Shown: piece by piece, positions 1 through 64,000 of the stretch | Position numbering within the stretch: position 1 is the first letter of the stretch | How the letters are laid out: every line of letters begins with the position of its first letter | UHGV virus genome: UHGV-1497419 | Length of the DNA: 64,000 bases | Reading direction: 5' to 3' (one strand) | From: a virus | The notes under the pieces: model-generated | What the model saw: only the letters and a program-made list of their open reading frames with translations | Database searches by the model: none | Told to the model about the DNA's origin: nothing | Position numbers and translations under genes: made by a program

Positions 1-533
1 CAACAGCACCGTAGAATAACTTGTCACCTTTGATTGTGATAGCACCCTGAGTGAAGTTTTCGATAGACTTACGAATGTTCATCAGTTCAAAGGCTTTCTT
101 GAACTCACCTTTCACAACATGAACTACAATCTCTTGATAGTTCGGATGAGTAGATTCAACAATTTCAGACTCTGAACCGTAAGTCATAATTACAGAGTCG
201 CCAGTAATCATGTACTCAATCTTGTCATCTTTCTGCATAGCTTCGTGCAGTTTATTTACCGGAGCTTTCTGTACATCCTCTTTAACAGCCTTTTTAACTG
301 GCTTGTCAGCTTTCTTTTTAAAGGTCTTAGCAACTTGCTTCAGAGTCTTCGTAGCTGGTGTAGAAGTCGCCTTCTTATTCCCTTTTAAGGTTGCTTCATG
401 ACGCTCTACGGCACGACCGACTGAACGGGTTGAGGTGTTAAATTTCTGTGCAATAGCGGTTTTAGTCAGCTTGCCCTCTTTAACCAGTTTGTAAATTTCT
501 GCGTCAATCTGTGCTTTAGTTTTAGTAGTCATC
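1..533 (-). CDS. rIIB: rIIB-like protein, N-terminal part (gene runs off the window start)
   Basis: Manual minus-strand translation from ATG at 533: MTTKTKAQIDAEIYKLVKEGKLT...ITIKGDKLFYGAV; resembles what I recall of the T4 rIIB N-terminus; sits directly downstream of rIIA as in T4. Confidence 0.55.
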
Positions 534-583
534 TTATTACTCTCTCTTGTTAGTTAATAAATCATTTTGTGATGCTATTTTAA

Positions 584-599
584 GGGGCTTTGAAGCCCC
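584..599 (-). terminator. Intergenic hairpin GGGGCTTTGAAGCCCC between rIIA and rIIB
   Basis: Perfect 6-bp GC stem; member of a recurring GGGGC-N6-GCCCC hairpin family; weak T-run. Confidence 0.35.
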
Positions 600-611
600 T
601 TGTCAAACACT

Positions 612-2978
612 TTAATCGTAAATTGTAGTCCCTTCTGGAACACATTTTACATCAAAGCCTAAGAACTTACTCACTTCGATGGGTGACACTTTATTCCAAT
701 CTAAATGAGAAAGCAAGAAGTTTTCTTGTTTTCTTTTTGAAAGGTAGTTTGTCACCTTAATGACCATACGGTCACCAGCTTTCTTAATTTTCTTGTACAG
801 CTTTGTATCATTGTCAAGGCATTCTTTCAAAGTTTGCAATCTACTAACAGTGTAAGTGTATGCAAACGGTGCAGCAACGTATTGGATTTTACCGAACATT
901 GCCTCTACAGCCTCTTCATTACCTTCTAGGAAGATAGTTTTGTTTGTATCCCGTGAATAGCAATAACCACGAGAAATCTTCCTATTATTGAATGTAAAGT
1001 TTCTGGCAATAATCCAGCTACTTGTAAGGTCAAGAACACCATTCATGTAGATGCGTGTCATATACCTGTTATGATTAATCCAATGAACATCAGTTAAGCT
1101 GTCGTTCAAGAGCTTCTCATCTACTTCAATCCAGTCTTCTGGTATCTTTTTCCAATTTGCTTTTCGGAAAACATAGACTGTCTTTCCAATAACATTAGCA
1201 ACTGACTTAGCTACATCTTCTGGGGATGAGCAAAAACATTCACCATCAACTGTGTCACCAATTGCCTTAATGTAAAGCTGAGGTTCTTCAATTGTGTCTA
1301 AGTCCTCTGACACCTCTTTGTAGGAGGCTACACCTTCTGCTGGAACAGCTTTCCAGAGTTTTACAACACCTCTTACAGCTTCTTTACGCTGGTAATGGTG
1401 TTCCTTATCAGACATTTTCACAATCTTTAACAAGCTTTTATCAAGTTTGTGTAGATTGATTAAATCATCTAACTCTTTTTCAGTCGAGAATACAAACACA
1501 ATACCATTATATCTGTGAAACAGACTGGACTCACTGGCGTAGTCTCGACATGCACCACGCAGAATCTGATTGCGTCCTACAGTCTTCTCAGTTCCGTTTT
1601 TATTGCGACGGTCATTAATCACGAACAAAAACTGTTCAATTTGGCTTTTACGCATTGCACCAAAGATATTGAACATACTTGCCTCTTGAGTGTAGGAAAG
1701 TGCTGTTGCACGAATCTTACTCTCTAAAGAGTTGAACTTAACATAAGCAACTGGGTTATAAAGATAATCTACTTTAGGAATGTTGTTTCCGTTCCTATCA
1801 ACCTTAATATTACCTTTACCGTCACGTTCATAAATAACTGAGCCGTCTTCTGCGTAGATAATCCCACGACGAATGTTTAGCAATTCTTCTTCCAGAGAAT
1901 CAAGCTTAACACCGCCCCACTCTAGCTTTGGACACACAGCATTAAACATCTCTCGTGAGTTCAAACGTAACTCAGCATAAGCCTGTGCAGCATCCATGAG
2001 TGTAGGTTGGTTATTAACTTTCTTGATAACATCCTTTGTAATGGCTTCAGTTATCTTTTTGGTAGCCTCAATGATGACATTTTTTGTCGTATCATTCATC
2101 TGCAATGCTTCACGAGAAGCTGCAATAGCAACTGAACCAATAGGCATGTAGATGTTTACAAGGTCTACGCTCCTACGGAAAAATTCTGGCAATACTTTGA
2201 AGAAATCATCACCAAGTAATGCTTCCATGTTAACAGGGTAGGCAATGTTACCCATCACCACATTAAACTCTGTCCTGTTATCACTAGAACGCCAGCTTAG
2301 CTTATGAATCATGGCATCATAAACACCCTCTTCACGGGCAATGACGTTCATATCTGCTAATACATCGTTGTACACAATATTACTTTCTGGTTTTACAGCA
2401 AAGTATGAGTATACATTACCAGCTTCTTCAAAGAACTTTGAGATACGGTGGTCAGCAACTGCCACACGTACAGCTAAACCATTAGGTTCTTTTGTTGGGT
2501 TAGTTGTCAGCTTAGTTACTTGAGGAATACCATTCTCAAGATAAACAGAGTACTTATTAACAACACCATCAACATAGCTAGATACTGTGAATGACTGAGC
2601 AATTGCAAATGGTGACTTTGAGCCGATACCCATTGCACCAATGTAATCATTAGAGTCATTCTTCGTAGAAGCTCCGTAGTTCAGATACAAACTCATTACT
2701 TTGTCATGGGTTAAACCAGTTCCAAAGTCACGGACTTCAAAGTAAGGCTCAAACCGAGTAGGTAAATGCACATGGAACGGGATGTTCTCTTTTCCAGCTT
2801 CTTTCTGAGCATCTACTGCGTTACATGACAGTTCACGAATAACTGCCCTTTCTTTAAATGTGTATACACCAGAACTCAAAAGGCTGAACATTTCAGGTGT
2901 CATTGTAATCTGTGCTTGAGACGTCTCTAAAGAAGTTGAACTCTTAATCACTTCTGCGTGGTCGTTTACCATGCGCAT
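612..2978 (-). CDS. rIIA: rIIA-like membrane-associated protein with GHKL-type ATPase N-terminus
   Basis: 788 aa; blocks ERAVIRELSCNAVDAQ, RDFGTGL, SNDYIGAMGIGSKSPF and SVAIAASREALQMND match what I recall of T4 rIIA (N-box and G-box of a histidine-kinase-like ATPase). Confidence 0.75.
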   Translation of the reverse strand: MRMVNDHAEVIKSSTSLETSQAQITMTPEMFSLLSSGVYTFKERAVIRELSCNAVDAQKEAGKENIPFHVHLPTRFEPYFEVRDFGTGLTHDKVMSLYLNYGASTKNDSNDYIGAMGIGSKSPFAIAQSFTVSSYVDGVVNKYSVYLENGIPQVTKLTTNPTKEPNGLAVRVAVADHRISKFFEEAGNVYSYFAVKPESNIVYNDVLADMNVIAREEGVYDAMIHKLSWRSSDNRTEFNVVMGNIAYPVNMEALLGDDFFKVLPEFFRRSVDLVNIYMPIGSVAIAASREALQMNDTTKNVIIEATKKITEAITKDVIKKVNNQPTLMDAAQAYAELRLNSREMFNAVCPKLEWGGVKLDSLEEELLNIRRGIIYAEDGSVIYERDGKGNIKVDRNGNNIPKVDYLYNPVAYVKFNSLESKIRATALSYTQEASMFNIFGAMRKSQIEQFLFVINDRRNKNGTEKTVGRNQILRGACRDYASESSLFHRYNGIVFVFSTEKELDDLINLHKLDKSLLKIVKMSDKEHHYQRKEAVRGVVKLWKAVPAEGVASYKEVSEDLDTIEEPQLYIKAIGDTVDGECFCSSPEDVAKSVANVIGKTVYVFRKANWKKIPEDWIEVDEKLLNDSLTDVHWINHNRYMTRIYMNGVLDLTSSWIIARNFTFNNRKISRGYCYSRDTNKTIFLEGNEEAVEAMFGKIQYVAAPFAYTYTVSRLQTLKECLDNDTKLYKKIKKAGDRMVIKVTNYLSKRKQENFLLSHLDWNKVSPIEVSKFLGFDVKCVPEGTTIYD

Positions 2979-3010
2979 AATACTTTCCTCTTAGTTTACT
3001 GTTAAATCAC

Positions 3011-3183
3011 TTATTAAACATTTTACCAGAACCACCACAAATAGGGCAACAACCTGCTCTTGTATACCCTTCTCCGTTACAGTAGTCACACTTTTTGTGT
3101 TCTGCAAAGTACTTACAAAGAAGGCAAACAAATATTGCTACACTACCAAGTGACAGTAAAATTTCTATCCAATACGCTTGCAT
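3011..3183 (-). CDS. Small membrane protein with C-terminal CxxC...CxxC zinc ribbon
   Basis: Manual translation MQAYWIEILLSLGSVAIFVCLLCKYFAEHKKCDYCNGEGYTRAGCCPICGGSGKMFNK; below the 60-aa cutoff of the ORF track. Confidence 0.3.
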
Positions 3184-3500
3184 GACTCACCTCTCATATT
3201 CTTGTAAAGGATAAAGCTTCTGTCATGGACGATACTTGTAGACACTGCAAAGTTACTTTCAAGCATCTGTTTGTTTGGATTGTAGAAGCTTTCTTTAAAC
3301 TCGTCAAGTGCAAATTGGTGATGTTGCGGAAGACCTTTTACACAGACCTTTATTGTGATTGCTGCTGCGACCTTGCCAGTCAGTTCTTCTTGAGCTGCTA
3401 CCAAGATTTTGTTAAGGAACTTATGACCATCTTCAGGCTTCTTGATGTTCTCCCAACGTTCTTCTAAGACAATGTTGATGTTCATCTCTTTGATTTTCAT
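3165..3500 (-). CDS. Hypothetical protein
   Basis: 111-aa ORF co-oriented with flanking genes. Confidence 0.4.
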   Translation of the reverse strand: MKIKEMNINIVLEERWENIKKPEDGHKFLNKILVAAQEELTGKVAAAITIKVCVKGLPQHHQFALDEFKESFYNPNKQMLESNFAVSTSIVHDRSFILYKNMRGESCKRIG

Positions 3501-3522
3501 AGTTTTCTCCAGAAATTAAAAA

Positions 3523-3538
3523 GGCTCCCGTAGGAGCC
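3523..3538 (-). terminator. Rho-independent terminator downstream of NAMPT-like gene
   Basis: GGCTCC-CGTA-GGAGCC hairpin followed by a U-run on the minus transcript. Confidence 0.55.
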
Positions 3539-3553
3539 TCTTATCATATACTT

Positions 3554-5335
3554 TTAAAGCTGCTTGTCAATATTATTTCGAATATCCCCAAGAGTTGTGT
3601 AACCGAACTGCTCAGAGTCACTAAAGACTAAACGTAAGGCACAAGCTGGGTGGTCAAGTACATCTGCAAAACTCTGGAATCCATAGCCATCTATAGCTTT
3701 CAGCTTGTCACCATCCCACATAGGTGCTACACCACCAAAGGCAGATTTCTTAACACCACTATCTGTTTTAGGGTCTTTTGCAAGCATAATCTCTTTACCA
3801 CCAATGCTTGCAAGAGTTGCTTTGACAGCAAATGCAAAGGTGTCACGAGTCATGTACTGGTAAGTGTAAGAACCTACGCCAAACACTACGTTAGAGCTTG
3901 CAAAACCCATTTCATACAGACGCTTCAGGATTTCGTTTGCACGTTCCAGTGTGATAGAGTCACCATAGATAAGGCCGATGTGCTCATCCAGTACCTTAAA
4001 CCCTTTAGAGTTAACAGTTCCCCCAAAGATGTTGTACAGCGTCTTAATAGCTCCATCAATCTCCGCTACAGGACGTGTTACAACGTTTGCAGAACCAACC
4101 ATATAAGCATTCTTCAGCAGTACTGTATCAGCAACTTCAAAGTCTTCTCTGTCAACAACCATTTCGTAGCCTTCTGACAGTAGCCATCCAGCAATACCAT
4201 AGTTAATGTTTTCAAGCTTCATGTTCAGGACAGAGTTCAGCATTGTATCACTTGCCTCCAGCTTGCTTAGGTGTTCGTAATAAGCCTTCTTAGCACACTC
4301 TAAGTGGATTGCTTTATAACCTGTGACAATATGTACAGGGTCTCCAGAGTCAGGGCGAATTACCAGTTTACCATCACGTTCCATAATTTCTTTACGGAGT
4401 GCTGGTAAGATTTCTGACACAGTTCTCCAGAAGTTATAAGTATCTGAAACAATGCTTGCAATACCAGTTGGGTAAGTTTCTGTTAAGAAACGACGGAAGG
4501 TTTGCAACTCACCTTTAAAACGTCTTTCTTCTTCAATCAATTCGTTACCGCCTTCCCAAGCAATGTTTGCACACATTACAGAGTGTTCAGTGGCTGGTAC
4601 AGAGCTACCAATATCAGAGATTGGGTAAGACTGTCCATAGATTCGTTTAGCCGTATACACAGCAGGGAAGCTATCAGTTCCTTTAAAGCTGGTTAAGTGA
4701 CCTACAGCGTTAAATGCGTCATCAGTAAAGCCGGACATACCACGCATAGCAAAGTCATGGCACTGATAAGGTAAATGTAAGTCGTTGTCGCAAGTAAGGT
4801 CAGCCCACTTCTTACAGATACGTTTATAATGCAATGCAATAGTTGCAATGGTACAAGCCTTCCAAATCTCAGCAGAGAAAGCATCCTCCAGATACCCCGC
4901 TACCCAATGGAAACCTGAAACAGTGTTCTGGAAGACAATCATTGGGACACGCATAGGGACAACTGTACCTTCTTCTACAGCGTATACTTCAACTGGTAGA
5001 TAACCTAAGTCGTGAAGTGCTTCCCAATGCTCTCGACCGATAGCATCTTTACCCAGAACACCATTCATGACTTCTAAGATTTCATCAATGGCTTCTTTTT
5101 TATCACGTTCAAAGAAAGTGGCGTTCCAGTGGTCTATCAAGTAATCTTTAACGAAACGTTGAATACCAAAAGCCACTACACCATCAATTGCTAAGGGGCT
5201 GTTAAACCATTTGTCACTACGTGGTGTCAGGTTGAACATCAAATACTCTGTTGCACTAGGATACTGGTAAACATGACCAGATTTGTAAGCATCTGCGTTT
5301 AAACCTGCTGGTACTGCATAAAGTGATTTAGTCAT
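3554..5335 (-). CDS. Nicotinamide phosphoribosyltransferase-like enzyme (NadV/NAMPT family; possibly a Namat-type nicotinamide ADP-ribose transferase)
   Basis: 593 aa; N-terminal DAYKSGHVYQYP matches the NAMPT DSYKVTHYKQYP signature; C-terminal GLIYGDSI...VVFGVGSYTYQ block. Confidence 0.8.
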   Translation of the reverse strand: MTKSLYAVPAGLNADAYKSGHVYQYPSATEYLMFNLTPRSDKWFNSPLAIDGVVAFGIQRFVKDYLIDHWNATFFERDKKEAIDEILEVMNGVLGKDAIGREHWEALHDLGYLPVEVYAVEEGTVVPMRVPMIVFQNTVSGFHWVAGYLEDAFSAEIWKACTIATIALHYKRICKKWADLTCDNDLHLPYQCHDFAMRGMSGFTDDAFNAVGHLTSFKGTDSFPAVYTAKRIYGQSYPISDIGSSVPATEHSVMCANIAWEGGNELIEEERRFKGELQTFRRFLTETYPTGIASIVSDTYNFWRTVSEILPALRKEIMERDGKLVIRPDSGDPVHIVTGYKAIHLECAKKAYYEHLSKLEASDTMLNSVLNMKLENINYGIAGWLLSEGYEMVVDREDFEVADTVLLKNAYMVGSANVVTRPVAEIDGAIKTLYNIFGGTVNSKGFKVLDEHIGLIYGDSITLERANEILKRLYEMGFASSNVVFGVGSYTYQYMTRDTFAFAVKATLASIGGKEIMLAKDPKTDSGVKKSAFGGVAPMWDGDKLKAIDGYGFQSFADVLDHPACALRLVFSDSEQFGYTTLGDIRNNIDKQL

Positions 5336-5357
5336 CTTTTAATCTCTCTCTCAAAAT

Positions 5358-5373
5358 GGGGCTTTTAAGCCCC
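5358..5373 (-). terminator. Hairpin GGGGCTTTTAAGCCCC between prs-like and NAMPT-like genes
   Basis: Perfect stem plus U-run on the minus transcript; possible attenuator inside the two-gene unit. Confidence 0.45.
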
Positions 5374-5382
5374 TATAAACTT

Positions 5383-6279
5383 TCAATCAAGGTTTGCTAC
5401 AGTAACTTGACTGTAATGTGTTAAGCCACGGTCTTTAGCTTCGCCTAAAGAGTTTGTAGTGTAAATATGGTCGATACCATTGTCAAGAAGGTTTTCAACA
5501 TCTTTAGAGAAGATACCATGTGTTACATAAAGTTCCACACGTTTTGCACCTGCTTCACGAAGATGCTTCGCTGCTTCTATGAAGGTTCGACCACCATCAC
5601 AGATATCATCCAGAATCATGACGGTTTTATCTGTCAAATCAACATCATCAAGGATTCGCATACTAGTAATTTCACCAGTCTTAAGGTTACGCACTTTAGA
5701 CATTGTGATGTATGGTTTATCCACCTCTTTAGCAGTCTCTGCAATCTTCTTAGCAGCACCTGCATCTGGGGCTACTAAGTAATCAATCAGTGGGTCATTT
5801 GCATAGTGGACTGCAATTTCCTTTTGAGGAATACTCTGGAAGCAGTTAAACAGGTTATCTGGTACATAGCTGTGAGGGTCAACTGCACAGACTGCATCAA
5901 AACCCATTGCATTAACCTGTTGTGCAAACACTTTCAAAGCTGCTGCATCACCTTTAAACATGTGACGGTCGTAACGTGCATTTGGCAAATAGTAAAAGAT
6001 AGCAGTCTTCATAGCAAACTTATGAGGTACTAAATCATCAATTGCTTCTTTAGCAAGTGCCACAGCAAACAATGTGTCCTTATCATAACCTTTTACAATC
6101 ATAATCACATTGTTGATAGATGATGCTGCATAAGCAGTAAAATCAACAAACTCTGGCGAAAAGTGTCCACCAATCTCACCAGAAGGGAATTGGACGATGT
6201 TAAACTCTTCTTCATGAGTCCCTTTAGTTGGTGAATGAACTGTAACACGGATAGATGTTTTCATAGTTTTCTCTCTCAA
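5383..6279 (-). CDS. Ribose-phosphate pyrophosphokinase-like enzyme (PRPP synthetase family; possibly an Adps-type ADP-ribose pyrophosphokinase)
   Basis: 298 aa; PRTase-type motif VMILDDICDGGRT and overall Prs-like layout. Confidence 0.7.
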   Translation of the reverse strand: MREKTMKTSIRVTVHSPTKGTHEEEFNIVQFPSGEIGGHFSPEFVDFTAYAASSINNVIMIVKGYDKDTLFAVALAKEAIDDLVPHKFAMKTAIFYYLPNARYDRHMFKGDAAALKVFAQQVNAMGFDAVCAVDPHSYVPDNLFNCFQSIPQKEIAVHYANDPLIDYLVAPDAGAAKKIAETAKEVDKPYITMSKVRNLKTGEITSMRILDDVDLTDKTVMILDDICDGGRTFIEAAKHLREAGAKRVELYVTHGIFSKDVENLLDNGIDHIYTTNSLGEAKDRGLTHYSQVTVANLD

Positions 6280-6554
6280 TCAAAAGTTACGTTTGTTACT
6301 GCCATTGCAGATTTGCATTTTGCAGGGTCTACAACGTGATAAAGTACACTACAGTTACCTGTGCTGTCTGGTACAGGCTTTACCCATTGCTGCTTTATAG
6401 TTGGCTCTCCTAAGTCTTTGTAAGAGCCATCTGTAAAGTTGTTTACCATCTCAAGTGCAATTGGTTCTGGAACATGACCGCGTATCATGTACATCTCACA
6501 ACCATTACCACATTCACTGACTAATGGTAAAATCTCCCACTTCTCTTTAGCCAT
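6276..6554 (-). CDS. Hypothetical protein
   Basis: 92-aa ORF, start overlaps upstream gene stop. Confidence 0.4.
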   Translation of the reverse strand: MAKEKWEILPLVSECGNGCEMYMIRGHVPEPIALEMVNNFTDGSYKDLGEPTIKQQWVKPVPDSTGNCSVLYHVVDPAKCKSAMAVTNVTFD

Positions 6555-7062
6555 TGTAAGTTGCCCTATAAACTGTCTCGAACTTCAACAGGAGAGATAT
6601 TGCCAAATCTGTATAGTTGTTGTCAAGCACATCTGGCATATTATTTTTGATATATTTCTCTTGCTCTTCATAGGTCATCTTAGGGATGCTTAGAAGACTA
6701 TCACCTTGATTCTGATTATCAAGTTTAGTCTGGATAAACCAGTTTGCACAGTGATGCTCACCACCCTTTGTAACAGGTTTGTGGTGGCCTAATGTGAAGG
6801 ATTGACTACCTGTGTATCTGCAAAGTTTATTGAGCACTGTAATGGTGTTCTTCACAACAAAACATTCATACAGGTTGTCTATGGTGTAGTATGGGTAATA
6901 TCGGAATAATGCTCTTTCACGAGTACTCTCACGATTCCAGAGAATCATGTGATTGGAGTTGGAAGGGTCATATTGGTGGAAGTCAATGAACTCTTGACGT
7001 TCCTCAAAGCTGAGCCTTAACACTGACATTGCAGCCGAACGTTTCAGGTTTGACAGGTACAT
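6547..7062 (-). CDS. Hypothetical protein
   Basis: 171-aa ORF, co-oriented. Confidence 0.4.
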   Translation of the reverse strand: MYLSNLKRSAAMSVLRLSFEERQEFIDFHQYDPSNSNHMILWNRESTRERALFRYYPYYTIDNLYECFVVKNTITVLNKLCRYTGSQSFTLGHHKPVTKGGEHHCANWFIQTKLDNQNQGDSLLSIPKMTYEEQEKYIKNNMPDVLDNNYTDLAISLLLKFETVYRATYNG

Positions 7063-7113
7063 ATTATCTCCAAAATAAAAAGGGAACCTTTACAGTTCCC
7101 TAATCATAGACTC

Positions 7114-7425
7114 TTACTGAACTAATTTCAATACTTTGAAGAAACCTTCTTCACCAATTGCATCATAGACCTTTTCAGTTGGCTTGATAAGGTTGTTCAA
7201 GCAGATTATTTTCTTACGTTTCTTATCATAAGAAAGTTTAAGCTGCTTCAGCTCTTTATCATCTTCAGGGTGCTCATTGTACATCTTTACAGCCTCTTTG
7301 AAGCTAATGTAACCGCCGCCAAGAGTAAGGAAACCTGTGCCACAATAATGTGAATTGTGCTTATCAGCCATAAACTGACACAGAATAGAAATCTGAATTT
7401 TACGGGTGTTATAAATCTTTTCCAT
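7114..7425 (-). CDS. Hypothetical protein
   Basis: 103-aa ORF. Confidence 0.4.
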   Translation of the reverse strand: MEKIYNTRKIQISILCQFMADKHNSHYCGTGFLTLGGGYISFKEAVKMYNEHPEDDKELKQLKLSYDKKRKKIICLNNLIKPTEKVYDAIGEEGFFKVLKLVQ

Positions 7426-7436
7426 TTTGGTTATCC

Positions 7437-7709
7437 TTACTTGTTGCGTTTACGGTTACGAGCTTTCTTAGCTGCTCGTTTAATAGCTGCTGCACCAGAC
7501 GGACGGTGGGCTTGCTTCTTACCACCTTTACCACGTCCAACATGAATGTAAGGCTGCTGTTCAATCTGGCTTGCAAGAACCTGTGCAACTGCTGAAGCAT
7601 CTACACCGACCTGCTTACCCGTCATAGAAACAATTGCTGCTGCTTTTGCCAGTGCAGCTAAGAAACCAGCTTTCATGTTACTAAAAATTCCCATTTTAAT
7701 CTCTCTCAT
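7437..7709 (-). CDS. Hypothetical protein with basic C-terminal tail
   Basis: 90-aa ORF, K/R-rich C-terminus. Confidence 0.35.
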   Translation of the reverse strand: MREIKMGIFSNMKAGFLAALAKAAAIVSMTGKQVGVDASAVAQVLASQIEQQPYIHVGRGKGGKKQAHRPSGAAAIKRAAKKARNRKRNK

Positions 7710-7964
7710 TTAAAGTTTAATACAGAACTTATTAAGTTCTTCTTCAGTAACTGTGACAACTTTATCATCAACACGTAAGTTTGTCGCGTAAAAATTTGAG
7801 AAATGTGCTTTGTATTTTACTTTAAATACTCCAGCATCCTCAATACATTTCAATGCTTCCATACCAGTGGAGTCAAACAGACTTTTAGTATAGACTTTCC
7901 ACTCTTCAATGGTTTCTGGATTTACTTTGTAGCTACCAAATAGTGACATGTTACAGTACGACAT
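7710..7964 (-). CDS. Hypothetical protein
   Basis: Track ORF 7710..8111 trimmed to an internal ATG to avoid overlap with nrdG. Confidence 0.3.
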   Translation of the reverse strand: MSYCNMSLFGSYKVNPETIEEWKVYTKSLFDSTGMEALKCIEDAGVFKVKYKAHFSNFYATNLRVDDKVVTVTEEELNKFCIKL

Positions 7965-7992
7965 AACAAACTCACCGCGTTTGAATCCACCG

Positions 7993-8478
7993 CTACTCTG
8001 CTCTCCATTGACAGTCACCTTGCCAGCCATATTCTTTTCTCCACAAGTTTTGGTTGTCTGAACCACGATATGGTTTATTCGTTGGTTTAGAAGCATCATA
8101 CTTACCATCAATCACCACGTCAACATATTTCATCACATCTAAGTGGATTTTTTCGTGCAGTTGAAAACCTGTCCAAAGCCATATAGACTTTTCTGGATAA
8201 ACAGTTTTAATACGCTTGCATATGTTGGTGACCTCTTGAATATTTCTATCATCCAGAGGCTCCCCACCAAGTATTGACAGCCCACTGATAGCGTTATCAT
8301 TCATTAGCTGAATGATTCCGTAAAGGTTTGCATAAGTAAATACTTTACCAGCATTAAACTTCCAAGACTCCCTGTTAAAGCAGCCTTCGCAGTGATGCTT
8401 ACAACCAGCTACGAAGAGGCTTACACGAACCCCTTCACCATTAGCTGTGTCAAATGGCCTAATCTCCATGTAATTCAT
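7993..8478 (-). CDS. nrdG: Anaerobic ribonucleotide reductase activating protein (radical SAM)
   Basis: 161 aa; CKHHCEGC radical-SAM cysteine cluster, GGEPL motif, close to nrdD. Confidence 0.75.
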   Translation of the reverse strand: MNYMEIRPFDTANGEGVRVSLFVAGCKHHCEGCFNRESWKFNAGKVFTYANLYGIIQLMNDNAISGLSILGGEPLDDRNIQEVTNICKRIKTVYPEKSIWLWTGFQLHEKIHLDVMKYVDVVIDGKYDASKPTNKPYRGSDNQNLWRKEYGWQGDCQWRAE

Positions 8479-8537
8479 CTAGTTACCTCACCAATAAATA
8501 TAAACGTTCTTTAAACCTTTTCTTCGAATTGTTTTAC

Positions 8538-8933
8538 TCATTCAAACACCACCTGACAAGGAACCTGTTTAGTAATAAATTCTTCACAGTGCTCTTTAAT
8601 GAAGTTTTGTAATGGTACACAATCTTGTGCGCAAGTCATTAGCATAATGTACTCTGGATTCATGATGTTTTCAAGACTGTAGAAGACAACATCATCAGAT
8701 AGTTCGTGACCATCTTCTTCAGACCAAGTTCCAGTGACTACAGCTAATTTGTCAAGCAATTCATTAGGCAATGCTACACCATCTTCTACAGAATCACTTA
8801 GAACATTGTCGCCGATATACAATGTGAAGACCGTGTGGAATGTTGAGTATCTTACGTGATTCTTTTCACAAGAGCCACACTCTGAGGCATAATCTTTAAT
8901 CCACTCTAACTGTTTTTGACTCAACTTAATCAT
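8538..8933 (-). CDS. Hypothetical protein
   Basis: 131-aa ORF. Confidence 0.4.
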   Translation of the reverse strand: MIKLSQKQLEWIKDYASECGSCEKNHVRYSTFHTVFTLYIGDNVLSDSVEDGVALPNELLDKLAVVTGTWSEEDGHELSDDVVFYSLENIMNPEYIMLMTCAQDCVPLQNFIKEHCEEFITKQVPCQVVFE

Positions 8934-9130
8934 AATTTCACCTTAGTTGGTAATGCACTGAATGCTATGACTAACCCTAAAAATGGTTTGAAGCATGACC
9001 ATAAATCCATCTGACCATGATATGAGAAACTCCATTGTGGGTCTGAAAAACCCCATACCATAACACTAACCCCAAAGAAGAAGACTAGAATATGGAGTAT
9101 GTATATCAACGCTTTTGATATCTTAAACAT
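8930..9130 (-). CDS. Small hydrophobic protein
   Basis: 66-aa ORF with a hydrophobic stretch. Confidence 0.3.
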   Translation of the reverse strand: MFKISKALIYILHILVFFFGVSVMVWGFSDPQWSFSYHGQMDLWSCFKPFLGLVIAFSALPTKVKL

Positions 9131-9284
9131 TTTAACTTACCTTTCAATTCACAATAAGAGAGTCCTAAAAAGAACCCTAGTAAGACAGAACCTATGAACA
9201 ATCCAATAATACTCTCTGCCATATCTAACATCCAATAAAAAAGGTGATGTAAGCCTATCAAGACCCACATCACCTTGTCAAGTT

Positions 9285-11429
9285 TTACATAGATACTCTA
9301 TCACGAATCTCAGCGATTTTTGCATCGTTCATTCGGGATTCACCTTTAATCTTAGTCCATCCCAGATATCCGCACACCCTGTTAATCACAGAGATATCAT
9401 GTGAATGACAAACCTCACATTCTTCAACATCAGCCTTTGGTCTGTTACCACAATGTTCACAGATTGCTAAGTCAAAGTTAAGCCCCTGATAGAAACCTTT
9501 CAACATCCCTCTTGTAATACAACTTTTAAGTGCTGTTAAGTTTTCTGGGTTAGCTACCCTGACATACTGGATTCTCCCACCTCTACAGATATGGAAGAAT
9601 GGCTCTTCTAAGTCCTGCTTCTCAAATGGTGAGATGTCTGCTGCAACATTCATATGGAAACTGTTTGTAAAGTATTCCTTATCAGAAACACCTTTGATAA
9701 CGCCAAACATATCTCTGAACTGTTTTAGCTGAGTTCCGCAAAGTGATTCTGCTGGAGTACCATAGACGGCATATAAGAAGCCATCTTCATTTTTAAACTC
9801 TTCAGTTTTCATGTTGATGTATGCCAGAACATCGTATGCAAAACTACAGCTTCCAACTTCATGAAGTCGTTTACCTTCAGCAAGAACAGATAGCTCATCA
9901 AGCGCAGTAACACCAAAAGAAGCTGTGAAGGACTTCACAATATCCCAACCAACCTTGTCAGTAGGTTTCTTAGTTCCTTTGTACAGACCACCTTGTGTAA
10001 ATGCAAGAGGGTTAGAACTTGCTGGCATATTAGCAATCATTTCGTAACGTTTCTTGTGGAAACTACGAATCATCTCTAGGTACTTATCAAGCTCTGTCCA
10101 GAAATCTAAACCATTCTCTTTAGAATACTGGTAAATCATTGGTAAGTTCAAAGATACAGCACCAATATTAGCACGACCAACGTAGAACTCTTCTCCATTC
10201 TCGTTAAGATATGGGGATAAGAAAGCTCTGCAACCCATCGGTGAAATTACCTTGCCAGAACGCTCAAAAGCCTCTGCTACAGCACCATGACCAGATACAC
10301 TTAAAAAATCTGGATACATCGCTTTAGAGCAACACTCAATAGCTTTGCTGTACAGTTGGCCTTGACAGATATTCTCATCGTGTCTCTTCTGGTCATGAAT
10401 ATAAACCAGTTTAGGGAATACAACAGGCTTCTTACTCTTACCTTGTCCATTCATGCGAACATCAAGAATGGTGTTTGCAATCATGTATTGCAGTCGGTTG
10501 TCTTCATTAGACATATCTGAGTCAAGTAATCCAAATGTCAAAGTTGTAAATGCAAAATCACCACGGCTACAAGGTACAGTATTTAGTTTCATTTCGAGTG
10601 ACTGGAAACCCTGAGTTAATTCAAGCTGTAGCTGCTCCATGACATAATTGTGGTAATGTTCTTTAGGAATACCGTAAGATGCTGCTTTCTCAGCATGGTA
10701 GCGTAGAGACTTTTTAGCATACGGTACAAGCACCTTATCAATCTCTGCTAAAGTAAATCCACCAAATTGCTGTGCAGTTGCTGAAAGAACTACATCACCA
10801 ATAACCTGTAAGGCTGACAGCACAGACTTCGGTTCACAGTATTCGATGCCAGACATCTCAAAGCCACCTTTCAGTACTTTACCAATGTCAAACAAGCAAC
10901 AGTTAATGCCGCCAAAAATCAGGTCTCTTAAATCGTGGATATAGATAAACCCTTTTTCAATGGCTTCAAGTTCCTCTGGTGTTAAATGGTACTGCTTAAA
11001 GATTTCTTTAGTCAGGTAACCACGAATAATTGAACCTTTTGTAGAAATTAAACTGCTGTCAAAGTTAGCGTTTTCACGGTCACCTAAGAAGAGCGTGTCT
11101 CTAGTCTTTTGGTAAAGCTCATCCCAATTTTGAGCAACCTCTTTCCGGTAATTTCTATATGTTGAGTAAGACTCATAAATCTCGTGATTGACTTCTGCCA
11201 AAGCACCCTCAACAATGCTGTGAATATCATTGACTGAGATGAGTAAATTATTCTGCTTAGTGGACTTTACCAGAATCCTCATAAATGCTGACTCAAGAGC
11301 TTGGGTAACATCTGGTGGGAGTTCTTTATATCCAACCCTGTTAGCTGACTTAGTTACTGCTGCTAAAACTTTTTTGATATCAGGTTCTTCAAGTGAGCCA
11401 TTCTTTTTAATAATCTGTACTTTGTTCAT
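9285..11429 (-). CDS. nrdD: Anaerobic ribonucleoside-triphosphate reductase (class III)
   Basis: 714 aa; C-terminal CEHCG...CEVC zinc site and glycine-radical motif RVCGYLG. Confidence 0.9.
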   Translation of the reverse strand: MNKVQIIKKNGSLEEPDIKKVLAAVTKSANRVGYKELPPDVTQALESAFMRILVKSTKQNNLLISVNDIHSIVEGALAEVNHEIYESYSTYRNYRKEVAQNWDELYQKTRDTLFLGDRENANFDSSLISTKGSIIRGYLTKEIFKQYHLTPEELEAIEKGFIYIHDLRDLIFGGINCCLFDIGKVLKGGFEMSGIEYCEPKSVLSALQVIGDVVLSATAQQFGGFTLAEIDKVLVPYAKKSLRYHAEKAASYGIPKEHYHNYVMEQLQLELTQGFQSLEMKLNTVPCSRGDFAFTTLTFGLLDSDMSNEDNRLQYMIANTILDVRMNGQGKSKKPVVFPKLVYIHDQKRHDENICQGQLYSKAIECCSKAMYPDFLSVSGHGAVAEAFERSGKVISPMGCRAFLSPYLNENGEEFYVGRANIGAVSLNLPMIYQYSKENGLDFWTELDKYLEMIRSFHKKRYEMIANMPASSNPLAFTQGGLYKGTKKPTDKVGWDIVKSFTASFGVTALDELSVLAEGKRLHEVGSCSFAYDVLAYINMKTEEFKNEDGFLYAVYGTPAESLCGTQLKQFRDMFGVIKGVSDKEYFTNSFHMNVAADISPFEKQDLEEPFFHICRGGRIQYVRVANPENLTALKSCITRGMLKGFYQGLNFDLAICEHCGNRPKADVEECEVCHSHDISVINRVCGYLGWTKIKGESRMNDAKIAEIRDRVSM

Positions 11430-11453
11430 TATTGCCCCTTTACATGCTAAAAA

Positions 11454-11469
11454 GGTCTCCGAAGAGACC
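11454..11469 (-). terminator. Rho-independent terminator upstream of nrdD
   Basis: GGTCTC-CGAA-GAGACC hairpin plus U-run on the minus transcript. Confidence 0.5.
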
Positions 11470-11477
11470 CTTTCATT

Positions 11478-11684
11478 TTAAATCTTTTTAGAAAACTTTG
11501 AAACGAGTTTTCTTAGTTTTTCAGTGATACCTAGCTGTATCTCTAATATTTCAAAGATAACCCATAGTAACATGGCTCCAAACAATGAACCTTGTTCAAA
11601 ATCAGTAAATAGGTTAACAACAAGCATACCAATCACAATAGCTGGTGCATCAACAACCAAACCTTCCCAAAGGCGTTTAAGCAT
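11478..11684 (-). CDS. Small membrane protein
   Basis: 68 aa with hydrophobic segments. Confidence 0.3.
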   Translation of the reverse strand: MLKRLWEGLVVDAPAIVIGMLVVNLFTDFEQGSLFGAMLLWVIFEILEIQLGITEKLRKLVSKFSKKI

Positions 11685-11919
11685 TATTCACCTCTGCCAT
11701 AAAATTCTGTAGCGTTCCAACAGGTTTTAGGTTTTGACCGTCAGTTTTCATGATGAATGGCATCTGACGAACTGGCATCTGTGCAATATCCATCAGGTCT
11801 GGCAGTTCATAATCCTGCCCTAACATTCTCACAACATGGTCAATACCACGAGCTTTCGCAAAATTCTTTGCAGTCTCACACTGAGGGCATCCAGTTTTGG
11901 AGTAAATTACATAAGTCAT
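11677..11919 (-). CDS. Glutaredoxin/NrdH-like redoxin
   Basis: 80 aa; CPQC active site near N-terminus; sits between nrdB and nrdD. Confidence 0.7.
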   Translation of the reverse strand: MTYVIYSKTGCPQCETAKNFAKARGIDHVVRMLGQDYELPDLMDIAQMPVRQMPFIMKTDGQNLKPVGTLQNFMAEVNNA

Positions 11920-12992
11920 TAAGGAACCTCTAAAAATCCACTATTCAAATCATCTACAACAGTATTCAATAAATACGCACCGTTCTGTTGCTCCTGATTA
12001 GCATTCTGCTCTTTATCAATTTCCATCTTCTTAATCATATACTTCAAAGGTGGTTCTTTAGGAGCTACAAAATCTCTGGGAATGCCAAACATATCATACA
12101 GTGGGGCAGCATTATAGTAAACCCACTCATGAAGAAGCTTTGTATTTAACCCAACTACAGCACGTCCTTCGGAGAAGATATAATACGACCATTTCTCTTC
12201 ACTTTCAACTACTTCATCTAAGATTACTTTAATCTCTGGAAGAATTTGTTGGAAAGCTTTTTGCCACTCATCATCTCTTAAAGTTTCTTTTAAAACTTCA
12301 ATATCAATTTTAGTGTGAAGGATTTCGTCAAGCATAATTTTCTGGACAGCTTGAGCAATACCTTGAAATTTATCTTGAGCATCAAGTGCAAAAGTACATG
12401 CAAAGGATGCCATAAAAGATATTCCTTCCAGCGCAGTCACTGCAAATAGACCTTTCAGAATCACTTTATGGAAGTGTAAAGGGTCTTTGTCCAGAAGTGA
12501 GTCACGCACATAACTCAGACGATAGTTTATACCTTCATCCAGTAATTCTTCAAGAACACGATTCACAGTTTTTAATCGGTCTTGCACAGCAACATTCTGG
12601 TTAATCTCATCTAAGATTGTTTCAGGGTTTTTAATACATTGTCTTACAATCTCTGAGTAAGTAAGAGCATGTAGGTTTTCAATCTCAGACTGCTTCATAA
12701 TTGTAGTTGCATAAATGTCATCAGAGATAAAAGGTGCAAAGGCAAATGCCAAGCTCTTAGCAACTTGAGTGTCTGCTTCCCATTGCCACTTAAGAATCTC
12801 AAGCATTACACCTGACATTGATGCTGGGACACTCTCAAAATCAAGACGTGATTGTTCAAAAGGGAACTCATCTTCTGACCAGTCTTGTGCTTTTTGTTGT
12901 TTATAAAGTTCAAAGATTTTTGGGTAGTGCTTATTGAGTGAGTCAAAAGTTTTTCTCTCACCACCTAAAAAGATTGGGTGCTGGTTAATCAT
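11919..12992 (-). CDS. nrdB: Ribonucleotide reductase small subunit (class Ia beta)
   Basis: Track ORF trimmed to MINQHPIFLGG start, which gives a 4-nt ATGA overlap with the upstream ORF; R2-like layout. Confidence 0.8.
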   Translation of the reverse strand: MINQHPIFLGGERKTFDSLNKHYPKIFELYKQQKAQDWSEDEFPFEQSRLDFESVPASMSGVMLEILKWQWEADTQVAKSLAFAFAPFISDDIYATTIMKQSEIENLHALTYSEIVRQCIKNPETILDEINQNVAVQDRLKTVNRVLEELLDEGINYRLSYVRDSLLDKDPLHFHKVILKGLFAVTALEGISFMASFACTFALDAQDKFQGIAQAVQKIMLDEILHTKIDIEVLKETLRDDEWQKAFQQILPEIKVILDEVVESEEKWSYYIFSEGRAVVGLNTKLLHEWVYYNAAPLYDMFGIPRDFVAPKEPPLKYMIKKMEIDKEQNANQEQQNGAYLLNTVVDDLNSGFLEVP

Positions 12993-13246
12993 AGCGTGAT
13001 TTCTCCTTTCTTTATCATTTCTAAGGCTTGTTTTCTGTCTAAAACTTCCCAATTCTCTTTGTTAAACATCTCATAAGGTCTTGCGTAGATTTTACCATCT
13101 GCTGTAGAGATGTAAGAGGCTCCAGTGACCCATAAGTCATCATTCTGCTTTATCATGATACCTGTGCTGCTCACATAGTACAATGTTTTGCGGGGTTTGT
13201 AGAGCAAGTATATTGGTCGCTCATGTTTTTCTATTAAATCTTTCAT
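12989..13246 (-). CDS. Hypothetical protein between nrdA and nrdB
   Basis: Track ORF 12989..13330 trimmed to internal ATG (MKDLIEK...). Confidence 0.3.
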   Translation of the reverse strand: MKDLIEKHERPIYLLYKPRKTLYYVSSTGIMIKQNDDLWVTGASYISTADGKIYARPYEMFNKENWEVLDRKQALEMIKKGEITL

Positions 13247-13301
13247 GGTCTCTCCAAAGTTATTTTTAGAGGGTCTTTTACGACCCTCATAGTTATTAAA
13301 A

Positions 13302-15536
13302 CTAAACACCACAACCCTCGCAATAAGCATCTTGCAGTGCAGATTTACCTACACCAATGCGACTGTTAAGGTAGTACATGGTTTTCATACCTACCGAGTT
13401 GGCATAAATCATGTACTTCAAAGCTTGAGCCAATGATACCTTCTTAGCTTTTGCGTAGTCAACATAGAAATCTGAAGAGATAGCTTGACCAGTGAACTTT
13501 TGAACAATTGCATAACAATCAATCAGGTCAAAGGTGTCAATACCCCAAGCAATTTCATATACATACTTCAACTCTTCATAATCTGGAACAATAAACAGCA
13601 CGTTACCAGTTGCAGACTTTTTAGTTAAAATAAAGTCACGAATTGGGTACAAGCCATTTGTCGTATTAGTTGCCAGTGAAGAACTCTCATTAGGCATGTA
13701 AGCTTCTAATACAGAGTTTCGGATTCCACCATTTTCTTTGATACGTTGTGCTAAGTCATCCCAATCATATCGTAGTTTTGCATCATGCTTTTCATCAATC
13801 TTCTTGTTAGCTGTCTTTGGAGGAACCCAGCCTTCAGGATACTTAGTGAACTCCATGTACTCTGGAACGCCACGCTCTTTAGCAAGTCTCAGAGAGGCTT
13901 CATGCAGATAGTAAGAGTGCATCTCTGCCAGTTCATGAAGTTTCGTTTTACCTGCTCGTGAAGAGTAGTTCACGTAGTTCTTCGCAAGGTAATGAGCCAC
14001 ATTTGTAAGGCCAATCCCAACAGAACGACGCTTCTGAACATGGTTGCGCATCGATGGATACGGATAATCCATAAGGTCAATAACGGAGTCAACCATTGCA
14101 AGAGCATAATAAGCAACGTCAGCGTATTCATCTTCTGAAATTCTCCCTGCAACCAAACTAGCTAGGAAGCAAAGAGCCACCTCACCATCCTCTTTCACAG
14201 CATCGTCTCTGTAAAGGTCTGTCTCTTTCTCAAAACCATACACTGGCAACACAATTTCCATACAAAGATTTGACATCTTCAATGGTTCTTTAAATGGTGT
14301 ATGTGTGTTTGCGTTGTTAGTGAAGAATGGATACACACGACCTGTAGCATAACGCTGTTGAATAAACAGCTTAGCAATTTCACGAGCCTTGACTCGTCTG
14401 TGCTTAACTCCTGAATGTACTGCGTGACCAACTGCCATAGCAAACTCATCAGCAGATGCTGTGTAGAACATGTCATAGAGTTTTGGTGCATCTTTGTAAG
14501 AGAATAGCAACCAATCTGTATCATACTGAACACACTGCCAGAAATAATCGTTTGTGCCGAATGAGTAGTCCATCTCATTAATACGTTTAGAAGGAACCGT
14601 TGTAGGGTGCTTCAAACGCAGTAAATCTTCAATCTGCGGGTCTAGAGCAGTGTAGAAGTTATTAGCTGAACCACCACGACTCTTCTGTTTGTTTGCCTCT
14701 ACAGATGAACGTACAAGCTTGTAATAAGGCAGTTTACCCATGTGTTCGATAGTGTTTTGACGGATACCATCACCAATAGTGCGAGTCTCCATCAGCATAC
14801 CGATACCAGCTTGCTTTGTAGTCATATCATAAGCAACCTTTGCAGCAATACCAAGTGATTCAGCAGTATCGTTTGCCTTAATCAAGCAGCATGACGCATA
14901 ACCTGATTTAGTTGCCCTCAAACCGTTTAAATAAGGCGTAGGAGCGTTAATCTTCAGGTCAGATAGGTAAGTGTACAGCTTGATAACATCTTGCAGTCTA
15001 CGGTGCTTTGGTTGCTTCTCAAAGGCTTTCATAGCCATACCCATAAACATAAATTGTGGTGACTCAAAAAGTCTTCCCGTTTTAATATCACGGATACCAT
15101 ACTTGTCTCTGAACTGTTTCAAGACTGCATAACCGTAAGAGATATCTTTTGAGTGCACGATGTAACCTTGCAGGTATTCAAGCTCTTCCTGTGAGTAATC
15201 CATCTTCTCCCAAAGTCCTGCTCTCTCCATATTTTTAACGAAGGTAATCAGCGTAGGAACCTTAGTAAAGCCTCCAAAGGCTTCTTTGTAGATAATACCC
15301 AAAAGCAGTCGTCCAGCCATATCTGAGTACTCTTGAGTTTGTTTATCAACACAAACATCAATCATGGCTTGGTGCATCTCTTTTGTAGTGCAACCCTCAT
15401 AGACACGTTTCATAGCTTCCATAGTGACTTCTGACCAGATAATTCCACGTTTATCTGCCCATGATGCCCACTTATTCAGTCTTTCTGGGTCAAAGCTTAC
15501 TACTGTACCATTTGATTTTTTAATTGTCTTAATCAT
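13302..15536 (-). CDS. nrdA: Ribonucleotide reductase large subunit (class Ia alpha)
   Basis: 744 aa; C-terminal cysteine pair (CEGCGV); adjacent to nrdB. Confidence 0.9.
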   Translation of the reverse strand: MIKTIKKSNGTVVSFDPERLNKWASWADKRGIIWSEVTMEAMKRVYEGCTTKEMHQAMIDVCVDKQTQEYSDMAGRLLLGIIYKEAFGGFTKVPTLITFVKNMERAGLWEKMDYSQEELEYLQGYIVHSKDISYGYAVLKQFRDKYGIRDIKTGRLFESPQFMFMGMAMKAFEKQPKHRRLQDVIKLYTYLSDLKINAPTPYLNGLRATKSGYASCCLIKANDTAESLGIAAKVAYDMTTKQAGIGMLMETRTIGDGIRQNTIEHMGKLPYYKLVRSSVEANKQKSRGGSANNFYTALDPQIEDLLRLKHPTTVPSKRINEMDYSFGTNDYFWQCVQYDTDWLLFSYKDAPKLYDMFYTASADEFAMAVGHAVHSGVKHRRVKAREIAKLFIQQRYATGRVYPFFTNNANTHTPFKEPLKMSNLCMEIVLPVYGFEKETDLYRDDAVKEDGEVALCFLASLVAGRISEDEYADVAYYALAMVDSVIDLMDYPYPSMRNHVQKRRSVGIGLTNVAHYLAKNYVNYSSRAGKTKLHELAEMHSYYLHEASLRLAKERGVPEYMEFTKYPEGWVPPKTANKKIDEKHDAKLRYDWDDLAQRIKENGGIRNSVLEAYMPNESSSLATNTTNGLYPIRDFILTKKSATGNVLFIVPDYEELKYVYEIAWGIDTFDLIDCYAIVQKFTGQAISSDFYVDYAKAKKVSLAQALKYMIYANSVGMKTMYYLNSRIGVGKSALQDAYCEGCGV

Positions 15537-15558
15537 TTTTGAATCCTACAGATGAAAA

Positions 15559-15576
15559 GAGCCTCCGAAGAGGCTC
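15559..15576 (-). terminator. Rho-independent terminator upstream of nrdA
   Basis: GAGCCTC-CGAA-GAGGCTC hairpin plus U-run on the minus transcript. Confidence 0.5.
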
Positions 15577-15581
15577 CTAGT

Positions 15582-15917
15582 TTAAATCTTGAAAATTTGC
15601 TCATTCTGCCACATATCGTAAAACTTATCACTTACCTTTGTGACTGAAGAAGTGTGCATACAATTCAGGAGCCATGATGATGTATTATCATCCATAATTG
15701 TTTCAAGTTTTTGTGTAACGTTCACATCCATGTCTGCAACAACGTAATTACCTCGCATCTTGCAAACAATCCTTCCAAACAAGATTGCACTTCTTCCTCT
15801 TCGGTCATCACAGTACATCACTGTGTCCCCGTGCTTAACATCTTGTCCGATACTATCAACACCTAATTTAGCACCTGATATAATGTCATCATAAGATAGC
15901 TTTTTTGCTTTAGACAC
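15582..15917 (-). CDS. Hypothetical protein
   Basis: 111-aa ORF. Confidence 0.4.
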   Translation of the reverse strand: MSKAKKLSYDDIISGAKLGVDSIGQDVKHGDTVMYCDDRRGRSAILFGRIVCKMRGNYVVADMDVNVTQKLETIMDDNTSSWLLNCMHTSSVTKVSDKFYDMWQNEQIFKI

Positions 15918-16242
15918 GGTATTTCTCCAAGTTTCTTTTTAGATATAACCAACCATAGTCAGTTCTTTCTACACCCATGAAGAGTGGAGCCATCACAACT
16001 TTCCCAAAAGTATTTCTGTGTAGGCAGATTTCAAAGGAATACTCTTTCTCGATATCAATCCCATATTTGTACAGGACTGCTTTTAAAACTTGTTCATTAT
16101 CCAGAAGTGTATCTGGAGTCTCACCATACTTCTCAAGTAACGGGTCATACATAAACACCGTCATAGAGATATTGTAGTTTGAGAAGTGGCTCTTCTGAGC
16201 CACACCTTCTTTATTAATGTTCTGTGAATCCATTATAACCAA
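15910..16242 (-). CDS. Hypothetical protein
   Basis: 110-aa ORF. Confidence 0.4.
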   Translation of the reverse strand: MVIMDSQNINKEGVAQKSHFSNYNISMTVFMYDPLLEKYGETPDTLLDNEQVLKAVLYKYGIDIEKEYSFEICLHRNTFGKVVMAPLFMGVERTDYGWLYLKRNLEKYRV

Positions 16243-16969
16243 CCCCTTTTAACCAGCACTTCAGGTTATTAGCATCATAATTCAGTTTCGGGTATGAGGT
16301 TACATGGAACTGCTCACCATCATAGTAGACAATATCTGCAATCCATAGTCCATTCTCTTTACAGAAATCTTTATCTGCTTTAGAGGTAATTGGATTAACT
16401 TCTACAAAACCATCTACACCCAAATCCTTTAAGCTACCTACAATACCTTTGCAGATAACACATGTCTCAGATACTACCACAAAAAGTTCTTGGCTTTCAA
16501 GCTCTACAATGTATTCACCAAGCTGTACTTTAGGGAGATTTGATTGCTTCATAATCTTCCCATCGGCTGCACGGACAATCGCATACCACTCTTTACCATC
16601 AACCACTGACATTCTGATGATACACTCTTGACCAGTACGCTTCTCAACATCTGCAAGACGCTTTAAAGCTTCTTCATAGTCATCTGTGTACTTCAGGTCA
16701 TTATTATGGCAAACAGCTTTCATAGCACCGTTATGGTCATGTTGTGACAGATAAATCAGACCATCAAGAACATATTGCAAATCTGCCTGAGCATCCAGTG
16801 TCTCAATGGGGTCTTTCTCTTCAATTGCTTTTACAAGCTCTTTTGCTTCTTCAAGCATACACAGAGACTGGGATTTTAAAGATTCCCAATACTCATCACT
16901 GTAAGGTTGCTTTTGAGTGTTTCCACAACGAAGATTCCAGTTTTTTACTGCTTCTCTTGAGTTAAACAT
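16214..16969 (-). CDS. Protein with possible MazG-like nucleotide pyrophosphohydrolase N-terminal domain
   Basis: 251 aa; EExxE...D-x-L pattern (LEEAKELVKAIEEKD...DLQYVLDGL) resembles MazG/HisE; C-terminal half unknown. Confidence 0.3.
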   Translation of the reverse strand: MFNSREAVKNWNLRCGNTQKQPYSDEYWESLKSQSLCMLEEAKELVKAIEEKDPIETLDAQADLQYVLDGLIYLSQHDHNGAMKAVCHNNDLKYTDDYEEALKRLADVEKRTGQECIIRMSVVDGKEWYAIVRAADGKIMKQSNLPKVQLGEYIVELESQELFVVVSETCVICKGIVGSLKDLGVDGFVEVNPITSKADKDFCKENGLWIADIVYYDGEQFHVTSYPKLNYDANNLKCWLKGVGYNGFTEH

Positions 16970-17207
16970 TTGGACTCCTTAAAAATCTGTTAACCTTTAG
17001 CTCTCGTGTTTCAATATATTCCAGATGCTCACGTAACTCTTGACGTTTAAGCATTAGGTGTTGCATTTGAGATTCAACAGCTTCAACTTCTTTAATTATT
17101 GACTCTCTGGCATTTGCAAGAATGCGCTCAAGTTCTTCAATCTTGCTGTCAACCTTTGCTACATGACTCACAGCTTTACTTTTGTTAAACATTTTATTCT
17201 CTCTCAA
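16962..17207 (-). CDS. Hypothetical coiled-coil protein
   Basis: 81-aa ORF. Confidence 0.35.
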   Translation of the reverse strand: MRENKMFNKSKAVSHVAKVDSKIEELERILANARESIIKEVEAVESQMQHLMLKRQELREHLEYIETRELKVNRFLRSPNV

Positions 17208-17213
17208 TAGTTA

Positions 17214-17711
17214 TCAAGCACAATTTGCTTTCATTACCTTATGGATTCTTTTTTCAGCATCTTCATAAGTTTCTTTAGTGATAAACTTAATTGCTGCAAT
17301 GTTGGCATTGTAGAAGAGTCTGAGCTTAGAGTCAATCCTTTTTGTCATTACATCGAATTTATGTTGGAGGTTTGCTTCACCATAAACTAGGCCACCTTTC
17401 GTGTAGTAGGTTTGGATAATGTAAAAGTCAAAAAATTCTTTTCCAAAGCTTTCAATATCTTTTTTAATATACTCAGAAGAGGTTTCGTAAGTCATCCAAT
17501 CACTCTCCTTAGTGACTACCTTCTTCCGAGTCTTCCCAGCAACTTTTCTTTTTGTCACACTGTTAAGCTGTTTCTTTCCGATATAGTATTGTCCAGTCTT
17601 CTTACAGTGCACTAAATAGACAAAGCCAAAATGTTTAGTGGGGTCAACTTCCCCACATAAAGATACCCAATGACCGTAGGTGGGGCAATTGCCAAATCCT
17701 TTAATTTTCAT
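17214..17711 (-). CDS. GIY-YIG (T5orf172-like) domain protein, possible free-standing endonuclease
   Basis: FGFVYLVHCKKTGQYYIGKK fits the GIY-(10-11)-YIG spacing; basic region follows. Confidence 0.4.
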   Translation of the reverse strand: MKIKGFGNCPTYGHWVSLCGEVDPTKHFGFVYLVHCKKTGQYYIGKKQLNSVTKRKVAGKTRKKVVTKESDWMTYETSSEYIKKDIESFGKEFFDFYIIQTYYTKGGLVYGEANLQHKFDVMTKRIDSKLRLFYNANIAAIKFITKETYEDAEKRIHKVMKANCA

Positions 17712-18741
17712 TCATACACGGCTCCCAATTATATTTCTTGAAAGAGAAATTGTCTTTTGGATTTCTCTCTTGATATGCTATCCAGAAATGCTGTTCCATT
17801 AACTCTAACGGTGTCTTTGTAACAGTTTGTCCATCCCATGACACATAGGTATAAGAGTCTTTTTTAGCATAGAGTTCATAGATAGCGTCAAGGCACTCTT
17901 TGTAGGTCTCTTTGCCATCCAAAGCATTCATCACAGCTACTTTACCAGCACCTTTTAGGCCGAAGTAGTTGTCTGCATTATCTCCAGCAACAGCCTGATA
18001 ACACAAGAATTTAAAACCTACACCAACTGTTTTTGCAGCTTTTGATTTTGATTTGATAGGACAATCCCAGATGTCACCAACATTATTGTCTGCAATAAAG
18101 ATTAGTGGTGATTTTTCATAAGTCATATCGATACAATAAGTCCCTTCAGCTTGTCGAAGGTCTTTGTCAATACTCATAAGAGCAGCTTTCTTACCCATCT
18201 TTTCAGCTTTAGCGATTACGATTGAATCGGCTTCGAAGCCACCCTTTAAGAGTTTGAACTCTGGTCTTGACAGAAGATATTCACGACAAGCAACTAAGTG
18301 TGTTGGTGTGACAGCATCTTTGCGGTTACCTTGATATTGGTGCTCAAGACCTTTAATGTCTTTATGTTTATGCACACCTTTCTCTGTTAAATAACCTACC
18401 CAAGTTCTTTCTTTACCAACAACCTTAAGCCATTCCTGAAGCACCTGTTGAGTAGCCATGATAGCTTCTTTTTCACTCTTAGCTTCTTTCCAAGTCTGTC
18501 TTTCCCATTCATCTTCATCAAATGTCAGTCCAAGCTCTTCCACAAGGATTCTCTGGTCTGCTAACCATCTTGCAGCATCTTTTGCATTATCAAATGGTTC
18601 AGATTCTTCTGCTGTGAGTTTATTGACATATTTATATTTTGCTTTCTCAACTACACAAGCACCTTTATAGGCAATGCTATCAGAGTCAATAAAGACATGT
18701 GTAACTGAATCGGGAAGTTTTTTTAATGTGTACTTCTCCAT
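17701..18741 (-). CDS. RNase H / 5'-3' flap endonuclease (FEN family)
   Basis: 346 aa; N-terminal VFIDSDSIAYKGA and later MSIDKDLRQ resemble T4 RNase H motifs. Confidence 0.55.
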   Translation of the reverse strand: MEKYTLKKLPDSVTHVFIDSDSIAYKGACVVEKAKYKYVNKLTAEESEPFDNAKDAARWLADQRILVEELGLTFDEDEWERQTWKEAKSEKEAIMATQQVLQEWLKVVGKERTWVGYLTEKGVHKHKDIKGLEHQYQGNRKDAVTPTHLVACREYLLSRPEFKLLKGGFEADSIVIAKAEKMGKKAALMSIDKDLRQAEGTYCIDMTYEKSPLIFIADNNVGDIWDCPIKSKSKAAKTVGVGFKFLCYQAVAGDNADNYFGLKGAGKVAVMNALDGKETYKECLDAIYELYAKKDSYTYVSWDGQTVTKTPLELMEQHFWIAYQERNPKDNFSFKKYNWEPCMNEN

Positions 18742-18803
18742 TGTGACTCTCCATATGAAAAAGCCCCATACTAAGTACAGGGCTTTAAAGTAACTTTTAG
18801 AGA

Positions 18804-19661
18804 TTAGTCTTCTGTATCGAAGTCTTCATCTTCTTCGTCATCTGGGTCTGGCAAGTCTTCATCGTCACCATCATCAGAGTTATTCGAAGGTTTGTGGTCT
18901 GTTGTGTCTTCTTCAGTGATTTCACCGTTATCTTCAACACCATCAAGACCAAGCATAGCCAGTTCGTCTTCATCCAGTTCAGGTTCACCATTAGCACCAT
19001 TACCACCAGTGTAAGGTACAAGAGTATCGATGATAAACTGTTCCTGAATAGGTTTTGTCAGAACATTGTTCTCAAAAGTGTAGAAGTGAGTAGAAAGAAT
19101 CACACTACCAAAAGAACCGTTACCAACTGCAATATCTGGATGAATTACATCATAGTTCTTGTCATCTTCATGTTTGTCAGATGCTTGAGCTTTGATTTTC
19201 TTCATCGGCTGTTTAACAGCTACACGCTTACCATTTACTTCTTCAATCAGCATTACAGGGAATGACTGTTTAGCTGTCCACACAGCACCATCTTTATAAG
19301 CTGCTGCACGACTTACTTTCAAGATGTAGTAAGTGTCTGCTTCAAAAGGTGGTTTACAACCAAACTTCTCTTCGAAGTCATCTGCATCAACTGCTTCAGT
19401 AGTAACTTTATCCCAGCCTTCTGGGTTTTTCTTAGACTTAGTAAACTCTTTAAAGAGCTTGTTACCGTCTTCTGCCAGAATTGAAACACTGTAGTTACAA
19501 TCTTTTCCTGGGAATTTCTTGTCAATAGATTTACCTTTTCCCGGACGTGGTGAAGTGTTCAGGTAATAAAACCAGACATCTTTCAGAAGGTAACGCAGAG
19601 TTTGACGTTCAGTGCCGTTGTACTTCTCTACCGGAGCTTTCATTTTAACAACTTTAGACAT
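18804..19661 (-). CDS. Putative single-stranded DNA-binding protein with acidic C-terminal tail
   Basis: 285 aa; strongly acidic C-terminus (DDGDDEDLPDPDDEEDEDFDTED); replication-module context. Confidence 0.35.
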   Translation of the reverse strand: MSKVVKMKAPVEKYNGTERQTLRYLLKDVWFYYLNTSPRPGKGKSIDKKFPGKDCNYSVSILAEDGNKLFKEFTKSKKNPEGWDKVTTEAVDADDFEEKFGCKPPFEADTYYILKVSRAAAYKDGAVWTAKQSFPVMLIEEVNGKRVAVKQPMKKIKAQASDKHEDDKNYDVIHPDIAVGNGSFGSVILSTHFYTFENNVLTKPIQEQFIIDTLVPYTGGNGANGEPELDEDELAMLGLDGVEDNGEITEEDTTDHKPSNNSDDGDDEDLPDPDDEEDEDFDTED

Positions 19662-19698
19662 TATTTAAACCTCTATCTCAATTTATGAAGAGTACCAA

Positions 19699-19726
19699 TT
19701 CTAATTTGTTGATACTCTATTGTCAA
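19699..19726 (-). promoter_or_regulatory. Sigma70-like promoter upstream of SSB-like gene
   Basis: Minus strand reads TTGACA - 17 nt - TAGAAT. Confidence 0.5.
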
Positions 19727-19879
19727 ACATTAATTACTGGAAGTTGTGCTTATCTTTAGAAGCTGCTTTACGTGCAGTTTTTCCAGTTCTTACACGCTTC
19801 TCTTCATAGTATTTTGCTGGTTTACCAGCAGTGGCTTTTAAGGAATCCCCAAAAACTTTTTCAAATGCTTTAGAGTGTT

Positions 19880-20161
19880 TCATGATATTCTCCGATATAC
19901 TTGATATTCAAACACATTTTCTTTAATTATAAACAGCCAACCAATATTATGTTTAGGTATAGTAATGGTGACTGTGATTATGCTGTGATGGAACTTTTCT
20001 TCTGCCTCAACACCTCCATCACATTTCATGTAGAGCATTCTATAGAACCTATCAATCTTTGTCAAACACTCTTCCTGAAATTTATTTAAACTTTTTTCTT
20101 CAAAGAAGGGTGTGAACCCCTCTCTTTTATAACTATCACTCAGTTTCGAATTGGCAGTCAT
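19880..20161 (-). CDS. Hypothetical protein
   Basis: Track ORF trimmed to internal ATG. Confidence 0.3.
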   Translation of the reverse strand: MTANSKLSDSYKREGFTPFFEEKSLNKFQEECLTKIDRFYRMLYMKCDGGVEAEEKFHHSIITVTITIPKHNIGWLFIIKENVFEYQVYRRIS

Positions 20162-22127
20162 CTGCATCCTCACTTAATACAGGTGGAATCGTTGAGCTTT
20201 GACGCTGCTCTTCAGTATAGACTTCACCAGTCTCACGGTCAAACACTTCATCCTCATAATGTGGCAAAGAGTCATCATAATGGTCTTCAGCTTCACCAAT
20301 ACCAAACTGTTGGCGAATATTTTCTGCTGCGCCATCAATGTCAACTCCACAACCAGATGCTTTGATAAGACGCCCTGTATCTGGATTGTACCAAGTATGA
20401 CCAGCAATACCAGTTGACTTACCATGACGACGACATTTAGTTAACTTGATTTTTGTCAAGTTTTTCTTAACAGGGTCTGGGTCAACCTTGTTACGCATTA
20501 ACAGAATGTTGTTCATAGAAATCTGGAAATACGCACCAGAGCCTTTAATATCCTCTTCAGAGATATCTCCACCTTCGGAGTTAGCCTTCTGACCACCTGC
20601 ACTTTTACGAACGTGACAGACGTTAACCTGTGCATACTGGTAGCGTTTGCAACGGCGCAATAGCTCAGACAAAACTTCCTCTTCATCCGTATCTGAACGT
20701 GACAGAGCCAACGTAATAGGGTCAAGAATAATAATCTTACAGTCTAAACTATTAACAAGATAGTCAACAAACTCCAGCAAGTTATCTTGGTCAATTGCCC
20801 CTTGATGGTCTACGATGTGGATACGACGACCTTTAGATAGTTCTGCATGTGCTTCCTTCAATTCATCCCAATCACGTTCGTCATAAGGAATCTCAGAAAT
20901 CTGCTTGCTCAGGTGGATTGCACAAAGCATCTCCATCAACTCTTCATAGGTATCTTCTACAGGAATTACACCAATATTGTAATCGGTATCTTTCCAAGCT
21001 GTGTAAATCATTTCACGAGTGTATGCTGATTTACCCACTGAAGATGGTGCTGCCAGAGTTGTAATCTCACCTAGACCATAACCACCATAAGTCAGTCTGT
21101 TCAAATCTCCGAAAGATTCTGGGAAAGGAATCAATGGAATCTGACCACGATTCTTCATTGCCTCAAAACCATCTGCGAAGTTCTTGATACCAGCAGGACA
21201 GTAACGGGGCGCATTGTAGATACGCTGCTTAAACCCTTCAAGAACTGTGTCTTTCTCTTTATAGAACTTTGTCCACCATTCGTTAAGGTCTTTTACACCC
21301 TCTGGATACTGGAATAAACGAACCTTCTCAATAGGTAGGATACCAGCAGCCTCTTTGGTAGCTTTAGCACCTGCTTCATCGTTATCAAAGCACAAGTAAA
21401 TCTCATCAAATGATGTGATGTACTGATAGTTGTCTTTGATAGACTTAATGTTTGCACCTGACGGAACAGATACGTGACAGTAATTCTTACGACGAGACTT
21501 ATCTTTAATCGCCAAAGAAGTCATGTAGATTGCTGTCGCACATTCCATCTCACCTTCCCAGATGAATAGACGGTTACCACCTTCTGGAGCAATCCATGAG
21601 CCGAACATTGCCAGTTCACCTTTAATGTCTCCAACACCACCAGAAAAGTCTTTTAGCTTACCACGTAGGTGCTCTTTTGGATGGTCTTCTGGGTAACGGT
21701 GACGAACACGGTAGCCAACATGTTCTAGCTTACCATCTTCATTACGTTTGTAAGTTGGATAGAAGTGCGCATCAATTTCACCGTCACTGTCAATGTCAAC
21801 CTTGATACCTAAGCGTTCAAGGACTTTTGCAGGAATCTTCCTATCTTTCAAGTCCATTGCTTCTAGGTTTTCTTTTACATCGTCTAAATCCATTCCACGG
21901 AAAGTACGGTTTTTATTGTCTGAACCAGTAGAATAAGTGCTCACGATTTGTCCTTTATCAAAATCCCACTCTGGGAAACCTTTGTTACAGCTAAAGCAAG
22001 TCATCGAATAAGAATCATCGTCATGATGATAGATTGAACCAGCATCTGATGAACCACAACGTGGACATGCACAATGACCAATAAACTGACCAGCCTCTTT
22101 CAATTTACGACCTTTAGACATTAGCAC
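20136..22127 (-). CDS. Bifunctional DNA primase-helicase (T7 gp4-like)
   Basis: 663 aa; N-terminal CPRCGSS...CFSCNKGF zinc-binding domain; C-terminal DnaB-like Walker A (PSSVGKSAYT). Confidence 0.8.
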   Translation of the reverse strand: MLMSKGRKLKEAGQFIGHCACPRCGSSDAGSIYHHDDDSYSMTCFSCNKGFPEWDFDKGQIVSTYSTGSDNKNRTFRGMDLDDVKENLEAMDLKDRKIPAKVLERLGIKVDIDSDGEIDAHFYPTYKRNEDGKLEHVGYRVRHRYPEDHPKEHLRGKLKDFSGGVGDIKGELAMFGSWIAPEGGNRLFIWEGEMECATAIYMTSLAIKDKSRRKNYCHVSVPSGANIKSIKDNYQYITSFDEIYLCFDNDEAGAKATKEAAGILPIEKVRLFQYPEGVKDLNEWWTKFYKEKDTVLEGFKQRIYNAPRYCPAGIKNFADGFEAMKNRGQIPLIPFPESFGDLNRLTYGGYGLGEITTLAAPSSVGKSAYTREMIYTAWKDTDYNIGVIPVEDTYEELMEMLCAIHLSKQISEIPYDERDWDELKEAHAELSKGRRIHIVDHQGAIDQDNLLEFVDYLVNSLDCKIIILDPITLALSRSDTDEEEVLSELLRRCKRYQYAQVNVCHVRKSAGGQKANSEGGDISEEDIKGSGAYFQISMNNILLMRNKVDPDPVKKNLTKIKLTKCRRHGKSTGIAGHTWYNPDTGRLIKASGCGVDIDGAAENIRQQFGIGEAEDHYDDSLPHYEDEVFDRETGEVYTEEQRQSSTIPPVLSEDADDCQFETE

Positions 22128-22314
22128 CTCTTCGTTGTAGTTCTGCCTTCAATCCATTTTCAATCTTGTCCAGTTCATGAATTTCATCTGCAATCTCTTT
22201 CCTTCGTGATTCAACTCTCTTAAGACGTTCAATCATTACCTCATTGGAAAGAGATGAGAGTTCCACTAAACGGTGGTCAATAACTTTAAAATTGTCTTTT
22301 ACTCTCATCTTCAT
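22114..22314 (-). CDS. Hypothetical protein
   Basis: 66-aa ORF. Confidence 0.3.
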   Translation of the reverse strand: MKMRVKDNFKVIDHRLVELSSLSNEVMIERLKRVESRRKEIADEIHELDKIENGLKAELQRRGANV

Positions 22315-22322
22315 TCTCTCTT

Positions 22323-23066
22323 TTAAACTTTAATGATGGCTCTTAGCTTGTTCTCAAGGTCTGTAAGAGTACCATTATTATGAATAATGTCACGCTCATA
22401 TTTGGTGGATAGCCCATTTTCTGAAACGTGTGATGAAATCTTATCCACATTGTCTCTTTTTACTTCAATAGTTTGGTGTGCAAATCTACTCAGCCACTCA
22501 GCTTCAGAGTCAAATCTTAAATCACTGATTAAGACAAAACCATATTGATTTCTAAGTGAGCAACTTTCATAGAATCTAACCATTCTTTTTTCAAGGTCTT
22601 TAGACCAGAACTTGTCGCCCATTACTTTACGGACAACTTCAGTACCCCAAATCTGTTGAATTTGTCTTGATGAGAATTTATACTTTTTGCTAAACCCCAG
22701 ACGTGTCAATAGAGTCGGTTTAGCAACCTTCTTAAGCTCCATGATTAATCGTCCGGTTAACTCTGATATAAGCTTGAAGTCCATATGGTAACGTTCATCT
22801 CTGAAGGTGAACTCCATAGCTTCCGTAACTTTAAACATCAGTTCAGGATATGATAAGTCAAATACCTGCGGAGTCTCTTTAGTTTCACCGTACAGGTCAT
22901 TCCAAGTCAAGTCAAATATCTTTGATGCAGATAGTTTAAGGTTGTCTGCAAAGGCCATTATTGCAACATTGTAGCCGTGCTCATCCTCTAAGATATTCTT
23001 CACAATAGAACATGAGGTGTCTTTTCCAGAACGTGCCTTTCCAGTAAATGCGATAATATTACTCAT
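22323..23066 (-). CDS. Deoxynucleoside monophosphate kinase (T4 gp1-like)
   Basis: 247 aa; P-loop GKARSGKDT near N-terminus and C-terminal NGTLTDLENKL resemble T4 dNMP kinase. Confidence 0.65.
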   Translation of the reverse strand: MSNIIAFTGKARSGKDTSCSIVKNILEDEHGYNVAIMAFADNLKLSASKIFDLTWNDLYGETKETPQVFDLSYPELMFKVTEAMEFTFRDERYHMDFKLISELTGRLIMELKKVAKPTLLTRLGFSKKYKFSSRQIQQIWGTEVVRKVMGDKFWSKDLEKRMVRFYESCSLRNQYGFVLISDLRFDSEAEWLSRFAHQTIEVKRDNVDKISSHVSENGLSTKYERDIIHNNGTLTDLENKLRAIIKV

Positions 23067-23127
23067 TTTATCTCCATTAATTACTAAAAAGCCCCCAACT
23101 AAGGAGGCTTGTAAGATTTATAAAGAC

Positions 23128-23928
23128 TTATTGCAGTTGCTCAGCATACTCTTTTTCAGCCATAGCTGAGATTTGCTTCACAAAATCATCACCGAAGTTA
23201 ATGCGTAGTTTCTCTTCAATGATTGAAGCACCAATGTTCACCAAAACATCATTGATTGCTTGCATACTAACGCCACCAGTCATCTCTTCAATGAACTCAA
23301 TACTTACACCCATCATCTGTGACAGTTGGATTAGTGCAACGATATTCATCATCGTAGAGATAGCTGGAATCATCAGTGCAACTTTCACCTGAAGTGGTTC
23401 AATGTCAGCTACAGAGTCATTTTCAACAGCTTCTTCCAAAGACTCTTTAGTTTGCTGGATAATCTCTTTGATTCGTGGGTTTAATTCTTCTACGCCCCAA
23501 TCAAGTTTTTCATATCGTGAAAGTTTCTCTTCCATACGCTTCTCAAGAACAGCCATAACAGCACTCGTTGATGAGATAAGCGTATCAATAATGAAATCAG
23601 TGTCCTTAGTCAGCAACAGTTCCTTATCTTCGTCTGACATCCTGATATAGTCATTCTTTTGCATTTCATAAAAAATGAACTCAGCAAGTGCATCAACACC
23701 AACCGCAATAGATGCCAGAGCAAGTGTAGTGTCTGTTAACATCATGTTGACCTGTTCTGCAAAAGCACCGTTATCAGACTTGTCTTCAGGCAAGTTATAG
23801 CTTGCAGGCATAAACTGTTCTGTGTAGTTGTTACCACGAAGAATCATAGCCATGCTTTCTACGGCATTGATTAAGAATGCTTCATCAACACCTTTCTCTT
23901 CAAGCATCTTTTCTACATCGATATTCAT
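23128..23928 (-). CDS. Hypothetical protein
   Basis: 266-aa ORF. Confidence 0.4.
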   Translation of the reverse strand: MNIDVEKMLEEKGVDEAFLINAVESMAMILRGNNYTEQFMPASYNLPEDKSDNGAFAEQVNMMLTDTTLALASIAVGVDALAEFIFYEMQKNDYIRMSDEDKELLLTKDTDFIIDTLISSTSAVMAVLEKRMEEKLSRYEKLDWGVEELNPRIKEIIQQTKESLEEAVENDSVADIEPLQVKVALMIPAISTMMNIVALIQLSQMMGVSIEFIEEMTGGVSMQAINDVLVNIGASIIEEKLRINFGDDFVKQISAMAEKEYAEQLQ

Positions 23929-23929
23929 A

Positions 23930-24352
23930 TTATTTCTCTCTCAGTTGGTTAAGTTTCTTTCTAGAACATTTTAAGTTTTCGGATGAAGAAAAGTCAAGTG
24001 TCTTTTCAGAACGTGGATAATAGTGCCTATCCCAAGAAGTTTCAACATCGTTAATCAGTGACGCTAGATTACACAGGTCTGTACCACTTTGCAACCTCTT
24101 TTTAAGAGAATCTAGTAAAGCAACTGTGTCTTTAGCTTTACGTCTCGCTGTAGCAACATCTTTCATATGCTCAAATACAGAGCATTTTAAGTCATCTTCA
24201 TAGTTTTCAGACAACTCTATTTCATGTTGTATATCAACCATTCTCCTGTGATGGTGAGCATATTCCCGTTGAGCAGCAATGTCAAGTTCTTCCAACTTCT
24301 GCAAAGCTCTAACAAAGTCAGCTATGTCTGGGTGAACAAACATTTTCTGCAT
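23930..24352 (-). CDS. Hypothetical protein
   Basis: 140-aa ORF, first gene of the minus-strand early block. Confidence 0.4.
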   Translation of the reverse strand: MQKMFVHPDIADFVRALQKLEELDIAAQREYAHHHRRMVDIQHEIELSENYEDDLKCSVFEHMKDVATARRKAKDTVALLDSLKKRLQSGTDLCNLASLINDVETSWDRHYYPRSEKTLDFSSSENLKCSRKKLNQLREK

Positions 24353-24609
24353 GTAAGCCTCTTTTAAGTAACTATTAAGTTTTAATCTTTTATCTTAACG
24401 TATTCTATACGTTATACTTTAAAGCTTTTTAAAAGCTATTAAATAATCTTTTAAGAATTTTAAAGTATCTGTATAGTTAAACTGTTAAGTAACCTTTTAA
24501 GTAAAAACCCACTTCGCAAAGATTAACACCTTGTCAAGTGCATTGTCAACTTGCTTTTTATAATTTTTTGCAGTAATGTATGAGGTTAATGATTTTAGAG
24601 GGAGTAAAA

Positions 24610-27309
24610 ATGGAAAACGTAGATTTTAAAAACTTACATTTAGTTGGTGATACAGAAACTGATGGTTTACTCCTTGAGTTCACTAAAGTGCACGTAATGG
24701 CTTTCGCAGACTATAAATCTGATGATGAAGAGCCGCCTGTATGGGTCTTTACAGATGAGCCTATCCTCGGTCACAAGTATACCAAGTACATTAAGGGTGG
24801 CTTACGTGAAGGTATTGAGTTTGCGTTAAAGGCAAAACGTCTTTGCATCCATAATGGTCTCGGTTATGACTGGTGGGTTTTCAATCACATTGCACCTGAT
24901 TTATGGAACTTTGATAATCCAAAGTGTAAACCGTGGAGTAATTTCTTTCAGGATTCTCTTATCCAGTCTCGTGTTCAGTGGATGGATAGACCAACTCCAA
25001 AGGGCTATAAAGGTGCTCATGGTTTGGCTGCATGGGGTGCTCGTGTTGGTGTTCGTAAACCAGAGATTGAGCATTGGGGTGTGTGGAATGCAGAAATCTT
25101 CACTCGTGTTGTAGAAGATATACGTATTAACGCCAAAACTAAACGGGCACTTGATAACGAGTATCTCAAGCTTAAGAAGTGTGGTATAGACACTTATGAA
25201 ACTTACATGCGAGCTAAAGAAACATCTTTCTGGATGAGTCAACAAGCTATCAATGGTTGGAAAGCTGATAAAGAGCTTATGGAGTTCCATGTAAAGGAGC
25301 TTGACAAGTTGACTAATGAGCTTGCTTCAGAGGTTGAACCACATCTACCTCCAACTATTAAGACCAAAGGTAAAGTCACTGGAGAAGAGTTTGCAAAAGC
25401 TTGGAATGAGTATGTTGAAACATTTGGTCATGCAGATGGACTGAAAAGAATTACCAAGTACCCTAAGACAAAGTATCGTCAGCAGGTACGTAATGGTGAG
25501 ATGCAGACATACGAAATCAAACCATTTGGTAAGCCAACTACAAAGATTTTTAACATTGAAAAGAGAAATTGCTATACACCAACCAACTCTGTAACTGGTG
25601 AAGAGTACAAGGAAGGCTTTGTAGCAATGAAGGATGCTCGTGCAATTTGCAATGAGTTGAACGCAAAGATTGGTAAGAAATGCAAAGACTGGAAGCCAGT
25701 AAAAACAGTCAAAACTGTGAAGTACTATAACAGCCACGTTGTTAACCACTTTGAACTTGAGTCAAGTCGCTACACAGGTTTGATTGATGCACCATATACA
25801 CCAATTGAGTTTGAAGTTTCTCGTATGACTCAGGTAGCAGTTGTTAAAGACTACTTGAAATCAGTTGGTTGGATTCCAGATGACTGGAACTACAAGAAAG
25901 ACTCAGATGGTCGCCCTGTCAAAGTTTGTCGTTTCAAAGACAATAAAAAGATGATTACAAAACATCCTAAGTGGCAGGAGATGGTGGAACGATGTGGTTT
26001 AAGTTATGTTGAACATGAAGGTGTCCAGTACATTGAGCATAACTGGTCTGTGAAGAAGTACACAGATTTGCTTGAGCCTTGCTTAATCCGTACTTCACCA
26101 AAACTTACTGAATCATCTTATGATACGATTGAAGGTGAGCTTGGACAGAAGATTGCTAAGTACTATACTTTGATGCACCGACGCAGAACTATTGAGAACT
26201 CAAAGGATGATGAAAAAGGTTGGTTGAACCAGATTCGTCCTGATGGTCGCCTTAGTGCTGGTGCAATGGTGTTCGGTACTTCAACTGGACGTATGACGCA
26301 ATATGGTATTGTAAACGTACCGTCTGGTGCTGCTGTCTATGGGGAACCAATGAGGGCAGTGTGGATTTGTGAGGAAGGTACTAACGTTGTCTCTGTAGAT
26401 ATGAACTCGGCCCAGCTAGTTCTGCTTTGTAACTTTATGGGTGATAAAGACTTCACCAAAGCGGTAACACAAGGTAAAGAAGAAATTGAGTTCATTCGTC
26501 AAGAAGATGGACGCTATTACTGCAAACATTTTGATGAGTACCTAAACCCAGAAATTGATAAGTACCTTCGCTATGACTCTGAGAATGACCTGTACGTTGT
26601 CTATTCAGGGACTGATGCACATACACTGAACAGTATTTACTTTAGCTTGAATGATGAGCAGGATATCTTGACTTGTCGAGCTACTCAGGATGAGAATCTT
26701 CTTCATGAGATTAGCAAAGGTCGTAAGAAAGCTAAGAATGGTATCTATGCACTGCTGTTCGGTGCAGGTGATGAGAAGTTTGCTAAGACGATTAAAGCTG
26801 CAACTACTCAGGAAGGTGCGCTGACTAAACAGACTTACTTTATTCGTTTGCCTAAAATTAAGAAGCTGCTAGATGACTTGGAAGCTGACTACAAAGCAAC
26901 TAAAAAGGCACTTGAAGAGGTGTTTGGTAAGACTGCTGCAATCTCTAAAGGAGGTTTTGTAAAGGTTGCTGGAGCTTGGTTGTGGTGTAAATCTCCACAC
27001 AAACTGTTGAACTATCTTTTGATGGGTTCAGAGGCTCAGATTCAAAATGAGGCAATTAACCTTGCTTGTCGTCGTATGATTGACGAAGGTTTGATGAAGT
27101 TGAATGGTCGTAAACCAGCTATTGGTGCTCGCTTACTCTGCGCATATCACGATGAGACAAGCTGGGAATGCCCAGAAAGTATGACGGCAGAGGTGAAAGC
27201 AGTTACTGACTGGTATTATGGGCAAGCTTCTAAGAACTTAGGTCTTAAGAAAGAAACACTTGTTACAGGTACTGGTAAGGTTGGTAAAAGCTGGCTTGAG
27301 GTTCACTAA
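24610..27309 (+). CDS. DNA polymerase, family A, with 3'-5' exonuclease domain
   Basis: Exo I motif DTETDG; motif B RKKAKNGIYALLFGAG; motif C YHDE; start set at MENV behind a GAGGGAG ribosome-binding site. Confidence 0.9.
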   Translation: MENVDFKNLHLVGDTETDGLLLEFTKVHVMAFADYKSDDEEPPVWVFTDEPILGHKYTKYIKGGLREGIEFALKAKRLCIHNGLGYDWWVFNHIAPDLWNFDNPKCKPWSNFFQDSLIQSRVQWMDRPTPKGYKGAHGLAAWGARVGVRKPEIEHWGVWNAEIFTRVVEDIRINAKTKRALDNEYLKLKKCGIDTYETYMRAKETSFWMSQQAINGWKADKELMEFHVKELDKLTNELASEVEPHLPPTIKTKGKVTGEEFAKAWNEYVETFGHADGLKRITKYPKTKYRQQVRNGEMQTYEIKPFGKPTTKIFNIEKRNCYTPTNSVTGEEYKEGFVAMKDARAICNELNAKIGKKCKDWKPVKTVKTVKYYNSHVVNHFELESSRYTGLIDAPYTPIEFEVSRMTQVAVVKDYLKSVGWIPDDWNYKKDSDGRPVKVCRFKDNKKMITKHPKWQEMVERCGLSYVEHEGVQYIEHNWSVKKYTDLLEPCLIRTSPKLTESSYDTIEGELGQKIAKYYTLMHRRRTIENSKDDEKGWLNQIRPDGRLSAGAMVFGTSTGRMTQYGIVNVPSGAAVYGEPMRAVWICEEGTNVVSVDMNSAQLVLLCNFMGDKDFTKAVTQGKEEIEFIRQEDGRYYCKHFDEYLNPEIDKYLRYDSENDLYVVYSGTDAHTLNSIYFSLNDEQDILTCRATQDENLLHEISKGRKKAKNGIYALLFGAGDEKFAKTIKAATTQEGALTKQTYFIRLPKIKKLLDDLEADYKATKKALEEVFGKTAAISKGGFVKVAGAWLWCKSPHKLLNYLLMGSEAQIQNEAINLACRRMIDEGLMKLNGRKPAIGARLLCAYHDETSWECPESMTAEVKAVTDWYYGQASKNLGLKKETLVTGTGKVGKSWLEVH

Positions 27310-27370
27310 TTAGTGTTGACAAGGTGCTCATGGAAGAGTACCTTATACTATATCTTATATAGGAGGGCTT

Positions 27371-27580
27371 ATGAGCCATCGTGGAAGAACCCATGCAGCG
27401 ATGATGAAAGGTGCTTCAAAGGAGACTATCAAAAATCGTAAGCAGAAGTTGTTTGAGAGAATGAACAGGTTAATTGACAACTCATCTCTTTCAGGTTCTG
27501 AGAAGGTTTTCTTGAAAGGTAATCTGAAAAGCATTGCACGAGAACTTATTGACATTGAGTATTGGAGACATCAAAAATGA
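27371..27580 (+). CDS. Hypothetical protein
   Basis: 69-aa ORF behind a TAGGAGGG ribosome-binding site. Confidence 0.35.
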   Translation: MSHRGRTHAAMMKGASKETIKNRKQKLFERMNRLIDNSSLSGSEKVFLKGNLKSIARELIDIEYWRHQK

Positions 27581-27795
27581 CACTTGCAGACGTTATTCAG
27601 CAACTTCACGACAACTGCTATACCCCAGAGTTGATTCAGGAGATGTGTATTGTAGTGATGCCTAGCAAGTTCGTAAAAGCCTTTAACAGTGACACTTTAA
27701 GGTCTGCACACATTCTTATTGTTGAAGGTAAGATTGCAAAAGACCGTACAGGTGTTCTTAAGGGTGAACGTATTGATATCTTGGAATTGTTATGA
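27577..27795 (+). CDS. Hypothetical protein
   Basis: ATGA-coupled start to the upstream ORF. Confidence 0.3.
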   Translation: MTLADVIQQLHDNCYTPELIQEMCIVVMPSKFVKAFNSDTLRSAHILIVEGKIAKDRTGVLKGERIDILELL

Positions 27796-27952
27796 ATAAG
27801 TTATATAGTCTCTGGGGAAGGATGGGTAAAGATTCTGACTGGAATCTGCTCAAAACAAATGTAAAAAGTAATGAGATAGCGTACTACAAAATTCATTACT
27901 ACAAAACTTTCAGAGAGTTTGAGTATCGTGAACAACAGACAGGAGAAGTATT

Positions 27953-28189
27953 ATGTGGAAATCAGTAATTGTGCTTGGTGTTATTTTTCTATCTGGCTGC
28001 AACCCTTCTTATGAAGATAAAAATGCTTCTTATAGTCTCCCACCAGAGATGCAAGATTGTAAAGTCTATAAGCTGAATGGGGATGCAATAAGCACAGATA
28101 TTGTTGTTGTAAGATGTCCAAACTCTCAAACGACAACATCTTATCGTTATGGTAAAAATAGTCAATCACACACTACTGTTATTGAGTGA
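27953..28189 (+). CDS. Small lipoprotein (signal peptide with lipobox)
   Basis: MWKSVIVLGVIFLSGC: hydrophobic signal peptide ending in an L-S-G-C lipobox; 78 aa. Confidence 0.5.
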   Translation: MWKSVIVLGVIFLSGCNPSYEDKNASYSLPPEMQDCKVYKLNGDAISTDIVVVRCPNSQTTTSYRYGKNSQSHTTVIE

Positions 28190-28407
28190 GGTTTTTCAAG
28201 ATGCAAGTCTTAGTAAACTATATCTACCGTTATGATACTGTTCACTCCACTACAAACATAGCTCAACGTAACCCAATCGTACCGCGAGAAGGTGAATTGG
28301 TTCGCATTGAGGGTTGGACTTACACTGTGGAAAACATCATTCATAAGTTTGATGTTGCTGGTGATGTTCAAGTTATTGACGTAGAGATTGGTGGTAAGAG
28401 AAAATGA
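28186..28407 (+). CDS. Hypothetical protein
   Basis: 73-aa ORF. Confidence 0.35.
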   Translation: MRFFKMQVLVNYIYRYDTVHSTTNIAQRNPIVPREGELVRIEGWTYTVENIIHKFDVAGDVQVIDVEIGGKRK

Positions 28408-28595
28408 ACAAAGAAGATAAGCATAAAAATGCTGTACGAACTCCTGATGGGAAGATTCAATCATTCACCCTGACAGTTGGTGGAAAGCCATTCCGTTGCC
28501 ACTGCGGAGCAAACTGCTTTCATAAACCAGATAAAAATGACTTAGAGCTTTACGCATGTAATGCTTGCAATACTTGGTATCATTCAGAGGAATAA
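28404..28595 (+). CDS. Small zinc-ribbon protein
   Basis: 63 aa; CHCG...CNACN cysteine pairs. Confidence 0.35.
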   Translation: MNKEDKHKNAVRTPDGKIQSFTLTVGGKPFRCHCGANCFHKPDKNDLELYACNACNTWYHSEE

Positions 28596-28596
28596 A

Positions 28597-29697
28597 ATGA
28601 CAATTCTGTACAAACAAAATAAAGATGGTTCCTTCAACGTCTGGTCATGTGTTGCTGTAGGTGACAAAGTTATTACAACCTACGGTAAAGAAAATGGCAA
28701 GATGATGTTTGAAGAGTACACAGCAGAGCCTAAAAACATCGGTAAAAAGAATGAGCGTAACGCTGAACAACAAGCTCTCTTTGAAGTTGCTGCTAAGTAT
28801 AAAAAGCAAGTAGACCGCAAAGGTTATGCTTACACAAAAGAGTCTGCACAGAATACTGAGAAGGTAGGTGTACAGCTTGCTCATGATGCTGCAAAGGTTA
28901 GCCATGCAAAGTATCTGAAGTTCCCTGCTGATGCTCAACCAAAACTTGATGGTGTCCGTTGTAGGATTTCAAGAGATGCTGATTTAGTTAGTTTTACGGC
29001 TTATTCTCGTGAGAATACTGTTTACAACGTTCCAGCAGAACTAATTCCAGATTTGCTTTTGTTGCTTAAATTACATCCACAAGTTGAAGACTTTGATGGT
29101 GAGATTTATGCTCATGGTTGGGACTTAGAAGATATTGTATCTATGATTAAGAATGCTGACAATCCAGACCGTCACCTTCTTAAATTCTACTGGTATGATA
29201 TCTGCGACAATTCAAAATCTTGGCCTGAGCGTCGTGAAGTTATTGATAACTCACCTATTGTTGAGCTTGGGGATACCTGTAGAGTTGTTCCTGTGCAGAC
29301 TATCCGTGTAAATTCTTGGGAAGAGTTTGATGAAGCTCATGATAAGTGGGTTGAAGCTAAGTTTGAAGGTGCAATGTACCGTTCAATCTCTGAAGACTCC
29401 TTCTACGAGTGTTGTCACCGTTCATACTTCTTGATTAAGCACAAGAAGATGCACACTGAAGAGTTTAAAGTAACTGGTGTAAAGACTGATAAACGTGGTC
29501 ATGGTAAGTTCGTTGTAGAGACTCTTCCTAACGTCTTTGTAGATGTCTCATGGAAAACCACTCATGAGAAAAAGCAGTATCTGGCTGAGCATCCTGAAGA
29601 GTTTATCGGGAAGCCTTTAACGGTTCAGTTCCAGAAGATGACTCGTAAGGGGTCTTTACAGTTCCCTGTTGGGTTAGTTATTAGGGATTATGAGTAA
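28597..29697 (+). CDS. ATP-dependent DNA ligase
   Basis: Motif I KLDGVRC, motif III DFDGEIYA, motif IV EGAMYR, motif V FLIKHKK. Confidence 0.85.
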   Translation: MTILYKQNKDGSFNVWSCVAVGDKVITTYGKENGKMMFEEYTAEPKNIGKKNERNAEQQALFEVAAKYKKQVDRKGYAYTKESAQNTEKVGVQLAHDAAKVSHAKYLKFPADAQPKLDGVRCRISRDADLVSFTAYSRENTVYNVPAELIPDLLLLLKLHPQVEDFDGEIYAHGWDLEDIVSMIKNADNPDRHLLKFYWYDICDNSKSWPERREVIDNSPIVELGDTCRVVPVQTIRVNSWEEFDEAHDKWVEAKFEGAMYRSISEDSFYECCHRSYFLIKHKKMHTEEFKVTGVKTDKRGHGKFVVETLPNVFVDVSWKTTHEKKQYLAEHPEEFIGKPLTVQFQKMTRKGSLQFPVGLVIRDYE

Positions 29698-29704
29698 AAA
29701 GTTG

Positions 29705-29732
29705 TTGACATAGAAAATTTGGTGAGTATACT
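29705..29732 (+). promoter_or_regulatory. Sigma70-like promoter reading into repeat array A
   Basis: TTGACA - 16 nt - TATACT. Confidence 0.55.
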
Positions 29733-29769
29733 GAGCAGCATAAACCAACGGGTACTCACCAACACCCCT

Positions 29770-30078
29770 TAAGAGTCTTTGAAAAGGGTTTTTAAGTGAT
29801 GTGGGGCGAGGCTCGGTGAGGTGGGGTAAGGCATAGTGCGGTGCTGTTTGGTATGGGTAGTTAGTCTCAGCTACATTAAAATGAGACTTACCTTTTTAAA
29901 GGGTCTTTAAACAGGGTCTTTTAATAAGGTTGTGTGATGTGATGTATGGTGCTGTGGAGTTTGGTTAGGTCCGGTCAGGTATGGTATGGTGATGTGAGGT
30001 ATGGGTGGATGGTAGTAGCCACGTTAAAAATCTACCAAGTTTCTAAAGAGTCTTCTGTTGAGGGTTCTTTATAAACAA
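29770..30078. repeat. Composite repeat array A: GGTCTTT-type direct repeats, two GT-rich tracts with 5-nt GG periodicity, conserved hairpins
   Basis: Order is Y-like / GT tract 1 / hairpin X (GTAGTTAGTCTCAGCTACATTAAAATGAGACTTACC) / Y (GGGTCTTTAAACAGGGTCTTTT) / GT tract 2 / hairpin X' / Y-like; no ORF on either strand. Confidence 0.6.
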
Positions 30079-30094
30079 CTTAACAATCAATTAA

Positions 30095-30700
<606 letters not shown>

Positions 30701-30702
30701 TT

Positions 30703-31143
30703 ATGAATACAAAAGCATTAGCAGCAAAGTTTAGTTACGGTGACACTGTATCACACTCTGAGATGGATACCTTCTTAGGTATTGTGAAGCCAACTTATCA
30801 AGGTGACATTGTTAAGTACGAAGATGAAATGAAGGCTTATGCACTTACACGTCTAAACCGACTTGAGAAGTTTATTGAAAAGCTTCTTAAAGAAGAGAAG
30901 ATTTATCTGGTTGCTTCAATGGGTGTTGGTTATCGTGTTGTTGAACCTAAGCATCAAGCAACTATTGCAAAACGTAAAATGTCTGGTAAGATTGGTCGAG
31001 CTTTAAAGCAAGCCACTCAAGCGATTGAGAATGTGAACACTATGGCACTTAGCCATCAAGAACGTTCACGACTGATTGAACAGCAAAACCACTTAGCTGC
31101 TATGAAAGCTAACATTAACAAGCAACGTAGAAAACCTTTCTAA
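30703..31143 (+). CDS. Hypothetical protein (second gene of repeat-flanked cassette)
   Basis: 146-aa ORF, translationally coupled; basic C-terminus. Confidence 0.45.
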   Translation: MNTKALAAKFSYGDTVSHSEMDTFLGIVKPTYQGDIVKYEDEMKAYALTRLNRLEKFIEKLLKEEKIYLVASMGVGYRVVEPKHQATIAKRKMSGKIGRALKQATQAIENVNTMALSHQERSRLIEQQNHLAAMKANINKQRRKPF

Positions 31144-31153
31144 GTTGACTAGG

Positions 31154-31177
31154 TAGCCTCTTCGGAGGCTCCTTTTT
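31154..31177 (+). terminator. Rho-independent terminator after cassette
   Basis: AGCCTC-TTCG-GAGGCT hairpin followed by TTTTT. Confidence 0.6.
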
Positions 31178-31440
31178 AAAAGGTCTTTAAACAGGGTCTT
31201 TTAATGAGGTTATGTATGGTTTGGTTGGGTGTGGTGGTGTAAGGTGTAGTCAGGCTTGGTGAGGGTAGTTAGTCTCAGCTACATTAAAATGAGACTTACC
31301 TTTTTAAAAGGTCTTTAAGAGGGTCTTTTAACAAGGTTAGGTTAGGTCTGGTGTGGTAGGGTTAGGTGGGGTTAGGTTTGGTGTGGTATGGAAGGATGGC
31401 AGTAGCCTTATAAAAAATCTGCCAAATAAGCTATAAAGTC
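31176..31440. repeat. Composite repeat array B (paralogue of array A)
   Basis: Same Y / GT tract / hairpin X / Y / GT tract / hairpin X' order; hairpin X is identical to the array A copy; GT tract 2 reads (GGTNN) about 12 times. Confidence 0.6.
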
Positions 31441-31442
31441 TG

Positions 31443-31477
31443 TTGACAAGTCAGGTGTTATAGCTTATTTTTATACT
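31443..31477 (+). promoter_or_regulatory. Sigma70-like promoter upstream of secreted-protein gene
   Basis: TTGACA - 17 nt - TATTTT, with TATACT immediately after. Confidence 0.45.
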
Positions 31478-31515
31478 CAATGTAATACAAAATTTAATAT
31501 AACTTTGAGGTCATT

Positions 31516-31899
31516 ATGAAAAAGATTTTATTAGCTGCTGCAATGGTTATGGCAATGAATTTACCAGTCAATGCAACAGAACTTCCAAATGTGGACTTAT
31601 CAGGTGTTCCAGAAGACACTTGCCAGATTGTAAAAGGTGTTGCTCTAGCTAATGGTGAGTTACTTAAACCCATCTCTGAAGAGTCTTTGACAGAGATGAC
31701 TGATAAGGTGACTGACTACCAGTATCGTGTTCTTGCAGAGTATTTCCTGCAATCTGCAAACATTAAAGAGAAACACCATGACGATATTGATGTACAGGCG
31801 ATGCTCAACCACCGTATCCAGTTTAAAGAAGATTTGATGCAAAAAGCTATGTATGGTGTGGAGTATTTCTTAGAAAACAGAAGCTGCACAGGTATTTGA
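31516..31899 (+). CDS. Secreted/periplasmic protein with Sec signal peptide
   Basis: MKKILLAAAMVMAMNLPVNA followed by a likely cleavage site; 127 aa. Confidence 0.5.
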   Translation: MKKILLAAAMVMAMNLPVNATELPNVDLSGVPEDTCQIVKGVALANGELLKPISEESLTEMTDKVTDYQYRVLAEYFLQSANIKEKHHDDIDVQAMLNHRIQFKEDLMQKAMYGVEYFLENRSCTGI

Positions 31900-31900
31900 T

Positions 31901-32113
31901 ATGGCTCTTAAAAAGTTACATCCCAGAAGCGGTTATGGTAAGATAATTGACGATACAGACGGATTTACAGTCTTTACAGTTATCTGTCAAGATGATTCAC
32001 AGATTGAAAAGGCTCTTGATGATTATCTTAATGATGAACGTGAAAAGGTTAGGGCTACAAACATAGATTCATTGATTGACACTTCACGCAAACGGAAGAA
32101 GAAAGATGAATGA
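31901..32113 (+). CDS. Hypothetical protein
   Basis: 70-aa ORF. Confidence 0.3.
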   Translation: MALKKLHPRSGYGKIIDDTDGFTVFTVICQDDSQIEKALDDYLNDEREKVRATNIDSLIDTSRKRKKKDE

Positions 32114-32405
32114 GGTTTTTGACCCTTATGCCCCACAAGATGATTGGGAGGCTGATAGAGAGGCTGAAATGGAGAGTTATATTTGTCCAATGGATGTAAA
32201 CGAAATGAGAGACTTCGTTGCACATCGTTTTAAGAGAGAGATTAAATCCAGAGGTCTTTCTCAAGAGCAAGTTGCTAAAATTTGTGGTATCTCTCAGGCT
32301 CGTGTATCCAACATAATCCATCTCACTGGTAACGTCTCCCTTGAGTATATGTTGGAAGTATGTGAAAAATTTGGTGTTAATTTCAATTTAAGGTTGGCAG
32401 ATTAA
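32109..32405 (+). CDS. Helix-turn-helix (XRE-like) DNA-binding protein
   Basis: LSQEQVAKICGISQARVSNI matches an HTH pattern; start set at MNEVFD. Confidence 0.45.
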   Translation, partial: NEVFDPYAPQDDWEADREAEMESYICPMDVNEMRDFVAHRFKREIKSRGLSQEQVAKICGISQARVSNIIHLTGNVSLEYMLEVCEKFGVNFNLRLAD

Positions 32406-32406
32406 T

Positions 32407-32766
32407 ATGAAACGTGAAAACATTATCCACTCTGAAAACTTCGCATTAGGCTTTTATGGCGTACCAACTCACCTTGAAAAGTATTATGGTGTGAAGATTC
32501 TCTCCAATCTCATTATGGCTTACAAAGATGGTAAGATTAAGCACACTGAGAAGAAACGTGTCATGGGCTATATGGCTGTAGGTTCAGCAATCTCAAACAT
32601 CAAGCTGGAAACCACTAGTAGCCAGATTGTGAAAGACCACTTCATCAAAGAGCTTTACCAGAATCTTGATGGTGTAGATGTTCAGGCTGTTTGGTTGGAT
32701 GTTGATGGTCATAACTACACAAGTTTCGTTTTCAAAAACGATGACATTAAGTGTTTGTTCCCATAA
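32407..32766 (+). CDS. Hypothetical protein
   Basis: 119-aa ORF. Confidence 0.35.
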   Translation: MKRENIIHSENFALGFYGVPTHLEKYYGVKILSNLIMAYKDGKIKHTEKKRVMGYMAVGSAISNIKLETTSSQIVKDHFIKELYQNLDGVDVQAVWLDVDGHNYTSFVFKNDDIKCLFP

Positions 32767-32779
32767 TAGGTGATTAACT

Positions 32780-33295
32780 ATGATTGATATCTACTTACAA
32801 GATGCTCATGCAGATTTCCTTAAAGAGATGCTTAAAAAGTTTATGGCTTCACAGTATGAGAATGAAGCATCTTTTAAAATAGTTACATGTGGCGACGAAG
32901 CTGGTTTTGTTGAGATTGAACATGAAGGTACTGGAAAGAGTGTTTGTAAGTTACCTGATAGTATGTTCTCTAACACGTTCTTAACAAAGACTAGTATAAA
33001 TGTTAAGCTTGTGCCTCAGATTGAAACATACTCTGGTACAGATTATCCTAAAGGTTTTAAGTCACTGATGAAGTACTTCTTAGATGACTTTGTGGGTAAT
33101 CTTCTGAGGGAGGTAAAAGAAAGTCGTACAGTGTTAACTGTAGAGAATATCGGAGGAACTATCAGGATTACTTCTGACCGCTACTCTATGAGTCTCTTCG
33201 ACTTCGTTCCTAAGAACTTTGATGGTATTCTGGATGAAGAAGATGACTGTGTAGACTTTATATTGGTTCTTGAACCAGTTTTTGAGGTTAAATAA
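32780..33295 (+). CDS. Hypothetical protein
   Basis: 171-aa ORF. Confidence 0.35.
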   Translation: MIDIYLQDAHADFLKEMLKKFMASQYENEASFKIVTCGDEAGFVEIEHEGTGKSVCKLPDSMFSNTFLTKTSINVKLVPQIETYSGTDYPKGFKSLMKYFLDDFVGNLLREVKESRTVLTVENIGGTIRITSDRYSMSLFDFVPKNFDGILDEEDDCVDFILVLEPVFEVK

Positions 33296-33556
33296 ATGAA
33301 AATTGAACACTGCTATGAGTCTGACGGAACACCTATCCGTTGTCCACATTGTGGGTGTACAGACTTGCAAGGTGAAGTTCATGTGATTGTTAATGGTCAT
33401 ATAGCTGAAGAAAGTACTACATGTGTTGGTTGTGGTGAGCAACTATCATTCTGGGCTTATGGTTCATACCAACCTGCACCACACTTAATCTACCATAGCA
33501 ATAAAGCTGTGAAGAATGTTATCAACTGGTTTATTAAGAAAGGATTTACAAAATGA
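33296..33556 (+). CDS. Small zinc-ribbon protein
   Basis: CPHCGC...CVGCGE cysteine pairs; 86 aa. Confidence 0.35.
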   Translation: MKIEHCYESDGTPIRCPHCGCTDLQGEVHVIVNGHIAEESTTCVGCGEQLSFWAYGSYQPAPHLIYHSNKAVKNVINWFIKKGFTK

Positions 33557-34098
33557 TTAAATTAATCTTTGCAAGTGGTGAAAATGGTGAGTTTGGTACT
33601 CCAACTGGTATGCCGTGGCCTCGACATAAACAGGACATGCAAGAGTTTAAGAGACTCACTAAAAACAACTTAGTAGTGATGGGTAACGAGACTTTCAAGA
33701 CTCTGGGGGGTAAACCTTTACCAGAACGTGCAAATCTCATCTTAACAAATTCTGTACCATATCTAGGCATAGATTTTGGCAAAGATGATGTGATGTATGC
33801 TAAGGCCAGCAAAGAATCCTTTGGAGCATTTTTGAATTATCTTGATAGCTCTATTGATGAAGATGTCTTTGTAATTGGTGGTGCAGGTGTCCTTGTCAAT
33901 GCTTTACCATATGCTGGTGTAGTTTTCCATACAGTTTTCCATAAAGTTACTGAAGAGGCCACTGTGCATTTACCTTTTGAAAACTTCTTTGAGAAGCTGT
34001 ATGATAACCGTGTATTTACAAAGGTACAGTCAAAACCATCAGATGATGGTAAAGCAACCTTTGAAATTTATGTTCCACAAGCAAAAGGACACTTTTGA
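33553..34098 (+). CDS. frd: Dihydrofolate reductase
   Basis: MIKLIFASGENGEFGTPTGMPWP and VVMGNETFKTLG match DHFR signatures; sits directly upstream of thymidylate synthase as in T4 frd-td. Confidence 0.8.
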   Translation: MIKLIFASGENGEFGTPTGMPWPRHKQDMQEFKRLTKNNLVVMGNETFKTLGGKPLPERANLILTNSVPYLGIDFGKDDVMYAKASKESFGAFLNYLDSSIDEDVFVIGGAGVLVNALPYAGVVFHTVFHKVTEEATVHLPFENFFEKLYDNRVFTKVQSKPSDDGKATFEIYVPQAKGHF

Positions 34099-34099
34099 T

Positions 34100-34999
34100 A
34101 TGTCACAAGCAGATACAAGTTACAAAAATATCCTGAACCATGTTTTATCAGTTGGTGAACTGCGTACTACACGAACTGGAGATGTTATCTCTGCATTTGC
34201 TCCACCTAAGTTTCGTTTTGATATGCGAACTGGTTTCCCACTCTTAACATCTAAACAGGTGTTTACACGGCAAGTTATTGGGGAAGCTTTATGGTTCCTG
34301 AATGGTGAGAATAAGCTTGGTGAACTTCGTTACCGTACTTGGGGTGAAAATGACGGAGAACGCTGGACTATCTGGTCAGATGATTTTAAACGCTGGTTAA
34401 GCTCTAATTATTCTTCTGAACAAGATTGGTTAGAGGATGCAGGTGGAAGAATCTATGGGGTTCAGTGGAGAAACTTTGAAGGTCATAATGGTTGTGTTGT
34501 AGACCAACTAGAGACCTTAGTAGCGAAGATGAAGGGTGATATCACAGACCGCTACATGCTTGTTAATGCTTGGAATGCAGCAGATATTGCAGCTAACTCT
34601 ATGGCTTTAGCACCTTGCCATGTACTGTTTCAGATTTATATCACTAACGAAGGTGAAGTTGACTTACAATGGTATCAACGTTCTGTAGACACCTTTTTAG
34701 GACTTCCGTTTAACATTGCATCTTATGGTTTTATTCTGGAAGTTCTTTGCAAGATGACTGGATACACTCCACGGTACTTGATAGGTGTCTTTGGAGATAC
34801 TCAGATTTATCAGAACCATATGAAGCAGGTTTATGAACTGATGAACAATGAAGAGTTCCATGCACCTACTTTTGAGATTGGGCTACCACTTAACACTTTA
34901 AGTGACTTAAAACATCTTACTGCAAGTGATTTTATTGGTGGCATTAACAACTACCAACATGCAGGGAAGATTGAAGCACCTCTGTCAGTAGGTAAGTAA
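34100..34999 (+). CDS. td: Thymidylate synthase (ThyA type)
   Basis: Active-site region LAPCHVLFQIYI and RTGDV substrate-binding motif; start trimmed to MSQADT; uninterrupted, no intron. Confidence 0.85.
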   Translation: MSQADTSYKNILNHVLSVGELRTTRTGDVISAFAPPKFRFDMRTGFPLLTSKQVFTRQVIGEALWFLNGENKLGELRYRTWGENDGERWTIWSDDFKRWLSSNYSSEQDWLEDAGGRIYGVQWRNFEGHNGCVVDQLETLVAKMKGDITDRYMLVNAWNAADIAANSMALAPCHVLFQIYITNEGEVDLQWYQRSVDTFLGLPFNIASYGFILEVLCKMTGYTPRYLIGVFGDTQIYQNHMKQVYELMNNEEFHAPTFEIGLPLNTLSDLKHLTASDFIGGINNYQHAGKIEAPLSVGK

Positions 35000-35008
35000 A
35001 ACAAAAAA

Positions 35009-35028
35009 GGCTCCCGTAAAAAGGAGCC
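35009..35028. terminator. Bidirectional terminator between convergent td and minus-strand genes
   Basis: GGCTCC-N8-GGAGCC hairpin flanked by A/T runs on both sides. Confidence 0.55.
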
Positions 35029-35035
35029 TTAAATT

Positions 35036-35407
35036 TTATCTTTCAGTATTCTTTGTGTTCTTTTCAGTAATAGCTTGCAAGGCTGATACTGATTGAGCCA
35101 GATTGTTCACACTGTCAGAGAATTTATCGAGAGTCTTAGTAAGTTTTGCGTTTTCACCCTTAACATTCTCTAACTGAACTTTCTGGTTCTCCATCCCTAG
35201 CTGAATCAGTCTCATGTCAGACTGTAAATCACGAATAGCTGAGTAATTAGATTTGCTATAATTATCTAGCTGCTGTAACTTTGTTGTGACAGACACTTCT
35301 TGCTTACCATCCGAAACTTGCATGGTGGTATACATCCCAATAACACTAAAAATACCAACTACAATTGCACCAATATTATTTTTAAAAGCTTCCTCTAGCC
35401 ACTTCAT
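35036..35407 (-). CDS. Membrane-anchored coiled-coil protein (possible spanin-like or tail-associated)
   Basis: N-terminal transmembrane segment, then coiled-coil-like sequence; 123 aa; no endolysin identified nearby. Confidence 0.3.
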   Translation of the reverse strand: MKWLEEAFKNNIGAIVVGIFSVIGMYTTMQVSDGKQEVSVTTKLQQLDNYSKSNYSAIRDLQSDMRLIQLGMENQKVQLENVKGENAKLTKTLDKFSDSVNNLAQSVSALQAITEKNTKNTER

Positions 35408-35602
35408 TTATTTCTCCCCCTTAAAAGCTTTTTCTAAGTTATCTACGAACTCATCATCAATAGGTGTGTCTGTTTTACTCGCAAGGTATCTTGCAAGCTT
35501 AAAGAACACTTTCTCAATCATGTATTCACTTAGAAGGGATAAAATGAGTTTCCAGAAGAAGCTACCTAGATTTTTTAGAAGAATTGCTAGGATTGTAGGC
35601 AT
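35408..35602 (-). CDS. Small single-pass membrane protein (possible holin-like)
   Basis: 64 aa; one hydrophobic helix with a charged C-terminus. Confidence 0.25.
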   Translation of the reverse strand: MPTILAILLKNLGSFFWKLILSLLSEYMIEKVFFKLARYLASKTDTPIDDEFVDNLEKAFKGEK

Positions 35603-35681
35603 TTAATCACCTCATCAGCCAAGATGGTGAGAATACCCATAAAGAATATTAACACCATCTTAACAATCAGTCAATAAGTGA

Positions 35682-38066
35682 TTAAGCAGTTCTTACCCAA
35701 GCCATTAACTTATAGAACTGGTTAGTAACACTAAATGCTGAACCAGAACCAGTACCACCTGTGTTACCACTAACTGTATGGGTGTGAGCACCAATACCTA
35801 CAGAGTGGGTGTGAGCACCAGTGTTACTTGTAGTACCAGACCATGTGTGTGTATGGTTACCAGTTGTGTTAGTGTTAGGGAACTTGTTATCAGTTCTGTC
35901 AAGCCAGTCAAGAGTTCTCGTCTTGTTATTGCTAACAGTTGTATAACCGTACTGAGCATCACCACCATTAACCAATAGCAGACCTAAGTGGTGAGCGTGG
36001 TTACCAGCAGCACTTGTTGTGCCACTTACAGAGTGAGTATGACCACCAGTGCTATTAGTGCTCTTCGTACCATAATCGAAAGACGAAGTGGTAGCAGAGA
36101 AACTATGGGTGTGTGATGGTAAGTTACCAACAGCTAACGTCACAGAGTCTGAACCGCCTGTTGTAGCAACATCTGAACCATTTGCTGCTGCAATTCTGAT
36201 AGTTCTACCAACACCATTGTTCAGGTACGTCCAAGTTAACCCAGGAAGTGCTGTATTAGGGTCAACATTACTGTTAAACCACGTTACAATACCTACTGGA
36301 TAGATTTTATTAAGGTCTGTAGAGTCACTTACTGCCTGTGCAATCTTCTGGTCAGTTTCAGCTTTAGTGTATGCACCAATCTCTGAAGGGTTTGGTCTCT
36401 GAGCTTCAGTGTAAACCTTAGACCATTCAGCCTCAAAACCCTGCCTATCTCTGGCTGTTCTATACCATAAACCACTATTCCTGTAATCAAACCTTAATTG
36501 TGCAGTTGGTGTTGATGCTAACATATTAGCGAATAGGTGTAAGACTAAACGGCTTGAACCACCACCCTTGATAGTCTCTACATAAATTCCTGAAGGTTGG
36601 TTCCAAGCCACACCACCATCAGACTCCTCCACTAAAGCTCTGGATGCTGACCATAAGTACTTTGCATCGGTTGCAGATTTAACGTAGTATCTATCATCTA
36701 AGTTAGACCAATCAGATGGTTGTACCTGACCAGTGATTCTAACAGTTTTATTCAGTAAGAAATCACTCCCCATGTAAATGGTGGTAGCAGTCCTGTCATT
36801 GTGAATAATGAGTCTGGTCGGGTCTGCTGTTTCTCCATTCCCAATATACCACCTTCTCACATCGTCAGCATTATGGGCAGAGAGATACACCTCTTTATCC
36901 TGAATAGTATTCCTTAGTTGCAATAATGGGCCATTCTGTTTAATAACCTGTGCAGACCTGAAAGTGTTTACATCACTTAGCTTAGCAAGATTACTCAAAG
37001 TTCCTGCTGGAATATATCTAGAGTCGATGTTAGTCCAATCAGAAGGTTGAACTTGACCAGTGATTTGGACTGTTCTGCTCATGGCAATGGTGTTACCTAG
37101 TGAGATTTGTGTATTTGCTAAGTAGTTATAGATGTTTACAGTGTTTTCATCGGTATCATTACCAATATACCACTTACGAGTTCCATCTGATTTTTTTGCT
37201 TGGATATACAAAGCAGCAGTTGTATCTACATTTTGCAGAGTGATAGCATTAGCATTCTTCTTAACAACAAAGTTAGTGAAAATATTAGAGCCACTAAAAG
37301 TATTATCACCAGCTAACTGTGCAAATCTCTGATTAGCTACTGTCTGAGTAAAGTATCTAGCATCTAAGTTAGAGAAGTCAGAAGGTTGAACTTGACCCAT
37401 GACTCTTAGTGTCTTGTTAAATGACGCTGTTGCGTCAAGGGTTAACATTGAGCCAGTGGCATGATTGTACAGATAAACATTAGTGTTGTTTGCATTTCCC
37501 TGTCCAACATACCACGTTTGCTGGTTATTAGCATCTCTACCCTGAATATATGAAGCTCCTGCATTAGTTGCTTTCTTAAGGGTTAACTGCTCACCATCAG
37601 TTACAATTGCTTGCCTAATGTTGAAGTTATTTGTTACAGCCAGCCTTGCATATCTTGCATCATTCTCTTCATTAGTTCTCATCCCAAGTTCATTAGGGCT
37701 TGGTTTATTCAGAGTATGATAAACAGTTGCCGACCTTGAAGCATCTGCAATAGTTAGCTTAAGACCGTTTGCGTTAATTTTAAAAGTCTTTAAAACATCC
37801 CCGATAGTAATCTCAGAAGAACCTGTTGGGTCAAATACTGCCTTACCGCCATAGAGTAACTTAACAATCCCTAAGTCACCTGTCATAGTACTACCAGCAA
37901 TCTGAACAAATCTCTCAAGTTTAAAAGATGCTAAGAAGTCTTGATAGGTCATTCGACGGTCTTCATCACCCAGCATTTCAGGTCTCTTTTTAACTCTGAC
38001 ATGAAGAAGGTCATCTGAACGGATTGTATCGATTGAGTTTAATTCACTCAATTTGTAATCTGCCAT
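35682..38066 (-). CDS. Long tail fibre protein with His-rich C-terminal tip domain
   Basis: Three internal QVQPSD(F/W)(S/T)N(L/I)D(A/S/D)RY repeats; C-terminal HTHS...GNHAHH...GNHTHTW...[18 protein letters not shown] repeats like the T4 gp37 tip; track start is TTG, trimmed to ATG behind GAGAGG. Confidence 0.8.
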
Positions 38067-38086
38067 TATAAATTTTCCTCTCAAAA

Positions 38087-38102
38087 GGGGCTATAAAGCC
38101 CC
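38087..38102 (-). terminator. Hairpin GGGGCTATAAAGCCCC between the two tail fibre genes
   Basis: Perfect stem plus U-run on the minus transcript. Confidence 0.45.
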
Positions 38103-38112
38103 TGTAAAGAAA

Positions 38113-39300
38113 TTAAGCTGTTCTCTGCCATACATACAGTACGAAGGATGGCTGCTCAATGTTGAAAGCTTGTCCACCACCAACACTATTCGTGTTTCCA
38201 CTATGTGTATGCTCAGAAGAAGAAACTGTCACAGTACCGTTGTGTGTATGTGAACCAATACCAACTGTATGGCTATGAGCACCAATACCCACTGTGTGAT
38301 TGTGGTTACCAGTTGTGTTAGTGGTAACGCTAAAAGAGTGGGTGTGCGAACCAGCGACTTCGCAGACAGCATCTGCTGAGTACCACGATTGGTCATTCCT
38401 TGTAGACCAAACCATTGCAGGTCTTTCCGACAGACCACCACCTGCTTCATAAGTCAATCTGTGGTTGTGAGCACCAGCAGCACTTGTTGACCCACTACCA
38501 ACGTGATTGTGGTTACCAGTTGTGTTAGTGGTCTTTGTTCCATAGTCAAAAGAGTTGGTAGTCTTAGTTCCATAGTCAAAAGCTGAGATTGAAACAGTTG
38601 CATTATGAGTGTGACCACCACCACTGAGAGACACAGAGTGTGAGTGTTGAGGCATATTATTAACTGACAAAGTGACAGTTGAAGCACCAAATACAGAACC
38701 TGCTGGCCTTGTATCAGAGTCATAACCAACCAACGCCATACCTTTTGAAACTAACTCCCAAGTACCTCCACAAATTAAGTATGTAGAGGGGTTTGCAGAG
38801 TTCATCGAAAGATGGATAGTACCTACTGGATAAGAAGCCTGAACAGCCTTGTACAAGTTATTTACTGCTCTTGCTGTAGCATACTTATCTGCATCCTCGT
38901 TATACAGGTTAGATGTTGTCCAGTTCTGAACATTACTTAAACCAACCTGTGCCTTAGTTGTATTGTGTGGGTTACTCTTGTCCTTGATATGTTGCTGGAC
39001 AAGGCTATTAACCTCTTCTGAAGACATAATCTGTAGATTTGCTCTTGCCTCAGCTACATTAACAATATCTGATAAGTTATTTGCAGCAACTAACTGAAGA
39101 GCATTAATAACATTATCTAAACCAATTTGTGTTTTAGTAACACCATGAGGGTTATTTTTTAGGCTTGCGTGTGGAGCAAGTAATTGCTCAAGAGTACACC
39201 TCTTATCCTCAATACCCTGCTTAAGATGGAAGATATCACTAAGGTCAATTGGTAAGGCTGCTTGAGGCAAGGCACTAATTTGAATTTCACCTACTGCCAT
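38113..39300 (-). CDS. Tail fibre protein (paralogue sharing the His-rich C-terminal domain)
   Basis: C-terminal GSHTHSFSVTTNTTGNHNHTVGIGAHSHTVGIGSHTHNG...; both fibres end in ...W(V/Q)RTA. Confidence 0.75.
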   Translation of the reverse strand: MAVGEIQISALPQAALPIDLSDIFHLKQGIEDKRCTLEQLLAPHASLKNNPHGVTKTQIGLDNVINALQLVAANNLSDIVNVAEARANLQIMSSEEVNSLVQQHIKDKSNPHNTTKAQVGLSNVQNWTTSNLYNEDADKYATARAVNNLYKAVQASYPVGTIHLSMNSANPSTYLICGGTWELVSKGMALVGYDSDTRPAGSVFGASTVTLSVNNMPQHSHSVSLSGGGHTHNATVSISAFDYGTKTTNSFDYGTKTTNTTGNHNHVGSGSTSAAGAHNHRLTYEAGGGLSERPAMVWSTRNDQSWYSADAVCEVAGSHTHSFSVTTNTTGNHNHTVGIGAHSHTVGIGSHTHNGTVTVSSSEHTHSGNTNSVGGGQAFNIEQPSFVLYVWQRTA

Positions 39301-39302
39301 TA

Positions 39303-47318
<8,016 letters not shown>

Positions 47319-47319
<1 letters not shown>

Positions 47320-47558
47320 TACATTTTTCCTGCTCTTCTAAGTTCGTTGTAAGCAATTTCCTCTTTATACGACCTCTGAATCTCAAGAAATTGTCTCAAT
47401 GATAATAAATCAGAGAATGTCATAGCAAAGAGTTGGTCAAGTGTTTCTTTACACCCTTCCATACCATAAATAGCAAGCACAAATTTCATCTCGTCTGCTT
47501 CTTCATAGGTTGCCTCTACAGCAGCATCAGTTAGTGGTGTCTGTAGAGTGTTACCCAT
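47319..47558 (-). CDS. Tail assembly chaperone, frameshift extension ORF
   Basis: 79-aa ORF in the -1 frame relative to the upstream chaperone. Confidence 0.45.
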
Positions 47559-47560
47559 GT

Positions 47561-47959
47561 TTACTGAGAAGTTAGGCTTTTGAAAATGCTTGCTTCGAAA
47601 AAACTTCCGAAGTTTGCCTCCAGCGCAAATGCTAAGTAATCAATAAACTCACCGTAGTTTGCTTGGAAGTACGTATCAATATTAAGTGGGAAGTCGTCAA
47701 CAGTTGCCCCTTGAAATAATAAGGTAGCCATCTCTTCAAGGTTAATTTCTTCAATTCTGTCAAAACAAGCTTCAACAAGTTCTTTAAATGGAACCATTGG
47801 AGCTTCTTTCTTACCCTTGTCAGTCAGACTTGATAGCATCTGTGCAAAAGTTGGAACAACAATTTTACCCAACTTCATAGACATCTTAATACCATCTCTT
47901 GCCCCAAGCAGAATGATATTCACTTTCTTACCGTTAATTACTCTAGATTCTGTTTTCAT
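47561..47959 (-). CDS. Tail assembly chaperone
   Basis: 132 aa; position between tube and tape measure; slippery heptamer near 3' end. Confidence 0.5.
   Translation of the reverse strand: MKTESRVINGKKVNIILLGARDGIKMSMKLGKIVVPTFAQMLSSLTDKGKKEAPMVPFKELVEACFDRIEEINLEEMATLLFQGATVDDFPLNIDTYFQANYGEFIDYLAFALEANFGSFFEASIFKSLTSQ
47597..47603 (-). promoter_or_regulatory. Candidate -1 programmed ribosomal frameshift site T_TTT_TTC
   Basis: On the minus strand the codons read AGT TTT TTC (S F F) about 60 nt before the chaperone stop; a -1 slip runs without a stop into ORF 47319..47558. Confidence 0.45.
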
Positions 47960-48032
47960 TGTGATTCCTTAATACTTTTAAAAGAAACAAAAAAGGGGAA
48001 GACCTTTTAAAGTCTCCCCCTTATAGGATTTA

Positions 48033-48479
48033 TTAAACACTTGACGCTGGAATTGTAGAAGTGTAGTCTAACTTCTCACAACCAAAAATCCAAGTTTTAG
48101 AGTTCTGGTCACGACCAAGTTCAATCTGCGGTAATTCCTGCAACCAAGCATTAATACCAGTTGCCAGAACAGAGCCTGATGGGTCGTAGATTACGAAGTT
48201 AGAAGAGATATCTTCTTCAAGTTCCATATTGTCTTGTTTAGCTTGAATTGCAGAAAGCATCTGGTTAGAGAGAGAAGTCTGCATTAACTCAATCTCAATA
48301 GTACCTGTCTTGTCTGCATTTCTTGTCAGAGCAACTTGACCACCTGCACCAACAACTGGTGTCACAAGTGGTGATGTTCTCTGTAGACGCAAGAATGAAT
48401 CTGGGGCAAAGCCTTCAATGGCAATACCATTCCAGCTACATACAACGTCTTTAGGGGAATATTGCTGATACATAGCCAT
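48033..48479 (-). CDS. Tail tube protein
   Basis: 148 aa; between sheath and chaperones. Confidence 0.5.
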   Translation of the reverse strand: MAMYQQYSPKDVVCSWNGIAIEGFAPDSFLRLQRTSPLVTPVVGAGGQVALTRNADKTGTIEIELMQTSLSNQMLSAIQAKQDNMELEEDISSNFVIYDPSGSVLATGINAWLQELPQIELGRDQNSKTWIFGCEKLDYTSTIPASSV

Positions 48480-48494
48480 TCCAATTTACCTCTA

Positions 48495-49847
48495 TTATTC
48501 GTAAGCCACTGTACCTTTCAAGTCAACATCCAAGATAGCCCCTGCTAAGATACCTGCGAAGGTAACATCTTTCAGGATACGAGCTTTCTTGTCTGCCAAA
48601 GCAACTTGAGAGGCTTTAGGAACATTAACTGTGTAAGATGACAGGAAGTTTCTGTTGACTGCTCTTTGTAGAGAGGTTTCAATGACTTGACGAATACGGG
48701 TAATACCAGTATCATCATAAGTAATCTTACCACCCTTCTGGTTAATTAGCAAGTCTCTCAGAGAAGTTTTCAGGTCTGATTCTAACCAGTCAACGCCACG
48801 GACGATATCAATCCATTCCCCACCAGAAGTAATCCCTCTACGAACCACTGGAACACCACCATCAAGGTCAATAAAGTTACAGTGACGTACATCTAAAGCA
48901 GACTTCTGAATACTTGTCAGAGGTCTCTGATTAGATGGTTGTAGAGAAGCTGCTACACCAGTTAGCTGAGCATTACCCCAAGCAATTGAACCTGCATCAT
49001 ATGGAGCACCATAAGCAATGTATGCCATCTCTGGATAGTCTTCTGCTGCTGCGTGATGCCACAAGCAAACTGTACGAGTGTACATATTCTTAGCAAGCTG
49101 TGCTGGAACATCATTTGCACTGGCTAATTCTGTACCTTGCAGGGCTGTTACATCGGAGTTAGCTGTAAAGAAGATTTTCTTGCGAGCCTGAATCTCAGAA
49201 GCCATTGCTAAGACAAACTGTTGAGTTCTGTCTTCTGCTGCAATGAAATACCAGTCATTAGAGTAAGCTTCGATAGCTGCCAGAGCAGTTGATGCTGTAT
49301 CGGCAGTTGTACTTGCAATATACACAGTCTGTGCTGTAGTTGTTACTTTCACAAAGTCATTATCACCAGCTTTGGTAATAATCATTGTGGCAGAGCCATT
49401 GCTACCAGTTACGTTCACAGAAACCTTATCTTTGATTGTTGGGTCAGCTTCAATCTGTGTTTTAAACTGTTGCAACACGTTTTCAGCAGTGTCTTCAGCT
49501 TGTGCTGTATACTGATATGGTTGAGAAATTCCACCGCCAGCAGCTACAGTAATTGAGTAGTCTGTACTTTCAGCAACGGCATTAGGAATTGATACAGTGT
49601 ACTGCATAGCACGTCTACCAATATAAAGCTGAGTTACTTTAGGAGTCTGACTCCAAAGTTGTTTAGCAGCCTTATATGCAGCAGTATTCTCATCGAAATC
49701 TTCAGCAACTTCAGTTAAGGAAGTGTAACCACGTACTCTTTCTTCAAAATTATCTGTTGAAGCTAAGAATAGTGGCAAACCAAAACCTTCTCTTGTAGTT
49801 CCTGCGGTGTTCAATGTAATATCTACATTAACAATTGGATTCCACAT
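48495..49847 (-). CDS. Tail sheath protein
   Basis: 450 aa; upstream of tube. Confidence 0.5.
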   Translation of the reverse strand: MWNPIVNVDITLNTAGTTREGFGLPLFLASTDNFEERVRGYTSLTEVAEDFDENTAAYKAAKQLWSQTPKVTQLYIGRRAMQYTVSIPNAVAESTDYSITVAAGGGISQPYQYTAQAEDTAENVLQQFKTQIEADPTIKDKVSVNVTGSNGSATMIITKAGDNDFVKVTTTAQTVYIASTTADTASTALAAIEAYSNDWYFIAAEDRTQQFVLAMASEIQARKKIFFTANSDVTALQGTELASANDVPAQLAKNMYTRTVCLWHHAAAEDYPEMAYIAYGAPYDAGSIAWGNAQLTGVAASLQPSNQRPLTSIQKSALDVRHCNFIDLDGGVPVVRRGITSGGEWIDIVRGVDWLESDLKTSLRDLLINQKGGKITYDDTGITRIRQVIETSLQRAVNRNFLSSYTVNVPKASQVALADKKARILKDVTFAGILAGAILDVDLKGTVAYE

Positions 49848-50447
49848 TTATTTTACCCCTTTGGAGTCTACATCTAGATGGATAGTATATTCTGGTGGCT
49901 CTTGTCCTTCTTCATAAACCAACTCACCATCAACAATGACACGCTCAATAATACTTCCACGTTCATCTTTCAGGACTGAGTTTTTTACAAGAGTTACAAC
50001 AAGAGGTGCAGAATTTTCGAAATCTGTATTGAGATAAGTGTAATCATTTGGGATTGCTCCAGTGTCTAGTACTGTAGCTCCTGTTTCTTCAAGGATTAAA
50101 TCTCTGACTGAACTCATCTCTAATCTTTGTTTAAGCTCAAGCATAATACTGTGAGCACCTTTACCATTTACCGTAATTAATACAGGAATCTGAAAAGCAA
50201 TTCTGTAGCAAACTACATCATCCTCAACAAACTTATCAAGAACCCAACCATAAGGTGTTGCGGCATCTTGACAATATACGGTAATAAATGGCTGGTCAGG
50301 TTTTAAACCTTTGTCATTTGAGTTATCAGAAGGGTAAGCTCTAATTACGTTTGGTCTATTATTTTTATCACGAGCTAATCTGTGACCAATAACATCCACT
50401 AAGGTTCTAACTAGACCTTTTTCAAGTTCTGCTGTTTCTAACTGCAT
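49848..50447 (-). CDS. Head-tail joining / neck protein (by position)
   Basis: 199 aa. Confidence 0.3.
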   Translation of the reverse strand: MQLETAELEKGLVRTLVDVIGHRLARDKNNRPNVIRAYPSDNSNDKGLKPDQPFITVYCQDAATPYGWVLDKFVEDDVVCYRIAFQIPVLITVNGKGAHSIMLELKQRLEMSSVRDLILEETGATVLDTGAIPNDYTYLNTDFENSAPLVVTLVKNSVLKDERGSIIERVIVDGELVYEEGQEPPEYTIHLDVDSKGVK

Positions 50448-50823
50448 TCATTTTATCCCTTCTAATAATGATATATTCATAATGGGACGTATGGGCTAAT
50501 TGCTGTGACCAATCCATAGTCATAAATACTTCATACTCATGACCATCAATCATAACAATATCAGACTCATTCCACTCTACATCATCTGAAGTTCTAAGTT
50601 TATATGTGGTATACAGGATTCTTGTATCGGTAAGCCTAATACCTTCCGGTAAAGCAATCTGTGTACCATTCTTTACAGAACCTTTGATATATGGCTGGAT
50701 ATTACCTTTACAGTTAACCTCTACAATATCTTGTGAAGCTACCCAATCACCATCATCATTATAATAACCGTCTTCAGAGACTTTACGCTTTACTACAAAG
50801 CTGTGTCTGTTTAAGAGTCTCAT
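50422..50823 (-). CDS. Head-tail joining protein (by position)
   Basis: 133 aa. Confidence 0.3.
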   Translation of the reverse strand: MRLLNRHSFVVKRKVSEDGYYNDDGDWVASQDIVEVNCKGNIQPYIKGSVKNGTQIALPEGIRLTDTRILYTTYKLRTSDDVEWNESDIVMIDGHEYEVFMTMDWSQQLAHTSHYEYIIIRRDKMNAVRNSRT

Positions 50824-51302
50824 TTTTTAATACCCTTCTTAGTAGAAATTTTATAAGCAAGGTTATCCCTTAAGTCACCTGTCTCAACAAGAGGTGCATT
50901 AAAGCCTTTTTTCTTGACTGTGGAAGGTGCGTTAGGAGGGAGGATAGCAGAATTACCAAAACCCCTTTTAATTACCTTTTGAGTATTCTTTGCAAATGCT
51001 TCTAAGGTATTTGAAGGGTCTGTGTTGAGACTGCTAAGTTGCTTATATAGATTCTTCTTAGTCTGCTCTAACAAGGTCTGTTTGTTTAGCATCATAGTGA
51101 TTTCAAACAACCTACGATATACTTTACCAGAAGCTGAAGGAACCCCAATAACTTCTTGCAAATACATTAAAGCAGGATAAGAAAAACCAGAGCTATGTTG
51201 ACCTTGTTCTTGAAAATACCCAACTTGAGCATTAGCCGTTTGCAAGTTCTTCATAGCCCCGACTAATTTTGCTCTAGCGGGGTGAATAACCCTTTTAACC
51301 AT
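50820..51302 (-). CDS. Head-tail joining protein (by position)
   Basis: 160 aa. Confidence 0.3.
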   Translation of the reverse strand: MVKRVIHPARAKLVGAMKNLQTANAQVGYFQEQGQHSSGFSYPALMYLQEVIGVPSASGKVYRRLFEITMMLNKQTLLEQTKKNLYKQLSSLNTDPSNTLEAFAKNTQKVIKRGFGNSAILPPNAPSTVKKKGFNAPLVETGDLRDNLAYKISTKKGIKK

Positions 51303-51751
51303 TATTCATCTCGCTCGATAATAAATACGCCATTAACACGGTTGCAGTAATCTCTGCCTTCGTATCTGGCAGCATCACCATATTCTGTGTATTTCTTGAC
51401 AGAGCAAGGATTCTGACGACGCATGTCAATATCACACTGATTAATACCACCTGCATAGGGTAGTCCTGAAACAGAGCTTTTAACAAGGTCATCATAAACA
51501 GCTTTCAGAGATTTGAATCTGGAAGAGTTACGTAAATAAACACCACCAACCTTCTCATCTCCCATCTTGGCTACTTGAAAGAGTAAATATTTAAGAGCTT
51601 TGATGGCTGCTTTCTTTTCATCCTTTCCAGATTCTAGATAGAACCACTCTAGCACAGACTGCTCAATAAGAATTTCATCATTATTAGTGTCTGTGCAGAG
51701 GATTCTTACTCTATCAAGAGGGTTATTGGCTGGGTCGCCTGTATAGCACAT
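51302..51751 (-). CDS. Head completion/connector protein (by position)
   Basis: 149 aa. Confidence 0.3.
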   Translation of the reverse strand: MCYTGDPANNPLDRVRILCTDTNNDEILIEQSVLEWFYLESGKDEKKAAIKALKYLLFQVAKMGDEKVGGVYLRNSSRFKSLKAVYDDLVKSSVSGLPYAGGINQCDIDMRRQNPCSVKKYTEYGDAARYEGRDYCNRVNGVFIIERDE

Positions 51752-51772
51752 TCATAACCCTCCTTAAGAATA

Positions 51773-52879
51773 TTAGTCTGGTTTAGCGTCAGAACGAACG
51801 TCTACCAGCAACTGAGGACGTGTGCAGTATGGCAGCATGTAAGAGTGAGCTTCAAAGTCAATACCTTCGTCACGGTCTTTTTCGTATTCGAATACGTACA
51901 GTTCCTGACCAAGTGTATTTGCATAACCCATCTTAGGACATGGACCATATGCCACTTCGAAGATGTTGTTTGCTTCACCCAGCATAGAAACGTTAGGGAA
52001 AGCATGACCTACACCAACAGTTGCTGCTACACTATCAATACTCACCAGAGTGTGAACCTTACCACGCTTGTCTTTGAACTTACCGTTGTACTGGACAAAC
52101 TTAACACCACCGTAGTAGAAAGTGTTCATGTGAGCCTGAACGCCGTCAGTACCACCAGTTCTCAGAGAACCAGTAATCTGTTGCCAAGCCAGCGGAGTCT
52201 GCTGTGCAAGATAAGCGTCACGAATCTTAGGGTGTTTAACCAGTTTGCTGAAGAATAAGCGGTCAACAACTACGTGAATTTCTTCACCGTTGATTACAGT
52301 GCCAGTCTTAGCTTCGTCTTCCATGTGCATACGCAGTTCTTCAATAGCAGCGTCAATGTCAGCATTAGGGTTGTCAAGGTCGAAGTAAACAGTCTTCTTC
52401 TGAACGTCGAACTGCTGGTACAGGTCAGCATACAGAGTACCACGAGCATCAACAACTTTACCCTTCAGAGCTTGCATAAACAGGAACTCACGAGTAATAT
52501 CGAACTTGGTACGAATCTTCATCAGCTTCTTAGCACGTACTACAGCTTCAGTAGTTAGTTCGTTTGCAGTGCCTGGCTGACGTACACCCTGAATCTCATC
52601 AGGAGTAATGCTTTCAACTTCTTTGAAGTACATCATTGGGAAGCTGATTTGACGAACACGCTCAGGTGCGCTAGTCTCTGCTTTACGGCTATCACGGTCT
52701 ACCGCATCAAGCAAGCTAACATCCCAATCAGTCAAGTCCATAAGGAAAGTAGTTTGGGTGATTGGTGCTGAACGGAACAGACCTAAGTTGGAAATATACC
52801 CATAAGTATTAGGGATAGACTGGACTTCACCAGTCAGGTCAGCAAGGAAAAATCTGCTTTTTTCAGAATTAGTCAACAT
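51773..52879 (-). CDS. Major capsid protein
   Basis: 368 aa; directly downstream of protease-scaffold and decoration-like gene. Confidence 0.55.
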   Translation of the reverse strand: MLTNSEKSRFFLADLTGEVQSIPNTYGYISNLGLFRSAPITQTTFLMDLTDWDVSLLDAVDRDSRKAETSAPERVRQISFPMMYFKEVESITPDEIQGVRQPGTANELTTEAVVRAKKLMKIRTKFDITREFLFMQALKGKVVDARGTLYADLYQQFDVQKKTVYFDLDNPNADIDAAIEELRMHMEDEAKTGTVINGEEIHVVVDRLFFSKLVKHPKIRDAYLAQQTPLAWQQITGSLRTGGTDGVQAHMNTFYYGGVKFVQYNGKFKDKRGKVHTLVSIDSVAATVGVGHAFPNVSMLGEANNIFEVAYGPCPKMGYANTLGQELYVFEYEKDRDEGIDFEAHSYMLPYCTRPQLLVDVRSDAKPD

Positions 52880-52912
52880 TGTAAAATTCTCCAGAATGTC
52901 TTATTATTGTTA

Positions 52913-53290
52913 TTACAGGCCAGTTGGTACGAAATCAATACCTTTAGCAGCCAGAGCTGCCTTAACACTATCAGCATTAACACTTGCTTCAAGAGTAAGC
53001 ATGTCTTTCAGTTCTGCATCGCGGTAGATGCCTACCACTTTCAACTGACCATGATAAGACAGTTGTGAGTCTGCGTAGAAGTTAACGATACATACAGAGT
53101 CAGCCTGAGCTTCTTCCCCTGCTGCAACTTTAGTACCGTCTGCTTTCAGAACTTCACCTACACGGTATTCTGTTGAAGCAACTGGAGTGTACTCTTTACG
53201 AGAGTGACCTGTTGGGGTAATCTGTTCCCAAAGAATGATATCATTCAGAGGTTCTCTGTTACCTAACTTAGTAAAACCTTGATATGCCAT
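52913..53290 (-). CDS. Head decoration or accessory head protein
   Basis: 125 aa between protease and capsid genes. Confidence 0.3.
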   Translation of the reverse strand: MAYQGFTKLGNREPLNDIILWEQITPTGHSRKEYTPVASTEYRVGEVLKADGTKVAAGEEAQADSVCIVNFYADSQLSYHGQLKVVGIYRDAELKDMLTLEASVNADSVKAALAAKGIDFVPTGL

Positions 53291-53301
53291 TATTGTGTTC
53301 C

Positions 53302-54648
53302 TTATTTGATAAGAGATTTTAGAGCATTCTGGAGAGCCAGTTTGCGTTGTTCAGCGGTGTCTTCGGAAGCATTCTTAGCTGGTTCTTTTTCTTCTTCAAC
53401 CAAATCAGCTTCGCCGTCATTACCCATTTCTTCCATAGCGTTGGAATGCTCAAGAACAGCACCAGCAGTTTCTTTCAGCTTGGTAATTTCTGATTCTTTT
53501 TCTTCCATTGCAGAAGCATGGGACGCGATAGTTTCATTAAGTTTCTGGTTAGCACCTTCCATAGCATTCATAAACAGAACACTCAGAGGGTTATCAAGAC
53601 CAGCACCTAAAATAGTCGTTGCAGCTTCTTTTGCATCAAATCCAAAAGCTTCAGCAGAAGCAGAAATCTTATTAGTCAAATCTGACAAAGCAGCTTCCTG
53701 TTCTTTAGCTTTCATTTGAGCAACCTGAAGACGCAAAGCTTCTAGTTCTTGCTTTTCTTGTTCAGTCATTTCTTCACCTGAATTGTTAACGTTTAAACTT
53801 ACAGGAGCCTCTTCAGAACCTTGTAAGTAATTTAAGAAATCATCTTGAGACATGATTGAGTTAATTAAACCAAGTTCAAGAGCTTCCTGAGCAGAATAAA
53901 CATTCGCCTCAGTATTCTTTACAGCTTCTTCAGAGAGATTACGAGATTCGGCTACAAAACCTGTAAAGGTTGCGTAGGTATCATTAATTCTCTTTTGAAG
54001 TCTTTCTTTGCTTTCTTCTGAGAGTGCTTGGAATGGTGAACCCATACCTTTAAACTCACCAGCTTTGATGACGTTAATTGTTACGCCATTCTTTTCAAAT
54101 GCCTTAGTTAATTCCTGATGAACCATAATTACACCAATAGAACCAACATCTGCATCTGGTGATGCAATAATTTCTTCAGCAGAAGATGCAAGAGCGTATG
54201 CAGCGGAACAAGCGAACTCATCTACATAAGCAATAATTTTCTTTTGGCCTCTTGAAGCCATAATGTGACGTGCTAATTCAAAGCAACCTGAAGCTTCACC
54301 ACCACCAGAATCGATGTGCAGAACAATAGTCTTGATTGACTCATCTGCTAAAGCTTCGTCAAAGCCTCTACGCAAACCTTCATAAGAGCTTAATCCACCT
54401 GTACACATTGCATCAATGAATGTCATACGATGGGTTAAACCACCCATAATAGGAATAATAGCAATGTCATCTTTTACTTTTAAAAGACTTCTTGCTTCAC
54501 CTTTGGGTTTATCAAAGTTTACTGCTGCTTGGACATCACCCAGCAATCTGTTATTCACATAAGTTGCTGCTGAGTGAGCTAATGATTCAGTGGCTAGTAA
54601 AGGTTGGTTGAATAATCTATCAGCAAGTCTGAAGATATTCGAACTCAT
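53302..54648 (-). CDS. Prohead protease (S49/ClpP-like) fused to scaffold-like C-terminal region
   Basis: GGGEASGCFELARHI...YVDEFACSAAYALASSAEEIIASPDADVGSIGV resembles an SppA/ClpP-type protease core; C-terminal half coiled-coil and acidic. Confidence 0.65.
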   Translation of the reverse strand: MSSNIFRLADRLFNQPLLATESLAHSAATYVNNRLLGDVQAAVNFDKPKGEARSLLKVKDDIAIIPIMGGLTHRMTFIDAMCTGGLSSYEGLRRGFDEALADESIKTIVLHIDSGGGEASGCFELARHIMASRGQKKIIAYVDEFACSAAYALASSAEEIIASPDADVGSIGVIMVHQELTKAFEKNGVTINVIKAGEFKGMGSPFQALSEESKERLQKRINDTYATFTGFVAESRNLSEEAVKNTEANVYSAQEALELGLINSIMSQDDFLNYLQGSEEAPVSLNVNNSGEEMTEQEKQELEALRLQVAQMKAKEQEAALSDLTNKISASAEAFGFDAKEAATTILGAGLDNPLSVLFMNAMEGANQKLNETIASHASAMEEKESEITKLKETAGAVLEHSNAMEEMGNDGEADLVEEEKEPAKNASEDTAEQRKLALQNALKSLIK

Positions 54649-54659
54649 TTTTACTCACC

Positions 54660-54992
54660 CTATTTGTTTAAATCTACAGAGACTGAAGAGATAACATAGA
54701 TACCTTCTTCAGCAAAGAATTGAGGTTTGCTAAGAGCACCAGTTGCCACGCATTTATCGTTAGCATCCCACAAGCTATAGTGTGAGACCGTTGCAGAAGC
54801 TGGAACAGTAATATTAACTGTATCTTCTGAGGCAATTAAGCCATTATCCGGTTCAGAAAAATAAATAGCCACTGGCTGAGTAACCTTATTTGCTGTAGGG
54901 TCTGCCGTTGGGTCTACATTGTGTAAAATAATAGTCGTTGGGGTTAGCGTGGCGAGGATTTTATTCTTACCATCAATAGTTAATGTTCCCAT
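54660..54992 (-). CDS. Hypothetical head protein
   Basis: 110 aa. Confidence 0.3.
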   Translation of the reverse strand: MGTLTIDGKNKILATLTPTTIILHNVDPTADPTANKVTQPVAIYFSEPDNGLIASEDTVNITVPASATVSHYSLWDANDKCVATGALSKPQFFAEEGIYVISSVSVDLNK

Positions 54993-55492
54993 TAATTAAA
55001 CCTTACTTTTTGTTTAAGGACTGTTGAATGGTTACCAGATTCATCTACCACATTTACAATCATATCATATACTTTACCTTTGACAAGTACTTTGTAATCA
55101 TTTTGTGAAAAAATGTATTCAAGTCTGTTTGTTTCTTTATTAACTGTCATTGGAGATTGAAATGCAGTGTCGAGGGTAATGAAAGCGGCTTCAATGCTAT
55201 TAACATTGATACGTTTATTCTCGCAGTTATATAACTTTACACCCAAAAGGCATGAACTGTCAAATGGAATTTTAACAATTTCACTACAATTTCCTGAAAT
55301 AAACGGTTTTCCACTCATTGGTGCATCAAGTAACCTACAAATAGTGAAAACGTCAGAGATTCCACCATCACTAACATAACCTGAAAGGCTGACCCTTGAG
55401 CCAGCCTCTACAGATAGCCTATCAGTAATGATAAGAACACCTCTATACGAATGCACTCGTGCAGCATTTGAAATAGAGATAACTTCAGCCAT
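54992..55492 (-). CDS. Hypothetical head morphogenesis protein
   Basis: 166 aa. Confidence 0.3.
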   Translation of the reverse strand: MAEVISISNAARVHSYRGVLIITDRLSVEAGSRVSLSGYVSDGGISDVFTICRLLDAPMSGKPFISGNCSEIVKIPFDSSCLLGVKLYNCENKRINVNSIEAAFITLDTAFQSPMTVNKETNRLEYIFSQNDYKVLVKGKVYDMIVNVVDESGNHSTVLKQKVRFN

Positions 55493-56958
55493 TATTTATT
55501 TGCCTTATTTGCTGTGCTTGGGTCTTTCGCTGAAGGTGTCTTTGCAGTACCTTCTCCAGCGGTCTTATAACCATCTCCTGAACGGCTTTGGCTATTCGGA
55601 GAAAGCTTTTCAGATACTGGCTGAGACTCATCAGCAGGAGGAAGACCAATATGCTCTCTAAGTTTGTTAGATAGCTCTTTGTCAACTTCCAAAGCACCTA
55701 CTGCAACAGTCTTCTGAATATAAGAACCAATTGCTTCAAGGTCTGGAGTTTCGATATCATCATATGTGATTTGTACATGTTCTTCATCATCCCACATATT
55801 AAGAGCATAAGTCTGTGCAACTAAGTCACGGTTAATTACGTTCTTAATTTGCTTCAGCAGAATATCTACTGACATTGCTAATAGACTTGTCTTAGAATCT
55901 GCAAGAGAGAATGAACCGTACTTTGACTGACCCATAGCAAGAACATCTGACATAAATGCCATCATAATCTGCTTAGAATATCTGTCAATGATAGAGCCTG
56001 TGTCATATGCTTTAGCACCCTGTCTAGAAACTAATGAGAACTCAAAGATATCCTCTTTAGTTTCTGGGTCGATATATCTAGGCCAGATTAAACCTGCTCT
56101 GTCATTAGCAATCATATCATTAACAACAGTTTTGCAGTATTGTACGAAAGCTTTCTTTTCAGGTTCTGCATTTTCATCCAGATAATCTGGTGGTAAACCA
56201 ATCTTTGGCATACCTACTAAGTCTCTTGAAACACCAACAGCTTCGTACTCTTCAATCTGTACTTTATACTTCCACGGTACATAAGCATTAAGTAATGGTG
56301 AACGACCTTCTGGATTTCCATATTCATCGTCATACTTAAACAGCATGAATTTAGCTCGTGGAAGTTTTCTTGTCAGTGGTCTTTCTCCGAGATTAATTGC
56401 TCCAGCAATATGTGAAACATTTCTCAGATTTTGTCTGACACCAGTAACTTTTCTAAAGTCTTCGTCAAAATACCACTTATCAAGTGTTGATTGGTTTCTG
56501 ATTGGTAATTTAGCCCATCCAATTAAACCGTCATCAAATTTTGACTGGTACTTTCCTTTCTTACCCTGACGTTTCTTATAAACCTTTTCATTAACACAGA
56601 ACCCATAAGTGCAGAATGACATTACAGAATTAATAAAATCTGCCCAATCATGCTCCATGTCATCCATTAAAGAATTAAAGAAGTCTGCTCTTTCAAGCAT
56701 TTTAGGGTCTTGCTCTTTTCCCTTTGGAGGTACGAATCTCCAGTTGACTTTTCTGACAAACATCTTAATAATATTTACAGATGCTGCTACAGCAGGGTCA
56801 CGCATCATTAATTGGAAAGTTTTAATACTTTCAGGGAACCTTAGTGCCTGACGAGGTTCTTCATAGATTCTTCCATTCTTAACCTTCAGACCCAAAGAAC
56901 CTACTTCACCCATTCTAAATGGTGGTAAGCTTTCTTGTGTTTCTGTAATATCTGCCAT
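55492..56958 (-). CDS. Portal protein
   Basis: 488 aa; immediately downstream of large terminase. Confidence 0.6.
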   Translation of the reverse strand: MADITETQESLPPFRMGEVGSLGLKVKNGRIYEEPRQALRFPESIKTFQLMMRDPAVAASVNIIKMFVRKVNWRFVPPKGKEQDPKMLERADFFNSLMDDMEHDWADFINSVMSFCTYGFCVNEKVYKKRQGKKGKYQSKFDDGLIGWAKLPIRNQSTLDKWYFDEDFRKVTGVRQNLRNVSHIAGAINLGERPLTRKLPRAKFMLFKYDDEYGNPEGRSPLLNAYVPWKYKVQIEEYEAVGVSRDLVGMPKIGLPPDYLDENAEPEKKAFVQYCKTVVNDMIANDRAGLIWPRYIDPETKEDIFEFSLVSRQGAKAYDTGSIIDRYSKQIMMAFMSDVLAMGQSKYGSFSLADSKTSLLAMSVDILLKQIKNVINRDLVAQTYALNMWDDEEHVQITYDDIETPDLEAIGSYIQKTVAVGALEVDKELSNKLREHIGLPPADESQPVSEKLSPNSQSRSGDGYKTAGEGTAKTPSAKDPSTANKANK

Positions 56959-56975
56959 TCTTCTTCACCTAGCTA

Positions 56976-58592
56976 TCAACGTCTAAGCCCCTCATATGGG
57001 TTTCCTCTCACTAAGTCTGTGTGAGCACCCATTGATGGTGGCTTGAATAATTTAACTTCGTTAAGACTGTTGAAAGCATCACTGGTAGCATCCACTTGGT
57101 CATCTTTAGTTTTGCCATCACCACAAAAGCCTTCAAGCTCTTGAAAGTAAGCTTCGTTCCAACTACCTCTCAAGACTTTTACAAGTCCAGCTTCAGAAGC
57201 AGCAGAAAATCCCGCAAAGCGGGTAACTTTATCTTTATTTGTTGGTTTAGCTCTTGCACGATAGCCTTTCTCGGCAAGTTTCCTGATGAGGGATGTTGCG
57301 TAGGATTTACCAGCAGCGCCTGGGTCTTGAGGGATAAAAATACCAGTTCGCTTACCGTCACTTTCAGCAGTCAAATTAATTTGTGTTTCGACTCCAGAGG
57401 GTCTATCTCTAAATCTTACTACATCAATGATATAATAGCAACCGTCTTTTTTAGATTTACCCATCTTAACACCTGCTGTCCAGTCTGGATTAGGGTTAAC
57501 CTCAGATGGTAAAGTTGCTGCTAAGTCCCATGCTCTAACATCAAATACATCTTCTGGGAGTGAATCAACAATCTCACACCATTGTCTTTGCCAATAGTTT
57601 GAACCTTCTGCACGAGCCTTCCAGTTACCGAAACGAAGTCTTGCAACGTTTACAGGGGTGTTGTTTTCCAACTTACCACGGTACTTAGGTTCTAAGAAGT
57701 CAAGGATTGGGTTATCATCAATCGTACCAGAGATAAAGGTGTATGTTTGAGGAATCTCAAGAGGGAACATTTCAAGAATCTTGTCTCTCTCCCAATCAGA
57801 AACCATCACACCATCATTCATTACATACCAACGAATACGACCACACTTTTCAGGGTCTGGATAACCTTCTTCATCTAAGAAAGGTTCTACCCAATCGTAA
57901 ATAAAGTGGTCTCTGTCTGGGTTCATAGAAATCTTCATGTATGAATCACCTTCAGCACCAGAACGTAGACGGGTTTGTAGGTATGAAATCTGTGAAGCAG
58001 AGAAGTGTGTACCTTCGTCAAAGTAAATAGCTGAGTATTCAATACCCTGATGACCTTCAGCGTGTTTTTCAAGTTCTAAATAAGTAAACTTGATAGTTGC
58101 CCCAGAAGGGAATGTGATAGTCATCTTCTGCTCGTGAGGAACCCCACCAAACTTACCAAATAGTTTCTTTGCAGCAGGCCATAAACCACCTTGTAACTGT
58201 GTTGTATTTCGACGGAAATATACAGCATTATAGTTAGGGTCTTCAATAAACCTTAAAGAGTCCATTAACAATGCAGCAGTTTTACCAGCACCAGCAGCAC
58301 CACCATAGAGAACCAAGTCAGCATTAGTATTTAAAAAGACCTCTTGAGAACCCGGCTGAGGGGCTACATAGTTCTTATCAGTCATCAATTTAAAGATAAG
58401 GCGAACTTGGTCTGGTGTGTATCTTAATAAAGTCAGAATTTGAGTTGGAAGGAATTTAGAGGGGTCTTTACCGAATGATTTGATAATTTCTTTTACTTCA
58501 TCAGAAAGCCCCAACTCTCCAGCTAGGACTTTCCTAACATCTTCCACTCGCTTCTGCTTAACAGCATTTAAGTCCATTAAGCACCTCCGCAA
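56976..58592 (-). CDS. Terminase large subunit
   Basis: 538 aa; Walker A LYGGAAGAGKT; typical size. Confidence 0.85.
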   Translation of the reverse strand: MRRCLMDLNAVKQKRVEDVRKVLAGELGLSDEVKEIIKSFGKDPSKFLPTQILTLLRYTPDQVRLIFKLMTDKNYVAPQPGSQEVFLNTNADLVLYGGAAGAGKTAALLMDSLRFIEDPNYNAVYFRRNTTQLQGGLWPAAKKLFGKFGGVPHEQKMTITFPSGATIKFTYLELEKHAEGHQGIEYSAIYFDEGTHFSASQISYLQTRLRSGAEGDSYMKISMNPDRDHFIYDWVEPFLDEEGYPDPEKCGRIRWYVMNDGVMVSDWERDKILEMFPLEIPQTYTFISGTIDDNPILDFLEPKYRGKLENNTPVNVARLRFGNWKARAEGSNYWQRQWCEIVDSLPEDVFDVRAWDLAATLPSEVNPNPDWTAGVKMGKSKKDGCYYIIDVVRFRDRPSGVETQINLTAESDGKRTGIFIPQDPGAAGKSYATSLIRKLAEKGYRARAKPTNKDKVTRFAGFSAASEAGLVKVLRGSWNEAYFQELEGFCGDGKTKDDQVDATSDAFNSLNEVKLFKPPSMGAHTDLVRGNPYEGLRR

Positions 58593-58598
58593 ATAGAA

Positions 58599-58799
58599 TT
58601 ATTCAGAGTCTGTAGCAGTCTCTTCTTTCTTAACTTCGAACTTTGCATCAACAGCATCAAGAAGTGCATCCATAGATGCTTCTTTAATATCAATACCTGT
58701 TGCTACAGACAATCTGTCTGCAATTGCCATGATAGTATTCTGCATAAATTCTAGCTTTTTGTTAGCTTCATAAAGTTCTTTATAAACGGTCTCACTCAT
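58599..58799 (-). CDS. Hypothetical small acidic protein upstream of terminase
   Basis: 66 aa behind a GGAG ribosome-binding site. Confidence 0.3.
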   Translation of the reverse strand: MSETVYKELYEANKKLEFMQNTIMAIADRLSVATGIDIKEASMDALLDAVDAKFEVKKEETATDSE

Positions 58800-58835
58800 T
58801 ATGTTTTCTCCAAATAATTAACCATGTTTCTCCTT

Positions 58836-58859
58836 AAAAAAGACGGCACAGAGACCGTC
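58836..58859 (-). terminator. Rho-independent terminator between tRNA cluster and structural genes
   Basis: GACGG-N7-GCCGTC hairpin followed by UUUUUU on the minus transcript. Confidence 0.5.
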
Positions 58860-59021
58860 AAGGAGAAACCACAATGTACGTCAGAGACATACTGTATAAG
58901 CCTTCTTATAAAGTATAACTCTGTAAAAAAGCCCTGTCTAAAAATACTCTTCGGTAGCGAAAGGAAGAATACTTATAGCAGGGCATTATTATTATTTTAA
59001 TTGAGAGAGAGTAAAATAACT

Positions 59022-59097
59022 TGGAGAATCCGAAGGGACTCGAACCCTTATAAACCTGTTTTGCAGACAGGCACATAGCCATTTCTGTCACGGATTC
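59022..59097 (-). tRNA. tRNA-Cys (anticodon GCA)
   Basis: Manual cloverleaf: acceptor GAAUCCG/CGGAUUC, anticodon loop CUGCAAA, T-arm AAGGG-UUCGAGU-CCCUU, CCA encoded. Confidence 0.7.
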
Positions 59098-59101
59098 AAA
59101 T

Positions 59102-59194
59102 TGGAGGAAGATACCAGACTTGAACTGGTACACCGATTTCTCAGCTACTGGCAGTTTAGCAAACTGCTCCCTTACCTTTTAGGGTTAATCTTCC
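59102..59194 (-). tRNA. tRNA-Ser (anticodon GCU), long variable arm
   Basis: Acceptor GGAAGAU/AUCUUCC, anticodon loop UUGCUAA, long variable arm, T-loop UUCAAGU; 93 nt. Confidence 0.65.
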
Positions 59195-59196
59195 AT

Positions 59197-59931
59197 TTAT
59201 TTCTGTAATGCGCTCTTCATTTCTGGTGTTGCAATAGTGTCAATCACACCAGTTTTACAGGCATCATCAAACCAGTCTGGTAAGATACCTGCTAAGAACC
59301 CATTGATATTCGTTTTAAGGTACTCTGCAATAAGGGCAGCTTCTTCTTCAATCATCTGCACAACTTCATCTGCATAAGCTGTAATCTTTGAAATACCTTC
59401 ATTAATCTTACTAACAGCCTGATTAGCTAAATCAGAAACAGTATCAAGACCCTTATCAATAGCATCTTGCAAGTCACTTAACACACCATTAACACTATCT
59501 AGTGTACTGTTCATCATGTCAATAGCTTTTTGACCATACTCTGTAGCAACACCCATGATACCACTGAATGGTGTACAACCAACTTGTTCTCCTGCTGCAC
59601 CCATAACATTGGAATACCCCTTTGCTACCTGCATACGTGATGAAAACTCATCAATAGACTTTTGACCGTAGTCTGTCAGAGTTTTAGTAGTTGCTGTAGT
59701 GCTTGTAAGGCTTGTTGTAAAGCTGTTTAGAAGGACTGTTGTAAGTCCAGCAGCAACAAGTTTCTCCTTCATTGTAGGGTCTGTTACAGAACTAATAGAG
59801 CTTACAAGTGATGTAGAAGCAGCTACGGTTCCACCGAGAACTGCTGCACCAGTAATAAGTGGGTTAGAGAACCCTTTACCGGTTTTTAAGAGATTAAAAA
59901 TCTCCTTACCTTGTTCTGTCATCTCTTTCAT
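59197..59931 (-). CDS. Hypothetical Ser/Thr/Ala-rich protein embedded in tRNA cluster
   Basis: Track ORF trimmed to the ATG behind AAGGTG so it does not overlap tRNA-Phe. Confidence 0.35.
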   Translation of the reverse strand: MKEMTEQGKEIFNLLKTGKGFSNPLITGAAVLGGTVAASTSLVSSISSVTDPTMKEKLVAAGLTTVLLNSFTTSLTSTTATTKTLTDYGQKSIDEFSSRMQVAKGYSNVMGAAGEQVGCTPFSGIMGVATEYGQKAIDMMNSTLDSVNGVLSDLQDAIDKGLDTVSDLANQAVSKINEGISKITAYADEVVQMIEEEAALIAEYLKTNINGFLAGILPDWFDDACKTGVIDTIATPEMKSALQK

Positions 59932-59947
59932 TAAGCACCTTTGAAAT

Positions 59948-60024
59948 TGGTAGTCCAGTGGGATTTGAACCCTCTTCTCATGTTTTTCAGACACGCGCTT
60001 TAACCATATAAGCTACTTGGACTA
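59948..60024 (-). tRNA. tRNA-Phe (anticodon GAA)
   Basis: Acceptor UAGUCCA/UGGACUA, anticodon loop CUGAAAA, T-loop UUCAAAU. Confidence 0.65.
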
Positions 60025-60029
60025 TAAAT

Positions 60030-60105
60030 TGGGGTGACCTACGGGATTTGAACCCGTATAGACCATGTTCACAGCATGGGTCATTACCATTTATGATAAG
60101 GCCAC
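60030..60105 (-). tRNA. tRNA-His (anticodon GUG)
   Basis: Acceptor GUGGCCU/AGGUCAC, anticodon stem CCAUG/CAUGG, loop CUGUGAA. Confidence 0.7.
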
Positions 60106-60136
60106 ATTTAAGGACTCTCGCAAGAATCCTTAGAAG

Positions 60137-60212
60137 TGGCAGCGGCATAAGGATTTGAACCTTAATAGGACAGCTTCAGAGGCTGCTGCATTGCCAGTTA
60201 TGCTATACCGCT
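60137..60212 (-). tRNA. tRNA-Gln (anticodon CUG)
   Basis: Standard 76-nt cloverleaf; anticodon loop UCUGAAG gives CUG at positions 34-36. Confidence 0.6.
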
Positions 60213-60217
60213 AAATT

Positions 60218-60296
60218 TGGTACTCCATATCGGATTCGAACCGATACATAACACAGATTTTAAGTCTGGCCTCTCTGCCAATTGGAGTAATGGAGC
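60218..60296 (-). tRNA. tRNA, class I length, anticodon read as UAA (isotype uncertain)
   Basis: Clear acceptor stem and T-arm (AUCGG-UUCGAAU-CCGAU); best anticodon loop CUUAAAA; no long variable arm expected of tRNA-Leu. Confidence 0.45.
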
Positions 60297-60298
60297 AT

Positions 60299-60374
60299 TG
60301 GCGGGGGATGTTGGAATTGAACCAACTTCTTCGATTTCAAAGACCGAGGTTTTAACCTTGTAAACTAATCCCCT
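60299..60374 (-). tRNA. tRNA-Gln (anticodon UUG), with A1-C72 mismatch
   Basis: Anticodon stem UCGGU/AUCGA, loop CUUUGAA, T-loop UUCAAUU. Confidence 0.55.
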
Positions 60375-60382
60375 TTAAATCT

Positions 60383-60940
60383 TTACTTTCTCAGTGGATG
60401 AATAAAGAATGCCAACATAACTCTTTCCCTTGAGAATGCTCTTTCTTCTGGGACAACACTTTTTAGTTTCCATCCAATATAAATTCTCCAGTAAAATTGT
60501 TTACCAAAGATTTTAATTGATGGGATAAAAGCGAATAATCCCCAAGCATTACTGTTCCACATTAGGAGATAACCTGTCTGATTATCTTCGGGGTCAGAAC
60601 TTACGTTGATATTACCTTTCCACTTAGTAACATCTTTTACATCTCTTCCTAATACATGGTAAGAGAAGTTATAAGCTTTGTTTCTCCAGAGCCATCCAAC
60701 TCTCTGCATGTAGACACCTAGCTTACCAATCTTTCTAATCTTAGCCCATCTTTTAACGTGGCCTTCATCACCATCAATCGGGTTGTCATAGGTCTCCATC
60801 CATCTGAATCCAAAAGGTAGATGTCCTTTCTTCTCACTGTAGAATGGAACTACGAAAGGTGCTAAGATGACTGCTATGGTTGCTGCAAATGGTTCTAACA
60901 AAGCTAAGAAAATCCATGAAACATATTTTAAGTATCTCAT
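60383..60940 (-). CDS. Hypothetical membrane protein within tRNA cluster
   Basis: 185 aa; hydrophobic N-terminal segments; GAGGG ribosome-binding site. Confidence 0.35.
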   Translation of the reverse strand: MRYLKYVSWIFLALLEPFAATIAVILAPFVVPFYSEKKGHLPFGFRWMETYDNPIDGDEGHVKRWAKIRKIGKLGVYMQRVGWLWRNKAYNFSYHVLGRDVKDVTKWKGNINVSSDPEDNQTGYLLMWNSNAWGLFAFIPSIKIFGKQFYWRIYIGWKLKSVVPEERAFSRERVMLAFFIHPLRK

Positions 60941-61179
60941 TGTCTAACCCTCGTAAGGAGGTAAGCATTATTATTTGTTTCTGAGCTTTCTGGTAACATT
61001 GTCTCAAAATTGATGCTTTTAAGTTGTCTTCCACCAAAGCAATGACCAATAAATCTTTCTACTTTTATTGGGTCGCATTCCCATCCGACTTTCAAGAAAA
61101 TGTGGGTATCTATAGTGGGAACCCTTACAAACTCAATACTATTGGGATTTTCATGTTCAACGACGATTAATGTTTGCAT
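60937..61179 (-). CDS. Hypothetical protein within tRNA cluster
   Basis: 80 aa; AAGAGGAA ribosome-binding site. Confidence 0.3.
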   Translation of the reverse strand: MQTLIVVEHENPNSIEFVRVPTIDTHIFLKVGWECDPIKVERFIGHCFGGRQLKSINFETMLPESSETNNNAYLLTRVRQ

Positions 61180-61197
61180 AAATTCCTCTTGCTTATC

Positions 61198-61273
61198 TGG
61201 CGCAGGATAAGGGATTCGAACCCCTATTAACAGCTTCGTAGACTGTTGCTCTATCCATTTGAACTAATCCTGC
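61198..61273 (-). tRNA. tRNA-Arg (anticodon ACG)
   Basis: Acceptor GCAGGAU/AUCCUGC, anticodon stem ACAGU/GCUGU, loop CUACGAA. Confidence 0.7.
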
Positions 61274-61278
61274 AAAAT

Positions 61279-61356
61279 TGGTGTTCCAAGACGGATTCGA
61301 ACCGTCACTAGTACAAGGTTTGAGCTTGCATCCTCTGCCAATTGGGATACTGGAAC
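61279..61356 (-). tRNA. tRNA, class I length, anticodon read as CAA (isotype uncertain)
   Basis: Acceptor and T-arm (GACGG-UUCGAAU-CCGUC) are clear; anticodon stem GCAAG/CUUGU with loop CUCAAAC. Confidence 0.45.
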
Positions 61357-61357
61357 A

Positions 61358-61432
61358 TGGTACTCACTAAAGGACTTGAACCTTTTTCTTCATCTTGTAA
61401 GGGTGATGTTTTACCATATAAACTAAGCGAGT
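61358..61432 (-). tRNA. tRNA-Val (anticodon UAC)
   Basis: Standard cloverleaf: D-stem GUUU/AAAC, anticodon loop CUUACAA, T-arm AAAGG-UUCAAGU-CCUUU. Confidence 0.6.
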
Positions 61433-61528
61433 ATGAAAGAGGTCTGAAGTTGTGCCGCTAACTCAACTCCGTGGAATTTGTTACGGTCTTCAGTTGACTC
61501 AAAGCGGTCTTTCACTTGACCTCTGAAT

Positions 61529-61605
61529 TGGTGCTGCTCACAGGACTCGAACCTGCATTTCCATCCTTACAAGGGATGTGTAATAGCCAATTATACGAAA
61601 GCAGC
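61529..61605 (-). tRNA. tRNA-Thr (anticodon UGU)
   Basis: Acceptor GCUGCUU/GAGCAGC, anticodon stem CAUCC/GGAUG, loop CUUGUAA. Confidence 0.7.
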
Positions 61606-61611
61606 ATTGTT

Positions 61612-61686
61612 TGGAGCATCCAGAGGGAATCGAACCCTCAACCTCAGTTTGGAAGACTGTAATTTTCCCGTTTAAACTATGGATGC
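61612..61686 (-). tRNA. tRNA-Gly (anticodon UCC)
   Basis: Acceptor GCAUCCA/UGGAUGC, anticodon loop CUUCCAA, T-arm GAGGG-UUCGAUU-CCCUC. Confidence 0.6.
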
Positions 61687-61692
61687 ACTAAT

Positions 61693-61768
61693 TGGTGGAG
61701 AAGCAGGGAATTGAACCCTGTACTTAAGTTTGCAAAACTTATGTTTTAACCATGTAAACTACATCCCC
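61693..61768 (-). tRNA. tRNA-Ala (anticodon UGC)
   Basis: Anticodon stem UAAGU/ACUUA, loop UUUGCAA; G3-U70 wobble pair in the acceptor stem, the Ala identity element. Confidence 0.65.
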
Positions 61769-61774
61769 AATGTT

Positions 61775-61850
61775 TGGTACAGGTGGAGGGAATTGAACCC
61801 ATCGTCTTACTGATTAAGAGTCAGCCGCATAACCATTTTGCTACACCTGC
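61775..61850 (-). tRNA. tRNA-Lys (anticodon CUU)
   Basis: Anticodon stem GCUGA/UCAGU, loop CUCUUAA. Confidence 0.6.
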
Positions 61851-61857
61851 ATTAATT

Positions 61858-61935
61858 TGGTAGGAGACAAGGGATTCGAACCCTCAAACACCAACTTCTA
61901 AGGATGGTAGGTTTACCAATTACCGTCAATCTCCC
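61858..61935 (-). tRNA. tRNA, class I length, anticodon read as UAG (isotype uncertain)
   Basis: Acceptor GGGAGAU/GUCUCCU, T-loop UUCGAAU, anticodon loop CUUAGAA; D-arm irregular. Confidence 0.4.
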
Positions 61936-62190
61936 ATTAAATCTTTTTAGAGAACTTCTAAGAACCTAAGCAACAAGGTTCCACAACAAGCTGTAATAAC
62001 CTTAGAAGCCCTCTAAAAAGACCTAAAAAGGTCTTTGCATAGTCTTGTTTAATCCGGTGACTAGAACCTTTGGAGAGCTTGATATTATCTCTTCTCCGTG
62101 ACACCTACTAGGTGCTTTATCAGTGTGTACGACAATACACGCGGGATACCAAAGCGACATCCGAATGAAGCTTGGCTTTAAATCTTATTA

Positions 62191-62280
62191 GGCGGTAAGT
62201 AAAGGAGTCGAACCCTCACCGTATCTCTACAGTGGCAACAGTTTTCAAGACTGTTTGGCTGCCATTAGCCGCTACCTACC
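62191..62280 (-). tRNA. tRNA-Ser (anticodon UGA), long variable arm, CCA not fully encoded
   Basis: Acceptor GGUAGGU/ACUUACC, anticodon stem ACAGU/ACUGU, loop CUUGAAA, long variable arm, T-loop UUCGACU. Confidence 0.55.
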
Positions 62281-62293
62281 CCTAATAAGACTT

Positions 62294-62376
62294 TGGCATG
62301 GGACGGAGGAGTTGAACCCCTTTGAAACGGTTTTGGAGGCCGTTGCTCATGCCTTAGAGTCTTAACATCGTCCCAT
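62294..62376 (-). tRNA. tRNA-like gene, possibly tRNA-Trp (anticodon CCA) with expanded D-loop
   Basis: Acceptor AUGGGAC/GUCCCAU and CCA end are clear; best anticodon loop CUCCAAA; D region about 7 nt longer than canonical. Confidence 0.4.
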
Positions 62377-62518
62377 ACTATAATTCGAAGCTTACCGTAT
62401 TATCTCAACACTGTAAAGCCCCTTCTCAGATTATTTACATGTTCTGGAAAACATGAGATACAGACCACCTCCCTACACGGAGACCCACTAAGGTCGTCTA
62501 AGTAATCTGCTAACTAAT

Positions 62519-62595
62519 TGGCACACCCTACAGGATTCGAACCTGTAACTAACGATTTAGAAGACCGTTGCTCTATCCAATTGAACTAAGGGTGC
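62519..62595 (-). tRNA. tRNA-Arg (anticodon UCU)
   Basis: Acceptor GCACCCU/AGGGUGU, anticodon stem ACGGU/AUCGU, loop CUUCUAA. Confidence 0.7.
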
Positions 62596-62887
62596 ATTAA
62601 TCTTTAAAGACTCTCTTAGAAAGCCCTTAAAGATGCCCACCTTATTAATCATACCGTGGGCTAGTACGCCAAATTCTTTGATGAGGGATTGGAAGACCTC
62701 ACTGGTGTTTAGCCTATCAAGCTACTGCCAGAAAAACATTGTCGTTTGCATTTATTTTAAATTTGCAAAATAGACGCTACGCAACGAAAACTATTCAGAA
62801 TATGTACAACAAATTTCCCCACATTGTGTTACGTCTAACGCTCATGTATTGGTGTTTGAATTATACATATTATGAAGTATTTTAGTT

Positions 62888-62916
62888 ACTATAAAATAGT
62901 CACATCTCAGTGTCAA
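62888..62916 (-). promoter_or_regulatory. Sigma70-like promoter inside tRNA cluster
   Basis: Minus strand reads TTGACA - 17 nt - TATAGT; transcript would include a ~280-nt leader and tRNA-Arg(UCU). Confidence 0.5.
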
Positions 62917-62931
62917 CAACTTTATTGAAAT

Positions 62932-63007
62932 TGGTACTGGTAGGTGGAATCGAACCACCGATGTTCCCTTATCAGGGGAGTGTTATAACCTTCTTAACTA
63001 TACCAGC
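62932..63007 (-). tRNA. tRNA-Ile (anticodon GAU)
   Basis: Acceptor GCUGGUA/UACCAGU, anticodon loop CUGAUAA, T-arm GGUGG-UUCGAUU-CCACC. Confidence 0.65.
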
Positions 63008-63008
63008 T

Positions 63009-63085
63009 TGGAGGTTCAGATGGGAATCGAACCCACATTCATAGGGCTTATGAGACCCTTGCATTACCTTATCTGCGACTGAACC
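63009..63085 (-). tRNA. tRNA-Met (anticodon CAU; initiator, elongator or Ile-lysidine not distinguished)
   Basis: Acceptor GGUUCAG/CUGAACC, anticodon stem AGGGU/GCCCU, loop CUCAUAA. Confidence 0.65.
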
Positions 63086-63089
63086 ATTT

Positions 63090-63165
63090 TGGTAGAAGTG
63101 GAGGGATTCGAACCCATCGCCTGTCAGATTAAAAGTCTGCCGCATCACCATTCTGCTACACTTCC
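63090..63165 (-). tRNA. tRNA-Lys (anticodon UUU)
   Basis: Acceptor GGAAGUG/CACUUCU, anticodon loop CUUUUAA. Confidence 0.65.
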
Positions 63166-63172
63166 ATTAAAT

Positions 63173-63307
63173 TATCTTTGTAGATAAGCTACCCAGACTT
63201 GCTTAAGGTCTGTAGCGATGTGTCTTTTCGGGTTAAATCTAGAATCCACCCTTCACCTTTGTGGTCGCATACTCACAGGGAAGCTTAATAACTTATCTAC
63301 AAAGATA
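63173..63307. repeat. Perfect 16-bp inverted repeat pair (TATCTTTGTAGATAAG / CTTATCTACAAAGATA) separated by 103 bp
   Basis: Exact reverse complements at 63173-63188 and 63292-63307, each followed by CCAGAC; no ORF or tRNA between them. Confidence 0.6.
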
Positions 63308-63360
63308 ATTACCAGACCGTTGTTTATCATCTTAAGTGCTACCATTACACCAACTCGACA

Positions 63361-63404
63361 TCTGCCGAGTGAAGGAATCGAACCTTCGCCTTTTCTTTAC
63401 CGAG
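63361..63404 (-). pseudogene. tRNA 3'-half remnant (T-arm plus acceptor 3' strand without matching 5' half)
   Basis: Perfect T-arm GAAGG-UUCGAUU-CCUUC then ACUCGGC, but no complementary 5' acceptor strand or anticodon arm upstream. Confidence 0.35.
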
Positions 63405-63422
63405 AAATATATTGTTTAAGTT

Positions 63423-63450
63423 TTGCTGTAAACGGTCTTCTGTAAATTTG
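63423..63450. repeat. 28-nt motif TTGCTGTAAACGGTCTTCTGTAAATTTG, copy 1
   Basis: Identical to 63965-63992; a partial variant lies at 63507-63531. Confidence 0.6.
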
Positions 63451-63590
63451 TTGAGCCAGACCAAGTTTTAAATTTTTCAAAATTAAATTGGCTTGAAATT
63501 TTAAGTAACTTGCTGTATTTGGTCTTCTGCTCCTTTAAAGAATACTCGTAAGAACTCTTTAAGGGAGGGGCTAAATAGCCCTCTCAAAAT

Positions 63591-63668
63591 TGGCGGTTAC
63601 GAAGGGATTTGAACCCTCATCATCTCCCGTGACAGGGGAGTATTTTAACCAAATTAAACTACATAACC
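63591..63668 (-). tRNA. tRNA-Asp (anticodon GUC)
   Basis: Acceptor GGUUAUG/CGUAACC, anticodon stem CUCCC/GGGAG, loop CUGUCAC. Confidence 0.7.
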
Positions 63669-63673
63669 TTTAT

Positions 63674-63761
63674 TGGTGTGCCGTGTAGGAGTCGAACCTA
63701 CCGAGTCTCAATGACAAGGGATTTACAGTCCCCACCGCTACCATCTACGGGATAACGACAC
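63674..63761 (-). tRNA. tRNA-Tyr (anticodon GUA), long variable arm
   Basis: Anticodon stem GGGGA/UCCCU, loop CUGUAAA, long variable arm, T-arm GUAGG-UUCGACU-CCUAC. Confidence 0.6.
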
Positions 63762-63830
63762 ATTTAATTTCTATTCAGGCTAAGGACTTGCACCTTACAA
63801 ATCGGTGAGCAATCGCTTCTCTCCTAAATT

Positions 63831-63907
63831 TGGCGGTTAGTCAGGGATTCGAACCCTGTGCCATTCGCTTAACAGGCGACCGCACATACCTTATGTGCTT
63901 CCTAACC
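63831..63907 (-). tRNA. tRNA-Asn (anticodon GUU)
   Basis: D-stem GCAC/GUGC, anticodon loop CUGUUAA, T-arm CAGGG-UUCGAAU-CCCUG. Confidence 0.6.
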
Positions 63908-63964
63908 ATGTTTAGTATTACCAGACCGTATCTTTCAATTTTTCCGCTAAAAATTTAATAAATG

Positions 63965-63992
63965 TTGCTGTAAACGGTCTTCTGTAAATTTG
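63965..63992. repeat. 28-nt motif TTGCTGTAAACGGTCTTCTGTAAATTTG, copy 2
   Basis: Exact copy of 63423-63450, about 58 nt upstream (minus sense) of tRNA-Asn. Confidence 0.6.
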
Positions 63993-64000
63993 GAGGCGGG
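63991..64000 (-). tRNA. Possible 3' end of a further tRNA truncated by the window edge
   Basis: TGGAGGCGGG is the reverse complement of ...CCCGCC-U-CCA; too short to confirm. Confidence 0.25.

Follow-up and report, generated by a model that had tools for sequence, protein, structure and literature searches.

Adjacent Prs-like and NAMPT-like genes of a Felixounavirus as a probable minimal NARP1 anti-defence operon

Two neighbouring genes in a 64,000-nucleotide stretch of viral DNA (UHGV-1497419, referred to as a whole as the window) encode a Prs-like and a NAMPT-like protein, and their pairing raises the question of which route to NAD+ they serve. In classical salvage the Prs-like protein would supply PRPP, with which the NAMPT-like protein would turn nicotinamide into NMN, and NAD+ synthesis would be completed by the host through an NMN adenylyltransferase or deamidase route (NadR or PncC). 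The original prediction preferred a pathway of the type of NARP1 (NAD+ reconstitution pathway 1), which was discovered by deletion and metabolomics in an operon of phage Bas63 (Osterman et al., bioRxiv 10.1101/2024.02.11.579819). That preference is supported by orthology to Bas63 gp79 and gp80 (79% and 99% identity, respectively) and by the published specificity and catalytic residues, together with a Namat-like fold and the absence of an NMNAT among the 72 window ORFs scanned. On this basis the two genes are very probably a minimal, two-gene NARP1 anti-defence operon of Felixounavirus, and they are called here adps and namat.

Arrangement of the locus

The window DNA is that of a Felixounavirus. 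Both genes lie on the minus strand, the Prs-like gene being upstream in the direction of transcription and separated from the NAMPT-like gene, which opens with ATG, by a spacer of 47 nt that holds no gene (Table 1). The coordinates, order and strand originally given for the pair all stand, but the length of 298 aa given for the Prs-like protein is that of a mechanical open reading frame (5383..6279) read from a TTG. No Shine-Dalgarno-like sequence accompanies this TTG, at 6279, which overlaps the stop of the gene before it; the ATG at 6264 is preceded by GAGAGAG and gives a product of the length annotated for Bas63_0079. The ATG is therefore probably the real start, and the coding sequence is likely to be the shorter one listed in Table 1. 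The pairing itself is not due to chance, since 230 phage records cover 80% or more of the same 4.1-kb segment. The operon adjoins nrdG, nrdD, nrdB, nrdA and other nucleotide-metabolism genes.

Table 1. Features of the adps-namat locus, in window positions
Feature	Position	Strand	Basis or remark
adps: ADP-ribose pyrophosphokinase (ADPR-PP synthetase), 293 aa (probable start)	5383..6264	-	ORF and orthology
namat: nicotinamide ADP-ribose transferase, 593 aa	3554..5335	-	ORF and orthology
GAGAGAG, ribosome-binding-site-like motif upstream of adps ATG	6271..6277	-	read from sequence
Intercistronic hairpin GGGGCU-UAAA-AGCCCC, then AUUUU	5358..5373	-	within the 47-nt adps-namat spacer
GAGAGAGAG, ribosome-binding-site-like motif 8 nt upstream of namat ATG	5344..5352	-	read from sequence
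Part of namat encoding insertion 2 (residues about 341-427)	4055..4315	-	absent from SpβL1 Namat and Nampts
Terminator-like hairpin, 10 pairs then T-run	3519..3542	-	terminator scan; 12 nt past namat stop

The GGGGC hairpin that had been noticed between the two genes is real. The 71 nt around it (5325..5395) fold with an energy of -14.3 kcal/mol (z = -2.3 against shuffled sequences), and it is kept in Bas63 with a single A-to-G substitution in the loop. The terminator scan passed over this hairpin because its T-run was below threshold, and it may act as a weak attenuator or mRNA-stability element. The hairpin that the scan did call beyond namat is probably the 3' end of the transcription unit, and one transcript ending there may carry all four genes between 7062 and 3554.

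The closest published relative of the locus is that of Bas63 (Escherichia phage JohannRWettstein, accession MZ501086), which belongs to the same genus and has the same gene order and flanks (gp77-gp78-adps-namat...rIIA). Orthologues of gp77 and gp78 are present in the window (96% and 99% identical), and the ribosome-binding-site-like motifs of adps and namat are the same in both phages. Namat is identical to Bas63_0080 (gp80) at 586 of 593 residues. The two loci differ in Adps, which matches Bas63_0079 (gp79) at 232 of 293 residues and that of phage Ro111lw at 99.7%. The divergence from Bas63 falls mainly within 6312..5813, approximately the first half of adps, where nucleotide identity is only 66-78%; two adps alleles occur in the genus and the window carries the commoner one. 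Its departure from the genetically tested Bas63 allele counts against the NARP1 reading. A further difference is the 345-nt gene Bas63_0081, which lies downstream of namat in Bas63 and has no counterpart in the window.

Specificity signatures and fold of the two proteins

The assignment of the proteins to the NAMPT and Prs families, as first proposed, holds with Pfam, NCBIfam and PHROG. Namat matches Pfam NAPRTase and NAMPT_N, NCBIfam NF006629 (469 bits against a cut-off of 405) and PHROG 448; Adps matches Pfam Pribosyltran and Pribosyl_synth, TIGR01251 and PHROG 619. The passing of the NF006629 and TIGR01251 cut-offs, with the generic annotation that follows from it, is a point in favour of classical salvage, as is the use of the corresponding enzyme names in database records. 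Against this, Adps passes only the broad subfamily model TIGR01251 (128.7 against 113 bits) and falls far below every NCBIfam PRPS equivalog cut-off, the best being NF002095 (106.7 against 296 bits); with the subfamily model NF002320 (PRK01259) it reaches 94.7 against 297 bits.

An active-site comparison, which the original prediction had put forward as one means of deciding, finds in each protein the published signatures that set Namat apart from Nampt and Adps apart from PRPS. The published sequence rule for Namat combines a GSXΦXΦXΦTRD motif (SCH) with a clamp loop (SCL) that has Arg, Lys or Tyr at its third position and provides an adenine-stacking residue, which in Bas63 is the fourth. 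In the window Namat the first of these is G488-S-Y-T-Y-Q-Y-M-T-R-D498, with Y490 and Y494, and the second is S40-D41-K42-W43, identical in Bas63, in which K42-W43 provide the Lys and the stacking residue. The presence of these residues, associated with a preference for ADPR-PP, argues against classical salvage. The Nampt/NadV enzymes, including that of NARP2 (KVP40), HdNadV (9KE8), Xcc Nampt (7YQO) and human NAMPT, share the fold and the nicotinamide/ribose-phosphate core of the window Namat, but they have no aromatic residue at SCH positions 3 and 7; in the solved Nampts the corresponding stretch is GAQTYQRNTRD (HdNadV) or GGALLQKVDRD (Xcc), without the Namat features. The phage Nampts are moreover paired with an NMNAT, whereas the window Namat is paired with a Prs-like gene.

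The catalytic core of Namat (D15, Y17, F195, R198, D221, H251, R327 and D329) was defined by reference to SpβL1 Namat (D13, Y15, F189, R192, D215, the catalytic His, R306 and D308) and is invariant across 38 homologues. An AF2 model of Namat (pLDDT 93.3) has as its best fold match in the PDB the SpβL1 Namat crystal structure (9W5X/9W5W; TM 0.95 on target). SpβL1 Namat has the same fold and catalytic residues at 38% identity, and its SCH motif is GSFTYQYNTRD as against GSYTYQYMTRD. It differs in its clamp-loop stacking residue, which is Arg40 where the window protein has Lys42-Trp43, and in being about 100 aa shorter.

This difference in length bears on the earlier remark that the NAMPT-like protein is some 100 aa longer than typical NAMPTs, which is correct and is accounted for by two insertions relative to Namats of 488-497 aa: one of +14 aa near residues 258-275 and one of +72-76 aa near residues 340-427. 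Both are absent from SpβL1 Namat and present in Bas63. The second is a small α/β domain, confidently folded in the model, that sits just after the RPDSGDP catalytic strand; an insertion domain of this kind (75-90 aa) is present in all long Namats of the Ounavirinae type, and no fold or family relative of it was detected in Pfam, the PDB or BFVD. Pairs lacking the insertions are found on chromosomes of Enterobacteriaceae (e.g. Klebsiella michiganensis, L006), where a 289-aa Prs-like gene is adjacent to one for a Namat-like protein of 496 aa with the motif GSFTYQYNTRD, and where the pair adjoins a divergently oriented gene for an NrtR-type Nudix regulator. Bacterial NARP1 homologues have been reported to be active (PMC12774641).

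For Adps the published rule consists of a DDICDG loop and a missing C-terminal module. The loop is kept in the window protein, and the α11-α12 filament/regulatory module of PRPS is missing (293 aa where E. coli Prs has 315, the alignment showing a gap of 20 columns at this position). ICP1 Adps (PMC13586617), the sequence of which was taken from GenBank for the alignment, likewise has a PRPS-like fold, the DDICDG loop and no α11-α12, and its residues R87, H121, D161, K185, D212, D213, C215 and D216 are conserved as R97, H131, D167, K190, D219, D220, C222 and D223. The two proteins are only 32% identical, and within the PP loop the window has CDGGRT where ICP1 has CDGAAS. The adenine-stacking F18 and F92 of ICP1 align to H17 and M102 (F103 being adjacent), a register that is uncertain because of the low identity, and neither these nor the lid residue F223 are conserved at the aligned positions. 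A PDB search, in which no Adps entry was present, gave Sulfolobus PRPS (4TWB) as the best match.

Published activities and the alternative routes

The chemistry and the anti-defence phenotype ascribed to the operon are taken from published orthologues and homologues, and the window Namat and Adps allele would be expected to behave as these do. A host NAD+-depleting effector (e.g. SIR2-HerA, Thoeris type I, DSR1/2 or SEFIR) would cleave NAD+ to ADP-ribose and nicotinamide. Adps, with its PRPS fold, would then form ADPR-PP by moving the β,γ-pyrophosphate of ATP onto the distal ribose of ADP-ribose, and Namat, with its Nampt fold, would replace the pyrophosphate by nicotinamide to yield NAD+ directly, with neither an NMN intermediate nor an NMNAT. 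Preference for ADPR-PP over PRPP would come from an adenine-stacking clamp formed by Trp43 of one subunit and by Tyr490 and Tyr494 beside the TRD motif.

Deletion of genes 79-80 of Bas63 sensitised the phage to SIR2-HerA and lowered NAD+, the effect of the operon persisted in a ΔpncC ΔnadR host, and ADPR-PP was seen only when operon and defence system were both present (bioRxiv 10.1101/2024.02.11.579819). In an independent screen the plating of Bas63 Δg79 or Δg80 on Sir2-HerA cells fell by 10^4-10^6 and was rescued by complementation. Since the Bas63 protein purified poorly, the in vitro data were obtained with the homologues of SpβL1 and ICP1. Purified SpβL1 Adps formed ADPR-PP from ADPR and gave no measurable product in a PRPS-type assay, for which the figure legend names ribose-5-phosphate and the running text 'PRPP'. 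Namat homologues retain the ability to convert PRPP to NMN in vitro, so that some classical salvage is possible; when Namat was offered both donors, however, NAD+ was the sole product. Taken with the function of the orthologous operon in a host lacking PncC and NadR and its formation of ADPR-PP in vivo, these findings make classical salvage a highly improbable account of the pair.

The Bas63 data bear also on the suggestion that the pair serves chiefly to enlarge the pools of PRPP and pyridine nucleotides for the synthesis of phage DNA and has no role in immunity. The position of the operon beside the nrd genes would suit such a function, but in Bas63 both ADPR-PP and the phenotype appear only under an NAD+-depleting defence, there is no excess of NAD+ otherwise, and the deletion mutants are viable on hosts without defence systems. 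We regard this suggestion as scarcely credible.

A NARP1 operon could be accompanied by further enzymes, and variants are known from other phages in which a NAMPT-like protein works with a phage NMNAT (NARP2) or NARP1 is extended by an ADPR-1''-phosphate phosphatase (NARP1-AP) or an RyR-domain cADPR glycosidase. Small proteins of unassigned function do flank the operon here (92 aa upstream; 111 aa and 58 aa downstream). In Pfam scans of 72 window ORFs, however, the matches listed (in one of the scans, 25 of the 27 matched families) include no family of the NMNAT (CTP_transf_like), Nudix, Macro or RyR type, which upholds the initial statement that no NMNAT was recognised in the window. No Macro phosphatase or RyR partner was found by Pfam in the flanking ORFs or between adps and namat. 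The approximately 23 kb of the approximately 87-kb genome that lie outside the window were judged only via the annotation of Bas63, and the part of that annotation examined lists no NMNAT. In the discovery paper NARP1 and NARP2 were never found together in one phage (bioRxiv 10.1101/2024.02.11.579819). NARP2 or an extended pathway is accordingly extremely improbable, and the NARP1 of the window is the two-gene form, without a Macro phosphatase or RyR partner. The 92-aa protein was rejected as a conserved accessory, since it does not resemble its 98-aa positional counterpart in phage SB18; a 171-aa protein, although conserved (44% identity), is tied by published work to a different defence system.

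Consequences for annotation and host range

The operon is a Felix-O1-type copy of the published NARP1. The exact phage lineage is that of the published type example, so that the NARP1 reading is right without being new. It accounts for everything except the insertion domain and the divergent N-terminal allele of Adps. It is conceivable, though rather doubtful, that insertion 2 is a functional add-on (e.g. regulatory, Adps-docking or inhibitor-evading) and that the divergent allele was selected by a NARP1-targeting host factor.

Public records mislabel both genes, nearly all those of related phages giving 'ribose-phosphate pyrophosphokinase' and 'nicotinamide/nicotinate phosphoribosyltransferase'. 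NCBIfam would give the same mislabels, whereas the published sequence rules identify NARP1. This matters for phage therapy and for the prediction of host range. The phage is expected not to resist aRES, because that system yields ADPR-1''-phosphate, which calls for an additional phosphatase not found here; it would be expected to resist defences that release ADP-ribose, such as SIR2-HerA, Thoeris I, DSR1/2 and SEFIR.

The NARP1 operon and its Bas63 orthologue

The adjacent Prs-like and NAMPT-like genes, adps and namat, were found on the minus strand as originally described, and both family assignments were confirmed by Pfam, NCBIfam and PHROG scans. NARP1 was discovered through deletion of genes 79-80 in the BASEL phage Bas63 (JohannRWettstein), a Felixounavirus; SIR2-HerA restricts phage that lack them, and NAD+ is then not maintained; escape of wild-type Bas63 persists when the host is ΔpncC ΔnadR; and ADPR-PP is seen only with the operon and the defence system both present (bioRxiv 10.1101/2024.02.11.579819). 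In an independent knockout screen, Bas63 Δg79 or Δg80 plating fell by 10^4-10^6 on Sir2-HerA cells and was rescued by complementation. The window NAMPT-like protein is identical to Bas63_0080 at 586 of 593 positions, and the Prs-like protein to Bas63_0079 at 232 of 293 (79%). A classical Prs/NadV salvage reading is contradicted by the published genetics on this near-identical operon, itself the published NARP1, and the original prediction of NARP1 from gene composition was correct. Judged by sequence and by this orthology, the pair is NARP1 by mechanism and membership, in the lineage where NARP1 was defined. The system is thus already known, and its remaining interest lies in an unexplained Namat insertion domain and in Adps allele dimorphism.

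Positions of the operon, its signals and neighbouring features in the window
Feature	Position	Strand	Description
adps (Prs-like ORF)	5383..6279	minus	298 aa counted from TTG
namat (NAMPT-like ORF)	3554..5335	minus	593 aa
Intercistronic hairpin	5358..5373	minus	GGGGCU-UAAA-AGCCCC, then AUUUU; within 47-nt adps-namat spacer
Strong terminator-like hairpin	3542..3519	minus	directly past namat (terminator scan)
Terminator-like hairpin	7101..7081	minus	upstream of 171-aa gene
Promoter-like site	7131..7103	minus	immediately upstream of 7101..7081 hairpin
Sigma-70-like promoter match	3570..3543	minus	11/12, TTGACA-16-TATGAT
171-aa ORF	6547..7062	minus	
788-aa ORF	612..2978	minus	
NrdD gene	9285..11429	minus	714 aa
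tRNA genes	59022..63907	minus	23, clustered, small ORFs interspersed

Because the TTG of adps has no ribosome-binding site (it overlaps the stop codon of the preceding gene), and because an ATG at 6264 is preceded by GAGAGAG and would yield a protein of 293 aa, as annotated for the Bas63 orthologue, the true coding sequence is probably 5383..6264. The GGGGC hairpin noted between the genes is kept in Bas63 with a single substitution, in the loop. The surrounding 71 nt (5325..5395) fold at -14.3 kcal/mol (z = -2.3), and the terminator scan did not call this hairpin, its T-run being under threshold. Terminator-like hairpins at both ends and the upstream promoter-like site suggest that the stretch from about 7062 to 3554 is transcribed as one unit. 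The sigma-70-like match overlaps the namat 3' end and abuts the hairpin beyond it; this promoter-then-terminator order (3519..3570) is an odd arrangement.

Adps and Namat compared with characterised enzymes

The active-site comparison proposed as a check agreed with NARP1 for Namat and for the acceptor and catalytic residues of Adps. Crystal structures of SpβL1 Namat (PDB 9W5W/9W5X) were used in a published study to define a ‘selectivity clamp’, whose motif GSFTYQYNTRD appears in the window protein as GSYTYQYMTRD (residues 488-498); the same position reads GAQTYQRNTRD in Haemophilus ducreyi NadV (HdNadV; 9KE8) and GGALLQKVDRD in Xanthomonas Nampt (7YQO). The clamp loop, S40-D-K42-W43, has the Lys-plus-next-residue arrangement described for Bas63 Namat. 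Core residues D15, Y17, F195, R198, D221, H251, R327 and D329 are all retained, with no variation across 38 homologues. The closest folds to the AlphaFold2 model (pLDDT 93.3) are the Namat crystal structures (TM 0.95 on target), with HdNadV and human NAMPT ranking behind them.

An alignment of Adps with E. coli Prs and the ICP1 enzyme, whose structure is known, showed conservation of the acceptor and catalytic residues R97, H131, D167, K190 (the catalytic-hairpin lysine) and D219/D220, and of the DDICDG start of the PP loop. The C-terminal α11-α12 module of PRPS is missing, an absence taken as a defining signature of the Adps family by the ICP1 Adps authors (PMC13586617). Where ICP1 Adps has its two adenine-stacking phenylalanines, the alignment places H17 and M102 of the window protein, the latter next to F103; at 32% identity this placement is tentative. 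Window Adps lies far under every NCBIfam PRPS equivalog cut-off.

The extra length of about 100 aa noted for the NAMPT-like protein is real and comprises two insertions relative to Namats of 488-497 aa, one of 14 aa near residues 258-275 and one of 72-76 aa near residues 340-427, immediately after the RPDSGDP strand. Bas63 Namat has both, as do long Namats with as little as 45% identity, among them proteins annotated from Shigella phage Silverhawkium, Escherichia phage phiSUSP1, Yersinia phage vB_YenM_P778, Pectobacterium phage Arno162 and Salmonella phage vB_SenM_SB18; in other lineages unrelated insertions occupy the same site. The large insertion is modelled confidently as a small α/β domain (pLDDT 92-97 in context, 86 alone). 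In the SpβL1 structure paper the word ‘insertion’ does not occur and this domain is not described, though Bas63 Namat is aligned there; it is the sole undescribed element found in this analysis.

Phage lineage, alleles and flanking genes

A 4.1-kb region matched 258 phage records (230 of them covering 80% or more of it), nearly all Felixounavirus phages of Escherichia, Salmonella, Shigella and Citrobacter, the top match being vB_EcoM-Ro111lw (96.7% identity). A 25-kb structural and replication segment found the same relatives at about 95%. These matches identify the window, at the sequence level, as a Felix-O1-type myovirus genome distinct from every record matched.

Within the genus, tblastn separated two Adps allele groups, one with about 155 records at more than 90% identity to that of the window, the other with about 85 records at 60-80%; Bas63 Adps, the allele tested genetically, falls in the latter and so differs from that of the window. 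In 100-nt sliding windows, identity to Bas63 is 96-100% in gp78, drops to 66-78% over 6312..5813 (minus), from the adps start codon on, and rises again, to about 90% towards the 3' end of adps and 94-99% across most of namat. Such a pattern points to a recombination mosaic whose centre is the Adps N-terminal domain, approximately the 5' half of the gene.

The flanks are syntenic with Bas63. The upstream 171-aa and 92-aa genes are 96% and 99% identical to gp77 and gp78, and the downstream 111-aa, 58-aa and 788-aa ORFs share lengths and order with Bas63_0082, Bas63_0083 and Bas63_0084, the last annotated rIIA. Bas63 differs in that namat is followed by a 345-nt gene, bas63_0081, before the 111-aa gene is reached; at this place the window has only a 53-nt spacer (3500..3554). 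Its nrdD is annotated as a join of two pieces enclosing a homing-endonuclease gene, whereas that of the window is a single uninterrupted ORF. Bas63 gp77 is described as GIY-YIG in a knockout screen that reports it to counter retron Ec67; the 171-aa ORF gave no GIY-YIG match; it shows only weak similarity to an HNH-endonuclease PHROG (E 6e-4) and carries an HH...N-like motif. In phage SB18 a homologue 44% identical to it sits two genes upstream of Adps (locus L005, 1863..2375). Bas63 rIIA and rIIB (g84, g85) are reported counters to QatABCD defence. From the roles reported in Bas63, 612..7062 would be a cluster of counter-defence genes comprising gp77, NARP1 and rIIA.

Forms of NARP1

The more distant vB_SenM_SB18 operon (Namat 46% identical to that of the window) has a 165-aa HNH/AP2 homing-endonuclease gene between adps and namat (L005 3493..3990). 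A Klebsiella michiganensis chromosome (locus L006, 3211..6491) carries paired 289-aa Prs-like and 496-aa Namat-like genes, with the GSFTYQYNTRD motif, beside a divergently oriented NrtR-type Nudix/winged-helix regulator gene, an arrangement suggesting that a regulator of NAD metabolism controls this bacterial NARP1-like pair. Both window proteins match a single PHROG profile, phrog_12872 (547 positions; Adps 52-224, Namat 236-534), which suggests that some phages encode Adps and Namat as one fused protein.

A Pfam scan of 72 window ORFs (all those of 120 aa or longer outside nested frames, and most small ones) found no NMNAT (CTP_transf_like), Nudix, Macro or RyR family member in these 64 kb, about 23 kb of the genome lying outside, in agreement with the earlier failure to recognise an NMN adenylyltransferase. 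NARP2 (Nampt and Nmnat), the extended NARP1-AP with its Macro phosphatase and RyDEP-associated NARP1 were rejected on these absences, and by its gene content the operon is classed as a minimal two-gene NARP1. aRES leaves a phosphate on ADPR, and by published logic the two-gene NARP1 of the window should fail against it.

Follow-up and report, generated by a model that had tools for sequence, protein, structure and literature searches.

Phage T4 carries two early accessory proteins of the periplasm or the membrane, Spackle (Sp) and Imm, whose genes have no linkage to that of the receptor-binding protein and whose products exclude other phages once these have adsorbed, by blocking tail lysozyme or DNA entry; Spackle is a helical protein. 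The small lipoproteins that phages place in the outer membrane include the o-spanins, among them lambda Rz1 and T4 PseT.2, while T4 RI is an antiholin made early and tethered to the membrane on its periplasmic side. Llp (lytic conversion lipoprotein) of the virulent phage T5, which blocks FhuA, is a lipoprotein with a 77-aa precursor and an LSAC lipobox, exposed to the periplasm and possessing two non-lipid cysteines, which form a disulfide joining the termini of the protein (Cys11-Cys58); its gene adjoins the receptor-binding gene oad, and the receptor of T5 is the FhuA protein. The Cor family (phages T1, phi80, N15 and HK022; PHROG 1119) likewise consists of small lipoproteins with an intramolecular disulfide, and the phages carrying Cor use FhuA (PMC9586334). 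Rtp45, a periplasmic lipoprotein of about 6 kDa from phage Rtp, acts on LptD(E) and is paired with the receptor-binding protein Rtp44 (PMC12685063); it is specific to LptD-targeting phages and excludes via an envelope machine, not via a TonB-dependent transporter.

Here we describe a gene for a 78-aa prolipoprotein found in the window, that is, in the whole 64-kb stretch of phage DNA analysed in this work, and compare it with these systems.

The gene and its lipobox

The ORF occupies positions 27953-28189 of the plus strand, starts with ATG and codes for 78 aa, the stop codon being included in these coordinates (ORF list and direct reading), and its ATG overlaps the 3′ end of the preceding 58-aa ORF (27792-27968). 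The precursor consists of MWKSVIVLGVIFLSGC followed by NPSYEDKNASYSLPPEMQDCKVYKLNGDAISTDIVVVRCPNSQTTTSYRYGKNSQSHTTVIE, with the part after MWKSVIVLGVIFLSGC beginning with NPSY. A ribosome-binding site was marked by the CPT annotators in Citrobacter phage Moogle at the same place as the Shine-Dalgarno sequence listed in Table 1. The window belongs to a Felixounavirus (Felix O1-like myovirus), with the region 27000-29700 sharing 99.3% identity with Escherichia phage vB_EcoM_AYO145A and being matched by 260 phage records. In AYO145A the lipoprotein ORF is gp084, labelled as a "hypothetical protein"; identical copies of the gene are present in phages REP5-7, and it has been deposited in GenBank many times. 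The copies of the Felix O1 type start with GTG two codons later and keep the lipobox.

Table 1 Coordinates of the lipoprotein gene, its parts and the flanking genes within the window
Feature	Position	Strand	Remarks
Shine-Dalgarno sequence AGGAG	27941-27945	+	7 nt before the ATG; direct reading
CDS, 78-aa prolipoprotein	27953-28189	+	AYO145A gp084; PHROG 902; dN/dS 0.12; precomputed PF16225 match
Signal peptide, residues 1-15	27953-27997	+	n-region MWK, h-region SVIVLGVIFL, then S-G
Lipobox L13-S14-G15-C16	27989-28000	+	Cys16 predicted to be lipidated, first mature residue; Asn at +2
Mature 63-residue domain	27998-28186	+	predicted small five-strand beta fold (AlphaFold2)
Codon of invariant Cys36 (mature Cys21)	28058-28060	+	A1/A2 alignments; start of predicted strand 2; putative disulfide partner
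Codons of invariant Cys55-Pro56 (mature Cys40-Pro41), VVRCPNS motif	28115-28120	+	A1/A2 alignments; end of predicted strand 3; Cys55 a putative disulfide partner
Six small same-strand ORFs (69, 72, 58, 78, 68 and 63 aa)	27371-28595	+	flanked by the DNA polymerase and DNA ligase genes; lipoprotein gene in fourth place
DNA polymerase	24580-27309		upstream flank of the small-ORF run
DNA ligase	28561-29697		downstream flank of the small-ORF run
Tail-fibre genes	35682-38084 and 38113-39300	-	about 7.5 kb from the lipoprotein gene

An earlier, sequence-only reading had described a 78-aa ORF with a hydrophobic signal peptide and an L-S-G-C lipobox, which is borne out by the ORF list, by the PROSITE PS51257-type lipoprotein rule and by conservation in the family. 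The N-terminus follows that rule with K3, an uncharged h-region and the sequence F-L-S-G-C containing Cys16. It likewise shows the traits of an SPII substrate, namely a positive n-region, a hydrophobic h-region and a lipobox [LVI][ASTVI][GAS]C within the first ~35 residues. No other ORF in the window fits the PS51257-type rule; shuffled windows yield about 3.4 fitting ORFs by chance, so the pattern by itself is not significant, and it is conservation, rather than the pattern match alone, that argues for a putative lipoprotein. The lipobox cysteine is invariant in the alignments of 12 (A1) and 58 (A2) homologues, in both of which the hydrophobic N-terminus is kept while the sequence of the h-region drifts, and the lipobox is found in 195 of the 207 family members collected. 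The Pfam model LPAM_1 (lipid-attachment site) matches 21 members out of 150.

According to the enterobacterial "+2 rule", Asp at this position leads to retention in the inner membrane and other residues to sorting to the outer membrane. Since the window lipoprotein has Asn at +2, as is the case in Felixounavirus, it is predicted to be located in the outer membrane. Asp occupies the same position in the members from Eneladusvirus, Asterius and Vequintavirinae, all of these being enterobacterial phages, and over the whole family the residue is Asp in 62 members, Glu in 29, Ser in 24, Asn in 22 and Thr in 21. With such mixed +2 residues in enterobacterial phages the function seems to be independent of one particular membrane, which fits a target that is soluble in the periplasm or in transit through it. 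A tether of about ten residues limits the reach of the protein, so the different membrane anchors could instead mean different targets.

Family distribution and predicted fold

The protein matches PHROG 902, annotated as "unknown function", with E = 2.5e-16 over residues 1-76, and in a precomputed Pfam table the exact protein is assigned to PF16225 (DUF4884) at the confident level (E<=1e-5). DUF4884/PHROG 902 is the protein's own family and comprises lipoproteins of about 80 residues with no assigned function. The precomputed tables give PF16225 to every family member, whereas a local Pfam-A hmmscan of the protein and of 150 members returned no match to it, meaning that the two sources disagree on the existence of the model or on its match. 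Scans of the protein against Pfam, NCBIfam and PADLOC gave nothing real, and the 150 members produced only lipid-attachment-site matches and noise against Pfam. Homology searches offer no functional name for the family, only "hypothetical protein" or "lipoprotein", and the literature yielded no work on the function of DUF4884, PF16225 or Felix O1 lipoproteins.

The family was detected by tblastn in 586 phage records, while a profile search of 1.84 billion cluster representatives (clusters defined at 50% identity) found 999 clusters at E<=1e-3 and 454 at E<=1e-10, the best 150 of the 999 being 71-154 aa long. The carrier phages are unrelated virulent lineages, and the family is restricted to phages or phage-like contigs. 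The carriers include Felixounavirus, Mooglevirus, the jumbo Eneladusvirus (Yersinia, Erwinia) and Asteriusvirus (E. coli, Salmonella), Vequintavirinae (E. coli, Klebsiella, Pectobacterium, Enterobacter, Serratia), Saclayvirus (Acinetobacter), Vibrio siphophages of about 114 kb, Vibrio phage RYC and, by fold match only, T4-like Aeromonas phages. Among phages recorded on E. coli, Salmonella and Shigella, every copy shares about 85-100% identity with the window protein. Pairwise comparison of 22 Felixounavirus-like copies gives a median dN/dS of 0.12, and the gene is under strong purifying selection. Within Ounavirinae it is accessory and not core: it is present in 197-198 records, 197 being the count at the DNA level, versus 306 that contain the polymerase next to it, and the Erwinia members all lack it.

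The sole bacterial chromosomal copy, found by searching genome contigs with a profile from a narrower alignment, lies on a contig of Hylemonella gracilis ATCC 19624 (4983-5261) and codes for 92 aa with an LAGC lipobox and Asp at +2. The genomic island around it contains XRE-type HTH regulators, a 257-aa lipoprotein and a secreted 488-aa protein, and could represent either a defence island or what is left of a prophage. Several other records deserve mention. A 192-kb phage contig from IMG/VR harbors tandem paralogues of the family, 98 and 108 aa in length, at about 3950-4570. Lipoprotein copies 92-94% identical at the protein level are present in GenBank entries MG065664 ("Campylobacter phage A132") and GU169904 ("Staphylococcus phage SA1"), of which either the host labels or the assemblies look wrong or chimeric. 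The T1-like phage Henu8 is a candidate carrier of both Cor and a "DUF4884" protein, and no family member was detected by hmmsearch in its relative pSf-1.

Cys16, Pro30, Cys36 and Cys55-Pro56 do not vary in either alignment (12 and 58 homologues), with at least 90% conservation for Tyr27, Leu29, Tyr39, Val52 and Gly67 in the 12-sequence alignment and for Lys68 in the 58-sequence one; the core motifs are Y-x-L-P, D-C-K-I-Y, V-V-R-C-P-N-S and G-K. Exactly two non-lipid cysteines are present in 167 of 195 members. The AlphaFold2 model of the 63 mature residues, built with a 150-sequence alignment, is of moderate confidence (pLDDT 75.7, pTM 0.52) and has predicted strands at mature residues 4-7, 22-27, 35-39, 45-51 and 54-60. 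In this model strands 2 and 3 form a hairpin with Cys36 and Cys55 on either side of its open end, and because of this position a periplasmic disulfide between the two is a reasonable supposition, one that would probably staple the mature domain.

The same fold is predicted for the lipoproteins of Aeromonas phage Aeh1, Yersinia phage fHe-Yen9-03 and Vibrio phage JSF10, and all the Foldseek matches in BFVD are uncharacterised phage "lipoproteins" (Aeh1, fHe-Yen9-03, phiAS5, JSF10). Two models, both of moderate confidence, were compared with the PDB by Foldseek and gave nothing at E<=0.001, nor did a PDB sequence profile search with the lipoprotein family give a match; the PDB set presumably includes the FhuA-Llp and LptDE-Rtp45 (9RPS) entries.

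Taken as a whole, the gene is very probably an accessory phage gene coding for a lipoprotein that is exported by the Sec/SPII route, loses residues 1-15, is lipidated at Cys16 and exposes to the periplasm a beta domain with a probable disulfide on a tether of about ten residues. We infer the lipidation, disulfide, localisation and timing of the protein, as well as the target and phenotype considered below.

Genomic context

The sequence-only reading had also placed the gene among small genes of the early region and not by a receptor-binding gene, and it does lie in the block between polymerase and ligase, with the tail fibres far off (Table 1). All its neighbours fall into PHROGs with no known function, and no terminator-like site was predicted on the plus strand in 27200-30200. 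In AYO145A a "sigma-70 promoter with 1 mismatch" is annotated after the polymerase gene; the corresponding sequences here (27316-27349), TTGACA and TATACT, are separated by a spacer of 22 nt, which is outside the usual 16-18 nt and makes the annotation doubtful, and the promoter scan of the window missed this site. For these reasons an early or middle timing is something we infer from the position of the gene only.

In nine annotated distant loci the gene again belongs to a series of small ORFs close to genes of replication or nucleotide metabolism, and in none of the nine does it adjoin a tail-fibre or lysis gene. An all-against-all comparison of the neighbours in 27 loci revealed no partner conserved across lineages, conservation being seen within a genus only, and the lipoprotein gene therefore travels alone. 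The ORF at 27953-28189 is thus a genuine gene, under selection, equipped with a lipobox, widespread and solitary.

Some features of the surrounding loci are worth recording in their own right. The 63-aa ORF at 28404-28595 of the plus strand (PHROG 5768) codes for a Cys/His-rich protein with a zinc-ribbon-like motif (CHCGANCFH...CNACN) and overlaps the longest frame of the DNA ligase. Relatives differ by a gene for an HNH/AP2 homing endonuclease located directly 3′ of the DNA polymerase (1864-2367 in the locus of a relative), which is absent from the window (27309-27371). In Acinetobacter phage Aci01-1 a gene for the membrane-stress protein PspA/IM30 (locus positions 1245-1943) is situated two genes 5′ of the family member, this being a single case. 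Salmonella phage SD-6_S16 encodes a second, unrelated lipoprotein (2602-2877, LTAC, 91 aa, several cysteines) two genes 3′ of its family member, so jumbo phages encode several early lipoproteins.

Proposed role and its alternatives

The reading we tentatively put forward, as possible and by analogy, is an envelope role independent of the receptor, consisting in post-adsorption exclusion and/or in protection of the infected envelope. It is suggested by the position in the early block, the accessory status, the solitary horizontal spread among phages that differ in receptor and tail, the strong purifying selection and the mixed sorting signals; receptor independence in particular is indicated by the use of LPS reported in the literature, by the 7.5 kb separating the gene from the tail fibres, by the lack of a neighbour conserved across lineages in the 27 loci and by the close similarity (about 85-100% identity to the window protein) of the copies from phages of E. 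coli, Salmonella and Shigella. The lipoprotein would be produced along with the replication genes, and its mature domain would be held by the ten-residue linker to a periplasmic membrane face, where it would bind a component that is conserved among proteobacteria or crosses the periplasm and is unconnected with the phage receptor. A second phage would then be blocked after adsorption, at the stage of tail-tip penetration, peptidoglycan digestion or DNA passage, and/or the infected envelope would be shielded from attack from outside. The copy in the Hylemonella island is compatible with use as an exclusion gene.

In its logic such a role resembles T4 Spackle and Imm more than T5 Llp. The closest analogy is with the former two because they too are accessory proteins of a virulent myovirus encoded away from the receptor-binding gene. 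They are not lipoproteins, however, and Spackle is helical whereas the window protein is predicted to be all-beta; no sequence or fold match to Spackle was found in the PDB. The exclusion idea draws largely on an analogy with the handful of early envelope proteins that have been characterised in virulent phages, and it is held with low confidence.

A broader form of the proposal, somewhat doubtful, is that PHROG 902/DUF4884 might be a periplasmic effector common to phages of proteobacteria, namely a solitary, horizontally mobile early lipoprotein binding either a conserved envelope component or the incoming tail tip or muralytic enzyme. Binding of this kind would result in broad (heterotypic) receptor-independent superinfection exclusion or in protection from lysis from without.

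A take-over of the host envelope or a counter-defence is rather unlikely as an alternative, and the data at hand do not distinguish it from exclusion. Here the lipoprotein would bind a host machine or enzyme, such as a peptidoglycan hydrolase, Lpt/Bam/Lol, Tol-Pal or a periplasmic protease; the binding would stabilise or remodel the envelope while infection proceeds, or would neutralise an envelope-based defence or the toxin of a competitor, much as lipoproteins that inhibit lysozyme or confer T6SS immunity do. The spread of the hosts across gamma- and beta-proteobacteria together with the conserved core motifs argues for a conserved target, as this explanation supposes. The lysozyme inhibitors MliC and PliC form a pair with mixed membrane anchoring, and the mixed anchoring signals of the family recall it. 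The PspA/IM30 gene near the Acinetobacter family member would also suit an envelope function, but it is one instance, and no similarity to known inhibitor or immunity families was found with Pfam, NCBIfam, PADLOC, PDB sequence searches or Foldseek.

Masking of the phage's own receptor in the manner of Llp and Cor, in which the lipoprotein binds the periplasmic face of an outer-membrane receptor and allosterically closes the site for the receptor-binding protein, is improbable. The likeness lies in a small lipoprotein of a virulent phage with a precursor of nearly the same size (78 versus 77 aa), an LSGC lipobox versus LSAC in Llp, periplasmic exposure, a predicted outer-membrane location because of Asn at +2, and two non-lipid cysteines as in Llp and Cor, although these are at mature positions 21 and 40 and not near the termini as in Llp, and their disulfide is a putative one. 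Against it, only the signal-peptide and lipobox columns are aligned by hhalign (22 with Cor of pSf-1 and 19 with T5 Llp), BLASTP of the mature domain against that of Llp gives E = 0.1, the match to PHROG 1119 (E = 0.092) covers residues 1-39 only, and there is no Foldseek match in the PDB at E<=0.001. The genes llp, cor and rtp45 adjoin a receptor-binding gene, and the Cor-like gp84 of pSf-1 is in the tail region two genes after the tail protein gene gp82, in contrast to the distance between the window gene and its tail fibres. For Felix O1 and its relatives, Felixounavirus included, the reported target is LPS and not a protein receptor (PMC8594841), unlike T5 with FhuA. The family is moreover common to phages with unrelated tails, hosts and receptors, and a third of it has Asp at +2, which in enterobacteria means inner-membrane retention. 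Rtp45 is similar in being a small periplasmic lipoprotein, but it differs in the traits listed at the outset; no PDB profile match to it (9RPS) was obtained, and it is not among the Foldseek matches listed. Membership in the Llp, Cor and Rtp45 families was rejected on the basis of the alignment limited to the signal peptide, the E value of 0.1 for the mature domains and the missing fold match. The receptor-blocking analogy with T5 Llp and Cor drawn from the sequence alone is therefore not supported, with sequence, fold, gene position and the LPS receptor all speaking against it, and superinfection exclusion is plausible in a receptor-independent form only. The caution expressed in the same reading that the role was not established holds, as no source gives the family a functional name.

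A function in lysis, either as an o-spanin equivalent to Rz1 or as a tethered periplasmic protein that acts as antiholin or regulates lysis, is very improbable. The window protein shares with o-spanins the nature of a small phage outer-membrane lipoprotein with cysteines, RI provides a precedent for an early tethered antiholin, and the window phage carries rIIA and rIIB. The lineage, however, has its own overlapping pair of i-spanin and o-spanin genes beside the polynucleotide kinase gene, represented by genes 121 and 122 in Moogle, whose annotation comes from a group expert in lysis, and by gp006 with an overlapping ORF (MKRLSQSF...MSGC) in AYO145A, and for this reason the window lipoprotein is not an o-spanin, an identity which was rejected. 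The neighbours of the lipoprotein gene have no transmembrane domain, hence there is no i-spanin candidate to act as a partner, and the mature domain, with only four prolines among its 63 residues and a beta fold predicted to be globular, is unlike the proline-rich o-spanins. Holin and endolysin are encoded elsewhere, the holin being located beside the tail fibre in Moogle, and the types of holin vary among phages sharing the lipoprotein family. The o-spanin ORF of AYO145A is homologous to the o-spanin of Moogle, and the spanin region is just outside the window. As a separate observation, the o-spanin of the lineage, starting with MKRLSQSFIMFVLLIIMSGC, is encoded in AYO145A (NC_028825) at about 5572-5841, in another frame and overlapping gp006 (Rz-like i-spanin, 5331-5678), and is annotated merely as a 5′-truncated "hypothetical protein", gp007 (5644-5841).

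That the protein is not exported at all, its hydrophobic N-terminus serving to anchor it in a membrane or having arisen by chance in a small cytoplasmic protein, is hardly credible, for although the lipobox pattern arises by chance about three times per shuffled window, the lipobox is retained with an invariant cysteine despite the drifting h-region and two more invariant cysteines fit an oxidising compartment.

The gene was already in GenBank and the family catalogued as a DUF; the novelty is modest, and the window lipoprotein, as an accessory gene product, is an ordinary but good experimental candidate. What is new is a phage lipoprotein family that differs from the exclusion lipoproteins characterised so far in its sequence, its predicted fold, its genomic context and probably its target. 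The value of the comparison is that the Llp/Cor and spanin readings are set aside and a tractable candidate of 63 residues is defined. Several hundred of the virulent phages sequenced to date possess a member of the family, and among them are Felix O1-like and rV5-like phages that serve in diagnostics, biocontrol and therapy. Receptor-independent exclusion or protection, if true, would affect the mutual interference of phages in cocktails and would point to a conserved envelope target on which many phage lineages have converged; the family would then be a lipoprotein counterpart of T4 Spackle and Imm, common to Felix O1-like, rV5-like, jumbo, T4-like and T5-like phages.

Follow-up and report, generated by a model that had tools for sequence, protein, structure and literature searches.

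The region at positions 29770-30078 very probably encodes two guide RNAs (vrRNAs) and forms the upstream array of a Felixounavirus VIPR system (Viral Interference Programmable Repeat) of type II. This kind of element is not new. It is already known from a mid-2026 preprint (bioRxiv 10.64898/2026.04.26.720920), as the VIPR locus studied here is near-identical to the published SUSP1 model system. The statement in the sequence-only reading that no phage element with such a layout had been described is thus out of date. The window, that is the whole stretch of 64,000 nucleotides that was analysed, comes from a Felix O1-like myovirus (Felixounavirus). At this locus it is 99.4% identical to Escherichia phage vB_EcoM_ULIM8, and matches to the region were found in 244 phage records. 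The upstream array lies between the DNA ligase gene and a 195-aa ORF, within a plus-strand block that opens with the DNA polymerase gene, and the gene order is ligase, vrRNA array (two units), 195-aa gene, 146-aa gene and a second vrRNA array (two units).

According to the preprint (bioRxiv 10.64898/2026.04.26.720920, version June 2026, not peer reviewed), VIPR systems have three components: vrRNAs, an accessory protein called Vap, and Vipr, a phage-encoded RAMP homologue of about 20 kDa. Each vrRNA is described there as 9-16 YNNGG repeats, in which GGY is conserved and NN is hypervariable, followed by an invariant 3′ tail, which in the SUSP1 clade is about 40 nt long and forms a hairpin plus a pseudoknot. 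The model locus is that of Escherichia phage SUSP1, which belongs to the same subfamily and has three vrRNAs downstream of vipr-vap1 and a single one upstream. The SUSP1 vrRNAs of about 100 nt comprise repeats plus tail and co-purify with Vipr, and transcription of the upstream array was shown by sRNA-seq (bioRxiv 10.64898/2026.04.26.720920). In the same preprint, the NN dinucleotides are reported to read double-stranded DNA on either strand, with one target base skipped per repeat and no PAM, and binding represses transcription; guides with reprogrammed NN retarget this repression, and vap1 raises protection. An E. coli satellite phage is the target of 18 of the 20 SUSP1-clade guides that have identifiable targets, and the baseplate hub of this satellite is 72% identical to that of SUSP1 (bioRxiv 10.64898/2026.04.26.720920).

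The genome papers of Felix O1 and UAB_Phi87 do not mention these repeats. In GenBank, such regions carry the labels 'repeat_region', 'DR_4' or 'terminator', or are filled with spurious small ORFs, and in the records of wV8, tootiki and garuso they are labelled merely as repeats. When the whole window was searched with Rfam at gathering thresholds only tRNAs were found, and an E-value scan of 29650-31550 gave a single chance hit. The upstream array and its 5′ neighbours are built as follows:

28561-29697, plus strand: DNA ligase gene, the 5′ neighbour of the upstream array.
29705-29732, plus strand: promoter P1, TTGACA-16-TATACT, found by consensus scan (11 of 12 matches), pointing into the upstream array and vipr.
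29768-29796, plus strand: leader or Y-like element 1 (CTTAAGAGTCTTTGAAAAGGGTTTTTAAG), a candidate RNA hairpin immediately 5′ of the repeats.
29795-29856, plus strand: guide region of vrRNA A1 (GT tract 1), 12 GGYNN pentamers (29795-29854) plus a closing GG.
29855-29897, plus strand: 3′ tail of vrRNA A1 (hairpin X), with 12 tail variants 100% paired.
29893-29927, plus strand: element Y (TTTTTAAAGGGTCTTTAAACAGGGTCTTTTAATAA), a conserved spacer or leader that separates A1 from A2 and in which GGTCTTT occurs twice, at a distance of 13 nt.
29928-30004, plus strand: guide region of vrRNA A2 (GT tract 2), 15 GGYNN pentamers (29928-30002) plus a closing GG.
30003-30036, plus strand: 3′ tail of vrRNA A2 (hairpin X′), 100% paired.
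30045-30074 (about), plus strand: third Y-like element (AAGAGTCTTCTGTTGAGGGTTCTTTATAA), read from the sequence, upstream of the vipr ribosome-binding site.

The layout proposed from the letters alone (a Y-like element, tract 1, hairpin X, element Y, tract 2, hairpin X′ and another Y-like element) was recovered with every element at its proposed position, and the proposed promoter pointing into the array was recovered as P1. P1 is kept in relatives both with and without arrays. The earlier suggestion that the array is probably transcribed is upheld by this promoter and, by analogy, by the sRNA-seq data of SUSP1. The proposal that the region holds no ORF stood for the most part; a 42-aa ATG ORF (29946-30074) overlaps GT tract 2, and a 'hypothetical protein' is annotated there in the near-identical ULIM8 record. 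This ORF is spurious, because the shifts of tract length in 5-nt steps between phages would break its reading frame.

The 5-nt period of G noted in the sequence-only reading was confirmed by autocorrelation and Fourier analysis. In both GT tracts the autocorrelation of G showed maxima at lags 5, 10 and 15, and the Fourier power at period 5 exceeded that of shuffled sequences with z = 4.9 for tract 1 and z = 6.9 for tract 2 (p <= 0.002), while periods 3, 4, 6, 7 and 10 gave no signal in these two tracts. The tracts of the downstream array B reached z = 9.1 (B1) and z = 15 (B2). The four strongest period-5 G signals of the 64-kb window are these tracts (29795-29854, 29928-30002, 31208-31262 and 31335-31389), and no comparable period-5 signal was present on the C strand of the window.

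The sequence-only reading had called for a search of other phages for (NNNGG)n tracts. A comparative set of 59 unique tracts was collected here from 20 related loci. The pentamer profile over this set is G.77, G.96 and T.88 (C.11), followed by two N positions that are hypervariable between phages beside near-invariant flanks (the Y elements and the hairpins). Tract lengths range from 49 to 110 nt, and within each flank class nearly all fall into one residue class modulo 5. With in-phase parsing, A1 contains 12 pentamers, A2 15, and B1 and B2 11 each; the NN string of A1 reads GA GG GA TC GA GG AA AT GC GC TT AT. The pentamer counts of all four guides in the window lie within the 9-16 YNNGG repeats of the VIPR definition, and GGY is conserved and NN hypervariable as defined there.

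For both tail types the sequences agree fully (100% pairing) with a hairpin and an H-type pseudoknot, and compensatory changes occur in both helices. In the A1 tail, the pseudoknot stem is formed by GTAG (29857-29860) and CTAC (29871-29874) and the hairpin by AGTCTCA (29863-29869) and TGAGACT (29882-29888). In other units the X-type hairpin AGTCTCA/TGAGACT is swapped for AATCGGA/TTCGATT, which gives three covarying pairs, one of them with G-U, and this covariation score was reached by none of 500 shuffles. In the A2 tail, the pseudoknot stem consists of GTGG (30005-30008) and CCAC (30019-30022) and the hairpin of GGTAG (30011-30015) and CTACC (30032-30036). Compared to the array B version of X′, two pseudoknot pairs (GTGG/CCAC versus AAGG/CCTT) and one hairpin pair (GGTAG/CTACC versus GGCAG/CTGCC) covary. 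Controls with slid partners showed 23-44% pairing for the tails. When the whole leader of array A was folded as RNA, its stability was no greater than that of shuffles (z = -0.3 and -0.7), and therefore the tracts alone are not structured RNA.

The protein-binding iteron array considered in the earlier reading does not agree with these data. Only three of the five bases of a unit are conserved, the NN positions are hypervariable and match foreign genes (see below), the copies are not alike, and the covariation in the tails includes G-U pairs, which points to RNA. Hairpin X also resembles an intrinsic terminator, since it is followed by a terminator-like T-run (TTTTT, 29893-29897), and a terminator is annotated in the ASO1B record. 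It differs from one in having a conserved 12-nt loop that pairs with the upstream GTAG to form the pseudoknot, and the X′ version has no T-run. Judged by these sequence features, hairpin X is primarily a putative vrRNA handle rather than a plain terminator. The idea of a GU-rich small RNA ending at the X terminator was nevertheless the closest of the earlier proposals in view of the SUSP1 RNAs of about 100 nt; what it missed was the RAMP gene next to the array and the role of NN as a gapped guide.

Directly 5′ of each guide lies a strongly conserved element, either a Y element or, after P1, the leader related to it. Y elements have the form TTTTTAAAAGGTCTTT-N3-5-GGGTCTTTTAAT and are near-invariant across 34 variants, save for the 3-5 nt that separate the two copies. 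Element Y can be folded as a 12-bp RNA hairpin, and the hairpins of Y and of the leader are rich in G-U. The 13-bp helix of the leader is 99% paired over ten variants, with many G-U pairs and one covarying pair, and 85 of 500 shuffles reached its score, so that the covariation is not significant. The third Y-like element is present after every A-type X′ tail. The Y and leader hairpins may be 5′ processing signals of the guides. A boxA of the GCUCUUUAACAA type is bound by NusB/NusE and serves as a Nus-factor or nut-like antitermination site. Element Y (GGUCUUUAAACA) resembles such a boxA and differs from it at a core position; it is a tentative candidate for a site of this kind.

Downstream of the third Y-like element follow the two genes of the locus and the second array:

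30113-30700, plus strand: vipr, encoding a 195-aa protein with a predicted RAMP fold (from an MSA-based model) and a C-terminal G-rich loop.
30703-31143, plus strand: vap1-type accessory gene, 146 aa, 145/146 identical (99%) to the SUSP1 gene and in the same position.
31155-31177, plus strand: intrinsic terminator 3′ of vap1, made of AGCCTCTTCGGAGGCT and a T-run, found by terminator scan.
31171-31423, plus strand: array B with two units of the same build as the upstream array.
31173-31305, plus strand: unit B1, with Y at 31173-31207, 11 pentamers at 31208-31262, an X-type tail at 31263-31300 and a T-run at 31301-31305.
31301-31423, plus strand: unit B2, with Y at 31301-31334, 11 perfect GGT pentamers at 31335-31389 and an X′-type tail at 31390-31423.
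31443-31471, plus strand: promoter P2 of the following gene, TTGACA-17-TATTTT, located within a long hairpin.

The 195-aa protein is identical to SUSP1 Vipr at 190 of 195 positions (97%) and provides the small RAMP-fold protein of about 20 kDa that lies beside the repeats in VIPR loci. The 146-aa protein had no match in Pfam and falls in PHROG 5926. As in the VIPR definition, the locus has two genes (vipr and vap) with long non-coding flanks, here of 415 and 372 bp, and no CRISPR array. The likeness to the type II VIPR locus of SUSP1 extends to the order ligase, array, vipr, vap1 and array, to the GGY/NN pentamers, to both tail types and to satellite targets of the same kind. The two loci differ in that guides are arranged 2 + 2 here and 1 + 3 in SUSP1, and in their NN strings, and therefore in their targets. 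In addition, SUSP1 is a Suspvirus, whereas the present phage is a Felixounavirus.

In the backbone of class 1 CRISPR systems, Cas7, Csm3 or Cmr4 assemble on the crRNA. In contrast to these systems, the locus has no CRISPR repeats, as repeat and Rfam scans showed, and the cassette comprises vipr and vap only, without a multi-gene cas complement, as the preprint defines it. The guide is non-contiguous, with two of five guide bases read against two of three target bases, compared to five of six in CRISPR, and VIPR is phage-encoded and aimed at a satellite. A CRISPR array, in which unique spacers of constant length stand between identical 23-50-nt direct repeats and cas1/cas2 lie close by, was also rejected as a candidate on the basis of units of 127-146 bp whose variable part is itself a 5-nt repeat, the lack of any Rfam CRISPR family at threshold and the two-gene locus.

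We searched for possible targets in satellites, which were collected with the baseplate region of the window as query against complete E. coli genomes. A chromosomal 'phage baseplate protein' gene was found in 474 of 5,426 complete E. coli genomes (about 9%). Most of these genes share 80-96% DNA identity with 44294-45091 of the window, and for 159 the identity is 60-80%. The target set consisted of five islands (about 11-14 kb each, 62 kb in total) out of about 474 satellites. They are integrated at yciI/tonB and other sites, and besides small hypothetical genes they encode an HNH endonuclease, a tape-measure protein, a baseplate protein and a serine recombinase. E. coli strain 20 and O157:H7 Rafaela_II are among the satellite-bearing strains.

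Of the 59 guides, 38 found a site in these satellites with an NN match of at least 80% when the 1-nt skip rule was applied. The controls were far lower: one guide reached this level with a skip of 0, none with a skip of 2 and two with a skip of 3, and with a 1-nt skip the number was one of 59 for shuffled NN order and zero of 59 for 53 kb of chromosomal flanks. Guide A1 matched at 21 of 24 positions (88%) within the serine recombinase CDS of satellites L140 and L141 and at 19 of 24 in L143; its target site TGATGGAGAATCAGAGAGGAAGATTGCAGCGTT lies in recombinase IPT86_RS12830 of NZ_CP064847.1. For A2, 25 of 30 positions (83%) matched within the recombinase CDS of L142, and 23 of 30 at the homologous site of L144, which carries a different allele; the A2 target site lies in XF37_RS11860 of NZ_CP076230.1. 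Both sites are in sense orientation. The skipped base is codon position 3, the wobble position, where it also lies in the definition of SUSP1-clade VIPR systems. The real score was reached by one of 1000 order shuffles for A1 and by none of 1000 for A2. Over 1.3 Mb of collected loci, the recombinase sites were the top matches of both guides, the next best being 18/24 and 20/30, and no self-target of A1 or A2 was found in the window, where the best scores (17/24 and 18/30) were at background level. The best match of B1 (18/22) lies between annotated genes in satellite L144 and is borderline (p about 0.01). For B2 no target was found in the five satellites, nor by an exact-pattern search of IMG/VR.

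Internal pentamers matched their targets at 0.92-0.99 per position, whereas the constant tail-adjacent pentamer (GGTAT) matched at 0.37, which is about chance. This pentamer therefore behaves as part of the handle and not of the guide, and without it A1 matches at 21 of 22 positions. Pentamers that lack a full GGY still matched at 0.84.

These matches also bear on the earlier proposal that the tracts are tandem two-tetrad G-quadruplexes. With a GG every 5 nt in all four tracts, two-layer quadruplexes of DNA or RNA are formally possible, and they could act as pause or regulatory structures instead of guides. However, the pyrimidine after GG (T or C in nearly all pentamers) is no less conserved than the GG although a quadruplex has no need of it, the first G is conserved in only 77% of pentamers and is dispensable for the target match, and the sequence of the NN 'loops' is informative, since it matches genes of the satellites when one specific skip is applied. 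We therefore consider this explanation extremely unlikely.

The same holds for the reading in which the tracts are a sponge RNA, or are bound by an oligomeric RNA-binding protein, so as to titrate a host or phage factor without guiding to DNA. In the Bacillus trp leader, TRAP sites consist of (G/U)AG-NN repeated 9-11 times. The tracts resemble such sites in having a conserved triplet with a 2-nt spacer, repeated about 11 times (11-15 times here), on an RNA wrapped by a protein multimer, and a multimeric Vipr probably coats the repeats in a similar way. The triplet is a different one, however, and the partner protein is predicted to have a RAMP fold unrelated to that of TRAP. The spacers would be free of information in a sponge, yet those of the present tracts agree with genes of the satellites at 92-99% in each internal pentamer; it is the spacers that would give specificity and read DNA. 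We give this reading almost no weight.

Several further candidates were set aside by reasoning only: T7-type primase sites (GGGTC), GT-rich DNA preferred by Chi or RecA, pairing with tRNA CCA ends, a Shine-Dalgarno sponge, arrays of consensus pauses and DGR-like diversification each fail on the information in NN or on the conserved T. A role in packaging or as terminal repeat was rejected as well, as the physical ends of UAB_Phi87 lie near wV8 gp055, far from gp094-097.

The matches to the satellites instead favour the vrRNA reading, in which A1 and A2 are both most likely aimed at the serine recombinase (integrase) gene of a roughly 11-kb E. coli satellite island. This island carries tail genes copied from the Felix O1-like phage group. 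Since the guides would be aimed at the recombinase of the satellite, the element would be a weapon of the phage against it, and the vrRNA system most likely serves the phage in silencing a parasitic satellite element of E. coli. The matches of A1 and A2 to different satellites suggest that they are allele-specific for two integrase variants and that multiplexed arrays track satellite diversity.

In relatives, the number of units varies from one to three per array and from one to five in all. About half of the related phages, such as ASO1A and BPS17L1, have no two-gene cassette; they keep one hybrid unit between the same two promoters, with its left flank from array A and its right tail from array B. 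The close relatives mistaenkt, Mordin and SarahDanielle have no unit at all, and the element is therefore accessory.

This distribution speaks against a transcription-primed replication origin, in which R-loops from P1 would form on the G-rich non-template strand and Y (GGGTC) would provide iterons or primase sites. The strong promoter, the G-richness of the non-template strand, the repetition of the units and the polymerase and ligase genes close by would all suit an origin. The arrays are dispensable, though, because close relatives lack them and the number of units varies elsewhere. Moreover, an origin is not expected to show a strict phase of 5 nt, conservation of the T or tails that covary as RNA does, with G-U pairs. 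The NN positions also match foreign genes, and we regard this explanation as highly improbable.

The loss of the cassette from about half of the relatives, with one hybrid unit left behind, and the one to three units per array could also mean that the arrays are mainly recombination and regulatory modules through which the two-gene cassette between them is gained and lost. T4-type phages have promoter-stem-loop cassettes that can serve as a model for this. Such exchange follows incidentally from the homology of the repeats and does not conflict with a guide function, and a recombination module leaves the GGY phasing, the tail structure and the target matches unaccounted for. As the main role of the arrays we consider it very unlikely.

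A separate observation concerns the distribution of the guide units themselves. By tblastn, Vipr was found in 132 phage records, 118 of which are Ounavirinae at >90% identity, and the array junction was matched by 244-261 records. Many Felix O1-like phages therefore retain a single unit, flanked by the same two promoters, and lack vipr throughout their genome, and a guide unit without its protein in so many related phages needs a separate explanation beyond the VIPR reading. Such orphan vrRNA units may be used in trans with the Vipr of a co-infecting phage, or may be decoys against rival VIPR systems; they may also be mere scars of a deletion of the cassette by recombination between the flanking arrays. 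A joint reading, which combines these roles of orphan units with arrays that track satellite alleles and with a GGTAT handle and Y/leader signals for 5′ processing, is possible but tentative. Orphan units, allele-specific guides, the handle pentamer and the Y and leader hairpins appear to go beyond the preprint.

Arrays of this kind are not limited to the relatives of Felix O1. An IMG/VR scan for seven in-phase GGT triplets returned at least 120 loci, and among the about 80 that were inspected, degenerate (GGTNN)n arrays were present in many unrelated viral contigs. One of these contigs (L041) contains more than 13 tandem GGTNN units with a 24-nt conserved spacer between them, and the ORF directly upstream of this array is a Vipr homologue (hhalign probability 99.1%, E = 1.5e-18).

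Taken together with the preprint, the following mechanism can be proposed. P1 would transcribe the array, as indicated by sRNA-seq for the SUSP1 orthologue. Each unit would give rise, presumably by processing, to an RNA of about 100 nt with 11-15 GGY/NN pentamers and an invariant hairpin-pseudoknot 3′ tail, and the Y elements would be conserved leaders or spacers 5′ of the guides, perhaps acting as processing hairpins. Copies of the 195-aa Vipr would assemble along the repeats and grip the GGY triplets; this step is taken from the preprint, with fold and identity checked here. As in the preprint, NN would pair with double-stranded DNA, two bases being read and one skipped (xNN xNN ...) and no PAM being needed. 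DNA binding would then repress transcription, and the 146-aa Vap1 would strengthen this effect, again as described for SUSP1. The RNA ends and RNP formation proposed for this phage are likewise carried over from SUSP1.

The value of these results is confirmation rather than discovery: the element had been singled out from the bare letters, and the 1-nt skip rule and satellite targeting, which form the core computational claim of the preprint, were reproduced with 59 guides and five satellites gathered independently. With VIPR, a new class of RNA-guided DNA recognition has been reported, which is proposed to be older than CRISPR, and the window offers a natural four-guide locus whose proteins share 97-99% identity with their counterparts in the model system. 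The GenBank annotations of repeats, terminators and small ORFs at this locus ('repeat_region', 'DR_4' or 'terminator') could be replaced. Those Felix O1-like phages that are considered for therapy or biocontrol would carry programmable silencing against satellites found in about 9% of complete E. coli genomes.

Promoter P1 contains an inverted repeat, GGTGAGTA...TACTCACC (window 29718-29763), which covers the promoter spacer, the -10 region and the transcript from about +11 to +21. When the arms were compared with those of mistaenkt (CCGGTAGT...ACTACCGG) and Mordin (CCTGACGGGT...ACCCGTCAGG), the sequence was different, whereas complementarity was kept. These changed yet complementary arms suggest a conserved hairpin or operator embedded in the promoter. 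The repeat was located in related phages as follows:

L019 2598-2682, P1 inverted repeat
L020 2598-2839, P1 inverted repeat

P2, the promoter on the other side of the VIPR locus, also lies within a long hairpin (window 31424-31470). Approximately 0.6 kb downstream of the locus, a Cro/C1-type HTH protein is encoded (window 32076-32405; Pfam HTH_3, E = 6e-10). It is a candidate for regulating those promoters in which inverted repeats are embedded.

In many Felix O1-like phages, vipr and vap are absent and a single vrRNA-like unit, an 'orphan', lies between P1 and P2. This unit is a hybrid of the array A left flank and the array B right tail, as for instance in:

L016 1298-1726, orphan vrRNA-like unit of ASO1A
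L018 898-1180, orphan vrRNA-like unit of BPS17L1

In tblastn searches Vipr was found in 132 phage records, compared to 244-261 records matching the junction. When the orphan guides were scored against five E. coli satellite islands, no match of at least 80% was observed. Distant Vipr homologues (23-44% identity, tblastn) were found in Listonella phage phiHSIC, Pseudomonas phage LESphi2, Gordonia phages and a Mycobacterium abscessus prophage (records AY772740.1, OQ594955.1, PQ184807.1 and OQ417975.1). A Vipr gene 99% identical to that of Felix O1-like phages is also present in GU169904.1 (91679-92263; 'Staphylococcus phage SA1', 147 kb), a record that probably includes Felix O1-like sequence through contamination or chimeric assembly.

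Arrays also occur in unrelated viral contigs. In IMGVR_UViG_3300025122_000199 (L041 2200-3300), more than 13 tandem (GGTNN)10-15 units, with the conserved spacer GGAATGGTTTAATGAATTTAATT in between, are located directly 3′ of a Vipr homologue (ORF 1575-2171). Similar degenerate arrays were seen in many further IMG/VR contigs among the matches listed, e.g. L031, L038, L075 and L077.

Of 5,426 complete E. coli genomes, 474 have a baseplate gene on the chromosome that matches window 44294-45091, in most cases with a DNA identity of 80-96%. In the five islands examined (L140-L144) this gene sits inside a satellite of ~11-14 kb, located between yciI and tonB or elsewhere, for example:

NZ_CP064847.1 2642977-2654500, satellite island in an E. 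coli chromosome

These five islands also carry tape-measure, HNH and serine-recombinase genes, and each has unannotated gaps of ~1-2.5 kb. One satellite harbours its own vrRNA-like tract (L143 2846-2934, - strand) with an X′-like tail, of which the hairpin covaries (GTCG/CGAC replaces GGTAG/CTACC). This agrees with a remark in the VIPR preprint that vrRNAs are also encoded by some of the satellites themselves (bioRxiv 10.64898/2026.04.26.720920).

Elsewhere in the window, 23 tRNA genes are clustered at 59022-63907 (- strand), as expected in Felix O1-like phages. Diverged direct repeats of 67-81 nt (35800-38600, - strand) lie inside and between two large ORFs, which are probably tail-fibre genes:

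35682-38084, - strand, large ORF with direct repeats
38113-39300, - strand, large ORF with direct repeats

Comparable repeats are common to genes 76 and 77 of Felix O1 (Felix O1 genome paper).

A 42-aa ORF (window 29946-30074) overlaps vrRNA A2, and its site is annotated as 'hypothetical protein' (39509-39646) in the ULIM8 GenBank record. Other records label the region 'DR_4' (wV8) or 'repeat_region' (tootiki, garuso), and the tail 'terminator' (ASO1B). The labels in these five phages could be re-annotated as vrRNA.

Follow-up and report, generated by a model that had tools for sequence, protein, structure and literature searches.

The window analyzed here, a 64,000-nucleotide stretch of the virus genome UHGV-1497419, carries two arrays of GT-rich repeats on either side of a two-gene cassette, which raises the question of what such paired arrays do. 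The initial annotation, made from the sequence alone, took the downstream array (B) for a diverged paralogue of the upstream one (A) and offered two kinds of explanation, namely the boundaries of a mobile or exchangeable module, or a pair of small RNA genes. Judging by the comparisons described below, region 29705-31432 is almost certainly a VIPR (Viral Interference Programmable Repeat) locus, complete and of type II, that belongs to the SUSP1 clade and is carried by a Felix-O1-like phage (Felixounavirus, wV8-like). The arrays read as guide-RNA (vrRNA) genes, in line with the small RNA alternative. The VIPR system, its mechanism and the SUSP1 clade are already described in 2026 preprints, and the functional properties proposed here for the window locus are carried over from SUSP1 by analogy.

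Read directly from the sequence, region 29705-31432 holds four vrRNA units, two per array and all on the plus strand, with the tandem units of array A (29768-30045) upstream of the cassette and those of array B (31177-31432) downstream of it. All four units, 128 to 150 nt each, have the same anatomy, in which a Y element (~28 nt) is followed by a GT tract of GGYNN pentamers and then by a 3' element of ~40 nt. A four-way alignment matches the units over their full length, with the Y element, the pentamer register and the 3' elements kept, and the sole length difference among them is one block of 20 nt, that is, four pentamers. The units were also recovered as repeat families D1-D4. With 3 or fewer mismatches allowed, the 64-kb window has 31 matches to the pattern (GGTNN)5GGT, every one of them within the four tracts, whereas 100 shuffles gave 0.

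Upstream of array A we observe a sigma-70-type promoter, TTGACA-16-TATACT (29705-29732), which has 11 of 12 consensus positions and is kept in all 12 of 12 related loci. An inverted repeat, GGTGAGTA...TACTCACC (29719-29767), straddles its -10 box and the array-A transcript start; it is likewise kept in all related loci and may serve as an operator or form a 5' structure. The 5' flank of vrRNA A1 is a type 1 Y element (29768-29799), which can fold into a G.U-rich hairpin and precedes the A1 tract (29795-29855; NN guide in the parsed register GG GA TC GA GG AA AT GC GC TT (AT)). The A1 tail, element X (29856-29896), is a predicted pseudoknot with stems S1 GTAG/CTAC and S2 AGTCTCA/TGAGACT, followed by TTTTT. 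A type 2 Y element (29897-29928) lies between A1 and A2, and the A2 tract (29924-30003), of 15-16 pentamers in the parsed register, leads into tail X' (30004-30040), also a predicted pseudoknot (S1 GTGG/CCAC, S2 TGGTAG/CTACCA). A type 3 Y element (30046-30070), with no tract after it, stands between the last upstream vrRNA and the cassette, which consists of vipr (30113-30700), for a 195-aa RAMP protein that by analogy would bind the vrRNA repeats, and vap1 (30703-31143), for a Vipr-accessory protein of 146 aa.

An intrinsic terminator 3' of vap1 (31155-31176; stem 31155-31170, then a T run) precedes array B. There, a type 2 Y element (31178-31208) forms the 5' flank of the B1 tract (31204-31263; NN guide in the parsed register TA AT TT TG GT GG AA GT CA TT (GA)), which is followed by the B1 tail X (31264-31304). 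Another type 2 Y element (31305-31335), the B2 tract (31331-31390; TA TA CT GT AG TA GG TA TT GT (AT), again in the parsed register) and the B2 tail X' (31391-31428; predicted pseudoknot, S1 AAGG/CCTT, S2 TGGCAG/CTGCCA) complete the array. The promoter of the next gene, TTGACA-17-TATTTT (31443-31471), is outside the system and marks its right edge. Array B tracts have 11-12 pentamers each and all four tracts of the window span 11 to 16 repeats, so that each array is read from these features as two vrRNAs of roughly 100 nt, with 11-16 GGYNN repeats and an invariant pseudoknot tail. The element order that the initial annotation gave for array B (terminator, Y, GT tract, X, Y, GT tract, X', promoter) is all present in the sequence, and hairpin X is identical in the two arrays as claimed (31264-31304 equals 29856-29896). 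The four-way alignment of the units, in line with the pairwise check that it proposed, confirms the paralogy, with a similarity that spans the Y element, the pentamer register and the 3' elements and not the terminator hairpins alone; its "two copies" are correct as paralogous arrays but not as a unit count, which is four, two per array.

Felix-O1-like phages, among them wV8, Alf5, and tootiki, share 92-96% identity with the region. It is matched by 231 related records, 117 of which cover the whole query. The existing annotation of the region consists only of "DR_4" or "repeat_region" features ("DR_4" in the wV8 record) plus two hypothetical proteins, and the repeats are not discussed in the genome papers of Felix O1, wV8 and UAB_Phi87. 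We parsed 40 units from a comparison set of 12 phages (the window plus 11 related loci). Between their fixed flanks, all 40 of 40 tracts are an exact multiple of 5 nt long (45-90 nt), and the tract sequences can hardly be aligned even between phages with >90% identity elsewhere. Per-position information over the same 40 tracts is highest at G2 (1.88 bits), followed by Y3 (1.53 bits; T 90%, C 9%) and G1 (1.04 bits), and falls to 0.11-0.13 bits at N4/N5. This bears out the earlier suggestion of selection on the pentamer periodicity rather than on exact sequence. We attribute the multiple-of-5 length rule and the free NN positions to the repeats being a putative protein-read scaffold in which the NNs form a programmable guide.

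A protein partner for such repeats was sought by scanning IMG/VR exactly for (GGTNN)7GGT and clustering the ORFs within 4 kb of the listed tracts. Among the matches listed, 49 of 76 loci have a Vipr homologue, encoded on the strand that carries the tracts, and the Vipr family is the only widely shared neighboring gene; homologues of the 146-aa protein (Vap1) co-occur with tracts in 16 of the listed loci. At least dozens of unrelated viral contigs among these matches have GGTNN tracts with free NN and differing flanks; the scan also returned trivial tandem repeats. The Vipr family profile has one strong match in the PDB, 36pp_D, "SUSP1 Vipr protein" (E = 6.4e-80), and the protein of window ORF 30113-30700 shares 97.4% identity with the SUSP1 Vipr encoded at the same position. 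Its AlphaFold2 model (pLDDT 95.2) yields Foldseek matches to Csm3 and type VII Cas7 RAMPs. The contact residues that grip the GGY and the DNA strands are named in the cryo-EM preprint (bioRxiv 10.64898/2026.04.26.720920, 10.64898/2026.04.26.720927), and all 12 of 12 (H17, K33, R39, E71, M72, K82, K88, R138, C173, D177, W178, and R179) occur at the same positions in the window Vipr; most of them are invariant or nearly so in a 43-member Vipr family alignment. At E <= 1e-3 the family, which has a glycine-rich C-terminal motif, numbers 520 clusters, whose members come from phages and prophages across many phyla. The window Vap1 is 99.3% identical to the product of the SUSP1 gene at the same position; its accessory role is taken from the preprints (bioRxiv 10.64898/2026.04.26.720920, 10.64898/2026.04.26.720927). 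A Pfam search assigned no family to either cassette protein, and the PHROGs of both (PHROG 5926 for the vap1 product) are of unknown function.

Several earlier candidate explanations were no longer needed after the neighbor clustering and the PDB 36pp_D match had identified the partner. These were a TRAP-like attenuator, an R-loop/G-quadruplex origin, a type III toxin-antitoxin antitoxin, a boxA/NusB-like or Csp-binding Y element, a Chi-like/RecA-preferred GT tract, a BREX-site (GGTAAG) decoy, an antisense-strand Rho rut site, and a tRNA CCA-end sponge, all of which were dropped.

The wider set of contigs also shows tracts that differ from those of the window. In L121 (an IMGVR_UViG contig of 14.6 kb), as well as in L075 and L080, we observe GGTNN tracts of 27-47 pentamers, with more than 12 tracts per contig. 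These tracts far exceed the 9-16 repeats that the preprints report for vrRNAs; they may correspond to the "staggered/overlapping" arrays that the preprint mentions, or to something else. In L116 (~4995-5110) and L128 (~913-1075), what follows the GGTNN tract is not a pseudoknot but a tRNA-like minihelix, in which an 8-bp acceptor-like stem, CTCCCTAC/GTAGGGAG, encloses AAGGTTCGATTCCTT; ARAGORN called no tRNA or tmRNA beside these two tracts. On the minus strand of an unrelated contig (L022, ~10800-11720), every tract is preceded by its own extended -10 promoter-like TGATATAAT and a AACTAACTG leader, an arrangement that points to separate promoters for the individual guides and not to processing of an array.

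The mechanism proposed for the window is that of SUSP1. The two preprints (bioRxiv 10.64898/2026.04.26.720920, 10.64898/2026.04.26.720927) describe VIPR as consisting of a Vipr RAMP, a vap accessory gene, and ~100-nt vrRNAs with 9-16 YNNGG repeats and an invariant 3' tail, which is a pseudoknot in the SUSP1 clade; Vipr is a single-RRM RAMP of ~20 kDa, proposed to predate CRISPR. [quoted passage not shown] Vipr is described there as polymerizing on the vrRNA with one protomer per pentamer, burying G1, G2, and Y3 and presenting N4 and N5; the NNs pair with double-stranded DNA (dsDNA), every third target base being skipped, and the resulting protein-held R-loop triplex blocks transcription with no PAM and no nuclease. 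SUSP1-clade guides are reported to converge on an E. coli satellite phage (same preprints). By analogy, the window Vipr would polymerize on its vrRNAs, bury the GGY and display the NN as a programmable guide; the guides would pair with satellite dsDNA by the one-base-skip rule and block its transcription, and the phage, during infection, would thereby silence a satellite that otherwise parasitizes it.

We located the satellite through its baseplate gene, which has 74-85% DNA identity to SUSP1 agp017 and is found in 474 of 5,426 complete E. coli genomes, and used 12 E. coli satellite islands (L133-L139 and L142-L146) as the target set. The islands are ~12 kb long and encode a large serine recombinase as well as tape-measure and baseplate homologues of the phage. 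Their insertion sites are several (yciI/tonB, a DUF72 gene next to yecN/yecD, ymdF/wrbA, and lafU/dinB), and they often carry an HNH endonuclease, an N6-adenine methyltransferase, and stretches of 1-1.5 kb without annotated genes. Guides were scanned as NNxNNx queries, with the constant last repeat dropped and with shuffled NN order as the control. Across the 12 phages and 12 islands, 31 of 40 guides score above every shuffled control, and three match perfectly (26/26, 22/22, and 20/20).

Three of the four window guides match satellite islands under the one-base-skip rule. Guide A1 (19/20 at L133 16186-16214) and guide A2 (24/28 at L135 14481-14521) match the recombinase gene and the recombinase gene family, respectively, and in both the skipped base is the codon wobble position and the score is above all shuffles. 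Guide B1 (18/20 at L138 9234-9262) matches ~55 nt downstream of a TTGACA-17-CATAAT promoter and is also above all shuffles, by a single position (18 against a shuffled maximum of 17); in the small ORF at this site, the skipped base does not fall on the wobble position. The best score of guide B2 (16/20 at L142 12753-12781) is within the null. At that site, the first eight NN of B2 agree at 15 of 16 positions, antisense in the satellite baseplate gene, after which the guide diverges. The exact full-length NNx pattern of B2 has no match in IMG/VR or in 185,579 GTDB species genomes. The window itself contains no self-targets (best self-match, 14-17 of 20-28). As far as sequence matching can tell, the NN positions of the window carry target-specifying information. 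The initial annotation had suggested selection on periodic or structural properties, and the periodic part stands, whereas variable NNs as structural filler do not.

Turning to the 3' elements, an H-type pseudoknot whose third loop is A-rich fits both X and X'. In X, S2 changes from AGTCTCA/TGAGACT to AATCGGA/TCCGATT in variants from other phages, so that three S2 pairs are changed on both sides, and 97.5% of the cells are paired. In X', S1 changes from GTGG/CCAC to AAGG/CCTT and S2 from GGTAG/CTACC to GGCAG/CTGCC or GTCG/CGAC, with four pairs changed on both sides and 95% paired; the compensatory changes distinguish the A2 tail from the B2 tail and from a satellite-borne tail. Slid controls collapse for both pseudoknots, although the tail variants represent few independent events and the statistics are modest. 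Rfam covariance models, including the preQ1-I riboswitch and other small pseudoknots, gave no relevant match in 29600-31600 at E <= 10. The elements described initially as hairpins X and X' are conserved as stated, but H-type pseudoknot is the better name for them, and both stems carry compensatory changes. An alternative fold of X is a hairpin of -12.5 kcal/mol, and because TTTTT follows X, the element could double as an additional terminator hairpin. One vrRNA tail in a related locus (L011 5163-5195) is chimeric, its S2 combining the 5' strand AATCGGA and the 3' strand TGAGACT from different variants, which breaks stem 2; this tail is probably recombinant and possibly defective.

The Y element, present before every tract, contains two GGGTCTTT-like half sites in ~28 nt, and the double-GGGTCTTT pattern has 3 matches in the window versus 0.01 expected. 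A Y element also stands between vipr and the last of the guides upstream of it. Folded with its flanks (window 29885-29935, 30040-30075, 31170-31210, and 31293-31343), it forms a G.U-rich hairpin of -13 to -16 kcal/mol (z = -2 to -2.8), the Y between B1 and B2 reaching -15.8 kcal/mol (z = -2.8). The outer stem varies in a partly compensatory way between types (CCTCATTAAAAG/CTTTTAATGAGG in L001 versus CCTTTTTAAAAG/CTTTTAATAAGG elsewhere), and RNAalifold gives -3.7 kcal/mol with 5 compensatory pairs, which is weak support. The published VIPR model does not explain a conserved Y, and we found no mention of a Y hairpin in the available preprint text. The fold is suggestive, at most, of a processing signal that releases individual vrRNAs.

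We further observe vrRNA genes in genomes that lack the protein genes. The whole genomes of EC6 (L140/L141) and UAB_Phi87 (L147/L148) contain no vipr or vap, and they have one or two vrRNA genes (EC6, L004 4011-4121; UAB_Phi87, L010 3511-3758) with the register, the tail, and the strong promoter intact. The first UAB_Phi87 guide has a 20/20 one-base-skip match in satellite island L136 (9782-9810). Since these vipr-less relatives keep their vrRNA genes, vrRNAs may have a use without a cis-encoded Vipr; such orphan guides could be used in trans with Vipr from a co-infecting phage or, alternatively, could be decoys that titrate a rival's Vipr. The available text of the two VIPR preprints contains, as far as we found, nothing on vrRNA genes in vipr-less phage relatives. 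The joint reading that vrRNA genes act apart from a cis-encoded Vipr and that their maturation depends on the Y hairpin is offered tentatively, and we hold it to be rather doubtful as a whole.

A vrRNA was also observed on the satellite side, in 1 of the 12 islands by the pentamer scan. In the island of E. coli GN4751 (L137 5054-5180, minus strand), 14 repeats are followed by a tail whose S2 has changed, in a covarying manner, to GTCG/CGAC, and then by a terminator. This agrees with a remark in the preprints that some satellites encode vrRNAs (bioRxiv 10.64898/2026.04.26.720920, 10.64898/2026.04.26.720927). None of the seven islands L133-L139, L137 included, encodes Vipr or Vap (0/7). A blastn search of array B against the 5,426 E. 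coli genomes returned no vrRNA-like DNA, the L137 vrRNA being found only by the pentamer scan.

The comparison across related phages that the initial annotation had called for shows that the presence of the cassette differs between relatives. Phages such as wV8, SUSP1, and Moogle have the cassette, whereas it is missing from the same site in EC6, which has one unit, and in Bas63 and UAB_Phi87, which have two units each; around the cassette, SUSP1 (L005) has 1 + 3 units and the window 2 + 2. Such variation, together with the fact that about half of the 231 records cover the whole query, is what would favor the arrays as recombination boundaries, that is, as homology or recombinase sites for gain, loss, or swap of the two-gene module. 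The order in Bas63 (a tract identical to window A1, then X, Y, and a B2-type unit) also looks like the product expected from a crossover between the identical A1 and B1 X tails, and the L011 tail is chimeric. Phages without the cassette, however, keep one or two intact units, and the locus has neither a recombinase nor a transposase associated with it. A recombination site would need neither the specific matches between NNs and the satellite nor the exact pentamer register, and the same tracts stand beside Vipr homologues in unrelated viral contigs with different flanks. As the cassette appears to encode an RNA-binding effector, the partner of arrays that read as vrRNA genes, the arrays are therefore not taken as boundaries of a mobile or exchangeable module; as a primary function, that proposal of the initial annotation is largely refuted and we consider it very improbable. 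Recombination between tails probably does explain the loss of the cassette in relatives such as Bas63, as a by-product and not a function.

Even less probable, to the point of being negligible, is that the GT tracts are non-guide protein tracks or sponges (TRAP-like or CsrB-like) or G-rich R-loop/G-quadruplex origin elements. Their 5-nt period, conserved triplet and free 2-nt spacer do resemble TRAP sites, they have a strong promoter upstream and are followed by terminator-like tails, and the G-rich non-template strand is located between ligase and nucleotide-metabolism genes. Against this, the binding protein as identified by homology is a RAMP encoded in cis, mere spacers would not match satellite genes at 90-100%, and a G-quadruplex or R-loop needs neither an exact flank-to-flank register nor a pyrimidine after GG. 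The published NN-reprogramming experiments show an effect that depends on the NN, opposite to a spacer role (bioRxiv 10.64898/2026.04.26.720920, 10.64898/2026.04.26.720927).

The window locus occupies the same site as the type II VIPR of SUSP1 (PDB 36pp), with the DNA ligase gene on one side and the gene-93 homologue on the other, and its genes come in the same order. The two loci also agree in their GGYNN repeats, in the Y elements and the two types of tail, and in the satellite family that their guides match. The window locus differs in its vrRNA layout (2 + 2 versus 1 + 3), in its NN sequences, and in its host genus, since SUSP1 is a Suspvirus and the window phage a Felixounavirus. The window provides an independent, purely computational confirmation of VIPR in a second phage genus, and the "DR_4"/"repeat_region" features and two hypothetical genes of wV8-like phages can now be named.

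Among other known systems, the TRAP-trp leader RNA of Bacillus has 11 G/UAG triplets, set apart by spacers of 2-3 nt, and wraps around an 11-mer ring. As in VIPR, a conserved triplet alternates with a free 2-nt spacer, each repeat takes one protein subunit, and the RNA is unstructured; in contrast, the spacers of the leader are without information and it attenuates in cis, whereas the VIPR spacers would be the guide and act on DNA in trans, and the TRAP protein and Vipr are unrelated. In ToxIN (type III toxin-antitoxin), the order is promoter, tandem pseudoknot RNA repeats, terminator, and protein gene. The likeness lies in pseudoknot-bearing tandem RNA repeats upstream of the gene of the binding protein, with terminator-like elements between; here, however, the units are 128-150 nt long and contain a pentamer tract, the protein is a RAMP, and arrays are also found downstream of the genes. 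A ToxN/AbiQ-type endoRNase was not found downstream of the repeats, the protein there having no Pfam match and a RAMP fold.

With the backbones of class 1 CRISPR-Cas (Cascade Cas7, type III Csm3/Cmr4, and type VII Cas7), Vipr shares the RAMP fold, with its RRM core, glycine-rich loop, and thumb. At the locus, we found no repeat-spacer array with identical direct repeats and contiguous spacers and no cas1/cas2, the RAMP fold being the only link. As the preprints describe VIPR, the protein of both systems polymerizes along a guide RNA, both have a periodically interrupted guide-target duplex, and in both a conserved RNA handle caps a variable guide. VIPR is a recently reported way of recognizing DNA by means of an RNA guide, with a 5-nt period in which two of five guide bases are read and one of every three target bases is skipped, compared to a 6-nt period with five bases read in CRISPR; it has no repeat-spacer array, cas1/cas2, PAM, or nuclease, and, unlike CRISPR, it is phage-encoded and aimed at another mobile element.

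What the first reader, a model, noticed from the sequence alone, without database searches (positions are those of the whole stretch)
35682..39300. Two paralogous tail fibre genes sharing a His-rich tip domain; the longer one carries a triplicated internal repeat
Both fibres end in runs of H-x-H motifs ([49 protein letters not shown]) and a similar final block (...WVRTA, ...WQRTA). This resembles the metal-binding tip of T4 gp37. The 795-aa fibre also has three copies of a roughly 110-aa unit marked by QVQPSD(F/W)(S/T)N(L/I)D. Shared tips on different shafts suggest module exchange affecting host range.
Basis: partly seen in the sequence, partly recalled or inferred. Interest (0 to 1): 0.45.

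Follow-up and report, generated by a model that had tools for sequence, protein, structure and literature searches.

The report
Felixounavirus short and long tail fibres
These are the short and long tail fibre genes of a Felix O1-like phage, both ending in a T4 gp37-type histidine-metal needle; this design is already published, so the finding is correct but ordinary.

Summary
Their C-terminal ~230-255 aa are 33% identical (E 1e-36). Both match the solved T4 gp37 tip, 2XGF (E 5e-26 and 7e-20), and every gp37 H-x-H aligns. The long fibre has 6 H-x-H motifs and the short fibre 9. Three ~110-aa repeats are real (36-41% identity, z 18-28; Pfam gp37_trimer x3).

The window is a Felixounavirus. The orthologues in phage Bas63 (gp26 and gp27) have been described by cryo-EM with this architecture, and the gp37 homology was noted in Felix O1 in 2010. 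It is therefore already known.

In this phage the two tips are old paralogues with unrelated head domains. Exchange happens between phages: the three repeats, a Mu-fibre-like domain and both heads are cassettes flanked by conserved junctions.

Three things I did not find in the papers read:
- Repeat cassettes move between slots.
- The long-fibre head cassette is 86% identical in DNA to the gp37 tip of Tequatrovirus AV122, which depends on the LPS outer core.
- Felix O1's own two fibres share one head.

The parts
38113..39300 (-). Short tail fibre (STF) gene, 395 aa; orthologue of Bas63 gp26 and Felix O1 gp76
   Evidence: ORF. PHROG 2097 tail fiber, E 2.5e-136. 75% identical to the Bas63 STF, with the same gene order. 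Described as the STF in PMC12609058.
38881..39300 (-). STF N-terminal part (aa 1-140): baseplate-binding region and helical stalk, with two copies of the motif NPHxxTKxQ(I/V)GLxNV at aa 50 and 110
   Evidence: 93-100% conserved across Felixounaviruses. Motifs found. AF2 gives helices at 37-46, 67-106 and 139-154.
38650..38880 (-). STF collar domain (aa 141-217), T4 gp10 C-terminal / tail-collar-like
   Evidence: Pfam Gp10_C, E 3.3e-18. PDB 2fkk/5hx2 by sequence. Foldseek 2fl8/2fkk, prob 0.95/0.89.
38458..38649 (-). STF needle, ascending strand (aa 218-281), with 4 H-x-H motifs (219, 230, 264, 278) and a duplicated FDYGTKTTN
   Evidence: Aligned to gp37 H883, H915 and H929, plus one extra motif.
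38350..38457 (-). STF head cassette (aa 282-317), the hypervariable presumed receptor-contact loop
   Evidence: Either 92-100% or 8-22% identical in other phages. This allele occurs in 32 phage records, all Felixounavirus. Lowest pLDDT in the model.
38116..38349 (-). STF needle, descending strand (aa 318-395), with 5 H-x-H motifs (319, 333, 342, 351, 364) and a C-terminal strand ending ...YVWQRTA
   Evidence: H319, H321, H351 and H353 are invariant in 58 homologues.
38086..38103 (-). Intergenic hairpin (GGGGCU-UUAU-AGCCCC followed by UUUU) between the STF stop and the LTF ribosome-binding site GAGAGG
   Evidence: Sequence. Folds at -17.2 kcal/mol, z -3.45. The same position is annotated as a rho-independent terminator in phage wV8. 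It did not pass the simple terminator scan.
35682..38066 (-). Long tail fibre (LTF) gene, 794 aa plus stop; orthologue of Bas63 gp27 and Felix O1 gp77
   Evidence: ORF. PHROG 4277 tail fiber, full length, 1299 bits. 97% identical to the LMP34 fibre and 72% to Bas63 gp27.
37680..38066 (-). LTF N-terminal conserved region (aa 1-129), the baseplate (LTF-platform) binding part
   Evidence: 94-100% identical within the genus. One cluster among 136 LTFs. Role taken from PMC12609058.
37353..37679 (-). Shaft repeat 1 (aa 130-238), ending in the junction [11 protein letters not shown]
   Evidence: Pfam gp37_trimer. T7 gp17 4a0t by sequence, E 1e-3. Core pLDDT 74-85. 7 allele clusters.
37014..37352 (-). 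Shaft repeat 2 (aa 239-351), ending in the junction [11 protein letters not shown]
   Evidence: 14 allele clusters. This allele sits in both slot 2 and slot 3 of protein P0208.
36687..37013 (-). Shaft repeat 3 (aa 352-460), ending in the junction [11 protein letters not shown]
   Evidence: 11 allele clusters.
36318..36662 (-). Mu/P2-fibre-like shaft domain (aa 469-583; Pfam gp37_C), a variable cassette
   Evidence: Pfam PF12604, E 3.5e-14. Mu fibre 8ju3 by sequence, E 2.8e-21, and by fold, E 4.6e-5. 14 allele clusters. Laboratory adaptation mutations in a related phage at aa 497 and 534 lie in this region by position; I did not align that phage's fibre to this one.
36117..36311 (-). LTF collar domain (aa 586-650)
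   Evidence: Weak Pfam Gp10_C match. 97-100% conserved in the genus.
35988..36116 (-). LTF needle, ascending strand (aa 651-693), with 3 H-x-H motifs (652, 676, 690; the last is HAHH)
   Evidence: numbers are +1. H652, H654, H676 and H678 are invariant in 43 LTFs.
35856..35987 (-). LTF head cassette (aa 694-737), the presumed receptor-contact loop
   Evidence: Either 86-100% or 2-18% identical in other phages. 13 allele clusters.
35685..35855 (-). LTF needle, descending strand (aa 738-794), with 3 H-x-H motifs (738, 752, 761) and a C-terminal strand ...LMAWVRTA
   Evidence: One cluster among 136 LTFs.
35773..36081 (-). 309-nt block (LTF aa 662-765: upper needle, head and first two descending His boxes) shared with T-even gp37 genes
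   Evidence: 86% DNA identity to Tequatrovirus AV122 gene 37 and 84% to SHBML-50-1, with unrelated flanks. tblastn finds this block in 30 Felixounavirus and 6 Tequatrovirus records.
39303..39605 (-). 100-aa gene upstream of the STF: the LTF-platform protein (Bas63 gp25 orthologue, T4 gp9-like)
   Evidence: PHROG 4141, E 9.5e-62. Synteny with bas63_0025. Role taken from PMC12609058.

Best explanation
The region encodes the two receptor-binding fibres of a Felixounavirus (Felix O1-like myophage): a short fibre (395 aa) and a long fibre (794 aa).

By homology, each is a homotrimer that ends in a T4 gp37-type tip. The chain leaves a collar domain, runs up a thin beta needle, forms a small head, runs back down the needle, and ends with a strand in the collar. 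Each H-x-H motif from the three chains supplies six histidines that hold one metal ion (iron in T4) on the fibre axis. This predicts 6 ions in the long fibre and 9 in the short one, which stiffen the needle.

The head at the far end contacts the host, most likely lipopolysaccharide core sugars.

The long fibre's shaft is made of three homologous ~110-aa beta domains and one Mu-fibre-like domain. These are joined by conserved helical junctions (QVQPSDxxNxD-RY).

Host range evolves by homologous recombination in the conserved junctions and His-box segments. This swaps individual cassettes between co-infecting phages, including T-even phages.

Shown here: homology, motif alignment, repeat structure, mosaic pattern, and cassette sharing.

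Inferred: trimer, metal binding, LPS as receptor, and recombination at the junctions as the mechanism.
For: Identity of the phage: megablast finds 241 Felix O1-like phage records, the best at 95% over the full length. Gene order matches Bas63 and Felix O1.

Tip: both proteins hit the gp37 tip 2XGF by sequence, E 7e-20 and 5e-26. A three-way alignment puts every gp37 H-x-H (883, 915, 929, 966, 980, 989, 998) opposite a motif in the STF, and six of the seven opposite a motif in the LTF. The histidines are invariant in 58 STF and 43 LTF homologues. The AF2 monomer of the STF gives a long hairpin (strands 222-273 and 320-369), a low-confidence head, and a final strand at 389-393.

Cryo-EM of the orthologues in Bas63 describes collar, needle with H-x-H, and head for both fibres (PMC12609058).

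Shaft: Pfam gp37_trimer x3 and gp37_C. Fold matches to the Mu fibre, T4 gp34 and T7 gp17.

Mosaic: segment identities are bimodal. DNA identity shows conserved islands at the three junctions, the collar and the descending needle, between cassettes at 35-55%. 136 LTFs give 7, 14, 11, 14 and 13 allele clusters for R1, R2, R3, the Mu-like domain and the head, in 78 distinct combinations.

Receptor: Felixounaviruses depend on LPS (PMC8594841). Tequatrovirus AV122, whose gp37 carries a ~90% identical head block, cannot infect waaC or waaR LPS-core mutants (PMC10844046).
Against: No direct evidence here for trimerisation, metal content or receptor.

Monomer AF2 models are weak: mean pLDDT 63.7 for the STF, 49.1 for the LTF, and below 40 over the LTF tip. 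Foldseek did not retrieve 2XGF.

No gp38-like assembly chaperone lies next to the fibre genes, whereas T4 gp37 needs one, so assembly may differ.

The LPS inference for the LTF head rests on one T-even phage, for which a protein co-receptor was not excluded.
Confidence: 0.88

Rival explanations
1. One reading: the two fibres carry a recently shared (exchanged) tip module on different shafts, so both recognise the same receptor.
For: Both tips are gp37-like, and short DNA matches (34-81 nt, 76-88%) exist between the His boxes of the two genes. In Felix O1 the two fibres do share one head and flanking needle: 270 nt at 81% identity, heads 26 of 28 aa identical, whole-tip identity 51%.
Against: In this window tip identity is 33%. 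The heads ([17 protein letters not shown]... and LTYEAGGGLSERPAMVW...) are unalignable, and needle lengths differ (6 against 9 H-x-H). LTF-to-own-STF tip identity is 27-36% in 9 of the 10 phages compared.
Confidence: 0.05
2. The variable shaft cassettes (three repeats and the Mu-like domain) are not passive spacers. They are additional binding modules, either lateral glycan-binding sites or sheath-docking surfaces for the retracted fibre, and their shuffling is driven by selection on host range.
For: Shaft cassettes are as diverse as the heads: median pairwise identity is 37-43%, against 96% for the N-terminus and collar. They move between slots. Experimental-evolution mutations in a Felixounavirus LTF at aa 497 and 534 fall, by position, in the Mu-like region. 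The Bas63 authors called the lack of conservation there unexpected.
Against: There are no binding data. Divergence could reflect old allele lineages under weak constraint that are spread by recombination. The number of units is fixed at three in every LTF examined, which fits a length-setting role.
Confidence: 0.2
3. The H-x-H runs and the repeats are compositional or low-complexity artefacts with no structural meaning.
For: The tips are rich in G, T, S and H and contain short tandem units.
Against: Shuffle tests, repeat z-scores of 18-28, curated Pfam matches, the match to a solved structure, and invariant histidines across homologues down to 28% identity.
Confidence: 0.01

Closest known systems
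Bas63 (Escherichia phage JohannRWettstein) STF gp26 and LTF gp27; cryo-EM, Sci Adv 2025 (PMC12609058)
   Same: Same genus, same gene order (wedge 1, LTF platform, STF, LTF, two small ORFs, thymidylate synthase). 75% and 72% protein identity. Both fibres have a gp37-like collar, needle and head with H-x-H motifs. The LTF has beta repeat domains separated by helical junctions.
   Different: Both head cassettes differ (8-16% identity). This STF has 9 H-x-H against 7 in Bas63. The LTF's extra histidine is HAHH rather than HHxH. R1, R2 and R3 are different alleles (57, 50 and 77%).
T4 gp37 receptor-binding tip (PDB 2XGF)
   Same: Homologous collar, needle and C-terminal strand. All H-x-H positions align. 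The FDYGTK...GGHTHS and GIGAHTHTV boxes are conserved.
   Different: Motif number is 6 and 9 against 7. The heads are unrelated to T4's. The fibre is a single protein attached to the baseplate, not the distal half of a four-protein fibre. No gp38 chaperone gene is adjacent. The receptor is probably LPS only.
gp37 of Tequatrovirus AV122 and SHBML-50-1
   Same: The block LTF aa 662-765 (upper needle, head, lower needle) is ~90% identical in protein and 84-86% in DNA over ~309 nt.
   Different: Everything outside the block is unrelated or only distantly related. These gp37 proteins have more descending His boxes and a gp38 chaperone gene downstream.
T4 gp34 rod domains, the T7 gp17 pyramid domain, and the Mu fibre S
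   Same: The three shaft repeats match Pfam gp37_trimer and T7 gp17 (E 1e-3 by sequence; Foldseek prob 1.0). The next domain matches Mu S (E 2.8e-21). Foldseek also hits T4 gp34 4uxg, E 1.9e-4.
   Different: Here they are strung as three tandem, freely exchangeable units in a single-chain fibre.
His-box recombination model for T-even distal fibre genes
   Same: Variable adhesin segments are flanked by conserved G-x-H-x-H boxes that could serve as crossover sites. The cassette shared with AV122 starts and ends in such boxes.
   Different: Here the exchange crosses phage families (Ounavirinae and Straboviridae). A second set of conserved junctions (QVQPSD...) does the same job in the shaft.

Membership tests
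T4 gp37-type receptor-binding tip (collar, needle, head) | Significant sequence homology to the gp37 C-terminal region | tested here: met
   phmmer against PDB: 2xgf_A at E 7.3e-20 (LTF) and 5.4e-26 (STF).
T4 gp37-type receptor-binding tip (collar, needle, head) | H-x-H motifs at the positions of the metal-coordinating histidines, on both ascending and descending strands | tested here: met
   The alignment shows 3+3 (LTF) and 4+5 (STF) against 3+4 in T4. The histidines are invariant in homologues.
T4 gp37-type receptor-binding tip (collar, needle, head) | Chain reverses at the head and the C-terminal strand returns to the collar, giving a six-stranded needle in the trimer | tested here: inconclusive
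   The AF2 monomer of the STF shows an up and down hairpin and a terminal strand, but mean pLDDT is 63.7 and Foldseek did not retrieve 2XGF. The LTF tip has pLDDT below 40. The topology is supported indirectly by cryo-EM of the Bas63 orthologues.
T4 gp37-type receptor-binding tip (collar, needle, head) | Bound iron or other metal ions on the trimer axis | not testable with these tools
   Needs metal analysis or a trimer structure.
T4 gp37-type receptor-binding tip (collar, needle, head) | Dedicated gp38-type assembly chaperone encoded immediately downstream | tested here: not met
   The downstream ORFs (64 aa and 123 aa) have no gp38 or chaperone match in Pfam or PHROGs. This is an accessory feature, not a fold-defining one. 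Only the two adjacent ORFs were checked, not the rest of the window.
Felixounavirus STF/LTF pair (Bas63 gp26/gp27, Felix O1 gp76/gp77) | Orthology: full-length similarity and conserved gene order after the baseplate wedge and LTF-platform genes | tested here: met
   LTF is 62-97% and STF 74-99% identical to the 13 members of the genus compared, and 50-70% in the sister genera Suspvirus (SUSP2) and Mooglevirus (Mordin). Synteny is shown.
Felixounavirus STF/LTF pair (Bas63 gp26/gp27, Felix O1 gp76/gp77) | LTF shaft of repeated beta domains separated by helical junctions | tested here: met
   Three sequence repeats. The AF2 model has beta cores at 152-216, 287-329 and 394-438, with helices at 228-248, 341-363 and 450-466.
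Pfam PF20744 gp37_trimer repeat | Score above the curated cut-off | tested here: met
   172.9 bits against a cut-off of 21.7, in 3 stretches.

The most novel reading that the evidence does not exclude
The long fibre is a combinatorial array of exchangeable binding modules rather than one tip on an inert shaft. The three repeat cassettes can occupy any slot. Together with the Mu-like domain they are shuffled under selection, because they contact host surface glycans or the sheath. The receptor-contact head can be traded even with T-even gp37, so Felix O1-like and T4-like phages draw on one shared pool of LPS-binding tips.
Probability: 0.15. Interest if true: 0.5.

Novelty: already known. Interest (0 to 1): 0.22.

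Why it matters
Felix O1-like phages are used for Salmonella typing and as biocontrol and therapy candidates, and their host range is set by these two fibres. The basic design is published, so this finding adds no new kind of system.

The practical value is the map. Conserved junctions (QVQPSD... in the shaft, His boxes in the needle) mark where cassettes can be swapped, which helps host-range engineering. The near-identical head in an LPS-core-dependent T-even phage gives a testable receptor assignment for this long fibre.

Tried and rejected
1. A self-BLASTP of the long fibre found no off-diagonal hits. The repeats were recovered only by motif-anchored alignment and a profile. The BLAST negative was therefore a sensitivity problem, not evidence against repeats.

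2. I looked for further diverged copies of the repeat, because Bas63 is described as having five beta domains. The profile finds only three copies in the LTF and nothing convincing in the STF. The other two beta domains are not sequence repeats.

3. The STF reached pLDDT 63.7 and the LTF 49.1. Foldseek against PDB recovered only the collar (gp10) for the STF, and Mu, gp34 and gp17 for the LTF shaft. It did not recover 2XGF. Monomer prediction cannot test an intertwined trimer, so this counts as inconclusive, not as refutation.

4. The simple terminator scan did not call the STF-LTF intergenic hairpin. Folding supports the hairpin, but its function is untested.

5. I considered that the near-perfect co-occurrence of this LTF head with this STF head (30 of 32 records) shows co-selection. 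I rejected that as proof, because patch-wise replacement of interior cassettes leaves flanking markers linked, and many of the records are close relatives or duplicates.

6. The T4 gp37 structure paper (PMC2996694) is not held in the library. Statements about iron coordination are taken from the Bas63 paper's summary and from my own knowledge.
Full report
**What is there**

Positions 35682-39300 hold two adjacent minus-strand genes. The upstream one, 38113..39300, encodes 395 aa. The downstream one runs from an ATG at 38066 to a stop at 35682-35684 and encodes 794 aa. Searches used a translation with one extra leading residue, so their residue numbers are +1.

The genes are separated by 46 nt. 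This spacer contains a stable hairpin followed by UUUU, and then a GAGAGG ribosome-binding site.

Upstream lie a 100-aa gene, a 285-aa baseplate gene and a Baseplate_J gene. Downstream lie two small ORFs and, on the other strand, thymidylate synthase and dihydrofolate reductase.

Megablast of the region finds 241 phage records, nearly all Felix O1-like phages of Escherichia, Salmonella and Shigella. The best, LMP34/33/25, are 95% identical over the full length. The window therefore comes from a Felixounavirus.

**Checking the observation**

Every quoted motif is present.
- The long fibre (LTF) has H-x-H motifs at residues 652, 676 and 690, then 738, 752 and 761.
- The short fibre (STF) has them at 219, 230, 264 and 278, then 319, 333, 342, 351 and 364.
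- Shuffling the tip residues gives on average 1.0 and 1.6 such motifs. Only 3 and 0 of 20000 shuffles reach the observed 6 and 9.

The two proteins are similar only at their C-termini: LTF 566-794 against STF 140-395, 33% identity, E 1e-36.

The QVQPSD motif sits at LTF residues 225, 338 and 447. The three units between these motifs are 36-41% identical, with alignment z-scores of 18-28. A profile built from them finds exactly three copies. Pfam gp37_trimer matches three stretches at E 1.4e-51.

**What it is**

Both proteins match the solved T4 gp37 receptor-binding tip (2XGF) directly by sequence, at E 7e-20 and 5e-26.

In a three-way alignment, each of gp37's seven H-x-H motifs (883, 915, 929, 966, 980, 989, 998) lies opposite a motif in the STF. 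The STF has two additional motifs. The LTF lacks only the last one. The C-terminal strand (...AFNYIVRLA in T4) corresponds to ...LMAWVRTA and ...LYVWQRTA.

The segment before the needle matches the T4 gp10 C-terminal (collar) domain. The histidines are invariant across 58 STF homologues, down to 28% identity, and across 43 LTF homologues.

In the LTF shaft, the three repeats match T7 gp17 by sequence (E 1e-3; by my arithmetic on the tagged 371-553 construct, its pyramid domain). The following domain (aa 482-575) matches the Mu tail fibre S (E 2.8e-21). The AF2 model's confident parts give fold matches to the Mu fibre, T4 gp34 and T7 gp17.

**This is already published**

The Felix O1 genome record annotates both genes as "putative tail fiber protein GP37". 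The 2010 genome paper notes the gp37 homology of both C-termini (PMC3185647).

The 2025 cryo-EM study of the Felixounavirus Bas63 (PMC12609058) makes the following points:
- It identifies gp26 as a 430-Å short fibre and gp27 as a 630-Å long fibre.
- It describes for both a gp37-like collar, an H-x-H needle and a head.
- It counts the di-histidine motifs: 7 in the STF, and 6 plus an extra histidine in the LTF.
- It describes five beta repeat domains with helical junctions in the LTF, resembling T4 gp34.
- It identifies the 100-aa upstream gene as a gp9-like LTF platform.
- It reports that both tips and, unexpectedly, the LTF repeat domains vary across the genus.

The window's proteins are 75% and 72% identical to Bas63 gp26 and gp27, in the same gene order.

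**How it most likely works**

By homology, each fibre is a trimer. Each H-x-H from the three chains forms one axial six-histidine metal site, which stiffens a thin needle. This predicts 6 sites in the LTF and 9 in the STF. The head at the far end contacts the host.

Felixounaviruses depend on LPS rather than on protein receptors (PMC8594841). Trimerisation, metal binding and the receptor are inferences; none could be tested here.

Monomer AF2 models were weak (pLDDT 63.7 and 49.1). The STF model does show the expected up and down hairpin with a low-confidence head and a terminal strand. Foldseek did not retrieve 2XGF.

No gp38-type chaperone gene is adjacent.

**The "module exchange" interpretation**

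In this phage the two tips are old paralogues:
- They are 33% identical.
- Their heads cannot be aligned ([17 protein letters not shown]... against LTYEAGGGLSERPAMVW...).
- Their needle lengths differ.
- Across 10 phages, LTF-to-own-STF tip identity is 27-36%, with one exception.

"Shared tips on different shafts" is therefore not evidence of exchange here.

Exchange between phages is nonetheless pervasive. I compared 16 LTFs and 17 STFs taken from 17 related loci.
- The N-termini and collars are 94-100% identical within the genus.
- R1, R2, R3, the Mu-like domain and both heads are each either above about 85% or far lower (heads about 10%, shaft cassettes 26-79%). They vary independently of one another.
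- Sliding DNA identity shows conserved islands at exactly the three QVQPSD junctions, the collar and the descending needle, between cassettes at 35-55%.
- Among 136 LTFs, clustering at 80% identity gives 7, 14, 11, 14 and 13 allele clusters for R1, R2, R3, the Mu-like domain and the head. These occur in 78 distinct combinations. The window's combination occurs 3 times.

**Three points beyond the papers I read**

1. Repeat cassettes are not tied to a slot.
   - ECP2307's R1 is 83% identical to P0157's R3, but only 54% to P0157's own R1.
   - P0208 carries the window's R2 allele in both slot 2 (86%) and slot 3 (87%).
   - Bas63's R1 is 69% identical to ECP2307's R3.
   - The number of units is always three.

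2. The LTF block aa 662-765 (window 35773..36081) is 86% and 84% identical in DNA, and about 90% in protein, to the gp37 tips of Tequatrovirus AV122 and SHBML-50-1.
   - The flanks are unrelated. The block begins at SSFDYGTK...GGHTHS and ends at GIGAHTHTV, which are His boxes.
   - AV122 fails to infect waaC and waaR LPS-core mutants (PMC10844046). This makes the LPS outer core the best guess for this LTF head.

3. In Felix O1 itself, the LTF and STF carry almost the same head and flanking needle. The heads are 26 of 28 aa identical, and 270 nt are 81% identical. Exchange between the two fibres does occur in the genus, just not in this phage.

**Head linkage**

This LTF head and this STF head co-occur in 30 of the 32 Felixounavirus records that have the STF head. 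Patch-wise recombination and relatedness among the records can explain this without co-selection, so I draw no conclusion from it.

**Verdict**

The specific module-exchange inference is wrong for this phage but right for the family. The fibre pair is a known kind, about 95% identical in DNA to deposited phages, with a published architecture. Interest is low. The cassette map and the T-even link are modest additions on a well-known theme, tail-fibre mosaicism.

Noticed in passing
L001 (Felix O1, AF320576) locus 3075-6640: Felix O1's own long and short fibres share an almost identical head plus flanking needle. The heads are FGGRYGGDSIGGKHRVHVSGTEQVSSVA and VGGRYGGDSIGGKHRVQVSGTEQVSSVA, and 270 nt are 81% identical. 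This implies a head exchange between the two fibre genes in that lineage, and possibly one receptor for both fibres.
   Followed up: partly
window 35773..36081 (minus); L019 (AV122) and L020 (SHBML-50-1): The long-fibre head cassette is shared at 84-86% DNA identity with gene 37 of a few T4-like phages. The boundaries lie in His boxes, so this is a cassette exchange between phage families.
   Followed up: yes
LTF homologues P0157 and P0208; L002 (Bas63); L004 (ECP2307): Shaft repeat cassettes occur in different slots in different phages, and one protein (P0208) carries the same allele in slots 2 and 3. The number of units stays at three.
   Followed up: yes
window 38086..38103 (minus): A stable hairpin followed by UUUU lies between the short-fibre stop and the long-fibre start (-17.2 kcal/mol, z -3.45). 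The same position is annotated as a terminator in phage wV8. It might set the ratio of the two fibre transcripts.
   Followed up: partly
window 35036..35602 (minus): Two small ORFs lie downstream of the long fibre. One is 64 aa with a hydrophobic N-terminus (PHROG 402). The other is 123 aa with a hydrophobic N-terminus and weak matches to coiled-coil families (PHROG 4038), and some phage records annotate it as a holin. Neither resembles a fibre chaperone.
   Followed up: partly
STF homologues P0001-P0072 and LTF homologues P0121-P0240: The number of H-x-H motifs varies in steps. Short fibres have 6 (13 proteins), 7 (3), 8 (1), 9 (50), 10 (2) or 11 (1). Long fibres have 6 (104) or 4 (16). Needle length is therefore itself a variable trait.
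   Followed up: partly
L010 (PV390658, phage vB_EcoM_P54): This 88-kb Felix O1-like genome is filed in GenBank under Straboviridae; Tequatrovirus. That looks like a taxonomy error in the record.
   Followed up: no
phage records LR597663 (VpaE1_ev78) and LC473039 (L27): These are the only two Felixounavirus records that carry this window's short-fibre head without its long-fibre head. They are natural test cases for what each head contributes.
   Followed up: no
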